A DNA stretch of 62,442 bases, the filler included, from Rhabdomonas costata (lineage: Eukaryota), in NCBI GenBank assembly GCA_019059605.1. It is 22 parts of 22 records of this genome, joined end to end, with 100 filler letters (N's around TTAATTAATTAA, not from the genome) between each part and the next. Parts side by side here need not be neighbours in the genome. Positions count along the whole stretch, not along the records: positions 11,412 to 14,155 come from JAHMHO010002173.1; 21 more parts are not named here. The stretch is one strand, 5' to 3'. The first letter of the stretch is position 1; the number at the start of each line of letters is the position of its first letter. Under the pieces are notes generated by a model that was not told where the DNA came from, searched no databases, and was given only the letters and a program-made list of their open reading frames with translations. The translations under genes and the position numbers were made by a program. Positions 1 to 62,442 of this stretch are shown piece by piece.

Positions 1-253
1 TGTGGTGGGTGTGTGTGGGGGTTTTTGGGACTGTGGGGTAGTGGTCGACTTTTTGAGTGATACTTAGCATCTGAAATCGGAGGATGGGTCGGGTTCTGGG
101 TGTGCGAGGTTTGGGATGACGTGATGATGGATGCACTGGTAGGTTGAGGTGGGGGGGTTATGTGCGAGTAAGAGAGAGGGAGGGAGGGAGAGAAAAGACT
201 GTATGATTATATGACAGTATTGTCAATAAGTGTGGTGTAATCCTAAGACGCAC

Positions 254-1795
254 GCTTAAAGGACACATTCCCCTGCCTCAGCAAGTTGCACAGCTCCCCA
301 ACGCCTGGTTGCATTTACCACAACAATGATGTTGTGGTATTGGCTGGAAGCAAATCGTTGCAAGGTTGACAACCTCACAAACCCATACCCCAGGGTCCCG
401 AAACTTGTTGAAGGAGAGCCCCAGGAACAGCAGGGCGGAGTTCTCGCGCATGGCATCGGCCAGGGCCTGCACCCCAACCTCGGTGATGCCATTGGAGGCA
501 ATGTTGACGTGGGTCAGGCTGGGGTGCCCCCGCAGAGTCTGGCTCAGCAGCTCCGCACCTGGGTCCCCCAGGCTGACCTGCTCGAGGTGCAGCGTGGTGA
601 CCAGGCAGTCAGTGGCCAGGGCCTTCAGCAGGGGCGCCATCCCCTTGACCCCAATTTTGGGGTTGCTGTCCAGAATCAGCACCTGCGTTTGATGGGGCAC
701 AACGAGCCGAAATATTCACAGTCCTCCTCTTCAAAAATACTGCGCACCATCCTGGTACGATCCTGAAATATAAATTTACTCAGATTTCCGTGCGGATATA
801 TATTTCAGCGCGCATCTGATTCCCTCCTTCCTACATCGGACCCCCCCCCACCGCCAATCCAAAACCACCGGAACACTGTTCACCAAGGTGGGTGACTGCG
901 CAACCGAGATATATTTCTTCAAAAACTTCTGTTTTTCTGGTGTACAGCGTCAAACGTGGCCACGGAGCGAGAGAAAGCTTTGTCGCACCTGCAGGCTGTG
1001 CTTCACCTTGTGCTCCCTCTTGAACTCCAGGAGCTGGCCCAGGGCCTCCCCCACCACCGGGCCCAGGCCCTTGTCGGAGAAGTCCACGCAGACGATGGAG
1101 TTCTGAGTGAACAGCGTGGTCTCCACAGCGGAGACCGCGGCCCGGGTGGCCTTCACCGGGGTCTCCTGGGGCCCTAGCCGCAAGGTCTCAAGGTGCGCGT
1201 AGAACTGCGCGTAGAACGGCGCCGGAGGCGCGGCCTTGCTGGTCAGTGAGGGGATGGCCTGCCAGAGAGAGTGAGAGAGCATGTGTTTGAGTCATGCTTC
1301 TCGTTCAACCTCAGAAGTGAGAGATACGAGAGAGCATGCAAAAAAAAGTTTCACCAGAACGACACCATTTGGACTCGAGGATGTGTACAAGCCTCACTTT
1401 GTAATCCCTGTCAGCACAGTGGTTTCTTGTGCACTGGAAGCTCCAGGAAGACTTCGGAAATGATTCACTTCAAAGTCCCACTGACTTCCACAAGTCACTT
1501 CTTCTGCGAAGAACCGAATTTTTTTTTCATGTGTTCCTCTCTCCGTAGATTACACACGTAGACCTATGAAACTATGCGGCGATTAGGCTGACACTTTATT
1601 GATCGAAGGGACGGACATGTGCACCTCCTTGTGATGGAGGTAGTTCGGGCTGGTCATCGTCTTGGGGCGGGAGGGCACAAGCGCCCCCTTGGCGGACGAG
1701 CCTGCCGGTAGGGAAAGCGACAGCCCCGGGGAGGTGGAGGAGGCCCGCCCTGCCCCAGAAGGGGCGGAGCGTGCCAGCGCAAAGGACCCAGACAT
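254..1795 (-). CDS. Leucine-rich repeat protein (RNI-like), 5' part, spliced
   Basis: Exons 1795-1625 (ATG...HHKE|GT), 1258-989 (AG|AIPS...HSLQ|GT), 682-389 (VLILDSNPKIGVKG...LHLEQVSLGDPGAELLSQTL...VNIASNGITEVGVQALADAM...LGLSFNKFRDPG) and a probable exon 302-254 (VGELCNLLRQGNVSFK). The peptide shows repeated LxLxxNxIxxxG-type ribonuclease-inhibitor-like repeats. Confidence 0.85.
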
Positions 1796-2959
1796 AGCCG
1801 GAGAAGGAGAGAGCAAGAGCGGAGGTTGGCTCTTGCTCAGGCACTCATCGAGCCCGTCGTGTTTCCCACCGCATGCAAAAAGTAAAAGGGACGAACACAA
1901 GTACTGAGCAAAGGGCATAGACACACACACACACACAAACACACACTGCATTCCAGCGTCCGAAACGGCGCCTCTTTCTCATGGACGGAGGATTGGTAAC
2001 CAAGGGGGGAAACGCTGATCCGAACTCCGGTGAAAGGTCAACGGTGGTTAGGAGAACCCGGCTCTTCGGTGAAACTGTGTTCGACCAATAATACATTGAA
2101 GCCCTGAGCGCGAGTGGAACTGTGCAGCACGACGAGAATAACACCCACAAAAACAAAAGCGAGACACACGCAGCATTAGCATTAACATTTTGAGCGAGAT
2201 GCACGCAGAGGAGCCGTCCAGCGAAAGCGGGGACACAGACCAAAACCAAAGTGTTACGGTGCACAAAGATTTCATGACTCCAGCATCCCCAGCACACCCC
2301 GATCCTCCAACCAAGAAATCACCACGGATTTCCACTTCAACCATTCAACAGCAGAATTGAGTTACATAACGAATTTCACTCATGCACACGAACAGGAGAC
2401 AAATGAGCAGCCGCAGATTTGACTGAGTGCTGACTCCCACTTGCAACACAGCAGAACAAGCCCCCCAAGTAACGCAGGCACTTCACATGACGGAGCAGCA
2501 GCGGTAAGGCTTCACAGCGGAAGGCCAGGGAGTCCTCGCGCCCGCACCGGGCAATGGGCTTGAGGTCTTTGTGGAGTCCTCCCGGGGAAGGTGCGGGTTA
2601 CCGGACAAAACTGCGCCCTTTGCTGGCAACCTGCTGGCAACCAAGAAAACAAAACCCGCGAAAAAAAGATACGAAACTCATAGAATCAAACAGAGCCAAA
2701 AATGCGAAGCACAAAAATCCCCCCACACACCCAAACACACCCACCACNNNNNNNNNNNNNNNNNNNNNNNNNNNNNNNNNNNNNNNNNNNNTTAATTAAT
2801 TAANNNNNNNNNNNNNNNNNNNNNNNNNNNNNNNNNNNNNNNNNNNNGTGGGGGGGGCGGGGTTTACCATGATGCGGGTGTTGGGCCTTGCGAGCTTGGC
2901 CAGATAGGGCCACTTCAAGGTACCCCTCTGCTGCCCATGGGCTGTCTAGGCCAGGCCTA

Positions 2960-3340
2960 TAGACCCATAGGGCGGCTGGACCACAGTATACAAGGGTACC
3001 CTTATACCCGGAACCCCTCAAGGCCTCACGGCCCAGGTATAGGTGGGACCCCCCCACACACACACAACTGAGCGCCAGCTCTACATGGTGCGGGTGTGGG
3101 GCTGTGCGAGCTAAGCCAAGTAGGGCGACTCGAACTTGCTTCCTTTGCTGCCCGTGGGCAGTATAGGCCACGGCTATAGGCCGGCTGCACCATAGTATAC
3201 GAAGGTACCCCTATAAAATGGGCCCATGGCCCGTTTATGTGGGGGACCCCCGCACAAGTAGTAGGCCGTATTTTCCAGTTCCATAGGCCGGCTGGACCAG
3301 AGTATACCAGGGTACACCTATAAGCCGGGAATCCGTCCAG
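2960..3340 (+). repeat. Degenerate ~50-bp repeat, three copies
   Basis: Units resembling ATAGGcCGGCTGgACCAnAGTATACnaGGGTACcCnTATA at about 2967-3010, 3175-3216 and 3282-3323. A second shared motif, GTGGGgACCCCC.CACA, follows two of them. Confidence 0.7.
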
Positions 3341-3624
3341 GCCGCAGGGCCTGGTAGGGTGTGGGGCGTTTGTGGTCTCTCCGAGGCTCGATTCCCTAGG
3401 GGCCCGGAACGGATGCCCCTAGACGTCCTATTTTTAGGGCACAGGTATTATAGGTGAACCGTGTAGAGGGAGCAAAACCTGGATCCTCCGATGACTCGAT
3501 GACTGGTGGCTTTTGGCTTGGAATCCCTTCGCTCCCATTAATGCCGCACCTATTCAAGTGTAATCCTGGCAGCAGACCCTACGACGCCGAGATATGCGTG
3601 AACCTCTCAGGGGAAGAGGCACAC

Positions 3625-4258
3625 CTGTAACACAACACCCGCTCTGAGTCCAGGCCCCGCTCGAGGTGCAGCTCAGCGTGCCTCCGCCCGTCCACCCTGG
3701 GGAGCACGCAAACGTGCAGCTCTGCCCATACGTCGTACCGGAGGCGCAGTTCAGCGTATTGGCGTTGGGGGGAAGCCCGGGGGTACCGCAGTTGATGGCT
3801 GAGACATGGGTGGTGGTGGTGGTGGTGGCGTTACTCAATGGGAGAACCCACAGAGAGAGCAAACCGCGTGGCAAGTCAGAAAAGAATTAGAGCACTTGCA
3901 TGTGGGGTAAGAGTATGCAGCTGTTGCAACAAAAACCCCGCGGAAGACAAACTTTCGTCGTTCCCTATCGGACACCACTACTACGGGGAGACTGCCACGC
4001 CTATCAATCCTGCCCGACTTCAAGGCATGGAGATGCTGAGCAGTGGCTCAATGGGGGAAGCGCAGAGACAGCCTTCCATGAAAAAGACGTTGCATAAGCA
4101 GATCGCGTGGCGAGCCAGAAAAGCATGTGATGTGAGTGCAAGCACGTGGACTAGGCGTGTCCAGTAGCTCCAGCGGAACCCTCGCGTTACACAACCGTTC
4201 ATTGGTCCTGATCGGACACCTCCAGACAGCAAGGGGATAGGGAACTGGAAACACGAAA

Positions 4259-4308
<50 letters not shown>

Positions 4309-4485
4309 TTATGCCTTGGCAAGTGCCGCTCTGGCTCCAGGTGCCGTTCCAGGCGCAGCTCAGCGTGCCCCCGCCAGTGTACCCACTGGCACAGCCAAAG
4401 CTGCAGCTCTGCCCAGCGGCGGTCCCCGAAGGGCAGAACGGCGTGGCGGAGTTGGCGGGAGCTCTTGGGATGCCACAGTTCGGGA
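3625..4485 (-). CDS. Sushi/CCP (SCR)-like repeat protein, two internal exons
   Basis: Exon 4485-4315 (PNCGIPRAPANSATPFCPSGTAAGQSCSFGCASGYTGGGTLSCAWNGTWSQSGTCQ) and exon 3798-3625 (AINCGTPGLPPNANTLNCASGTTYGQSCTFACSPGWTGGGTLSCTSSGAWTQSGCCVT). Both have CCP-type Cys/Trp spacing and are phase 1-1. They are joined by a GC-AG intron at 4314-3799. Confidence 0.85.
4264..4308 (+). repeat. (CA)n(GA)n compound microsatellite in intron
   Basis: Direct reading. Similar CA/TG tracts occur at about 1921-1946, 5601-5629, 56020-56040 and 60782-60815. Confidence 0.95.
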
Positions 4486-5764
4486 CTATGAATCGTGAAC
4501 GCGGAAAGAAACCATCGGGGAAATGGGTCAGAACACCCGGAGGAACTTTGCCTTGCTTTTTCTTTTAATGGCTACACAACCACTCAATATTTTCCGTCCA
4601 CAACTGTTGCCGAGATGACCTCGGCGCTGAGATGTTGGGGTCGGGATTTTGGGTTCGGCGCGAGGAAGGGCGGGAGGAGCCTACTCGCCGCCCGGCTGGT
4701 CTTTTTGTCCAGTCTCTGGAGAGTACTTCCCTTGCCCTCGGCACGCTTATTTATCTCCTCCCCTTGTTCACCCCTCATTTGAACTATTTCCTTTGCGGGG
4801 AAGTTCGCGGCTGTTGTCACAGAGCCTCGGGCACACCCTCAAGTCAGTCGAGTCGGAGGAGCTCTGTCGGGCAGCGGCGGCGGGGTTTTCTCCCTGCTGC
4901 TGCTGAGACTACCCGCGCCTGGGGCGAGAGCTCCCTTGCCTTCACAAAGCGTCGCTTTCAGGCGGTTCGTATGTCGACGGGGCTGTCGGCTTCTGACGGC
5001 TTTCTCTGGCTCAGTCGACGCCTAGCTTACAGGTCACTCGCGCTCGGTTTCTCGCCATCGTTCTCCTCTTTGTGCACCTTTCCGCGCAGCCCTCTCCTTG
5101 GAACCCCTCCGCACCCTCGCTTTGGTGCACTCTAACCCCTTCAGCTCCCTCGCTTCCTTTCGTTCCCACACACTCTTGATGCCCACCCACCTACACACGC
5201 ACTCATTGTCTGTGCACCAGGGGGCTTGGAAGACTTGGAAGAGTTTCGTTTCCCACTGGGCTCCCCACCTTCGGTCGGACACGGGCCCATCGGGTCTCAC
5301 CCCCTTCTCTGTCTCCTCAACGTCTCGCGCCTCGCTGCCTCATGTTACTCTCTCCTCCACCACACACAGACACACACCGAAAAGGAATTTTGCAGACTCT
5401 GACAATATTCGTAAATTTCGGATTTCTCCCAAACTCGTAAAAAGTCGCACACGCGTCAGCGTCAGCGGGTAAACCTGCACGGGGGCTAAGTGATTTGGAG
5501 GGACATGGAATTGGTCAGCTGGAAAGGTACGCGTCCTCTTCAATCAAAGATATTCTTTCTTTCACCCAATGCAGAACGTGGTCACGGGAAGGGGAAAGCG
5601 GTGTGTGTGTGTGTGTGTGTGTGTGTGTGNNNNNNNNNNNNNNNNNNNNNNNNNNNNNNNNNNNNNNNNNNNNTTAATTAATTAANNNNNNNNNNNNNNN
5701 NNNNNNNNNNNNNNNNNNNNNNNNNNNNNGTGGTTGTGGAATACTGATCCCGAACGCTTTTGAC

Positions 5765-6090
5765 GCGTGTTGGGCGCGCCGAGTTCTACATCGGTATACA
5801 TACTGGGGAACTTTGACTCACTCGGACGCGCGTTGCGGCGCCTGGTGGGTTCTACAAAGACTCCATTTTGTCCGCGGGGACCTGACCGTTTTAATGCTTT
5901 CTCCTACCTATGTGGTGGCTTGGCTGCGAGGGTGCGCGAGGGCGGAAGCTTCAAATACAAAACACAATGTGTGATTTAAACTGCCTTGTTCATGTCGTGT
6001 GCTTTTTCTTTGCACCTTCTAGCCCCTCGGGTGTGTTGGCCCTTTGGGCTTTCAAAGCGTTTCACAATTCCCGGCTTGTGCACCGAAGCA
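5765..6090 (+). repeat. Dispersed repeat family, copy 1 (homologous to ~16145-16490)
   Basis: Colinear blocks shared with another contig, e.g. GACCTGACCGTTTTAATGCTTTCTCCTACCTATGTGGTGGCTTGGCTGCGAGGG here versus GACCTGACGGTTGTGGTGCTTTCTCCTCCTGCTGGGGTGGCGGGGCTGCGAGGG. Also AAGCTTCAAATACAAAAC versus AAGCTTCAACTCCAAAAC. Confidence 0.75.
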
Positions 6091-8564
6091 ATTTGAGAAC
6101 AGCACAAGCCAAAAGGTACGAATCAATGCAAAGTTTATCTAAACACCGCGCATCATATGATACACAGCTCCACCGCCCAGTCCTTCACACTTCTTGCGCT
6201 GCACCAAACGAAACCAACCCCTACATCCAAAGCCACAACCAAATGCAAAAAAGACTATTTTAAACGACTACACTTCAAACCATTGCGTTGCGCAGTTTTT
6301 ATTTTTCTACTCCAACAAGTAAGGTCAAAAAGCCGCAAAAGGCGTCCAAAGATCCTTCTTAGTCTTTGCCGAGGCTTTGAAAGTGAAGTGAAGTTTGGAA
6401 GTCATGGCATGGCATGGCAAAAAGAGAAAAGAGAAAAGCATCCAGAAGAGAAAATGACATAAAAACCAGAAACAGAGAGTAAGAGCATATGTATATCATG
6501 GCAGATAAAAGTTGAAAAAATGAAGCCAGAGACAGCGAAAAGAATGGATAAAATGGAGTTAGCAAAAGAGAAGCAAAAGAACCATTAGTAGCAGCAGTCA
6601 AAAGGCTGAGTTTGAGATAAAAGCGGAGCAAAATAGAAGACGGAAATGGAATTGCAGCAATAAATAAAGAAGCGGAGTTTCCGGAAGTGTTGCAGGTTCG
6701 TAAGGTGAATGAAAGCAATGGAAAAATGACCAGAGAAATTAAGGCAAGAGGCGGTTTTTGTAGAGTTGGAGCGCAGGAGGCTCTGTAGTAAACTGGGATC
6801 GAAGGGAAAAGAATTGAATCGCAACCATAAGGCCTAAAGGCGATGGCTGGGAATTCGCACAATAACTACCTTGAAAGACTTCGACGAGGAGAACACAGTG
6901 GAACAAGTAACCACCAAAAGATACGAAGGATTCCAAGGAAGATGCAGTGGTGGTCAATAATGTAACCAGCACAATGATAAGCGGCACCTACTGTGATGCC
7001 ATGACGTATAATGGATCTACTCAGTGTGTGACTCGCATAGAGAATTCCACTTCAGGCCATCTCGTTCACAAATAGAACTCATCAAGAAGCTGAAGACGTC
7101 CGCGGACATCGACACCAAGGTGTGGACCACGCTGTTAACGGCGGTGGGAATGATGGCGGCGACTTCCCTTGCACAAAACGAAAGGATGCGGGTCCAAAGA
7201 GCTGGAGGCCTTGGCATCAACCACTCCACGCTTGACCCCCGGCCGCCGATGGAGGTGGATCAATCAGGACCAGTAACCACACGCCTAGACATCAACAGCC
7301 ACCGCTCCCATACCCATATGCCTGCTTGCGTCGTCCCCGATGCTGTCCTTCGCCGCGGTGCCTGTGCCGTGGGCATATGCGCATCAATCCGTCCGCTGGC
7401 TCGCCTGCATTGAGTGCACCCGTTCCGCCACAGTTGGAAATCCAGGAGCTGCGTCGCCAGATGTGCTTTACCATCCTGGCGGGCGCCATGTCAGACACCA
7501 CGTCCCCGCTCCGGCCGTCGGGGACAGCCTGACAACCGAATCGAGCCAATGGAAGAGCACTTTCACCAAGACATGAGCAGATAAGAAGAGGATGAGACGA
7601 TCGACACGCAGCACGGCACGCCGAATGGGCAACAAGCAGCACCCCACCACCACAACAAATGCCAGCATTCCCCATTCCACCCTGCAAACCGGCAGGATTC
7701 CGTCACACGCCATCCACCCAGACATATTCTTCATTGTTTGTGTTTTGCCCCGGCCGACATGCGCATTGTTTTCACCTGGGCAAAACCACTGTAAACGCAC
7801 TATCTTGGCGTTCCTGTTTTTTTGTGCTTCGTGTTTACGTGTTCTGTGTGTGGTGTTCTCCTTGTGCGTTGCCGTGGTGGGCTTTTGTCTTTTCTCGCTT
7901 CCCGCGCCCTGGCGCTATACTGGAGGCTCCCGCACATTTTCTTCCTTCTCCACGCGCCCCATTTTTTCCCTTCCATGTGCCTTTGGGCGCTTCCATCTGA
8001 CCCTGTGCCCTACAATTTGTTTCCAATATGTCTTCCTCTCATAGATGTTTTGTGGTAGCTTCTATCTTAGATTCGTGTATTCCTTCCAAAACAACTTTGG
8101 CATAAGACCCTGTGTAATGCCAATTTGTGTCAACAGCAGGAACAGCAGGAATGTACTGTGTTAGTTTTAGGCACAAACTTGGGTTCAGGTTAGTTAATTA
8201 GTTTAAATAATGTCTATTTGAGAACATCGTACTGGTATAAGAGACACTCACCCAAATGAGTTTGCATGAATTAAATGCTATCAATAAAGGACACCGGATA
8301 AGGCATTACATTGGGTATTTAGGTTTTTGTTAAATGCCGATTTGCTCAAGTGCATCATGTGCGTGGCTTTATTAGTAGCCTTCTGTTTTTTGTTATGGAA
8401 TCAAAGCGATTGCCAAACGTTTCACTTTTTACCATATATTATTATATCACAGCTTGCATGTTTCNNNNNNNNNNNNNNNNNNNNNNNNNNNNNNNNNNNN
8501 NNNNNNNNTTAATTAATTAANNNNNNNNNNNNNNNNNNNNNNNNNNNNNNNNNNNNNNNNNNNN

Positions 8565-8591
8565 GTGTCGGGTGTGTTTGGTGGTGGGTGG
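8565..8591 (+). other. WGA adapter remnant (GenomePlex-type) plus G/T degenerate primer tail
   Basis: GTGTCGGGTGTGTTTGG differs at one base from GTGTTGGGTGTGTTTGG and is followed by ten G/T bases. Reverse-complement equivalents lie at 2721-2747 and about 16971-16996. Confidence 0.85.
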
Positions 8592-8799
8592 GCCTGCGTT
8601 CGTCGTTTCTGACCCCATAACCCTCTCACTCTCTTGTTCCCTGCTTGTTGCCGATCTACTTGTGAATTCTCTTCCTCTCATTGTTGCCGTTGTTGCTATT
8701 GCTGTTGGTGTTTTTTAAGAACTACCTTTGGTCCTTCTTATCCCCTTGTCATCACCACTACCACCAACGTCACCGTCTGCGTCCCATTGTCGTGCCTAG

Positions 8800-11005
8800 C
8801 GCTGGGTGACACCCTCAAGCCGCGGTCAGCGGAGGCTGCCGAGGAGGCTGGCGGGCCAAACAAGGGAGGCGCTGCGAAGGTCAGCAACGATGTCCTCGCC
8901 GTGGCTACCAATGAGTACAAGATCAAGCTGTTCAGCACGGACAGCAACAGGTCTGAGCAATCCTGTGTGGTCAATGCTTGTTCTGCTGCTCTCCTGCCCC
9001 TCCTCGGTCACCCATCCAGCTCACCCTTCCTCCTTCTCACGAGTGTAGCACTTTCCGCACTCTTGTAACAGATCTCTGGACATCACAAATGTCAGCAAGG
9101 GTGATCGTTGCCATGATTGTGAGGCAACAATGCGCTCAAGTGCGAGTCTATGGATAAACTTGTCCTCTCGTGCATGAGGCATGTGCAGTTGGTCCTATGA
9201 ACGTTTGTAAGGTGATGTGTGGGTTGGGTCTGCAGGCAGTGCATCCAGACCATCCTGGGGCCGACGTATGGCGGGCCGATCAACAGCCTGATGGTAATCT
9301 CGCAGCAGGGCACGGTGGGACAGTGCCTGGTATACACCACACACGAGAAGGTCGTGGGGCTGGTGCAGCTCCCGCTGGACGGGAACCCCCGCAAGGCGAT
9401 GGGCCTGCTGGCCCACCCCATGGAGATCTCCAGCGCGGCCGTCAGCTACGACGGTCGATATCTCTTTACTAGCGGAGGTGTGACTTGCTCCTTCGGGCTT
9501 TCCTACCCCCACTCACTTTTTGAGTTGTAGCCATACAAATCATTCATGGGTCGATTGTTTTTTGCTTTCGTTTTCGCACGAGATTCGCAGGCTCGGAAAT
9601 GTGCTTGTTTTCTTTCGGCTTCTCGGAACGGAATGGTGTGCGCTGTGACAAAGCTAAGCATGCAGCCTGCTTGTCTGTGGCCTCAAATAGTCGCCTCTTC
9701 ATCTCCCCTTCTCTCCCTTATTCCTTACTCTTCTCGCAGGTCGGGATTGCTGCGTGAACCAGTGGGCCATTCACGGGGAGCAGCTCCAGGTTTCCGTGGG
9801 AGTGTTTTTGTGGCAGTTGCACTCCAGTGAGTTCATTCATTGGCAGAAACGAACCATGCGCAAACTCGGGGAAGTGAGGTCCAGAAGTGCTAACACGGGC
9901 TTTCACAGCGACTTTGTCTTCGCGACCGTGAGTCCTGCGGGGGGGGGGTACATTCATGGTATTCCGTTTTCATTTTGCTTTATTTTCATCCTTGCACCAC
10001 CACCACTGAGCCTTCTTCAAAAGACCCCAAAGATTTCTAGGCATTGACTGAGCGTATGTAATTGAAGGCGTACATCAAAATGGACGAAGGGGGATTGGGG
10101 CCCCAGGTTTCATTTTGCTGAGATTACAATTCTCCTCTCGCACTCTATTCTGCACTTTCAGTTTTTCAATTTCTTCCTATAATACTCAAGAAGGTTGGAG
10201 AAACAGATCGCTGGCAATCTTGTTCAATGTCACTCGGAAACTATCTTGGGCCTTTGAAGTTTTGCATTGGCTGCCTCCCTGTGGCATCCTTCCCTTCCAG
10301 GTGGTCATTTGGTGACATCCTTCTTCTAGGTGCACGATGGACGTCCGATTGTGGACCATTACATTGATGTGATTGAGGGAGGCAAGGACGGAGACTTTAT
10401 GAAGGAGATTATCGACTACTTTTACTACGCTCAGATCCGGTGTGCCCGCAGCCTGCTGGTGTTGGTGTCTTGTACTTGTGGGAACAGATAGAACTGACTG
10501 TAGGGCGGGTTCCGGGGGTAGGTATCGATCGAGTTCGGGAGTTTGGTTACGTAGATTATGACATTCGTTTAGGTAAGCACTTGGGACTTAGCGCGGCCAA
10601 GGCATCATGGATGGGATGTCGAGGAATTATAAATTGAGGAATTAATTAGCGTCAGACGTGAGCGTGCTTCAAGCACCGAAAATGTGTTCCGCTCTCATCT
10701 CTCCGGCCTATCTGTCCAGGAGCCAGGGTGAGGAGACCACTGCAAAGCGCAAGATCGAGGGTAAGATCCCGTTCACTCAGGTGCCCAATCTGATGCGCGC
10801 GCTGGGGTACTACCCCAGCGAGAAGGAGATCCACAACATGACCTACGAGATCTACACCCGCTTTGGCAAGGTGGTGGGTAGCGGGACATCTACATCGACT
10901 TCGAGGCCTTTATTCGCCTCTACGTCAACCACCGTCCTGTGTTTGGGATCAACAAGAAGAACATCTCCAACGCCTTCGCGGAGATCGGCGCGGACCCAGC
11001 CTCAG
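8800..11005 (+). CDS. CFAP251: Cilia- and flagella-associated protein 251 (WDR66), C-terminal WD40 plus EF-hand-like region, partial
   Basis: GT-AG exons 8800-8950, 9236-9477, 9740-9789, 10330-10439 and 10720-11005 splice in frame. Motifs: NEYKIKLF, TILGPTYGGP, LPLDGNPRKAMGLLAHP, LFTSGGRDCCVNQW, IEGGKDGDFMKEIIDYFYYAQIRSQG, MRALGYYPSEKEI and LYVNHRP. There is one frame disruption at about 10871-10884. Confidence 0.93.
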
Positions 11006-11411
11006 GTGCTAACCTGACCTCACCTTCCCACTTTGGGCTCTCACTCTATCCTGTGTCATTTCCCTGCGTGCACAGCGCTGATTGAGCGGCGAGACTTTCT
11101 TTCATAGAAATGCATGCGTGACGCGCTGAAGAGTTGAACAAACAATTCAACGGAGCCATTACTTCCAATTCGGTTGGTAATGTTTGCTTTGGCTTTTTCC
11201 CATTCCTCACTTAATGGCGGGTGTGTGAAATCTCTAGGCTTCACTTGCTCCGCTCGTGTAGTTGGCGTAAGATTGGAGTGCCATTGAGTGAGGAATGGGA
11301 AAAACCCAACANNNNNNNNNNNNNNNNNNNNNNNNNNNNNNNNNNNNNNNNNNNNTTAATTAATTAANNNNNNNNNNNNNNNNNNNNNNNNNNNNNNNNN
11401 NNNNNNNNNNN

Positions 11412-14155
11412 TTGTTGGGTGGAAGCGGCCATCTCGAAAAACCCCGCCGCAGGAAAATAGCTGTTCCTCCAGTGCCCGAAAGCAGGATTGGAAGCGCTGA
11501 CTACGGCCTCACTCAGCCAACACTGGCCGTCTGAGTAGCAAGACCACAGCTGATTCCGGGCCCAGGGGTACAAAGGCAACCTAGCAAGGCAGCCCCGAGG
11601 CACAGCAGCGCTCCAGGTGATTGAGGCCCCGGCCAAGTATACATCACGAAGATTCAGGTATAGAGGTCTTCTCTTGGTCCGACCGTTAGCGTGGTGACAG
11701 AATCCCACGCGAAGAACAAACAGGTTTGCGCACGAACGCGCGAGGTAGGCATGCAAGGGCTGGGGCTGTTTTTCCTCATCGGAAAAGCCTGAAAGCGCGT
11801 CTTCATTGGTGGTGAGCTTACCTGTTCCTGCGTTGACCAGCGCAACACCGTTTGAACTTAATTTTGTCTTCAGTTTGTAAGGCCAGTGGGCAGCTGCAAT
11901 GGAAAGGGCGTCTTTCAAACCAAGCACACCTCCGGCAAAAGCAGCTGCGAGTTCGCCCACTCCATAGCCACACACAACAAGAGGTTTCACACCCCATGAG
12001 GCCCAAACACGAAGAAGGCAAATGTGAGCTGTCAGTGAGGCAAGCCTGCGACGAGAGGCAGAATGAACACGGCTGGCGTCCTCAAAAATATCATCGAACG
12101 AAACAGGTTGAATCCCAACCAAACGCAGACATTCGTTAATTTCTCCAAGAGAGCTACGAATAACATCACTTGCGTGCATGTCAACTCTCGAAAGGAAAGG
12201 GTCTGAGCCGAACACCACCGCCACTCCTGCAAAGGAAGGTGCAGCAGTACGGGTTTCCGACAGCTGAGCTTCGAGTTGAGTAATCACGTCTGTAGGGTTT
12301 GAGCCCACAACGCATACACGAAAGGGCCAGTGTACTCGTCGGCAAGCAGCCGTATAGCTGATGTCGCGGAGTGCAGCGCATCGTGGTCCACTCAAAAGAG
12401 CAATGTAAGACCTCATCAAAACCCGAAGGGAACCAACAGATTTGGCAGAAATTGGGATGATGACCTGGCCCAAGGAATTCACGGTGTCACCCAGTCCAGC
12501 AACACCCTCGGCAATACAGTGGGCATTAGTTCCACCAAGTCCAAACGAACTGGTCCCTCCCGTTCTTCTTCCAATCCACGATTCTGCTTCTGAGACAACC
12601 CTCAGGCGCTGCTGAGTGAACGCAATATCGGGATTTGGATTTACAAAGTGAAGGGAAGCTGGAATTGTGCCACGGTGCACTGCCAATACCAATTTCAGCA
12701 GCCCAGTGATTCCAGCGGCAGCCTCCGTGTGACCAATGTTCGTCTTCACAGAGGCAATCAGAAGAGGACGCACTCGACCAGTGCACAAGGCTTCCGACGT
12801 GGCATGGGCCTCAATGACGTCGCCCACCTTCGTCCCGGTCCCGTGCATTTCAACAAAGACAACGTCTGCAGGCTCAACAGCAGCCTCTCGGCAGGCGGAG
12901 CGAATAACCTGGGCAACAGACTGAGGGTTAGGCGTGGTGAACCCAGAGCCACCTCCATTATGAACAACCGCAGAGCCAGTTAGCACACTAAGCGCCGAAT
13001 CTTCGGGATTAATGTTGGTGAGCTGTCTTAAAACAGCAAAAGCGCATCCTTCGGCTCTCACCATTCCATCCGCGTCAGCGTCGAATGCTCGGCAGACGCC
13101 CGATGGAGATAGCACTCCCAGCTTTTGCAAGGCAGTGTGCACAGCAGGGCCAAGGATGACGTTAACTCCACCAACAAGCGCGATAGCACAGTCCCGCGCT
13201 CGAAGTCCTTGTCTGCCAAGGTGAAGGGCGACAGCCGACGAAGAGCTCGCGGTATCAACCACCAGACTGGGACCAGACGAATTCAGCACAAAGGAGACCC
13301 GGTTAGCAACGCTGCAGGTCAACTCTCCTGTGAACGTGTAGACGGTTGGCGAAGCCCAATCCGGTTTCCATTCAGTCTGACCAGCGCCGACAAACACACC
13401 TATTGATTCCAGATCCCCGTTGAGAAGGCCAGCATCTTCCACCGCTTCCCACGCTACTTCCAAAGTTAACCGCTGCTGAGGGTCCATCGACGAAGCTTCC
13501 GACGGACTAATGCTGAAGAATTCAGGGTCAAAGTCCAAAGGGCTGTCTTCGAGATAGCCTGTTTTGTGTTCCAGGCCCAAACCTAATCGATTGCTGGGAG
13601 GGGCGCCGACCGCGTGCTTGCCATTCTTCAGAAGCATCCAGAAGTCATCTTTGCAGTTCACATTACCAGGAAGTCTGCAAGCAAGACCAACAACGGCTAT
13701 TTTTTCGCTGCGGACATCCGGATCTGGACTAGAACGAAAGAACCCAGCCTGAATCTGAGTTGGAGTCCCAGTCAAAAACTTGCACAAACCACGGACCGTA
13801 GGGTATTGGAAAAACAGCGCAGGTGAAACGGACGATCCAATTCGATCACTCAGACCACGTGCCAAGGGGCCCAGCATCACCGACGTGACACCCAACAAAG
13901 GAAAAGGAGTGTCAATGTCGTCCAACGATATCTCAATGGTATCGATGAGAAAGCGCTGCAGGTCATCCTCAGCGGTCGTGAACAGTGGTGAACTATGCAC
14001 TGGCGTGTCACTCACCAGCTTCACAGGAGCTCTTGTCGTGAGGCAAGCTCCGGAACGAGCCACCCCGGCTAGGCGACGCAGTGTATTCAAATCCACCTTG
14101 CCCGCCGGGCTCAAAGGGACCACGTCCAAAACAAAATAGACGGTAGGAACCAGCC
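11412..14155 (-). CDS. Hybrid NRPS/type I PKS megasynthase fragment: adenylation-domain C-terminus, carrier protein, KS (Cys to Ser), AT (inactive motif), start of DH; open at both contig ends
   Basis: The frame is uninterrupted across the whole contig. Motifs in order: A10-like VPTVYFVLDVVPLSPAGKVD; carrier LGVTS (Ser at 13883-13881); KS IAVVGLACRLPG, MDPQQRL, DTASSSS, EMHGTGT, KTNIGHTEAAAG, SSFGLGGTNAH; linker LRDISYTAACRR; AT WGVKPLVVCGYGVGE; post-AT LPLYPWAR; DH-like GHWRNSYFPAAGFFEMA. Confidence 0.95.
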
Positions 14156-14899
14156 NNNNNNNNNNNNNNNNNNNNNNNNNNNNNNNNNNNNNNNNNNNNT
14201 TAATTAATTAANNNNNNNNNNNNNNNNNNNNNNNNNNNNNNNNNNNNNNNNNNNNTTTTGTGTGGGGCACTGCCATTGCCACAAGTTAAGAACTGCAGTT
14301 GTTGTAATCGGAAACGTGACGTGGCACGGGGCAAACTCATATTCGTGCACGTGTTGGAGGAAAGGAAGTGAAGCATCCCAGGAAAGGCTAAGGTGCCTTT
14401 TTGGCGCTCTTTTGTTATCCAAGCTTCCCAGGGCTTCTACCTGTTCATCTCTCTTTTTTTTTTCTTTTTTGTTTTGTGTTTGTTGTCGCTCATTATTTTG
14501 CTGCTTTTATCAGTCGTTTCGCTCAACAATGGTCACAATCCCCGTTGGCGTCGAGGGAAATGAAAAAGGAAAAAGGGAAAGCTTAAGCTTCGCATGGACC
14601 GGGCAACGCCTTTTAGTCTTGGAGGATTGATCAGAGGTGACAATGTCTGCAATATTAATTGGAAAGTACTGACCGATGTGTTGTTGCACTACACCCTATC
14701 CCCCGGCGTTGGTTTCTGGCGACCGGCAGAGCAAGATGGTTCTTCTGTCTTTCAGACGTTCTGAAGTTCTTCACAACCTTTCATGAGTGCACCGCCAACA
14801 GAGGCGAACTTTGGTTCTGTTTGCGGTTTGTGGTGCAAATGCGTCAAGCCCCAATTGCAGCGCCAATACTCCTGATTGAGCCCCTTTCTTATGTTTCCG

Positions 14900-15454
14900 T
14901 GTTGATCACAGAGCCGTGGTGTGCATGGGATGAACATCTTGTAGGTATGGAGAACCTCATCAGAACCGTACTTCATGATCCAGCGCTCAGTCTCCACCAG
15001 CAGTTTCAACTCAAGAGGTGTGGCGCAGGAACAAGGTGTGATGGAGCTCCTGGTAGAACGACTACCACGCGCTCTCGTTGTCACTCGGGAACAGCACGAT
15101 GACATGTTCGCCCAAGGCGATGTCCATGGCGTCGGCAGCTTCCGCTGCTCCTTGCGCACCTGGCACTTCAGTGCCCAAGGCAGAAAGCTCGGTGCTCGGT
15201 GTTCATCTTGTATTGGGAGAACTGCGGGTCTTTTTCCAGCAACCTTCGCGACGGAGATCCGCTTGCGACAAAGTAGCAATTTGCTGAAGCAGCTCCTGCT
15301 GAGTCTTGATATTGCGCTCGGCGAACTGCGCGTGAGCCTGAAGCATCTCACTCTTTATGTGATGCACCGCTTGAAACGGGACAGCCGTTGCGTGTCGGAT
15401 GACCTCCGCCAGCAATTCTGGCGTCAGTGCAGTCTTAGCTTGGGGACCACTCAT
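14900..15454 (-). pseudogene. Degenerate coding-like region with frameshifts and stops, possibly a transposon ORF remnant
   Basis: Protein-like text switches frame and contains stops (MSGPQAKTALTPELLAEVIRHA...QQELLQQIATLSQ / EKDPQFSQYKMNTEHRAF / AMDIALGEHVIVLFPSDNESAW*). No splice signals explain the shifts and I recognise no family. Confidence 0.3.
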
Positions 15455-16144
15455 CTCTCCACAAATAATCTAACCAACGGGGCGGCTAATTATGGCAAAG
15501 TTCACTACCTGTTTCTTAAAAGAAAAATACGGGAATCTAATCAAAGAGAGACAGTGGTGAGACTTCCGGGCAAACGTGTCGCGGGGGGCTTGTCTCGAAA
15601 CCTGTCCCTGTAAAAAGAATGCTGTGTGTGTGTGGGGGGGACAATGGCAATTCCGCCGTCCTTATTCCTACCTGTGGTGCCTGGGGGATTATTCCGCCAG
15701 AGATGGTCACACCTCCCGCAGCTTGGCGAACGACGCCGCTCCGGCAACCTCCGTTCCATCTGCGCCTTGCTTTGGGGAAAACCGGTGCTTCCGCCGTTTA
15801 CGCGGCTTGGGGAACGACGCCTTGCGTTCGAAAGGAGTGGGAAGCACACGCACACCCGCAGAGCACAACGGTTTGATCACCAGGTGTGTCAATATGTGGC
15901 CCAAACATTTAGGGAAGGGGATGAAAGAAAGAATACCTAAACCTTCAAGTTATATAGAGGGAGATTTGGAGGAAAATTCCTCTTGGATCCATTTCCCGCT
16001 TGGAATGGGGAAAAGACGAAAAAACAAAACCAGGAAACCTATCAGTCTGTGTGACGACCCAGCCCACGGCCTGGCCACTTTCCTGGTGTGTTCACAGGAC
16101 CGCGGACCCGGCTTGGGGCTCACGGCTTCCCGAACGCCTGTGTC

Positions 16145-16490
16145 GCGCGTTGGGCGCTGCCGGGGCTTACCTTGGTATACACCAAGTACCTTTTTGAATA
16201 CACTTAGCCGCCTTTCGCGGCGGGGCGGGGTCCTTCGCACTCCCGCTTTCCTCGGTGACCTGACGGTTGTGGTGCTTTCTCCTCCTGCTGGGGTGGCGGG
16301 GCTGCGAGGGCGCGCAAGCTTCAACTCCAAAACCCAAACCTCTTGGCAAACTGCCTGCGTGTGGGCTGCCCTTCCGCGTGGAGGGTGTGCTTTCTTCTGC
16401 CTGAGTCCTTTGGTGTGCATTGGCTTCGCCCCTTCTAACAATCACGCGCACTTCAGGGGTGTGAGATGTAACCAAAGCACCGAGGAAGGC
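16145..16490 (+). repeat. Dispersed repeat family, copy 2 (homologous to ~5765-6090)
   Basis: Same colinear blocks as copy 1: TTGGGCGC...GGTATACA; GACCTGAC.GTT...TGCTTTCTCCT; GGCTGCGAGGG...AAGCTTCAA; GTGCTTT.TT. Confidence 0.75.
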
Positions 16491-16589
16491 CAACGGAAGG
16501 AATTCACTACCACAATGGCGAAAGTCCCAACGTAGCGTCACCATCCTTGTCTGAAGCGCATGAGACCGTAACCCCAAAGGCAGGACACG

Positions 16590-16996
16590 CGAACCCCAAA
16601 CCCGAAACCGAAACCGAACCCAGAGACCGAATGCCGAACCTTGCCTACTAAATACGGCGACCGCGTCGGTGGAATAGGCGTTCCACCCCCTAAACCATCG
16701 GCATTGCCGTCATACGACACTCTTGCGAGATCCCGAAGGACGTCACGAACCCCGAATGCGAAACCAACCTCCCCGACACCAAAAACCCAAAGACCCAAAG
16801 GCAAGAACTCCGAACCCAATGCATCCTCGACTCGCAGACACTAATGAAGACCGAATATCCAACACCAACTCAGGAACCCAAGACCCGAAATCCAAAACCC
16901 AACCCCAAATTCCAAACCCCAAACACAAAAACCCAAGAGAGAAATCCAAAACCCCAAACTCAGAAACCCGAACCCCAACACCCAAACACACCCACA
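16590..16996 (+). repeat. Low-complexity A/C-rich degenerate simple repeat (AACCCnA-like)
   Basis: Repeated AAACCCGA, AAACCCCA and AAACCCAA words. Confidence 0.7.
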
Positions 16997-17096
16997 NNNN
17001 NNNNNNNNNNNNNNNNNNNNNNNNNNNNNNNNNNNNNNNNTTAATTAATTAANNNNNNNNNNNNNNNNNNNNNNNNNNNNNNNNNNNNNNNNNNNN

Positions 17097-18000
17097 TTTG
17101 TTTTTGTGTTTTTTATTTTTTTGACAACTTTTTATTTTTTGCGTTTTTTTTCGAGTGGGTATTTGTGCTTCGGTTCCGGTTTCGTGTTTCTGTGTTCCTC
17201 GGCCTTCTTGGCGTGGTTTTTATGTGTAGCGGTTTTTCGGGCTTCGGCGTTGAATTGTTTGTTTGGGTATTTGGGGTTTGGGTTCGGCATTGTGGTTCAG
17301 GTTCTTCCTTCGGTTCTAGAGACCTTTGGGTATTGGTTTGGTATTGGTGTACAGATGTGCCGGGGTTTGTACTTAGGGATTCTAGGCGTGGTGTTTATGG
17401 TGTGGGTATAGGGCTTGCTGGTGTACGTTAGTATGGGTATCGGTCTTATGGGTGTCGGGATTGGGTTTGGGTGTGCGGGTGTTGGCTTCCGTGTGCGCGT
17501 GCATGTTCTTTATGGTGTTAGGGCTAGGGTATAGGTGTTTAGGGTTATTGTATGTGAGTAGGGTGAGGGTGTAGGAGTAGGGTTGGAGCATCGTAATGGA
17601 GTCAAGGTGTTAGATATTGCCCGGTTTGGATGGATCTTGTGGTTGAAGTGTAGGAGTAGTGGTTGGTCATTGGGATTCGGAGTCTGGGTTCGGTCTTGGA
17701 GTTGGAGTGTTGGAGGTTGGGGCCTTGGTTTCCGTTGGTGTTGGATTGGCATAGGGATTGGGATAGTTTGGTTGTATCGGAGAGTATGGCCATTCGGGTG
17801 GAAGGTGAGTTAGTGGTTGGAGGGTGACGTTGGAGCGTGGATCTTGGCTGGGAGTGTCTGGGGTGTGGTGGTATTTGGTTGTGGTTGGGTGTCGGGGCGT
17901 TGGGAACTTGGGACTTGGGTGGTGGGTGCGATGGGTGGGTGGAGTGGAGTCGTGAGGGTAGAGGTGTCGTGGGGATGCGGGTTTGGAGGGCTGTGGTGCT
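17097..18000 (+). repeat. Low-complexity G/T-rich tract with degenerate TTAGGG-like words
   Basis: Strong G+T skew with words such as GTTAGGGCTAGGGTATAGG and TTTAGGGTT. No coding signal. Confidence 0.7.
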
Positions 18001-19339
18001 GACCCGACAGATGTCATTCCGGAAGACCGTGGCAACTGATTCATTGAATTCCTCCACGTCGTCTGGTCATGCGCCAAACGATCCATCCCTACATCCCGTC
18101 CTCTTAAGGCCAAACAAAGTTAAATGGTGATACGGTCTTGCTGTCAGAAGTGATGTGCGGTGTGGTGTCGGTGTCCGGTGTCAGGTGTCAGGTTTATGGT
18201 GAGGTGTCGGGATGTCGGATGGAGAGTTTGATTTCGTGTGTCGGCAATTCTCGCGCCTGTTTGTTTCTGAATTGCAGTTCCGGTTCCGGTTTCTGTTTAA
18301 GTCCTTCTGGATGTCCTGTTGTGCCGGGGTATGGGCAAATGAGCGTGGTTGTAGCCTCTGGTGTTCGTTTGTCTGGAAACATTGGTGCCCCACTTCGTAA
18401 ACATTTCTAGGTCAGGCGTTTCGAACGACCGGACTTTAGTGTCGAGCGCGCAAAGGCAAGAGTGGGCAACGACATTTCTTTGGGTTGCGTTCACGGGTAC
18501 AATGTCTTTGTCCGGCTTTCTGTTACCTTTTGGGTTGCGGTAGGGTGTCTTCGAACTGGCAACATTAAAAGTGAACGCACGGGGTAGCCCACCACAGCAA
18601 CGCACAGGGAGAACACACACAGAAGCCGGAAAGGAGAAGCCCAGAAAAACAGGCGGGGTGCAACAGCTTTTACAAGGGGGACGCCCCCTGTTCTTTAACC
18701 GCGCCTCGTTTCATACTTCTTTATAAACGCCAGCCCTTTCATGCGGAGCCCGCGCACGTCCGACGCGAAGGCGCGGTCCAAGAAGAAAGACGAAGGCACC
18801 AAGAGAGCCACACAGAAGCACCAGCCGGGAGGTGGAGACCACATCGGACGGAGGCGACCCCACCCAAGGCAACGCAAAAATAAGCGTGCAAACGGAGGTT
18901 GCGGGACGGCAGGCAGATACGAAGTCAGCCGAACATCTTCACTTATTCACCTTCTCATACATCGTAGCTAGGCTTTCCCTTTGGCCCTTTGGTAGTTTTG
19001 GTTCTTTTTTGCGTTTTCGTTGTGTTTTTTTCCCCTTTTCGAAACGTGAACCCTGAATTAAAAACCTGATGACAGCTGGAACATTTCTTTCAACTCGCAC
19101 ACTTGTCCAAACGGCACAACGCGCAAATTCTCTCATTAGTTGATGAGCAGCGTCGGGTGGTGACATCCGGAAAAGCAGTCTCGTGCATGAAATGAGACAA
19201 GGCAAGGAGGATGCATGCTTCCGTTGTGTCAAAAGAATGGTAGCACAAGCACGCAACTCCTTAGTGTCCAACTCAGGGATCCGCGATGGAGCGAAGCAAG
19301 CGCAGGTTCCTCGGCCAAAAAACAGAATGACACAGAGCC

Positions 19340-19466
19340 TCACTGCTTCTTCTTCTTCTTCTTCTTCTCCATCTTCTTGAGATAGAACTCCAGCTCTGCG
19401 CCCTCGAGGATGTAGCCGTCCGCTTTGCCGACTTGTCCTGGCCGGGAGGCAACGCAGGCGTACAGC
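19340..19466 (-). CDS. RPS8: 40S ribosomal protein S8 (eS8), last exon
   Basis: An AG acceptor is followed by [42 protein letters not shown], the diagnostic eS8 C-terminus. Confidence 0.96.
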
Positions 19467-20358
19467 CTGCACGACACAAGCGAACGTGGACTGAAAACAG
19501 CGCCTGCATCATCGCCCAACCATGTCATCAAACTGCCTGTCAAAAATTATCGACTGCTCGCCTCCGAAGGTATCATTTGGAAGGGTACCTCGAGCACACG
19601 AGCAAAACGCACCTCCGTCACAACCGTTTCAACCCTTACCACTCCAACTCGAAGTGCATCACAGCACACCACATTGGACTCGGCATTGTGTCGCACAGCG
19701 CCGATCACCTGTTCGGACCTTGCAGTTCGGTTTCCCGGCACGTTTTCTTATCTCTTTCGCCTCTACGTGCAGTTTCAGAACGGCACTTTAAAATCCATAA
19801 AAGCGTTTTTTTAATGCAGTCAAACTGCATCATGCTCTGNNNNNNNNNNNNNNNNNNNNNNNNNNNNNNNNNNNNNNNNNNNNTTAATTAATTAANNNNN
19901 NNNNNNNNNNNNNNNNNNNNNNNNNNNNNNNNNNNNNNNGCACTGACGAAGTAGAGAGGACGGTTGCATTCGTGTACCTCCTTTGTTTCGTTTTCAGCGT
20001 TTTTCTGGGGTACGACGTGAGCTCCAGCAAAGCCTCGTGCTGGCAATATCAGGGCGTCGGAACTGCAATGCCACTCTCCCCCCAGTGCTGCTGCCGCAAA
20101 GTGTGCTTATGAGATGATATGATTTATACCAAAACGCTGAAATCCTAGGCCAACCAAACCACGTCCACTGAAAATCTAAAAGCCAAAATGAAAATCTCGA
20201 CCGCCCAGTTCCGCGAAATAATCATCAGTTAGACCATCGGGTATACACAAGTGTGCTCCAGCATACAAAAGATGCATACAAAACAGACGTAAACCAGACA
20301 CGCTTCTGCAAACGCACAACTCTCGTTGGAAAGCAGCGAGAATGCAATCTCCACACAC

Positions 20359-21845
20359 CAGCGAATCAGGTCGTACAGCGCCCCCATCATGGCACAGGAG
20401 CTGGAGGGCGAGTTCATCCGAAACACAATGTACACCGTCGCCAGCAAGGGGTAGGTGTATAGCCCAGGGAGGTCCACCGTGGAAAGCTGCGTAAACACAA
20501 GGTAAGACATTATCGACGACAGGGATTGCAGCTAGAAATCGCAACCATGAGAGACCGGAGCTCCCTCTCCCAGTAGGGTGGACTACTTTCGGGGCTGCTG
20601 TACTTCTCGGGCAGGTAATATCCAATCCGAAGGGCTTCACACCTCACGGGTGACATTCTCTGCATGATCCGCCGAAGCAAACCGTCTCACACGAGCGCTG
20701 CAAGTTCAGGACCGCACAAGATCCGAGCATCTTAGAACTCGCCTAGCTTGACAAGCAGTGCCTCAAAGCCCATCGACTCTCTCACTGGGGCGTGCGAGGC
20801 GATCAATGACTTGTGCGACGTTGGGAATTCGATTTGGAATCGGATCCCTTTGGACAAATCGTTACCACTCCACTCCAGTCCGCTCCACGTTCAAAAAGCG
20901 ATTCCAAAGCGGTGTGCGAAAAATAGACAGAGCTATGCCGAAGGCCAATTATAAGAAGCGAAGCAAAAGCAACCGAAAAGTCCGCTGGTAGGGTTGTGGT
21001 GACGTTCTCTATCGCCTCCTGGGCAGGGCCGGGGATTGGATTGGTGGGCTTGCCGTAGCTATTCACAATCATGGCAACAGGGACCTCGGCGTCCAGGGCG
21101 GCAAAGAGCGGCATAAACCCCACAGAGCCTACGGTCACCGAGACCTGTGCCAAGGGAATCAAAACACTTCTATCCAGGCACACACACAATAAGCAAGAAA
21201 GCAAGAAAAGAGCGAGTGAGCCGCTGAGCCAGAGGTGCTGCGAGGCCGGGGACTCACTTTCATAATGGAAGGGCTGATCATCAGAATAGCAGGCTCGATT
21301 TCATATCACGGTGTACAACGCTGGTCTCGATTAAGTGTTAGGCTGAAGGCAAATCCGGCCCACCCCAAACAGGAGCATGGGTGCCAGCAGGTGTGCGGTT
21401 GGGGACATAAGTTGCCTGGGGGCGCTTCCCGTGTGGCTCCCCCCACCTCTCTCAGTTTCAAGCTTGTTCTTTGGTGTTCCTCTTTTACTCAGGACAGTGG
21501 TGGTCTGCCTAGTTGCAGGCAAGGCACCCGTACTGACATCACAAATAAAATGAGCTCAGCATAAGTTGCGCCGTACTGACACTCTGTTAGTGCCACTCCC
21601 CAAACGAGAATTGCAAAAAGGAGGGGGGATTCGGAAATAGATGCCTTGACGCCTACAGCGGTTGTGGTGCTGTCCACCAGTGCGACACGTGCCGCAGTGG
21701 CAGGTCGAGCAAGGAAGGGTTCCGGATCGGAGAAGGATCCCATGGAGGACCGCCAGGTCCCGCTCAGCTGGGAAAGGGTCGCCGTCAGCAGCCCAGTATC
21801 CTCAGAAAGGCCCTTCGTCGAAGATAAATCTCCAATGGATGGAGT
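20359..21845 (-). CDS. PstS-like (type II periplasmic-binding fold) domain protein, internal exons
   Basis: Exons 21845-21645 (SEDTGLLTATLSQLSGTWRSSMG...AVGVK), 21144-20974 (VSVTVGSVGF...PADFS) and 20486-20359 (LSTVDLPGLYTYPLLATVYIVF...ALYDLIRW). These follow the PstS pattern T..FT..LS....W / GSIGY / YPI....Y / L..FL.W in the right order. The first intron is GC-AG. Confidence 0.65.
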
Positions 21846-24800
21846 CTAAAAGGGATCAATAAATACTTGTGGGCATTTTCCCCACACAGTAATAATGTGC
21901 TTATCGAAGCAGGCATGGGGACTTTCGTATAAACAGCAGGCCTCCCGCAACGCTGCGTGGCCGGTCCTTGGGGTCAGAATTTGAGCTTACGCATTCGGCT
22001 GGCCGTGGTTCCCCTTGGCGGCTTATCTAATAAAATCGATAATGAGTTCAAGCGCAGTCAGGCATTACCAGTAAATCCCAAGACACCTCTTTCCCTTACA
22101 ACAAGACATCAAGCCAATCCAATCACAAGAGTGAAAACCCAACAACTGATTGCCACGAACGTAACAAAAAAACCCGAGCAACTTCGATGAGCTGCGACCG
22201 AATCCCTAAGCTTGCAAATCCGAGTGTCAGTTTGACTTTCATGTTTATTCACTGTTTTCGAGTGGGAGGGGGGGGGACGTGGTTTACGCCGAAGAACCAA
22301 AAAACACGATCCAAGGATTATTCTATCGAAAAAAGTCAGAAAAGTATGTATAATGATATTGTTCGGCAGGAAGAGCGTTACAAAAATCTTTATGAAACTT
22401 ACTGTTTCAAAAGGATTTGCAAATGCATCTGAGCACTGATCCCGAGACATTTCCCTCTCACCACTTCTCAATCGAATCTTTGGGAAGGGAGGACATGTGT
22501 ATAGGGAGGAGGAGGGAGGGTGCCCACCTGCTTCAAGACCAGAGTGATGGGCACGTTGGGCAGGGTCAGTGAGGGGTTTAGGTTCACGATCGCTGGGTCT
22601 GTCCATGATGAGATCTCACCTTAGGATGCGGCGTCCCAAAAGAAAGCAGACAACCGCAAATTCCTCATTCCCAAACCCCACCNNNNNNNNNNNNNNNNNN
22701 NNNNNNNNNNNNNNNNNNNNNNNNNNTTAATTAATTAANNNNNNNNNNNNNNNNNNNNNNNNNNNNNNNNNNNNNNNNNNNNGTGGTTGGGGGGCGGGCG
22801 GTCGCCCGGCCCCCAAGGCCCTGACCTAACCCCGGGCGCTGAGGGCGAGGGCTTTTAGGCCTCCGGGCCGGCCCACTTCGCCATCGGACTCATGCTGAAC
22901 ACCGAGCAGCCGATGACAGGTCTAGAACTGCGGTATAGCTAAGTGAACTACTGCTGATGCTGGTGGGAATTGAGCTGGCTGGCAGAGTATCAGATTCCTC
23001 GAGCTGCGGCTGTACTGAAGGAGCAAAGCCGCGGTGAAGGCAATGGCGTATCGTATCCACATGGTGAGAGTGGAGACGTGAGAACATTGACGGAATGGAA
23101 GGATACGCGTGCGCTTGCTGTGATGCGTGAAAGTTTGTCTTGGGTGGCGTTGGTGGTATTCCTTCATCCATCCTCCATAAGGCGAGATTCATGTGGCAGC
23201 GATAATATCCCAAGCACAGATGATGCAATCTTCTTAGGCATTGCGCGCCAATGTTCTGATTGCCAAAGTATATGCGAGTGATGCTGCATCCCAGCAATGG
23301 GGATCGGGCAAAGGAGGAACACTAAGTGTCTAGAGCTAACGCTTTGAGGCGGTTGATGTGAGAAGATACAGTACTTGCGGGAGAGGTGTGACCTTATTCT
23401 ATACAGCTCTTGTGTGTGGACATGGTACAGAAACCAACCGTTCATGACACACGCTGCTGCTGTGTTCATGTGCACGTTTCTTGTGCGTGGTGAAGTTCCC
23501 TTTTGATCTCTTGCCTTTATCTTGCGCGCGTGTTTTAGTGGAAACTGGAGACTAACCACCACTCTAAAGAGTTTTACATTTGGCTGCGGTTGGTAGCGTT
23601 GTTGGATCTCGAGTTTTGTGGTAATAGTTTTACGCTGTGGAGTAGTGATTCTATTTAAATACAGAAAATCTGGTAAAAACCTGAATTTATTGGCAGAAAT
23701 GCCATGCCATGCTCTAAAATAAGATAATAACACAATGTGGTTGAGGTCTTGAACAAAAATATTTTATTATTGACTGAAAAATAGACGGAGATGTAATAGA
23801 ACATTTATTAGGTGTTTTTTGGAGATAAATAGACAAAAGCAGGCAGATAGTGCACCGCGATAGTGACAGAAGAGCTGCAGTGCCATATACATTGTATTCT
23901 ACTTGACATGGGTAATTCCAATTTTATTTAATGTGGTACTCCTGTAACCTTGTTGCCACACTTGAAGATTTCAAAACAGTTTGAATCTGTTTTAATGCTA
24001 GAAGGTCGATTTTTAGTCCCATTCACAGAGGCTTCCTACTAAGTAGCAATGTGGTTCTCCGCAATCCTCAACATTCACTTCATTTAAAGGAGCACTGAAT
24101 GGCGCGTCAAACGTTCCAATAATAACAAAAACACATCTTCACTCAATAAATACAAATAAAGGCAGGCAAATGCGTCAAGGAGCTTAAAAATCACCTCATC
24201 ACTCCGACAATTAATGTAATGGATGAACAACTCATCGCAAAAGACGGAACTAAAACACAAAGAAAAACGCGCAAAATTTGATATCATCGAAATTGATTCA
24301 TGGCAATTAGCCGTAAAACACGGTGTAGGCACAGACGGAACAATAATATGCATATGCAATCAATATAGATCGCTATAGTGTGTGTTATAGTGGTAGTTTG
24401 TTGGAGCATACAAGCAGCAGAGATTATGCGACTATGGAGCCTTTTTCTCTACCTGAGTGGCCTTCCCACTCTAAAATCATCACTAAGTATGAGGAATTTC
24501 CATGACGTAGCGAGTGGACATCCAGACACTATGAAACACTCTTTCGGTCGCTACCGCTCCCTCAACATCAGCGAAGCGAATGTGACGACAGTAATCAGGA
24601 GGAGCGTAACGCAGTAAAGCGACGACATGATAGAAGGATCGTAGTCGTAGCCGCAGCGACCAAGTGACAAATCATGTAAGAGTGTGAGTAGAGGCCCTGA
24701 AATCAGTGAATGGATACGACGACTGAATAGGCATCTATCAACCAAGCATCTTGGCAGCTGGTTCATTCACATCTAGCATCAACTGAGTGGTGAGTTCAGT

Positions 24801-26044
24801 GGTTGGTTTTCGCGCATAATTCACACTTTATCACTCCATCAACACCACATCAAACAAAGAACAATGATTCCTCACTCACTAACACCAACTGTGGTTAGTT
24901 TACGCAATTCTGGAACACATTAACGTGAAGTGGGTGCTAATGTGGGCATTTCGGAGTGAATGTTATGAGGTAGCGGTATGGGTTGCATCTTGGAATCTGG
25001 TGTTTCCTCTCACGCTACGTTCATGCTGATGGTACGTGTCATTGTCATGCTACGCTATGCCTCACGTCTCACTTTTCACACAGGTCCATCCATCCACCAA
25101 CATACACACATCAGGATCAAATGATCAAGAATCCACACAGGGTCAGAAACACGCATCATCACAATACGAGTCACACAGAAGGCCTCAGGAACAAGCGCAA
25201 AACCACATACAATCAATCCATCAATACATAATGAACAATCCACCGACGGGGCCCAATAATCTGCACACAGGAATTCCAAAGGCTATACGAATTGGTTCCA
25301 ACATCAAGCGTCTCTACGACATCACGTTGGATGTTCAACACAACCCCATAACATAGATGGAACACTACGTATGAATTTGACGCGGTATTCTTAGGTATGG
25401 CAACAACACACCATGGGTTGATAAGTTTGTGACAATGGTGCCATGATGAGGTAAACACCACCCACATCCGACACACCACCACCACAACATAGCAAAAGTG
25501 ACACACACTACACCACTATTATGGTAGNNNNNNNNNNNNNNNNNNNNNNNNNNNNNNNNNNNNNNNNNNNNTTAATTAATTAANNNNNNNNNNNNNNNNN
25601 NNNNNNNNNNNNNNNNNNNNNNNNNNNGGTGGTGGGTGCCACCAGCCACCGGCCTGAACCGTAGGTACACTTCAGTATACGTTCCGTGTTTTGTGTTGGG
25701 GGGTTCTCCCTGAGTAACGGGGCTTTGGTGTGCGTTCCGGTACTTATGCAGGCAAGACAATTTCACGACTTCACAACACACACCCTCCACACAAATAAAC
25801 GCTAAAACCGCGAGCCCTTCCCCACGCCTTCCGGTGTTACCTTCCAAACTGCAAAAAAGATCTTTCCGAAGCATTCAGCGTCAATTCAATTGCAAATGGC
25901 TGTGATATGACATCCCATGCCTGAATAACAAGATGTGCGGGTCCAAGCATGTAAATAACGCAGGCAGAACCCAAAGCCGTTAACCGGCCGCTGGTGCCCA
26001 GGTTGCGCTTTGAACACACAGCCCATCTGCTCTTTTGCACATAC

Positions 26045-26788
26045 CATGTTGGAGAGCGCGACGAACTTCTCGCGGAGGGAGGGCAGCTGCGGGATCTCCC
26101 CGGCACACCGCTCAAAGAACTGGCACAGGTCCGTGTCGAGCGCGCTATCCACAAGCATGACCTCTTGGCTGGGCGAAAAATGAGCAGAGCTTTGCCCAAT
26201 TGCACGTGTGCACAGCTCATACGGCGAAAAAGGCAGGTGGCAGCGGCAAGAAAGGAGAGGAACGTTGGACATGTGCCAGTGGCACACACCAAGAAGGAAA
26301 ATTGACGGACAAGTGCCCCATGTTACCATCTTACGGCAGCAAATGATGAAAAAAGCCAGCGCGCCAACATAATTAAGGGTAAAAAACGTCGGAAAGGCAC
26401 TTGCCACCCACAGTGTGACCAAAAAACAGAAACCAGCTGTGCAGTGTAAGCATACACTTTGCTTCAGTACGTTTGTTCCATTAGTCAAGATACTTTTTTT
26501 GGTTTGGACCTTTCACTGCTGGAGAGAATCGTTGTGGTCGTCGTGATGGGTTGAAACCACAACTACCAAGAAGGGTGATAGGAGGGAGGTGGGGTAGTGA
26601 ACATACTCCCGGAGTCCTCCACTGTTCTTCAGGAGGTACTCCAAGGAGGGCAGGCTGGAATAGGCGCGGTGCTTCACCATTGGGGTGTAAAACCCGTCCT
26701 CGATGCGGTCGGTGTAGGTCAGCAGGTTGCGCTCGAAGTACTGCACGGCACACCGCGAGCGGGGGTACCCCGCCACGAAGCCCGGCGC
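26045..26788 (-). CDS. EDR1/CTR1/ARMC3-like domain protein, internal exons
   Basis: Exons 26788-26607 and 26168-26045 (GT-AG) give YFERNLLTYTDRIEDGFY...LPSLEYLL...DQEVMLVDSALDTDL...FVALSNM. This matches the EDR1 domain pattern L.Y.D.I.DGFY / PSL..L / EV.LVD...D..L. Confidence 0.8.
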
Positions 26789-29493
26789 CTGAGCACCCCC
26801 CCTCCGTTAACCAGATCTACAAATGTTCACGAATTCAAGAGTGCGCTTTTTGTCGTCCTGAGGGGACTTGCAGCAGCGCCCAACTATTCGTCTGCGGGCC
26901 CCAGGAACAGAGAAGGAATACTAACTTCGGCCTTGATCTTAATAGCTCGGTGACTTCTGATGGGGACCCTGGTACTCAGCCGGAGCCGTACTGGGAGTCC
27001 ATCAGGTCAAAGGGTTCGGCCCACGAGTACCTCAGCTGGCACCGGAGAAGGACCGGAATGCCCCCGGTTTGTAGCTGCCGAATAGCTTGTAACTTGCGTT
27101 TTTTAATTGCTATCTCACCACCAACAAATTTCAGCGCAACATGTACTCAGCCAACGAAGAACTAGTGAAAAAATGGCACCGATTCGGCAAAAACCGACGA
27201 AGTACGAAATAATATGATTATGAGCTGCATTGAGAAATGTGTTTCGTCAAGTCAAGGTCACCTATCCCCCAACTCCGATGATAGACGGAGTGAGCGATCA
27301 CGACTGACACTATTGAGTCTCAGACAAAGAAAGCTCCCTCGTGCAGGCGCACCCCAGTCGTGGAGCACGTGCTGCGCGGCAGAGCGACCCCAAGCAGTCT
27401 TTGGCAAGCCTTCATCATTTCAAGGTGAAGGAGTTTGTGGGGTGTGGAAGTGGGGTGGAAAAGTAACCGAGCGAACGAAGCGAGAGTGAAGGAGAGTAGA
27501 AAGAATAAACGGAAAAACGAAAACCTGTGCAAACGGACACAACAGCGTAGACTGCAAGGGTGGTGTCCCTTGCACAGCATGCAACAGCCGTGAAAAAATA
27601 GCAAGGACTCCAACAAAAAACTTAAGGATGTCAGTGGAAAACCTATGGCACAAAAGCAAGTCAGAGGTATTTACCCCACGCCCTTCCAGAGATGCTCACT
27701 GGGACAATATGTACGTGCAATTGACAAAGCAGTATGCAGACGTCGGCACATCCATATTTACCGACGAGCCGAAGCAGGCCTTGCTTTACACTTACTGGCG
27801 CCAACGGGGACCTTGCAGGAGCAAGCTTTGGAAACCTAGCACGCGCGTCCCCATTGTACACGAGCTAAAATCCGACTCGAAGCCCAAGCGAGGAGCAACC
27901 AAGAAAGCTCCGGTGGAAAAAAGCGCGGCCGAACGGGAACTAAGAGAGAGCAGGAGGCACAGGCGAAGGGTTCGCCAAAGGGGAACACTCCTCCGCAGGG
28001 AAAATGGGAGGGCCCCTCTGGCGTGCACGCCAAGCAAGCAGCATCTGGGAGAGCTTTGCGCCCGTAGCACAGAAGTCAGAGGGACCCTCACACACAGAAT
28101 GAGAGTGAAAGAGGCCGCGGAGCGAAGCCCTTCACAGATGACGTTATTCACAGAGCAAAGAGAGCACGGCAAGCAAGGGAGGAGTGGAGAGAGTGACAGG
28201 AAAGCATCCTCGCAGAAAAAGGAAGTTGTCAGCCGTTACCTATCTGCCTTCCGCTGTGCAGGGCAAAAAACCCCGAAGCGTGGAAGAAATTCTGCCCTGC
28301 AGGAGGGACGAATGGAGGCCCAACAACCCTCTGCCCTTGACCCCCCCCCAGGGCGCACCACCACAAACCNNNNNNNNNNNNNNNNNNNNNNNNNNNNNNN
28401 NNNNNNNNNNNNNTTAATTAATTAANNNNNNNNNNNNNNNNNNNNNNNNNNNNNNNNNNNNNNNNNNNNGTGTGGAACAGGATGCCGTAATAATCAAGAT
28501 TCTCACAACAGCCTGTTCCACACGTAGACCACACCGCAACAAAAATTCCCCCGTACCATTTCAAATTTTCAGGTGGTTTCGGCTTTAAATTATTGTAAGG
28601 TCGGCTTTAATGTTGACTTGCTTCAAAATACATCTCTCTTAAACTTTCAAGCCATCTTCGCCTTTTAAGAACTGTAGCGGACCAAGGAGGTTTCGCCTAC
28701 ATCAGTTTCCAGGCGATTCGGTCGAGGATTCGGCGATTCGGAACCAATGCGGGAAGAAGGCGGGGGTCGAAGATACCGAGAAAGCAGTACCTTTCCGGAA
28801 AGAAGCGCCAGTGCAAAAATATCCTCCCTGTTATGCTTTTGCAGCGGGAACTCGATATGAGACAAGATCCAAGGAACCAATCCATTTTACTCCCGTCAAA
28901 GGTGATGTTACAGAACAAAGCAGAAAAGCTGCTACACCGGCTCATCCCCGGCACCGCGCCATGCTCGTAGGCCTCGGGTGGTCTACGGCACCCTGGGCAA
29001 CATCCAACGCGATAACATGAACCTCAGTTTATTGCAAAGACCGCAGACCGTCTGGCGCGCTCTCCAGTACTGGCGTATCCAATAACCATCTTGCGAATAG
29101 GTTGTAATCCAGCCCGTTGTGGTTTTATTGGCACTACCCACTTTTGAGGCACACCCATATGAATTTTGTTGCCAAGTTATCTGACCTTGTTGCATTGCAT
29201 CGGTTAGGGTAAATATTTATTTCAAGAAAAGTTTCACAACACACTCAACGTTGCACAACACACCTTGTTCGCCAACACAATGAAGTGTACCGAGCAAAAA
29301 CACTTGTACATTACAAAGTGAGGCACATGTATACGGGTGAAGCCCGTAACAACAAACCTAGCACCGAACATGAAGCAAACGCTCCCCACCAGACCGAACA
29401 TGCAGACATAAATAGAAACAGAACGCAGAGATGTCCACAAGAAGAAACACGAGGGAACTCAATGCTGCGCACATTCAGAGAGAGCGTACAGGG

Positions 29494-31138
29494 TCAGGAC
29501 TGGCCCTCCGCCTCTTCCTCGCTGTCGTCCGAGGTGGTGGCGGCAGGTGGAGGAGCGGAAAAGCGGCCCATCCCACCATGGTCCGCCTTGGCCCCGCCGG
29601 ACTTGTTGAAGCTCAACATGTTCTTGAAGTCCTCCAGGGAAATCTGGCCGTCCCCGTCCACGTCTGCAGTGCGGATCAGCACCTCCATGTCCTCCTTGGT
29701 CATCTCCCCGTAGCCCATCCGGGACATAATCCCTTTCAACACTTCCGGGTCCACAAACCTTAGGGTGAAAAAAGCAGCGGGTGGCTGATTGATTTAAATG
29801 CAATCTGAAGCTCAAAGCATGAAGACTAGACCTGACCACCTGAGCTAGACGTCCCCCACTCCCCATCTATTGTCGGAGTAAGTGTGGCTTGCAAAAGGGA
29901 AACGATGTCAGCCATTTTTCACTTAAATCTCTTCAAACGGGATTAGAACGTACAGTGTAGGATATCAGCCTGGTTACCAGACTTAAGCGGCCATCGTAAT
30001 CACTTCTGCGCTGCATCGTAGTCCTTCCAGGTGCAGATTCCTAACAACACATCAACACAAGCGCCTTCTTTTGCACCTTTGTCAACGAAACCATTTCGCA
30101 TTTTGAACCTCTGAACAAAGAAGGAATATCAGGAAATATCACATCGCAAACGCGTGCAGCCAACGCACCCTGAGCCGTGGGGGTCGTACACTTTGAAGGC
30201 TTCCCGGACGGGGTCAAAGTTGGTGATGTTGTTGTTCTCCAGGAGTCCCCATAGAGTCTCCACCTATTTAAGTCGTGGTGGTAAGTGGTGGGCATCCCCT
30301 TCCCTCGCTCAGCCCATACATAAGGGGGGGGGGTCCTATACCAAAGATACCAAAGGATGACTTTTTATTGCGTTGTCCGCCGAACAAAAACAATGCTTTT
30401 TTCTGTTACTGCATCGCAGCGTAGCGTACTGAAATCAATGCAAAGCGCGGACATACAGGTGAAGAGTAGATTCTGTTTAGCTATTTCTTCCGCCATCGCA
30501 AGCCGCCTTCTCGATTGCTTACCTTGCCGTCGCAGCTGGTCTTTCTGGTGTGGCAACCGACTCATGTGTGGATTTGGTGGTGCAAATGCTCGCCTACTCA
30601 CAATGTGCCGACTCACCGTCTCTGAGCCTCTGTGGAATCAGCCTCGCGGAGCCTCGCGGGGGAGTGGGCACGATCCTTCTCACAGATCCACCAGGACGGA
30701 GGGTGGAAGGGGAGCATGCACTACTGCTGCTGGGGCACCACTGAAACATTCGTTCTATTTAGTATGTGTTAAGCATAGTCAAGTCCAGCAACCAGACAAC
30801 ACATACCACGACGTGCAGATCGGCTGGGAAATTTCGGACGGGTAAGGGAGCTCCATGACATAAAGGAATGAATGCTGACGTGAATGAGGCCAATGACGCG
30901 GAGGTTTCAGTATGACTGCCATCAACCCGGGACTGGGAAAGGAGGGAAATCGACAACGGAGATTCCGTTGTGCTGACTCAAAAAGCAAGGCGGACACCGT
31001 AAAGTTCTGTTCGCTGATGAGAAAGCGGTACTCCTTGTTGGTCATGTTGGGGTAGAAGGCACTGAGGCGAGCCTTGAGGTCCTTGGGGCGGAGAATCCCC
31101 TTCCCGGAGACGTCAAAAAAGCTGAACGCTGACTCCAC
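29494..31138 (-). CDS. Calmodulin/centrin-like EF-hand protein, last three exons
   Basis: Exons 31138-30998 (AFSFFDVSGKGIL), 30263-30169 (DPVREAFKVYDPHGSG) and 29758-29494 (FVDPEVL...ADVDGDGQISLEDF...*). All are GT-AG and in frame. Confidence 0.92.
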
Positions 31139-32713
31139 CTGCAAATACACGTCTCCAACATTTATACAACAAGGGAACGGCAAATCTTCGTCTGAAACTC
31201 GAGTGAAATGGNNNNNNNNNNNNNNNNNNNNNNNNNNNNNNNNNNNNNNNNNNNNTTAATTAATTAANNNNNNNNNNNNNNNNNNNNNNNNNNNNNNNNN
31301 NNNNNNNNNNNGGTTGGGGTGGGAAGGTGCAATGAAAAAGTCGCTCATCCCACCTGTACAGGGTGCAGATAAACAGGCTCGAGAAGAGCGAAAAATCGGT
31401 ACCCATTAAACCTGCTTCCCCGAATGTGGTGGAAATCCACCCTGCATCATTGCATTTTGCATTCTGAGAGCTGGTCTGCAGATGGTACCTGATCGATCTG
31501 CAAGAGAAAAAAACACGAAGGAAACTGGTTTTTCAGCGGAATGCCTGGGGGTGGGAAACTTTCAAGAGATAGATACTATGCAAAGTGTACATGCAAGTCA
31601 CAGACTGCTGCTCCGAAATAACGAATTCGAAAATCAAGAGAAATATCGTCATGGACATTTTTCACGAACTAAATGCGCTGGCATGGCAGTTCCAAAACGC
31701 CAACACTTTTTCACTTGATAGTGATTTGCAGGGTACAATTTTGAGCATTTTTCTGTAGTAATGCCATTCAAAGCGCAGTAGAATGTGGCTGGAGTTTCTG
31801 AAATTGTGCGGATTTAGGGATCCTTTGATGTTGGACAACGTGTCATATCTACACATCAGTTGGCAAAATTGAGGCTTTCTTGATCTGTTTTAAATGATTT
31901 TGTCTTGCCAGCTCATCATTTATGGTCGCCATTATTTTGTAGTTGCGTCTCATTGTTGAAATAAAAATGTTCACAGCGATTTAACAGCTGCCGGAAGGAG
32001 AATGATGACATCCTTCCACAACTGTAAAGATTTTGGTTAAAACGATCACTAACAGATTTACAACTTTAATACAACGAGCTGTAGTTCGCGACGTCAACCA
32101 ATTGCGTACCTGCACAGGAGGAGCGAACTGATAGGGCGCATCCACAATTGTCGGAACAACCTCCCATTCATCTCCACCAACTCCTCCGCACACTGGATGC
32201 ATCTGAACGGTGCAAACAACTACTCATCCATACACATACGTCAACCCTGAAGATGAACCATGGATGTCACGGCATCTAAACTCTTGCAATTCAGGATCAG
32301 AACAGGAGTGAGCGGCGGTTGTGCTATCATGTGGTCAGTTTTCCTGAATCAAGGCAACCAGTTCCTCGCCGCTGACAAATTCGGATTCCTTTCCTTTCCG
32401 TACTGCGCAAGCCTCAAGGGAAGGTGTCATGTCACGGTTAACCGAACTCCGCTCAGTTCAAAAATAGCTATCTCTGGCATACTTCACCCCGTTCTATCTG
32501 TCACAGCTGTCAAACCACCACCAAGGTCATATGGACCCGGGTGTCGAGGTGGATGAAATAAATGATGAACATGAAAATGTACTGACATATTTTTGGAGGT
32601 TTCGATAACAGGTTGGATCTATGCAGGACGGCGACAAGTGTTGGGAGGCCCAAAGAAAATAAATCTCGTGAAAAGTGCTCAGCGATAAAAACAGAATTTG
32701 GGCGAATAAGTAC

Positions 32714-33239
32714 CTCTTCCGGCTTATGTGGTTGCTTGGGCTTGGGCTTCGACATGGGCTTCGGCTTGCTGGGCTTTGGTTCGGGTGTGGAATGCTGGTC
32801 AGTGGGACCTCCACTCGGTCCGGCATCCTTCTTTTTCTTCTCCTTCGGAGTGGCTTGAAACGGTTTCACCACAACAGGGCAGCCGTTGATCAGAAGCTGG
32901 CCTTCCCGCAGTGCGGCCTCAGCTGCAGCCATGGTGTCAAACTGGACCACCGCAAATCTGGTGGCCCATCGCAAGAAAGCCAAAAGCACCCCCCTCCCTC
33001 CTCGGAATGACGTGAACGGAGGCAACCAAGATCAATCAGTACGCAAAAGTGCTGCAAAACACATTCTCGTTGTCTCCTTTTTCTTTTTCTTCGTGTGCCA
33101 CGCTTTTTCTTCGTACGCACCGCTTCTTGAGATTCAGGGTGGGCCGTTTGACCTCTCCGAAGATACTGCAAGCGCATAGCACTGCCGCATCCGTCGCATC
33201 CACAGGAATTGGACACAGGTAGATCGCTGGAGTGAGGAG
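32714..33239 (-). CDS. RRM-domain RNA-binding protein, internal exons
   Basis: Exon ~33239-33121 (IYLCPIPVDATDAAV...IFGEVK...KKR, RNP2-like) is spliced GT-AG to exon 32957-32714 (FAVVQFDTMAAAEAAL...INGCPVVVKP, RNP1-like), followed by a Lys/Pro-rich linker. Confidence 0.8.
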
Positions 33240-33809
33240 CTATACCAGAAGAAACAGCAGATGCTTTGGCTTTGCGGGATTTTCAGATCGCAATGGTGAC
33301 AATCGAAATCATAAGACTCTGCCCCGGATGCTGAATAGTAAGGGCTGGGCCTGCACAAGCGCAACATTAACTTTGTGCACCGGGATAGAAGCCGAAAGAG
33401 AAAACGGGGAATAGGGGCGGGAACGGACCCGTTTCAGGCAAATTATTCTACAACATAAAAAAATACATCCGAAACACAGAGTACAATCATTGTCCAGTGT
33501 TCAAAGTCCGGCGCACACACTTCCGTTGTGTTGTGACTTTCTGAGGTGACACGAACAATATATAGTTGGGTTAAACTATGCTTCCGGATCAAAAGAGCCC
33601 TCGGGCAAGGAGCGCTTATAAAGGTAGTGAAGGAATCTCTACGTGCCGAATTGAGCTGGCAAGTGTTTTCCACATCCGCAAACGCTCGGTTAGATCCTGA
33701 CTTTTCGCTGAGTTAGCTGAATAAAAGTGTCCACCGCCAAATGCTGTAACATTGATTTAAGGCCACATGTGATGATATTCGGTTTAGCGTTGTTATGGGG
33801 TACCCCAAA

Positions 33810-33876
33810 CATATATATATAACATATAACTAACATACTAACATAAATAACATATAACTATGTATATATATAACAT
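33810..33876 (+). repeat. AT-rich simple repeat (ATATAAC-like)
   Basis: Direct reading. Confidence 0.8.
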
Positions 33877-34144
33877 CCATTGCTGCAAAAACAACTGAAT
33901 AAGAAAATTTTCGTTGGTATTTTTCGCTTGTGAACCCTCTCGATTAATAAGTCGAATTCTCTCCAAATAACAGCGCTTCACTCCATTCAGATGACAATGA
34001 CTTATTGACTTAAGTCTTGGACCTTGGTGGACACAAACCCACCCNNNNNNNNNNNNNNNNNNNNNNNNNNNNNNNNNNNNNNNNNNNNTTAATTAATTAA
34101 NNNNNNNNNNNNNNNNNNNNNNNNNNNNNNNNNNNNNNNNNNNN

Positions 34145-35634
34145 CTCGACCTGCGCCGCGGCGACCTGCACTCAGGCCGAGTGCTGCACTGGCATGTACC
34201 ATATAACTCTTTCTCACTTTCTCGGCGTCTTCAAACCATGTGTGTCCGCGCACTCGCTGAGGAGCAAGCAAGGCCTGGTCCCTGCTCATGATGAACTACG
34301 GCATTTGGACTGGCAGGGGGTTTGGGGGATCGTAAAAAAGTCGCCATTTGTAAACTATGTAGCATAATGTTTCTTAAGCACTGGATGCTCCTTAATTCAG
34401 GTTACCTTTTCTGGGGAATGCCATTAGCTGTAGTTTTTTGCTTCTCACTTTTTGACCTGGTGCGGGCCATAGTTGCTTAGCTTCAGTAACTTCGCAGATT
34501 ACAGCAAGTAGAGAACTTTTTCTCTGTTTGTCTGTAGGAACCTTTGCCTGGAAGGAGAAATGGAGACACCCCTGGAGGGGGGGGGGTCAATTGTGAAGTG
34601 TGAGGGGGGAAACCTTTTTGCTGTGCACTCAGCGGCGGTTGGGGCCACCTGCGCTGGCTTTTCATGCCCGTCCGGCTTCATCGTCAACTCTTCCAACGCG
34701 ACCTGCGCCGCAGTAACCTGCACCCCAGCCGAGTGCTGCGCGGGTGTGCTCCCGCCCCCCTGCCCACATATAACCACCACCTTCTCCTCCTCCTCCCACG
34801 GGAACATACACACGCACGCAGATTCACACTCCGCCCTTCTTATCCATCTCGGTTTCTGTTGTTCTCTACTCACTGGTGAACTCACACAGTGGCACCCCTC
34901 CAAACCGCATCCGCAACCTGGACAATACCGCAACCTGGACTATGGACAATAGCCTTGAGCTTGGGCCTTGGATTTTTTTGGTTTTCTGATTGGGTTTGGG
35001 CTGGGTGGGGCCCTTCTGTGGTTCAGGATAAAATTCCATCCTCCTTCACCTGACGTTGGTTTCCTTATCTTCTGGGAGTGACCTTGAATGGGCCTTCCAT
35101 TTAGGTGAACGTGTGCTCCAGAAGCGCTATGTTTTTCCTTTGTTGGGTGCAAAATATTTTCCCTTGCGGTTGTCGAGATCGGCTAGCTGCAAAGGAGTCG
35201 CACAGAGAGCTGGCGTTGTGTATCTTTGCAGCTGTAGTCGTGACTCCGACGTGCGGAAGCAGCAACTTCACATGCCCCTCGGGGTTCTCTGCGAAGAGCA
35301 CCAGCTCCCCATGCTCCTCGTCGTCCTGCGTCGTGACGGACTGCTGCACTGGTGGGCTTTGCCTTATTGTTTACCCTTGCTCTCTGCTGTATTGCGCACA
35401 ACGCAACCGCATGCCAACCCTCACGGTTTATTGTTATTAAACTGTTAAACGACGTTCAACGATAAGGTTCCAAATTATGCTGGTAGGCTCCTCCACCCAA
35501 ACCCCGCTCATGAGCTGATTTTGTGGCCCATTGATACAAAAACTCCCCTAGTCCCCCCAGGCAACGTTCCCGCCTCAGCCACACTCTCCGGCCGCGCCGA
35601 GGGCTCGCCTCCGCGGCGTGGCCTTCGCTACTAA
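34145..35634 (+). CDS. Cysteine-rich repeat protein (probably secreted or surface), 3' exons
   Basis: Exons <34145-34191 (TCAAATCTQAECCT), 34633-34743 (TCAGFSCPSGFIVNSSNATCAAVTCTPAECCA), 35232-35351 (TCGSSNFTCPSGFSAKSTSSPCSSSSCVVTDCCT) and a probable terminal exon 35561-35634 (NVPASATL...LRY*). All introns are phase 1. Confidence 0.8.
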
Positions 35635-35994
35635 ATAACTCTGTCCCTTTTGTTGGGCAACTGCTGGGAACCGTTCATCGCCGTTCCGGGCAAACCGCTT
35701 TCGGCCTCTAACCACCACCAGAAAAAACGAGGAATGGTACCCCGACACAAAATGTACAATTTTGCAACACACCGTTTAACAACGTAAAACCGTTCAACAC
35801 CACCCCACTCCCCAAAATGCATCCTGCATCGGACCGCCGCTGTCGAACCTCGAGCCCTTCGAGAAGCGCGCGCTGACGGCACCAGGCGAAGGCACCGCAT
35901 AGATCTGCACAGAGACCGTTTATTTGTTTTTTCCCCGTTGCTTCTGCGTTGCGAGGAGCTCGTTGGGGGTGCCTGATACTGTTATGCTTTGCAG

Positions 35995-36203
35995 GGGGGC
36001 GGCGGTACCGCAGCGCGTGGCACGCGGCACGGACTTTGGTGCGGTCAGAGGGTCTGCGGGGGCTGACCCGAGGGATGCTCCCCGTGGTGCTCCCCCGGAC
36101 GGTGCTGGGCGCGTGGAGTTCCGTGACCTACGAAGCGGTGCTTCACATCAGCTGCTGGGAGGCCACCTCGGCTGCGGCTGCCGCGGCAAAGCCCGCGAAG
36201 TGA
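35995..36203 (+). CDS. Mitochondrial carrier (SLC25) family, terminal exon only
   Basis: An AG acceptor is followed by RYRSAWHAARTLVRSEGLRGLTRGMLPVVLPR...SVTYEAV. This is the Y......R.EG.RGL.RG......R......YE end of a carrier repeat. Stop at 36203. Confidence 0.85.
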
Positions 36204-37213
36204 ACCGTTTTTCCCTTCCCCTCCCTGCCCTGCCCTCCCAGCGGTGGTCCGAAAGGCCTGTTGTGTGGATGCGGGAGGGGAAGGAGCGAAGAAGGGCGAC
36301 GGTTGGATGCAGAGTGGGGGGTTCTTTCGGAGCTGTTGGTTCTGCTTATACCACAAAACGCACAGCGCAGCGTATTCCGCTCCTGCTCATGCCGATGTCT
36401 TTTATATCCACAGGGTGGAAGGAAACGGGATAGCTGATACCGCGCCACCACATGTGTGGGTCGAAATATATACCGGTGGGTGGATGGGTGGTTTGCAGAT
36501 GCTAAATCCTGTGTATGGGTGGCTTGCAGTTGCTAAATCCTGTGTACAGAAGTCTTATTGTTACGGTTTGGGTGGATGTACATTGAATCGAAAGTGATCA
36601 CGTCAGTGCGCACGTTAGCCTTTGGGCTACCGTGTGTCTTATTGTCTGCACTGTGAATTTGTGTGCAGAATATGAATATGCTTCGATGCGGCAGCAGCTG
36701 GGGCTCCGTTGAAAAGGGGACAGTCCTTGCACTGCAATGGGATTTACTCAGGAGTTATCTAGCGTCCTCTGATGATTGAGATCAGCAGAATGGTAACTGA
36801 ACCCACCCCAAAAAAAAAGAATGGCGCCATCCGTACTTCTGGACGGGCACTTCCATCTGCGCCCATTTTCCTCGACCCACCCCTCNNNNNNNNNNNNNNN
36901 NNNNNNNNNNNNNNNNNNNNNNNNNNNNNTTAATTAATTAANNNNNNNNNNNNNNNNNNNNNNNNNNNNNNNNNNNNNNNNNNNNTTGTTGGTTGTCCTA
37001 TTAAACCTATAAAAGGGTTTATCAACGGCTCCCACAACGTGTGCAAAACCCTTTTATAGGTTTAATAAATCAAATGACAAAAAATACAGCCCCAGCTTGA
37101 AGGATGATCCGCCGTCTTTCGGCTTTGTGCGCACGTGCTCTGTGTTCTGTTTATGACAGATGTAAAACGCGGTGAGACCCTTATTCTTTGTAAAAAGAAG
37201 AAAAGTATCACAC

Positions 37214-37700
37214 CGCTTCAGCGGACGGGCCAGGTCGCTGATCCCTTCGTTGGTCATTTTTCTGAGGAGCATCATAAACTCAATGGAAACATGGTGAACA
37301 CCCTCGTTCTGCATTGATAAAGCGCCACGAAAGATTACTTCACCACTTCATTCTGTATCTCTCGGAATTTCCAGCCAGGTCAGAGCGTGGCGTTTCAAGG
37401 CTGACATTCAAAACACGCGACGTCCAAAAGAGACGAGAAACACTTTTTGCGGTCAGAGATAAACCCACAAGAATCAGCAGCCAGGCTCTCAAGGCTAATT
37501 ACAAACAGTAATTACAAACAGCTGCACGTTGTAGGCTACGTTCCCATTACAAATTGCGGCGATGGCGGTTTCAAGTGCTGCCAGCACCTAATCACGCCGC
37601 CCTCGGTGAGGATCCGCTCGGCGATGATCTTCATGCAGCGCGCCTGCTGGGCACGCAGCAGCGTGCAGTTTATGCTGTACACGAACTCGTAACAGACCAT
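37214..37700 (-). CDS. MRPS6: Mitochondrial ribosomal protein bS6m, first two exons
   Basis: Exon 37700-37588 (MVCYEFVYSINCTLLRAQQARCMKIIAERILTEGGVIR) plus exon 37261-37214 (KMTNEGISDLARPLKR). This fits the bS6 pattern M..YE....I..GGVIR...N.G...LA.. Confidence 0.75.
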
Positions 37701-38239
37701 CGTGGAGAGAAACGAAAGCAGCGGGGCAGGCGCTGCCGTCAAAGGTTGGGGCCAGCCAAGACGACAGGAGAAAAGAAGACAAGTAAAACCGCACTGCGAA
37801 GTGGAATGACGAATGAGGGAAAGCCTTCGGGCACTCAAGCAGATGCTACTGATAAGAGACCGTAACAAAGAGCGGGCTGGTGCGACGTCAGGATAAGTCG
37901 GCAGTGTTTGCATTTGATTGAGAATAAGCAAAGCGAGCTCTATTGTAACCATCAATCGGAAAAGGGAGCAAGCCCAAATTCACACCTAACTAACAAACTG
38001 GAACTGGAACTGATAAACTGGAATAAAAAGCTATCACCATTACAGAACCTGCAGCTGACCAGGAACAAAACGCAGTACGCCATCTGCAGTACTCTAAAAA
38101 AAAAGTAGCCGTTCAAAGGCGCAGCAAAAGTGCCAGCACAGGTTTTTCCCAAGCGGCACAAAGAGTCTCACTAGGGCGCAGCTAACTGACAACAGCCCCA
38201 GGAGGAGCGCCTCCCAAACTGCCTCCTCGAGTCCCAAGT

Positions 38240-39495
38240 TCAAGAAACCTTGCTTTGGATATTCCTGTGAACCGTACAGACCCACAAGTGAGAGAGGCCG
38301 TGGAGCTTTCGAAGATGCAGGCAAAAAATCAACACATAGACAGTATGACAGTGACGAATTACCACTCACATTCCAAAGGTAGTGCTTTGGCCACCGAAAC
38401 GAGTGCGGCTTGATTTTACACAAAAAAGATGAAAGAAGATAAAAAATAAAGTGGAGACAAACTGGGAACCGCATTTCGAAGTTAAGCATGGATGCTGGTC
38501 TGTGCGAGAGCATTATCACATGGGCAAGGGCAGAGATTCGCCAAAGACATGTACCTGTGCAAGTGGCAGAGGTACTCGACGTAGCTCCACACCCCACTGA
38601 CAGTCTTGTCCTCCACCAAGCGCTGCAGGAAGACGCTCTCTGCACAGAGCCCACGCAACCGAGGTTTCAAAGTGATTTCACAGGGGCGCTGGAATAAGAA
38701 GTACACCTTCAGACGGGAACACATGATAGCACAGTAGGCACAGCACCAGCCCACTGACTATCCCCAAAAGCAGAAAAAAAAATAAGCCAAACTAATATGG
38801 GACGCCCTATATTCTGATCGACAATATGCCATTGGGCACAGGTGGGGATCCAAAGGGCACTGTGTTGGGAGATTAGAGGAAAGAGACAAGCAGCAACCCA
38901 GAGGGTCCCGCTTCTCGCGCAGCACACGGATGGTGTCCACCACCTCGGGCCTGGAAGTGAAGAAGCCCACTCCCCCCGACGAAGCACAAGTTCAGAAAAA
39001 TATAAGCAAGCGCCAACATCACCAACTCACGGTCGATCATCCCCCTATCAACAAAAAACAAGAAAAAGCGGCAGAGCATTCGACCACAGTGCAAGACATC
39101 GCTGATGGGTTCTGATGCGCTCTGTGGCAACACGAGACTCTGGTTGCGACAAGCACCTCTGCCGCCGCAGCTCCTTGATGACGTTGATAACCCTCTCCGA
39201 GGATTTTGTCTCTGCCCACACCTGAGGGTTTCCGATGAGAATTTCGCGAACCAAAGCCTAGGCAACCACCGCCTACCTGGCAAGCCGTGGCCACCAATCA
39301 CCCCAGATTCACCAAAAGGCCATTACCCAAAAACAAAAGGTCGACGAAACAGAGGAGCGGGGAATAACGGCGAAACCAAAAAACCTACTGCTCCGCAGTA
39401 ACGCAGAGAGAGAGTCAGTGAAAATACGAAAATATGAGGCAGGGACAAACCTCATCGATGAGGTCGGCGTTGTCCGTGTTGAACAGGGCCTGCAC
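38240..39495 (-). CDS. SEC24: COPII coat subunit Sec24-like, last five exons
   Basis: GT-AG exons 39495-39451, 39221-39157, 38950-38898, 38639-38555 and 38264-38240 give ...SERVINVIKELRRQR...VLREKRDPLESVFLQRLVEDKTVSGVWSYVEYLCHLHRNIQSKVS*. This is the Sec24 C-terminal LVED...SY..L..LH motif. Confidence 0.88.
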
Positions 39496-40159
39496 CTGGG
39501 AATCACCGGCCGAGACAGGGGAAGAAATGCTAGCAATTCTTAAAGGCATCACACTGTATGCACCGCACCGCTTAGGGATCCTGTGGCGGTCAGATTGCTG
39601 CAGCCCCCCAACATAATGCCGCATTTGTAGGTGTTCGCAAATACCTCCAATTTTGTCGAGTTGGAATGACGCTATATGGCGTTCGCATAGAGAACCATCG
39701 CACCGAAGACTCCATACACCAACCCGNNNNNNNNNNNNNNNNNNNNNNNNNNNNNNNNNNNNNNNNNNNNTTAATTAATTAANNNNNNNNNNNNNNNNNN
39801 NNNNNNNNNNNNNNNNNNNNNNNNNNTGTGTTGGTGGTCCCTTACGCTCTTTTTATTATTTGCGAGTTTCGCGAGTTTTGTTTATACGAACCAAAATTAG
39901 AGCGAAAAATCCGCGCATCTGTGGGGATCCATGAATGCGGGATCGAGTAGGGTACGAGTACCGCTTTGGCCCTTCCTCCGTCGGCGCACGAATAGCACGC
40001 ATTCGCTTTCAGTCTGGAGTGCGCGAGAGTGTGCCTTTCCACTTCTCATTGCGCCGCCAGCTCCCACTCTGCCCTTTCATCTTTTTCCATTGTATCGCTC
40101 AACCTTTTTTGGTGTTGACGCCAGCGCTGACTCATTTTTATCCTTTTCAAAAAACGAAG

Positions 40160-41973
40160 GTTTATGAAGGGCAACCTTCTGTCGGAGATGCAGGCCAACC
40201 CCACGGGCATGCCTCCGGAGCGGGTTCGGTTGGTGACCTTCCAGATGCTGCGCGCCCTGAAGTCGTGCCACGACCAGGGCATCCTTCACCGCGGTAGTCA
40301 GACGGGTGGGGTAGGGTGCTTGTTTGAGAGGGTTGGAGCTCCCGAGAACCGCAGTTTAATGCGCCATTGAGGTTTCCTCCACCAAGATCTGTACCCCGAG
40401 ATGCGGCAGGGCAGCGGGAGAGTTTTCGAAAGCCCACTGGTGGCAGAAAAGATCTCCAAAACCAATACCTGTCTTGTGTACGTAGTTTGTGTGTGTATCG
40501 GAAGCGGGGGCTGAAAAGGGACTGACGATGAGCAGAACGGTAAAGTGTACCCCAACCTGTTTCCTCTGCCCATTCACAGCATGTTGATGTATTTGATTGA
40601 TATACTGATATACTTTCCCCCACTCTATGCTGTTCCCTCGCCGAATTTGCAATGGCTTACTGCCGCGGCCATCCGCTGCTCTCACCTCTCAACTCATCTT
40701 GTGATTGATCGAAAAGGTTGCATTTCTTCCCATACTGGGCTACAGGAAACAGACGTTTCCGAAACGTGCCCTAGGGGCTAGGGAGGAGAGAGAGCTATGT
40801 AGGGGAGGAGCTGATTTTCTGTTTGTCTGTGTGACTTGCTCCACTTCTCCACTTCTCGCCCCACATCACCATTAGTCTCCTGATTCCTGCCCGAGTTGTT
40901 GGGCACTGCATTTGCATCACCTGGGGATCGAAAAGTTGCATGCGGCTTTTTGCGGAGTGAGTGTGTTCCTCATTTCCTGTATCATGCAGACGTAAAGCCG
41001 GAGAATGTGCTGCTCANNNNNNNNNNNNNNNNNNNNNNNNNNNNNNNNNNNNNNNNNNNNNNNNNNNNNNNNNNNNNNNNNNNNNNNNNNNNNNNNNNNN
41101 NNNNNNNNNNNNNNNNNNNNNNNNNNNNNNNNNNNNNNNNNNNNNNNNNNNNNNNNNNNNNNNNNNNNNNNNNNNNNNNNNNNNNNNNNNNNNNNNNNNN
41201 NNNNNNNNNNNNNNNNNNNNNNNNNNNNNNNNNNNNNNNNNNNNNNNNNNNNNNNNNNNNNNNNNNNNNNNNNNNNNNNNNNNNNNNNNNNNNNNNNNNN
41301 NNNNNNNNNNNNNNNNNNNNNNNNNNNNNNNNNNNNNNNNNNNNNNNNNNNNNNNNNNNNNNNNNNNNNNNNNNNNNNNNNNNNNNNNNNNNNNNNNNNN
41401 NNCCTCTGCGGCGGGACGCAAAAGGGATACTAAAGAAACGCCAAGGGGCACCACAACTGGCCGAGGAGTCAATGACTGAAAATTTTGCCCCCAAGGACCG
41501 GCCACGCCGCGTTTCGGGAGGTTGTGTAGTATGCACAAAAGACCCACCCTCCAGGCCTGCTTCGGCTTAGACCTCCTTTGTTTTTGCTTTTGCCTCTGCT
41601 GCAGAAACACACAGCATCTGGCGGTGTCCGTCGATTTGCGCCGGTCTCAAACACTGCGAATGAGCCGAGAGCCGAGACAAAAAGCCCCCCGCACCAGCCA
41701 GCGCATTGCGCGCCCGACGCACATTCGGACGCAAGGATAAACTCACCCTCTGTCAAGTATCATGGTACTCAAATTGCCCGTAGCTGTGTCCCTGTGAGTG
41801 GCCCCACTGGCTTCCCATCTTCACCTGAGCTCTGCCACATTACCGCCCTCCTCCCAAAATCCCGCAATGGGGTGGCGGTGGCACGCAGGATGTGCACGGA
41901 AGATGAAGAAGAGGCTGGAGATGACCGAGTACGTCGCCACTCGCTGGTACCGCGCTCCGGAGCTTCACCTTGG
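40160..41973 (+). CDS. CMGC protein kinase, CDKL/RCK-like, partial (spans scaffold gap)
   Basis: Exons 40160-40293 (QMLRALKSCHDQGILHR), 40990->41016 (DVKPENVLL) and 41889-41973 (GCARKMKKRLEMTEYVATRWYRAPEL), with a TEY activation loop. Confidence 0.9.
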
Positions 41974-42665
41974 GTGTGCAGGCATCGGCTGTCGCGTGTG
42001 TTCGTCAATCGGTATTGATTCTGATTCGGGTCGTGTTTCCCCCGAAAGGGTGCTCTGGAGGTCCATTACCATTGGTGACGCTTTTTTCCATGGGAGTATA
42101 TAATCGTTAAAGACCTGTTAAAGGCCCCTCAGGTCACGTCCTAGCCCCAGGGGTCCACTCCCGCCGCCGCGTCGCTGCGTCGCTGGCCCCCTATCCAAGC
42201 CGACGAGTCCTTAACCAGGAGTAGTTTTGAGCTGTGAACCAAAACCGCTCATCTAGGGAGCACTGGCAAAATTTACCTTCCCCCCCCCCCTTGCACAAAA
42301 ATAATTTCAAAGTCATATCAAGGGTGCTGTCATGTTTTCCACATTCTTTTCAAGTTAATTTTGCAAAAAGCCAGTTTTACCGCCGGTAATCGTAAGCACT
42401 GGTAACGGCTGACAATGGTGACGGTTACCCCAGTTCCCAGTTGAAGTGTCTGCCACGCAGGTCAGGATAGCAGGCAGAGCCTTGATAGCAATGTGGTTCA
42501 CCTGACAGAAAGTTCTGGTCGCAGGGTCCATGAGACGAGAACTTTCTGTCAGGTGAACCACCCACNNNNNNNNNNNNNNNNNNNNNNNNNNNNNNNNNNN
42601 NNNNNNNNNTTAATTAATTAANNNNNNNNNNNNNNNNNNNNNNNNNNNNNNNNNNNNNNNNNNNN

Positions 42666-44609
42666 TGTGGGGGGGGAGCGGAAGGTGGGGGAGCTTTGAA
42701 GCGTGCTTCCTGTCGGGTCGGGGTAGCCCGGGGCCCCGCCCTCTTGGAACGGTCAATAACGTTCCACATGATCAGGGAAAACTGCGAGGCGTTGGGGATA
42801 CACACGCTGACGTCGTACCAGTAGTCGAAGAAGCTGGCCTTGCAGACACACCCGTTGGAGTCCTCAACAAACTCCAGAAAGGTCTGCTTCGCCTCCTGCT
42901 CGGACACCTTCTTCGCCAAAACTTCGGGCAGCTGGGATGGCCGGAAGCGGGGCAGCAGGGCATCGAAGCTACAGCTGGGGCTGTTGTCCGGGTCGAGCAG
43001 AGCCCATGTCTGTGCAATGATCTCCCGCTTGGCGGCGGGAATTTCTCCACGGAGGGCGGTGAGAAAGCTTGACATATTAAGCTGGTCGGGGCTCTCTTCG
43101 GTGTGGGCGTTGTACAGGGACTCCAGCTCAACGTCGGAGAGTGTGCTTCCGACCCCAACGTTTCGTACTGCGGACACGAACTCCCATAAGGTCAAACAAG
43201 CCGTGGAGGACTCGCGACGAAACTGCAGCTGCAGGCGAAGGACTCCGTTTCCTCCTCGGTGGGTGAGCGCGCCACGCAGTTTATAGTGGAAGTGATCCAA
43301 GAGAACAGGGCTGTCATCGTGCCCCACCTCTGGTCGCAGGGAGGACACAAAGGCGTCGATGCTGCGCAGCCGGCCAGGCTGAGCCGGGTCCGCGGAGCTT
43401 TCAAAGAGGAGATCGAGCTCTCGGTCCATCAGCCCCGCACCAAAGGTTTGCATGCCCTTTTTGAAGTTCTCCTTGGACATGGTTCCTGTGCGGTCAGCAG
43501 CACACCTCTTCAGCACCCGCAGGAGCCCAACCGTCCCGCTGGTGGCGCGGTCGCGGTCGCGGCAGGCGTCAATGAGCTTCTGCCGAATCTCAGAGAGCGG
43601 TACCTCCTCCCGGCTGAGAATATGGAGGATCTCCTCCACATCGACGAACTCAATGGGGGACACACTTGTGGACTTGATGTGGTGAAACAAGAAGCACAGC
43701 TCAGAGACGGTCACGCCCAAGTGGAGACCATCCAGGGCTCTTACAAACTGGCCGCGGCTGACAGAACGGCCACCTCCCTGGGTGAGGCATTCTGCAACTG
43801 CGGAACGGAAGTTTGCAGTAAACTTCCCGCAAAGCCTGCTTTTCAGCTTCTTAACGATATCGTCGGCTTGCTGCTGGGTCATGTCAAGCTTGAGGCGGAC
43901 AGCGACCAAAAAGTCGTCGTAGTCAAGCTCACCTGTAAGCAAGGGAAGGTGGATTCGAATGAGACACAACGTTTTCCAAGCTCCGAAAAAGATAGTGCAC
44001 CCACAACGCGCAACACAACTCATTTCTTTATAGAAAACATCGGAGACCCAATTCAGGAAGCAGGCAAAGAGTGTCACTGTTTTTGAGGCTGGGATGGCTT
44101 GCCGAATATACAATGACCTATAAAAGGACTTCACCCAATGCAACAGGGAAAGAGATTAATTTCAAGAAGGCAACGAAAGTGTCACAACATCTCAGGGTGA
44201 AATTAGAAAATACCGTCTTCGTCCGTGTCGTGCACAATGAACAGGGCTTCGATCTCCTTCCCGGTCAGTTTGAGATCCGCAGTTTGGAAGAACTTTCGCA
44301 ACTCCCAAACTGTCAGGCGCTGCGGCCACGACTTGTCAATCGCTGCAAACTGAGGCGTCAGCTTGGGAATCCCGTTAACCCCCCGCAGCATAAGAAGGGC
44401 TTTCAGCTTGCGGAATATCCGGTCCACCTTCACCCCATCTTGTGCTATCGTGGCGGCATCCTCTTGCGCGTCCAAGGTCCCTGAGGTGGTGAAGCTATTC
44501 GCGCTCTGTGTTTCCCAATGGTGGGGAGAGCCTCCGCCACCAACGCTGCTCCGCATTTTGTCGTATGATTTGATAAAATCAAGATCGAGATCGGTGGAGC
44601 TGATCCTGG
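42666..44609 (-). CDS. Calcyphosin-like multi-EF-hand protein, partial
   Basis: Exon 44609-44214 (LRGVNGIPKL...FIVHDTDEDG) is spliced GT-AG to a long exon 43932-<42666 (ELDYDDFLVAVR...LRGEIPAAKREIIAQTWALLD...FFDYWYDVSVCI...FSLIMWNV). These are calcyphosin-type repeats. Confidence 0.82.
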
Positions 44610-45511
44610 CTTGAACGAAACGGAGAAAACGGGCAATGAACGAACACGCTCACAGTCTGCCTGGAAGCAAATGAAACCGGAACGTTCCGACTGTAATCAA
44701 CCAATGCAAAGTCGAGAAACCGATTCACAAATTCCGCACGTACTTGAAAGAAAACGAAGAAAGGAGGGATCCAATCTGTGCTGGAAACTGCATGATGGTC
44801 GCATGTATTTCACTCCAAACGCACAGACAACGTGCGTAAGGGGTTCATTTTCCTTTTCCTCACTCCCTCGCACTCACCGGCACGTCACTTCCTACCCGCA
44901 AGTGCGTTTCGCTTGTGATTGCCTAGTGGCCAACGCCCACCGCCGAGCGCAGGGAACCCAATCGCTGCCAAACTGGCCCCCGGTGACAGCAAAAGACAGT
45001 GCACCGACAGGGCGCCGCCCTTTAGCTGAGGCAGAAAAGCTATGACGGAACTTCACATATCAGCCGCAAGCTGCTGTATCCGTTTTGCAGGGAGAACCCT
45101 TCCCCACTGGGGAAGCAGTGGTCGTCACCGACTTCCCACCAATAGCTAGCTGGCCACACCCCGCGTGAATATCGAGCCCAGATGAGAACCTGATGAGAAA
45201 ATCACGATAAAACAAATCAAAATGGACGCCATTCAAAAACCGTTTGATTCAGACCTCCCGTCACCTTCCAGCCGCAAAAGGCACAGCTGCAAACACCTGC
45301 GAAGACTAAATCGGATGCGAGACGGAGCACAGTGTTTCTCAGCACATTAAGGATGAACCCCACACCTTTGGCCGCCAACCACACTTTTAGTCGTCCCCAA
45401 AACANNNNNNNNNNNNNNNNNNNNNNNNNNNNNNNNNNNNNNNNNNNNTTAATTAATTAANNNNNNNNNNNNNNNNNNNNNNNNNNNNNNNNNNNNNNNN
45501 NNNNTGTGGGT

Positions 45512-45723
45512 GGGAAACGGGAAATGGAGTAGTTTTGACTCATTTTGTTCGGTTTTTTACCCGAAAAGAGTCCGCACGACCTTCTTCTCCACATTCCCAT
45601 TTGTGTATTTATCCACAGGGGGAGAAATACACAAATGGGAATGTGGAGAAGAAGGTCGTGCGGACTCTTTTCGGGTAAAAAACCGAACAAAATGAGTCAA
45701 AACTACTCCATTTCCCGTTTCCC
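45512..45723. repeat. 99-bp perfect inverted repeat at contig start (probable amplification fold-back)
   Basis: Arms 45512-45610 and 45625-45723 with a 14-nt loop. The left arm directly abuts the G/T primer tail at the contig end. Confidence 0.9.
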
Positions 45724-45766
45724 TCGCACACTAAACCCGATATTTCGTTTCGTTTAGGGAACAAAC

Positions 45767-47082
45767 TTGTCTCTGCGCAGCTTCACAGCTCGGACAGTGT
45801 CTCCTGGAGAGAGCTCCGTCAGCTGAACACCGCGCTCGTCATCCCATATGATGACCTAAAACAAAAAGGCACAAGAAGTATCGGAGCACAACACCGGAGC
45901 AGCCAGTAGAAGCAGTAAGACTCCCAATGGACCCTTTCAAAACCATTGCGTGCGTATTCCTTCATATGCCTTCCCACGCATATGAGGGGCCAACAGGAAG
46001 GTTGGGTCGCACGCTCAGAGCGCAGAAAGAAAAAGAAGTTTCAAAAAAAGCGCAAAACAGCACGAACTTTCATTTGGGGGAAAGCCGGAGTCTTTCCGCC
46101 AACCACCAGCGCCATGACATTGCCGCAATAGAGCATTTCCACGATGCCGATTCCGCCCAAAAGGTCTAAGCCAAACGTCACAGCACCATGCTCGGTGGTT
46201 TTTCAGCGATTTCTGGAATGCGCCGATTCTCCGAAATGCAAAGAAACATGACGCATTTTTTCAACAGCAAAACCACCAAAATCGATGACATCACACACCA
46301 CACGTTTCTTGCTTGTGTTGTTTACCGCATTACTGCGTACTCCACTGTGCTTTGGCTTACACCACACCACCTCAGAGTGGTGCTCGTTTTGCAATTTAAA
46401 CGGAGTTAAATGGAGTCAGATTGTTTGAATGTAGTTGAGGGCATATTAAAATTTAGCACTGCACGAAAACTAGGCTGAGATAAAACAATAAAAACACAAA
46501 AGCAGCAGCAGAAACCAACAACCAAAAAAAGAGGGAAAAGATAAAAAACAAAACAAAAGAAATAGGAAATGCGAACTTCGACTGATGTTCAGCTTCCCCG
46601 ACTGGGAAGCATGAATGCGGAAGCCGGTGTTGGTCCCGACAATGAAGCAAGCTGTAAAAAAACAAGCTAATACCTCTCCCTCCCCGCTTTGTCTTGGAAA
46701 CGAAGGCAGATTATGGGTAAGCGCAATATGGGAAACGCAACTTTCTTTTTTTTTGTAAGGAGACGAAAGCGCATTTGGTGAGGCTCCTGCTTCGATACAA
46801 CATCCCTGTGTGCCAGGTTCCTTGGTCGATTTTTTAATGCCGAAAACATGCCTTATGTACTCAACCCTTTTTCAGCTGAGCATCGACACAAATAATGTTG
46901 CGTTCAGCCCCTTCCCAAAATTCTCCCTCGCCCCTATACGTCGCGCCCGGACCCAGAGACTGAGGCCCAGAGAAAAAAAGAGTCGTGCGACGGACCAGTC
47001 AAAGGGCAAGGTACACACTTGCGTCCTGATTAAAGGAAAGGTACAGCGCTTCCTGCGTTGTTCCGGCAACGTCCAGCGGCAT
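45767..47082 (-). CDS. ATG18: PROPPIN autophagy protein, Atg18 family (WIPI3/WIPI4-like), first four exons
   Basis: GT-AG exons 47082-47019 (MPLDVAG...YLSFNQDA), 46651-46577 (CFIVGTNTGFRIH), 46165-46068 (GGIGIVEMLYCGNVMALVVGGKTPAFPQMK) and 45855-45767 (VIIWDD...VRAVKLRRDK). The ORF track misses this gene. Confidence 0.9.
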
Positions 47083-48372
47083 CTTGGCGTTCAAATTTCA
47101 AACAAAAGGAAGAGCAAAGCAGCTGAAACCAGCAAAACTGTAATACAATACTTTGGAAGCATCCATTCCTTCACGAAAAAAACTGTTTCAAAACTGTGCT
47201 CGACCTGTTTCAGTGATAGAGCCGAATTGAAAATGGTTCCCTTCAAGCGAAAAAAATCCGTGTTAAGGCACCCGCCGGGCTCTACCAGCTTTATTGGGGG
47301 GTCGGAAGGGGCACTTTATATCTTCACAAGTAAAAAATAAAGTCCACGAAAATTTCAGGGCTGCAATTTTTCGAGTGGGCCGGACCTCAGCCTTTGGTTC
47401 GAGCATCGAATATTTCCCGTGCAGAGATTCAATCAAGACACCTCCCATGATTCCTTACGAGCACTTCCTGTTGCCTTGACACGAGACTCCAAGAAGGCCA
47501 AGAAGACTGATAGCGGACAATGAACAAACCGGTCAAGCAAAAAAAAAGCTCTGACGCCCTCCAACTAATTCACTGGATCAACTGGTTCACTGGGTACGGC
47601 AAAAAGTGACCAGTTTTGAGGGCCCCATTCCCACGTGTTTTTATCCCATGTCCCACGTGTTTTTATCGTGCAATAGGGGCGTGCCTTCCAGCATTGCGGA
47701 AGAACAGAAGGCAGTGGAGACGGACACGGACAGCGCGTGAGCGTACCTGTGCCAAGACGATATAAGGATTTACAGGACACCCTCCCTCAAAGTGCTTCGG
47801 ACCCCCACACTTGTTGTCCTTTCGAGCCAAGCTGCCATTTGACGGTACCCTGGTTCCCGTGCCCTTTGGGTCCCAACACCTCCTTAAGGGTTCCTGGTGC
47901 TCAGCAAGACACTGGCCAGAAAGTAATGTACAGCAGCAGACATCCTCCAACAAAGAAGGAAGGACGCGGGGCGGAGTATTCCCACAGACAAGGGACTTTA
48001 CACAAAAACCCGCACTCTTCCAGCTGTCCGCAAAATGCGCCGTGGCCGACACAGCCGCAAAGCTGCACAGACACGGAGGACTCCACCCACACAGCAAAGC
48101 AACACGGTGGGGGAGCGATGGGATATCATTTGGGAATGAATAACTCCGTAAAAAAAAAGGGAGTTCAGCGCCGAAGAACACGAGCCTGTGTTTCCTCAAA
48201 GAAGGACAGAAGCCGGGATGGACGGACACTCATAACCAACCCACNNNNNNNNNNNNNNNNNNNNNNNNNNNNNNNNNNNNNNNNNNNNTTAATTAATTAA
48301 NNNNNNNNNNNNNNNNNNNNNNNNNNNNNNNNNNNNNNNNNNNNGTGTTGGGTGTGTGGAGGTAGGGCTGAC

Positions 48373-49644
48373 CTTGTACAGCAGCATTCGGATGGCCCTG
48401 AGCGAGGGGTAGCCCCACGTGATCCACGGCGAGACAATGCGCATCATGTTCATCGTGGCCTTGTTGAGCCTCACGAAGACACCGTTGTACAGGGCGCGCA
48501 GCCGCAGCAGCTGCAGGATCTTGCGAGGCTTGGGGGGCATGGCCGTGATACTGGCACCCATCCCCAAGTGCACGGAAAAACAATTGGGGTTGTGGTCTTC
48601 CACAAAGGAAACACCCTTCGTGAAGTGAGGAAGAGGAAGAACCACCGTGGACTGTGCCACGGGTGCGGAGTAAACCGCCACCTCGACGACAGAAGTGTGC
48701 TGCCTGGCAAGGGTTTATCCCTTCCAGTTTCTTTTACGAACGGACGACTATAACCATAATCCTTATGTTTTCATGCCATCGCAGCACCACACCCGCGGAT
48801 TCGGATGACGAACGCGATCTTTGGCTCTGCCTGCACGTGGAAGTTGCCCTTCAGCCTGGCGATCTTCTTGGCACGCCTACGGGCATCGAAGAGCTTCTTG
48901 AAGTACTTCTTGTACTGTGGGCACAGGCGAGATACAGGGAAGCAAACAACTCATACCTCCCACTTCCTCGCACGACCGAACGTTTTGCAAAAGATGAGGG
49001 AGTAATGTGCGGGCCACAGGACGTACGTGGGCATTTAATGAGACCAGTTGTGTGCGTGTCTCAGAGGAACGGCAAACACCTTGAAGAACCGCTTGATCAG
49101 CTCGTTCTTCTTGTCCCTCCTGTGAGGGTGCAGCAGGGGCAGGAGAGCGGCGAGGGGGTAGTTGACATCCCACCCATCCCAGGTTTCAACGACGGATTCG
49201 AGTGAGCAAATGTACGGTAGGAGAGTGACAGGAAGCTACTTATCACGCAAAAACGTGCAGTTCTGAAGGGCCTGCATGAAATGACCTCATTGGGTTTGGT
49301 TATGTGGCCTGTTGCCTGCACTGTTGCTTCGGGAGCATATGGATGTTCTTGTTGAAGATTTTCCATTTGTGCAGTTTTTGGGGCTTTGTGTTGTTGAGGA
49401 ATCCCAGTGACCCGGAGTGCAAAAAAAAACAGAAACTGAGCAGAGGAGGAGATAATTCCAACGGTTACGTTTGGGAATGACAAAACAGCCAGGACGCCAA
49501 AAAGCACAACCTGTACAGCAGGGCGATTCGGCGGCGCTTGGCCTGGGTGACCTTATGGATCTTTCTCCGCTTGTGCTTCTTCAGCTGCCGCTCCGGAGGA
49601 GGCACATAGGTGATGACCTGCTGCTTGGCAGCCTTCTCAGCCAT
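48373..49644 (-). CDS. RPL7: 60S ribosomal protein L7 (uL30), first four exons
   Basis: GT-AG exons 49644-49511, 49119-49080, 48914-48793 and 48550-48373 give [69 protein letters not shown]. Confidence 0.97.
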
Positions 49645-50950
49645 TTAGGTTTTTCGGTCTGACCCCAACTTTCTTTGTGTGTGCTGTGCTCTGTGTTTGG
49701 GGTGAGCTGCGAGGACGAAAAACCGTGGCGGGGGGAGGGGCACACACCCACACGCGCGCATCCAACGACTGCCATATACAGGGCAACATCATGGTTTTTA
49801 TGGGGGGCAAAACAACGGATACGGATGATCCTTAGGTGGGCAGCGTCTTAAACTACACTAATCCAGGTCACTCCTATACTTTTCTGTATGTCGACGCCAA
49901 AATACCCAAAGGCAAGGTTTTCAGTCAAAGCCCAGCCCCATTCTCCACTGAGTTAGGGTTACGGGTGGGTTAGGTTCCCCGACTGTCTATTCTCAGCCTC
50001 TTTTTTTTTTTGGACCCAATACTCTGGGAGATTGGCAGAAATCGCAGAAGTGGCAGAAATGGGTTGGAGATGAAAGCAAGGGTTGAGTAGGAGGTATTTG
50101 GCTGAAGGCTGACGGCTGTTTCAAAGAAGGTCGTCATAATGGATTTCCTGTGGAAGGGAGACCCCTATTTGTTCTTCTAGCACCTCAAAAGAGAGAGAGC
50201 TCTGTTCCCCAAAGCTTGGTGTTACTCCCTCATCCCATCTCTCTCATTTTCTTGATGTTCTTCACCGCCCAGGCTACCTTTTTTCACTCTGTTTGAGATG
50301 GACCTTCAGCAGCTCCTCTCTTGCCTTGCTCATTCGTTAACTTGTTGAATTGTCACGAGAGGTCACTTTCTTTCAAAAACTTGTCTCTTTGTCTTTTGGT
50401 CTTTTCGGTTGATGGTCCTTGTGCTCCTTTCTACACCATTCCATGTGTTTTTGTACATAGTGCACTTTTGGGACTCCGCAGCCCCTCTATTACCGCTACG
50501 ATGCTGTGAATTATGTTCCATATGGTACACCCTTCAATCAAACCTCTCAGTGGAAACAGCGGCGCGGAAACGAAGACGCAGGAAGCTTGTGCTTTGCGGG
50601 AAAATGAAGGACCACTTGCCTCGCAAACGTCGTTACCACACAGGTCCCCATCACGTACCACTCAGGTCCCCAAGACAGCACTGTCCACGGTGCAGCGAGT
50701 GAAAAGGGGGGGGCACAGATTAGACAGCTGTGGCTCCAGAGTTTAAAGTGCTCAGTCGCTGCGCCCCACCTTGCAGGGAGACTCGGCGACGCAGCGGAAC
50801 TTACCGGCGGAGACCTCCTCCAGCCAAGTCATCGACCGCTGCTTGTTATGAATGTAGCACGTCGCCAGCCCTGTGAATGAGTGTGACAGGGCATCACCCC
50901 CCCCCCCCCTGCCGAAAGACGAATGACGATAAGGTTGGGGCGAAGGTTGA

Positions 50951-51074
50951 GTTCTTGAAAACCACAATATACGCATGATCACACTGGAGTGCCGAATACC
51001 AATGAGCTGGCCGCCTTGCACCTTGGTATTCGGCACTCCAGTGTGATCATGCGTATATTGTGGTTTTCAAGAAC
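50951..51074. repeat. 52-bp perfect inverted repeat at contig end (probable amplification fold-back)
   Basis: Arms 50951-51002 and 51023-51074 with a 20-nt loop, followed only by the C/A primer tail. Confidence 0.9.
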
Positions 51075-51182
51075 CAACCCCCNNNNNNNNNNNNNNNNNN
51101 NNNNNNNNNNNNNNNNNNNNNNNNNNTTAATTAATTAANNNNNNNNNNNNNNNNNNNNNNNNNNNNNNNNNNNNNNNNNNNN

Positions 51183-53926
51183 GGGTGGGTTGTGTAATGT
51201 TTTCCGCCCATCCACAGCCACAATTTAATGCGACGCGTACACCCTCTCCAGAGAGGAGGGTGACTCCATCCAGAGGAATGTTGGCGTTCAGAGGTCTAGA
51301 ATACGTGGAAAGAGGAGGACGAGGTTACAGATCACCTTCACCGTCTAGAAGCGGTAGACCTAGAATTCCCTCGTTTCCAAGGAGTGGATATGTCTCCACG
51401 CCTCGACCCCCAAGCCCGACTTCCACAGGGAGCAGGCAGCAGTCACCTGTTCCGAGTTCAAGTTTGGAGAACGTGTGTGTGTATTGTGGAAGTACGAGCC
51501 ACTTTTACAGGGATTGTGAATTGGCTAAGACGGAGTTGGTTCATAGAAGTGTGCCGAAGTGGTCAGTTGGAGAATTTCAGAAGAGTATAGATCATTCAAA
51601 CTAGTCGGGGCAGGATGCAGGGCCGCTACAGCCCCACCAAAGAGGCCCACGCAAGTGTTGTGCAGAGAGCTCCAGGCACATTCCCGCTAAGAATTTTGCA
51701 GATACCACCAGAGACTGTGCTCAGATAAACCAGAGTTGATCAGGTTGAGCAGCCCCAAAACCCCATCTCACGCAGAGTGACCGGAGGCAGCCCCAGAGAA
51801 GATTCAGAGTGCCACTCCAGAGGCAAGCGTGGAACAAGTTGAGAAGAAGGTGACGAAGGTGGCAGAGCCTCAGACCAGTTTCCATAAGCCAGAAAGTGCA
51901 CGAGCGGGCTCATTAATGTTGAAGTCTGACAAAGAGCGGAGCGGTTCCGGACGGGTTCAGAAAACTCAGAGGAGTAATAAGGAAGAGCCGGAATCGGTCC
52001 AGAGCAGACGAGAATTGCGGTAAATGTTTTGCGGACAACGATTAACTAATGCTGAGTTAGCGGTTGTGAGCCACCATCCACTTTCAGAGGTTTCCAGAGA
52101 GGTCGGAAACACCCAATTGACGGTGTTGGGTGCAGAAGGAGAAATCTCCTTAAGAGTAATGGGGGGACATTCGCCTAAAATTCGGAAGCGGTCAGTGGAG
52201 CCAGGGAGTTCCACATAGTTGTGTGAGTGGGGTGTGGTTGCGGAAGACCTTTCAGAGTAGATGTCAGAGGAATGTGCAGAGACAGCGGTCAGCAGTATTC
52301 GGAGATGGGCATGGAGTACCCCCGTTCCGTTGTTCGTCTTGCCATTCCAGAGGAACGTAAGGTAAGGGGTGGGGTTACTTTTTGATCATCCAGACACCCA
52401 CCCACCATCAGCCATTTATGTTCCTTCCGTTGTGGATTGGTAATACGCAAGTAAGAGCGCTGTTATATTCCGGAGCTTCAGATTCGTTTATAAGTCAAGA
52501 AGTGGTGCAGAGATTCCGCTTGAAGAAGTACCCGTTGCAGCAAAGGATCACGGTGAGAGTAGAGAATGGAGAAGGACTCCCCGTGACCCATTTTGTGCGA
52601 ATTGTCGGAAAATTAGGTGCCATGCCGATTAAGTTGTTCCTGAGAGTGATTCAGACGGCAATTCCAGTGGTTCTGGGCTATCCGTTTTTGACGAGGCTAC
52701 AGCCACAGATTGACTGGAAGCGTATGTGTCAAGGTTTGGAGAGGCGGAAGGATTTACGACATTCAGGCGCTTCCAGCAGTGGATTCTTTTAGAATTACGT
52801 GCCCAGCCACAGGGATGATAGAAGCTGAGCCGGAGGAAGTTGTTCCAGTGCTTCCACATATCTCTCAAGTACGGAAAGGTTCGGTGTTGTGCCCCCATGG
52901 TTCCAGAGTAGCAGTGGAGGAGCGACGCCCCAAATGACCCAGGCGTCAACACGGCTGTATGTCGTTTGGTTGCAGAAATAAGCGAGCCCATGGTGGTGAC
53001 CGTTCCAAAGGGTGCGGAGTCTCCTCCAGAGTTGATTCCAGATGGTTGTATTTCCACAGTGGAGGTGAAGATGTCACTCCGACTAAGCAAGACCAGAGAT
53101 CCATAGCTAAGGCTCAGTAGCCTAAGTGGAAGGTCAAAAGGAAGTTGCGAGATTCGCCACAGAAAGGAGTATAGAAGTTAATTAAGGATGTGGACCACAG
53201 CATTTGTGGCCCCCTTGTGCTGTGTTACCAACACCTCCAGAGATCGGTAAGTTAAACCAAGAATTTGCGCACATCTTTCCAGCTTCATTTCCCGGAGGGT
53301 TACCCACTTCGAGGAGGACGGACCACAGGATTGATTTGAAGCCGTACAGTAATATAGCAGCCAAGAGGCTGTACCGAATGTCCCCGGCGGAAGATGAAGA
53401 ATTGCGAAGCAACTGAAGAGTCTCCAGGAGCTTGGTTTTATAGAGCCAGCAACATCGCCGTATGACGCAGGTGTGCTGCTCGTTCCAGATGCCAACGGTA
53501 AGTTGCGGCTGTGCGTGGATTACAGACCCTTGAATGCTTAATGTTACAGATGCGTACCCTTCGCCACGAATTGACAAGATGATTGATCACGCGGGGAAGG
53601 CGAAGTGGTTTTCAAAACTAGATTTGCATGCGGGATTCCATAAGATCCGCATTCATCCAGAGCATGTGGAGATGACTGCATTCAAGACAAAGTACGGTTC
53701 GTTCCAATTCAGAGTCATGCCGTTTTGGTTGTGTAATGCTCAATCCACGTTCCAGAGAACCATGTACTTCGTTCTTGATGATCTGCTAGAGACTACAGGT
53801 GCGTACATGGACAACATTCTCGTTTATACGGATACCTTGGAAGCTCATTTAGAAGCTTTGCTGGTGTTGTAACAGAGGCTGGATAAAGATAAACTTTTTG
53901 CAAATCCAGCCTCTGTCACAACACCC
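51183..53926 (+). mobile_element. Degenerate Ty3/Gypsy LTR retrotransposon internal region (gag, protease, RT)
   Basis: Zinc knuckle CVYCGSTSHFYRDC (51476-51517). Aspartic protease ALLYSGASDSFI...VVLGYPFL (~52455-52715). RT motifs [37 protein letters not shown]...MPF.LCNA.STFQR and AYMDNILVY. Multiple frameshifts and stops. Confidence 0.93.
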
Positions 53927-54030
53927 NNNNNNNNNNNNNNNNNNNNNNNNNNNNNNNNNNNNNNNNNNNNTTAATTAATTAANNNNNNNNNNNNNNNNNN
54001 NNNNNNNNNNNNNNNNNNNNNNNNNNGTGT

Positions 54031-54300
54031 TGTTTGTCCAAAACCGCAAAAAAAGGCTGATCAAGGATAGAACTCGCCCGGCGGTTCCCCACACAACCAA
54101 ACCATGCTCACCGGAACGATGAAGAGCCAGATCTGTGCGCTGGTTATTGTATTCTTGTGTGAGTTGCAGTGCCAAGTGGGGATGAGCCCGTTTGCACACT
54201 CGCATTAGTGATGTTTGTCCAAAAAACCGCAAAAAAAGGCTGATCAAGGATAGAACTCGCCCGGCGGTTCCCCACACAACCAAACCATGCTCACCGGAAC
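54031..54300 (+). repeat. ~87-bp direct repeat near contig start
   Basis: 54031-54117 matches 54212-54300 except for the length of one A run. Confidence 0.9.
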
Positions 54301-55172
54301 TCTCTTCAAAGCTTGCATGCGCCTCTGCTCGGATTTGCGCGGTCATGTGGCGGACGGTGTGGAGACCAGCAGAAAGGAAACAAGTGGGGCCTCTGCGCAC
54401 CGTGCGCAGCTCTAAGGGGTCCCGAAGCGAACTAAGGGGTTCGCGATGTTTGCCACGCCCCGACGAGGCGCGGTCGTCTTCGCTACGGGGCGGGGGGATG
54501 TAAATCGCGTTCAGAGCGTCGAAAAATACGGGGATTCGACCACCTCCTCACCGGGGCTTCCGACGGCACCATCCGGTACGCGTACCATGTACGTGCAGTG
54601 TGCGTGCAGCGCGCTGACCTGCAGCAACATGATTCTGTCATCTCAGTCCCCGGTCGTCACTCCCCGAAATAACTCGGTGTGTTCCTCCCCCACTCCAAGC
54701 ATCGTGGTCGGTGACCATCGTGGTCGATCCACTGCCGCTGCCCGGTTACACTGCCGCTGCCCGGTTACGCTCATCTATGTCTTCATCGGATGTGCGGCTC
54801 CTCGCAACCCTTGGGGGCATTCCCCACATTTTGACCACACTGCGCGGCACTGGAAATCCTTTGTGAAGTGCATCGCCAGGGTGTTGCTGGACCTCTTTCT
54901 CATTTTTATCATGTTTACCTCATAGCCGGGCGTATTATTGTGTACTGTGCGCTTGTCGCGTGCTTTGTGCGACTTCGACGGCTTCGGCTACCCATGCCTC
55001 TTCGTCCAAGGGACATGCTTCAGGAGTTGTAGCAGGCGCCATGCGCTCGCGCATCCTGTCTTCGCCGGTGCGTAATTGGGACCCTGTCTGAGGGGTTTAT
55101 ATTACCCTCCCCCCCAAAAAAAAGCAAAGTAAATGCTTTGCACCGTTGATCCCGACCCCACCTGTGGCATAG

Positions 55173-56592
55173 GCTATTGAGGCTTTTCCCGCCTGAGCTG
55201 AGAGAGTACGAGTTCACCGTGGCCACGATCGCGGACCACGACAATGTCGTGGACTTCACCATTGAGACGATCCGGGTTCTCCTTCCTTGGAGAGGGATGG
55301 AAGGGGTGGGTGGTAGGCGTTGTGGAGGGTGTACATGGCACTTTTTTACCTCACCTGTTTTTTGTTGTCATCCATTTCTCTCGTTTTCCCCCAACCTCTC
55401 CTCTTGTCTTCCTTTTTCAGTTGTGTTCTTTGCCTCGAAAGCATTCTTTGTTGATCGCGGTTGGGGTTGGGGGGTCGTAGAAGGTTTTATGGTATTAAGT
55501 TTTTTGGGGGTGGTATCGTACGGATGGCACTGATTTGGAGCGGAGACCTGCACCGCGACGCGGCCGGAGAAGGGCGATTGAGTCGTAGACTTCCCTTAGG
55601 GGGTATGATCACAACTCACTCCGCGATTGCTCCATTGAATGTTTGGTAATCACGGGGGAATGGTTTGAGAGGTTCCGGTGGTGAAGGGCTTGTAGAGAGC
55701 TAGAGGATGATGCCCATGCCCCGTAGTTTCCAGGATGTTTTCTTCCTGTCGAACTTGCGTCATCCCCACATCCTTCATTTGTGATTATAGTACCAGTTTT
55801 TTTTTGAAATGTTTCCATGCCAGGAGGGGTTCTTCGCTGCGCGGGGGGTTGGCGCGCAAGGTGAGATGGGGGAGGCCATGAATCATCTTTTGTCCAGCAG
55901 ACTCAATGCCCTGTGGGATTCGGGAGCAAAGCTCGTGTGCACACACATGCACACAATCAATTGCACGCGCCTTAATGGCAAAATCAACCCGCCACAAACC
56001 TGGGACGCGCTCGCGCTTGCACACACACACACACACAGACACGCGCGCTTTCAGGTGACCCCTGATGACCGGTGGCTGGCATTCACCTCCCATGACTACT
56101 GCATCTACTGGGCTGATGTATGTGCTGTGTGTGGATGTGCCGCTTCCCCTTCGAACCTGCTTTTCACCGCGTCCACATTGTTTTGTTTGCGTCAGGCGAA
56201 TCCATTTTTTGTCGTTCGTTGGGGATGTTCTTTCAGCAGATAATGTGGAATCGAAGAGAAAAAGTATCGCCAGCGATGTTGTGCTGAGAGGAAATGGGAA
56301 GGTAATCTTAGAAACGGATGTTTCCGACTCCAACTGCACCAAACACACAATCACAAATCCTTTTCTCACTACACAACATTTCCAGCAACCATTTATATAT
56401 TTTTGTAGCCACCCTCCCTCCCTAATAATTCCACCCCGAAAATCCGGGGGACGGGGGGGGGGGCGGATCTCTTGCTTGGTTTGAAATCTTCACCCCTTTC
56501 GCCAGGTTACTTCCCATATGGGCACCCAGACACTGAAGCTGGAGCCGCAGTTGGACCGGGCCATAGCACCCGGCACGGCTATCATGCCGTGA
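55173..56592 (+). CDS. WD40 protein, WDR55/Jip5-like C-terminus, last three exons
   Basis: GT-AG exons 55173-55275 (LLRLFPP...IADHDNVVDFTIETIR), 56055-56117 (VTPDDRWLAFTSHDYCIYWAD) and 56506-56592 (V...*). The last WD repeat carries the SHD motif typical of WDR55. Confidence 0.65.
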
Positions 56593-56944
56593 ACTAGAGT
56601 TGCCGGTTCAGGGCTGGAGCCCATGTTTGGTGGGATGGCACCATTGATGAGTTAAGTTAAGTTAATTCAACTTTCCAGCCTCTGGCCGCATTTCATTATT
56701 TCACTGAAGTATTCGCGGGGAACCAATTTGGGTCTATTCCTATTTCTACTTAGCCACACACAANNNNNNNNNNNNNNNNNNNNNNNNNNNNNNNNNNNNN
56801 NNNNNNNTTAATTAATTAANNNNNNNNNNNNNNNNNNNNNNNNNNNNNNNNNNNNNNNNNNNNTGTTTGTGTGCTTTTCACTGTCTGTGTAACCACTCTT
56901 TGGGAGCCCAGAAAAAAGGGCCTGGGCGGTGGGGGAGACATGAG

Positions 56945-59601
<2,657 letters not shown>

Positions 59602-59889
59602 NNNNNNNNNNNNNNNNNNNNNNNNNNNNNNNNNNNNNNNNNNNNTTAATTAATTAANNNNNNNNNNNNNNNNNNNNNNNNNNNNNNNNNNNNNNNNNNN
59701 NTGTGGTGGGTGTGGTTGGTGGGGGGTGGTGTTAAAAAAATCAGAGCAATCTCTTGTGGGAAAAACTGGGAAAGGGGGAGTGAGAAGTCTTTTGATTTGA
59801 TAACGCCCGATGAGAAGCCAGAATCCGGTCGAAAGGGGCAAAGTGGGTTAAAACAAAGCGATGCTGATGGGAGCGAGGCAGGCGCTCCA

Positions 59890-62280
59890 CGCCTGAGAGT
59901 CCACAAAGGCAGTCTCCAGCCAGAACTCCCCCATCGGCAGCACAAGCTCTGTGCTCACAATGGGGACTTGGTCCCAGCCTTGGTATGCTTGAAGCACCGC
60001 CACAGCGGCCGCGGCGATGGTGGGGTCCGTGGAATTCACAGGAGTGAAGAGCCGGAAGTCCGCGATGGGCGGGGGATTAATCAGAGGGTTGTTCTGGCTC
60101 CAGTCGGTGTCCGAGTGGCTGAAGTACTGCAAAGGTGACGAACAAAGACCACAATATGGTAATGGTTGAGGTACGCTTACTGGGTATCCGTATTCCATTG
60201 ATCTGCACGGGTTATTATTGGTTTTACATCTGCTTAGGTACATGAAGGCATATGTGTGTCCCATCGCACCTGTGTATCACTGATGGGTGTTATTGCAATG
60301 TAGGTTGGTTGATGTTCATCGGGTACAGCGGCGAAAGAGACAAACTGGACTGCGACAAATCTATACGCATACAGAAATACGTCATATTTGTGTTAAAAAA
60401 TAAGTGCTAACGATATGCGCAAACCAACAAAAAGGTCCGCAAAAATTTTTTTACCAGCCCCCAGGCCTGATCAGAAACCAGACGTACGGGACTTCAGATA
60501 GCCACCGGCTCCAATCATGGCTGTTGGGTTCTACAAGTATCCCTTCTCCCTGTTTTTCTGAAGTTCAAATCCGAGCAAATTAGAATTGGAATGAGAGTAC
60601 CCCAAAGGACATCCCCTCTGAGCCTTCTGTCCTTCTGTTCTGGTGTCTTCAGTGCAGCGCCCACCCCTGTGGGTTCACCCGGTTTCTGAGCAAACACCTG
60701 TGCGCTTTAGGAGGTACTGGGAAAGCCAGGGCCACCAATGTCCCACACTTTCCTGTCTGCTTGCACTGCTGCGCCTAGCATCACACACACACACACGCAC
60801 ACACACACACTACACACTGGAGTGTGTTGTCCCACTTTATTCGTCAGAAGTAAGGTGAAAGAAAATATCGCACATCAAATCCAAGTTCGGCACAAGGAAA
60901 CAGGGGCACGTTCGTTCAAAACATTTTGCGATGCGTTCAAGGCTGCGTTTTTCTTTGCTAGCAAACGGAAGCAGGAAAAGACCCTTTAGAGCACGCCCAG
61001 AAAAACAGAGACTCCAGCACAATGATCACAATGATGTTATAATGAAATGAAAAGAAACTTGCACCCCCCGACATTCTCATGGTGAACTGTATTGCACGGT
61101 GTCTGGGCTGGTGGCCTTCAAGTAGGTCGGGATCCTCCTCGTGGAGAAGGCAACAACGATCCGGTAGGATGCGGTAGGATGCGCGCAAACCATTTGTCGA
61201 CAAACTTATTTTTTATTTATTACGAACAAAACACGGTATGCCCGACCGGTAGGTTGGAAATTTTTGGTGACGGCGAAGCTCCACCACAAGTTGGACGGGT
61301 TCTTTTTCATGGACACAAGAATGAACTTCTTACAAGGATCACGGAATTGTCATTGAAATCCTATTTCTAAGATAAAAAGTGCCCATTTTTGATTATTGGT
61401 CTGCTGGGGCCCTCCCTCATGATAGCGGGCGCCCCACCCTCCTAGTGGTTTGGAAGGAGTGACGAGCTTCGGGGTTGGGGTGCGAGTGACCAAGACGAGG
61501 AGCCACGTAGCAGCACAAGACCCGGCGCACTCAGTGCAAGTGACTCGCCCGAAGGTCCGAACCCCATCCCTTTCGCAAATTTAAACACCGAGCGATGACG
61601 TATGGGCTCGTTGGGTTCCTTTCTGGTGTCCGATTGTCAGCCTACGCGCACGACAACGAGGCAAGGTGGCAATGAGCAAAATGAAGTATCGTGGAGTTTA
61701 TGTGAGTGTAACCTTCCCATGGCTGGCGGCCACGAGGAAACCCCAGGACACAGCTGAAACTGCGAAGAGGCGGTCCCGGGGTTCTGTTAAAAACGAGAGC
61801 AGAATCGCGCTGAGCTGGGCGCTGCTCGCGGCGACGTCGAACTTCACGACGGCCTGCAGGTCGGTGGTGGGCATGCTGCACACCAGGTTGGCATGGGGAA
61901 TGCCTGTGAGGGGAATGGTCACAGGTGCCAGGGAACTGTATCGTACGCGCAACTCATTTTGCATGTTGAAAACTAAAGCTCGCACCTGCGAGTGCCATAA
62001 AGGTGATCTGGGGCAGCCACCCGCATCTCGGCGCCGCAGAGCTGAGCGCAGGCTCGGCAACATAATTCAAAGGCTCCAAAACGTACTTGTAGCAAAGGAC
62101 TTCAGCCAACGAGCGGGAATCCAAGATGCAGGAGCGGGCCACCTGCATCTGAGACGTGTAGTTCAGCGTGGCCTGGGAGACCACGAAGGTCTCCTCCAAG
62201 ACCCCGGTTACGGGATTCATATTCATTCGAACCACAGAGATCCGCTGAAAGTCTCCGGGAAGTTCAGACGCCGGGGGCTG
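59890..62280 (-). CDS. Uncharacterised spliced protein, internal exons
   Basis: Exon ~62280-62143 (..RISVVRMNMNPVTGVLEETFVVSQATLNYTSQMQ) splices in frame to 61985-61713 (VRALVFNMQ...ASHGK). A further exon lies at 60126-~59890 (YFSHSDTDWSQNNPL...WLETAFVDSQ). Intermediate exons are unresolved and I recognise no family. Confidence 0.55.
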
Positions 62281-62442
62281 CGCTGAGTCGCTCCTTCAAA
62301 ACGAAAGTAATAAGGGCATTTGCAACTGCGCTTCCAGACACAGCAAACGCCCATCCCATCGCTTGCAGTCTGGTGCAGGCACAATGCAAAGCAGACTCGG
62401 CACCCTCAACCACCATCACGCCGGCTTCTGAGACCGCCCACA

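Follow-up and report, generated by a model that had tools for sequence, protein, structure and literature searches.

Known starter modules and the present locus

A start with an adenylation (A) domain and a carrier, together with very long exons, is presented as normal for protist giant PKSs (PKZILLA preprint; PMC7073580). PKZILLA-1 begins with ANL-ACP and has 17 exons in ∼137 kb (PKZILLA preprint), a common algal architecture is an A-T pair followed by PKS modules (PMC10794256), loss of the acyltransferase (AT) is described as the rule in protist giant PKSs (PMC4661987), and protistan ketosynthases (KSs) are reported to form a clade (PMC5029157). Euglena gracilis is credited with 14 PKSs and 19 NRPSs, and none of the euglenatide genes is assigned (PMC9321709, PMC11703798, PMC13683363). 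The order ligase-carrier-KS(S)-AT is known in RimA and related polyene starters (PMC4540446). In DEBS, condensation is lost upon mutation of Cys to Ala, and KS-Q domains are described as decarboxylating (PMC7327777).

The locus studied here is one contig, C2173, of the assembly G000 (97.2 Mb, split over 104,289 contigs, to which all C-numbers refer). An A/ANL-carrier start, exons of great length, a majority of modules whose AT is missing or dead, and embedded ECH and HMG-CoA-synthase domains are shared with Chlamydomonas PKS1, PKZILLA-1, the haptophyte "semi-trans-AT" PKSs and the E. gracilis megasynthases, a likeness by description, with the sequences of these proteins lying outside our KS trees. 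In the giant PKSs, however, KS0 lacks the His, whereas in C2173 the KS after the carrier lacks the Cys. The full T1PKSs of E. gracilis are reported to be cis-AT, whereas the G000 modules keep AT remnants of several grades. With RimA/PimS0 (CoL-ACP-KS(S)-AT-ACP) and NysA (KS(S)), C2173 shares an adenylating domain, a carrier, a KS with Ser for Cys and an AT, a likeness that is architectural and read without aligning the proteins. RimA/PimS0 has an intact AT followed by an ACP, whereas the AT of C2173 is dead and followed by a dehydratase (DH) scrap, and its A tail is NRPS-like. The nearest KSs, at 48–49% by BLAST and in three trees, are those of bacterial KS-Q loading modules (e.g. the first KS of P0039, Amycolatopsis), which have the same short N-terminal loop and kept His-His pair. 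The bacterial domains carry Gln, are N-terminal and have a working AT, whereas the KS of C2173 carries Ser, is preceded by A-T and has a non-functional AT.

We consider it fairly probable that C2173 is a long-exon piece of a euglenid nuclear gene and represents the starter region of a giant modular type I PKS whose other modules lie on unlinked contigs. This kind of system is already known, but a starter with a Ser-type KS is unusual. The literature searched, mostly open-access main texts, yielded no account of a Ser-type KS in any PKS from a protist.

A single open frame fills an unlinked contig

The window, i.e. the whole stretch of 62,442 nucleotides that was analyzed, consists of 23 unlinked contigs or scaffolds of ∼2.74 kb each, joined by N/TTAATTAATTAA/N spacers. 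The stretch under study (11412–14155) is the whole of contig C2173 and is bounded on both sides by spacers (11312–11411 and 14156–14255) that are artificial and not biology. Because it fills the whole contig between them, C2173 has no linkage to other parts of the window, and the neighboring genes were rejected as genomic context, the joins being artificial. No end overlaps extending C2173 were detected among the G000 contigs.

The initial annotation had described 2.74 kb open from end to end, and translation confirmed this: on the minus strand, a frame of 914 codons (11412–14153; protein P0001) fills the contig with zero stops and is open at both ends. It had also called the other exons of the window shorter, which agrees with our finding that the next frame has 496 codons and one exon ∼417 codons, on other contigs. 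Judged from translation and composition only, the window further contains an intron-rich WD-repeat/EF-hand flagellar-type gene (8565–11311), an EF-hand gene with a 1.25 kb exon (42666–45404), a retrotransposon-like contig (51183–53926) and G/T-rich repeats with strong skew (16500–18100).

Domain anatomy of the module

The domain order proposed earlier, A(C-term)-T-KS-AT-DH, stands in outline and needs correction in detail, with a Ser-type KS, a truncated and dead AT, and a DH reduced to a scrap. All domains lie on the minus strand. The frame begins with the C-terminal tail of an A domain (14064–14153), and residues 1–30 of P0001 align in register with the end of the NRPS-type A domain in P0486. 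Only ∼30 residues of this domain are present, and its remainder, including the substrate pocket, lies beyond the contig end. The conserved Lys at residue 19 belongs to what we take to be an NRPS-like adenylation-domain motif. The carrier (thiolation) domain (13773–13955; residues 67–127, PF00550, E 4e-8) keeps its attachment Ser91 in the motif GVTS.

The KS (12504–13706; residues 150–503 in Pfam, supported by alignment) resembles the loading type, with Cys replaced by Ser and both His and the Lys kept. Near its N terminus, ∼12 residues are deleted. The spacing of the N-terminal loop is 52, compared with a median of 64 among the 465 KSs of the Cys type and of 57 among the 211 of the Gln type (685 of 1,170 KSs were parsed), and a spacing of ≤62 also occurs in 97 of the 465 Cys-type KSs. 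The codon at the active-site position, Ser303 (AGC, 13245–13247), is one base from a Cys codon. The call therefore depends on one base, which counts against the starter reading, and base-level variation is seen elsewhere in the assembly, where the overlapping contigs C12068 and C84458 differ by one base.

A KS-AT linker domain of the canonical cis-AT type follows (12273–12461; residues 565–627, PF22621, E 3.5e-10); it is absent from the other measurable G000 modules. The AT remnant (11754–12236, ends approximate) was recognized by alignment and by a weak Pfam match below cut-off (residues 707–769, 23.6 versus 32.7 bits). In this remnant GYGVG replaces GHSxG, the Arg is substituted, and the C-terminal half with the HAFH motif is deleted. 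The post-AT linker (LPLYPW; 11541–11660), assigned from weak in-register matches to CurL and DEBS, lies 313 residues after the KS, compared with 418–464 in intact cis-AT modules, and is thus ∼105–150 residues nearer to the KS. The frame ends in a degenerate DH-like start (11412–11540) that is cut by the contig end and has its catalytic His out of register. This scrap consists of one short motif, with a custom-profile score of 4.8 bits that was equalled by 3 of 500 shuffles, and Pfam gave no DH match in P0001. Comparison of the AT/DH tail with C13347 yielded no significant pairwise match, an Atlas search with residues 560–914 returned generic AT clusters only, and a single-sequence fold was unusable (pLDDT 35).

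With KS, carrier and further domains fused in a single frame, P0001 has the organization of a modular type I PKS. The KS Cys-His-His triad, the AT motifs (GHSxG, Arg, HAFH/YASH) and the DH His motif that mark an elongating cis-AT module are not all in place in any of the three domains. As in KS-Q and KS-S loading domains, the Cys is replaced by a residue of the Gln/Ser class and the His residues are kept, but the residues of an own active AT, by which a loading module loads malonyl, are missing. Although the outline domains are present, none of the three PKS enzymes therefore looks canonical.

Further PKS contigs of the assembly

Through family searches in G000, 15 additional contigs were found to encode PKS parts in long open frames; with C2173 the set amounts to 28.1 kb. 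The 15 contigs, together with the lack of any close relative wherever searched, support the earlier proposal that the fragment is part of an undescribed assembly line. These contigs carry at least seven distinct KSs, several DHs, two KRs, two ERs, ECH domains and a dead-looking HMG-CoA synthase. End overlaps join C12068-C84458-C3566, C21970-C19999 and, via an inverted end, C20270-C13347; the breaks between the PKS contigs are attributed to identical KR stretches. Carrier-KS joins are present on C21970, C24731 and C84458/C3566, none of which is overlapped by C2173. Against the reading as part of a host PKS, C2173 has no physical link to an intron-bearing contig or to another PKS contig, and its putative membership in a single gene with the other modules, like its predicted N-terminal position, is inferred.

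The ATs of these modules are graded: intact in C20270/C13347, without the Ser in C3566, decayed in C19999 and C2173, and absent in C1442 and C4552. The C20270/C13347 AT, with a malonyl-type motif, is the sole intact one, and C37794 encodes a free-standing FabD-like AT. C4552 has in-frame stops and a YAG immediately 5′ of its KS, and 457 non-coding bases lie at the end of C2361; both features count in favor of the host-gene reading. On the minus strand of C2361 (L049, ∼990–830), the KR end motif shifts frame while the carrier remains in the first, which represents either an unusual intron or a frameshift. An intron-free HMG-CoA-synthase-like frame with an altered Cys motif is found on C12728 (L102), and C2489 (L048) carries a DH followed by ECH domains. 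The two contigs are probably the β-branching part of the same PKS. An exhaustive search for homologues of the DH-ECH contig revealed no close relative, with top matches at 23–37% identity and the exception of one 97-residue piece at 55%. The end of C20270 and the start of C4552 are inverted or fold back as hairpins, as is typical of amplified DNA, and suggest whole-genome amplification.

The absence of catalytic residues from KS, AT and DH alike would fit a pseudogene in decay, left from a cis-AT line that formerly functioned, as would the dead ATs and the dead-looking HMG-CoA synthase on other contigs and the frame break near the KR end of C2361. However, the 914 codons are free of stops and long open frames extend over the other 15 contigs, where the motifs are preserved in the remaining KSs, in both KRs, in all carriers and in the four DHs whose His motif can be read. 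We regard such a pseudogene as very improbable.

Phylogeny of the KS domains

KS trees were calculated with 236, 84 and 53 of ∼1,170 KS domains. This reference set is biased toward hits of the C2173 query and contains none of the named sequences from algae and Euglena. The remaining seven KS pieces of G000, of which the smallest tree includes five, cluster with the choanoflagellate (Salpingoeca infusionum) PKS P0013 and with P0486, P0243 and P0378 (SH-aLRT 89 and 97). P0486, a hybrid from a JGI metagenome (C-A-T-KS-AT-KR-ACP-KS-DH...), and P0013 are sister to these seven pieces. P0486 shares the compact KS-AT join with the other G000 modules, and an active AT is present in one of its first four modules. 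In contrast to C2173, the KS after its A-T pair keeps the Cys and has no linker domain, and in the best trees the C2173 KS falls outside the P0486/P0013 clade. As a side observation, P0243 is labeled Amycolatopsis and P0486 is a metagenomic hybrid, yet both lie inside a choanoflagellate/euglenid KS clade; a label may be wrong, or the clade may have bacterial members.

The C2173 KS groups with N-terminal loading KSs (SH-aLRT 99 and 90) on a long branch (1.27), and 20 of the 22 members of this group in the largest tree are Gln-type. In AU tests (LG+G4, fast search, 2000 replicates only), p was 0.64 for the loading clade, 0.21 for monophyly of the G000 KSs and 0.044 for the protist-type clade. 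A KS phylogeny had been proposed as a check of the fragment's origin, and its outcome is divided: the best trees place the C2173 KS with bacterial loading KSs, but its branch is long and the AU test does not reject G000 monophyly (p 0.21), two points against the starter reading. Domain spacing is a character independent of the trees and agrees with them. The AT starts 21–28 residues after the KS in C3566, C19999, C20270 and P0486, whereas C2173 has the bacterial KS-linker-AT spacing. The KS and linker of C2173 appear to be of another lineage than those of the remaining G000 modules, and C2173 may be a separate gene. Of the earlier suggestion of horizontal acquisition, what stays plausible is an old, ameliorated event for the C2173 module only.

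These features allow a tentative and rather doubtful reading of C2173 as a chimeric starter, in which a bacterial loading module captured long ago now opens a euglenid giant PKS, which would be a eukaryotic convergence on the RimA/PimS0 design. The Ser-type KS would then decarboxylate or hand on what A-T delivers, and the AT would have died because the upstream A-T pair took over loading. It is likewise conceivable, if rather doubtful, that the intact, Ser-less, truncated and absent ATs in one line are a snapshot of a cis-to-trans AT transition, the order of which Shelest et al. reportedly left open.

Host or contaminant origin

The euglenid host is represented by an 18S rRNA with model positions 4–1116 spread over 1,842 bases and by an RPL7 exon whose best match is chain 6zj3_Lr (91.7 bits versus 77.7 for the next), from an entry that we take to be a Euglena ribosome. 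By sequence reading, the assembly also contains a land-plant-like 18S, an actinobacterial-type 16S and bacterial NRPS contigs, and together with the signs of amplification these made a contamination test necessary. Classed as contaminants were C25815, C63185, C20975, C61713 and C72865, which carry the plant-like 18S, the actinobacterial-type 16S and, of bacterial origin, two NRPS pieces and an acyl-CoA ligase. The rRNA searches, with part of the candidates scored, gave the euglenid and land-plant-like 18S and one actinobacterial-type 16S only, and no second protist 18S was seen among 24 of 222 candidates scored.

The codons had been described as less G/C-ending than those of host genes, and the GC3 is indeed 0.50, compared with 0.93 in RPL7 and 0.86 in NEK exons. 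The anomaly drawn from intron-free structure and low GC3 does not hold genome-wide, since exons of several kilobases with low GC3 occur in host genes as well and long intron-free frames are common. Among contigs C1–C40, the first-numbered and among the longest, frames of at least 600 codons occur in 8 and of at least 900 codons in 6, and in 6 of the 8 the GC3 is 0.52–0.55. An exon of >5 kb with a GC3 of 0.54 lies behind an intron-like acceptor on C19. C1 (L062:2622–6254, minus strand) carries an intron-free 1,211-codon α-L-rhamnosidase of a bacterial family with a weak SUEL lectin match, possibly an old transfer, and C39 (L100:2–3826) a Helitron-like frame with PIF1 helicase and GIY-YIG domains.

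Codon usage of the PKS set correlated at 0.88 with long host frames (n=7, the host status of most being deduced), 0.35 with short exons (3 of 21 intended exons were not located and were left out), 0.27 with bacterial contigs (n=3) and 0.46 with the Helitron. For C2173 alone the values were 0.63, 0.22, 0.17 and 0.40; weak bias discriminates weakly in this comparison, and the bacterial reference comprises 774 codons. The CpG ratio was 0.82, compared with 0.77–0.80 in host contigs and 0.99 in bacterial contigs. Cys makes up 2.41% of P0001 and reaches 2.2% or more in none of 326 bacterial-type PKS hits. In tetranucleotide composition, the correlation between C2173 by itself and the host contigs was only 0.20–0.23, which speaks against host origin.

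Homologues were 29–48% and 36–47% identical (120 listed hits each), and the best match reached 40% in the 80 genome loci that were kept and 37% in the 53 metagenome loci. In the word-based searches, bacterial proteins with multiple KSs crowded the results, and a single protein labeled as eukaryotic was returned. Near-identity to a characterized bacterial cluster and binning with a contaminant had been named as refuting observations. No relative exceeded 49% identity, and C2173 does not bin with the bacterial contaminants (three reference contigs).

DNA of a co-amplified organism, be it a bacterium, prey or another protist, would account for the bacterial NRPS contigs, 16S and plant-like 18S in the assembly, for top homologues that are all bacterial, for the bacterial cis-AT spacing of the module, and for the bacterial- or metagenomic-labeled proteins in the KS clade of the other modules. 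Set against this are the host-like codon, CpG and Cys signatures, the identities of ≤40% and ≤37% among the genome and metagenome loci, and the lack of a second protist 18S in the candidates scored; moreover, land plants are not known to have modular type I PKSs. A co-amplified source thus appears improbable, and the symbiont or prey suggested by the initial annotation is not supported, as the composition matches long host exons and the partly scored rRNA searches gave only three types. We infer host ownership from these signatures; the C2173 frame is real and intact, and most likely host-encoded.

Starter module or NRPS-PKS junction

The label NRPS-PKS hybrid given earlier is justified as far as an A tail and a carrier directly precede the KS; the hybrid nature is unproven because no condensation (C) domain, and no matching A body, was found. 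In G000, no intron-free C domain of matching style was detected, the only matches being two bacterial-looking contigs (3 of 3 candidates scored), and no intron-free NRPS A-domain body of matching style was found among 14 of 59 and 12 of 35 candidates scored. The candidates scored for the A body and the C domain were rejected as intron-rich host genes, an unrelated reductase-type A or bacterial contigs.

C2173 could nevertheless lie inside a true hybrid line encoded by the host, at a junction from NRPS to PKS (C-A-T-KS..., as in P0486). Residues 1–549 run collinear with the P0486 A-T-KS junction (35% identity), the A tail resembles those of NRPSs, and Euglena, with 19 NRPSs and 14 PKSs, makes hybrid euglenatides. 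Against such a junction, the C-domain matches are confined to the two bacterial-looking contigs, the loading-type features of the KS go beyond the single Ser codon, and AT and DH are dead too. We hold this reading to be unlikely. The same guarded view applies to its two accounts of the Ser, namely that the KS would pass on or slowly extend an aminoacyl chain via the Ser, or that the Ser would be an allele or an amplification error.

Contigs C3860, C8858, C278, C28515, C7223 and C4674 (L033, L021, L050, L035, L037 and L034) carry intron-rich host PKS/NRPS exons that encode KS, A, carrier and reductase domains and have high GC3 where measured. They form a second system and are candidates for a euglenatide-like pathway. 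C1273 (L032) and C44420 (L040) each carry a version of an intron-free carboxylic-acid-reductase-like A-T-R gene; the two versions are almost identical and match the PKS set in codon style.

Proposed function and implications

From its sequence features, C2173 is probably a piece of a host gene that encodes a non-elongating starter module of a giant PKS. The A domain would activate a carboxylic or amino acid and load it on the arm of carrier Ser91. Since a KS without Cys forms no acyl-enzyme, the KS of C2173, lacking the thiol, would not extend the chain, which leaves it either malonyl decarboxylation to a primer or a role as a retired spacer. In the first case, the kept His-His-Lys would decarboxylate malonyl to the primer, as in KS-Q and KS-S loading domains; in the second, KS, dead AT and DH would be a structural spacer, and the primer would move to the next module. 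We judge the two about equally probable. Extender units would come from elsewhere, either from the intact AT of C20270/C13347 or from the free-standing FabD-like AT of C37794.

The evidence comes from a 2.7 kb fragment of one assembly. It removes a false alarm, since in this host low-GC3 frames that are long and free of introns are nothing unusual. Should the Ser-type KS behind A-T prove real and active, it would be a priming route for which we found no description in protists. The graded decay of the ATs across the G000 modules bears on the origin of AT-less protist PKSs. As the genes for hybrid polyketide-peptides of euglenids are unassigned, pieces of euglenid megasynthases are useful leads.
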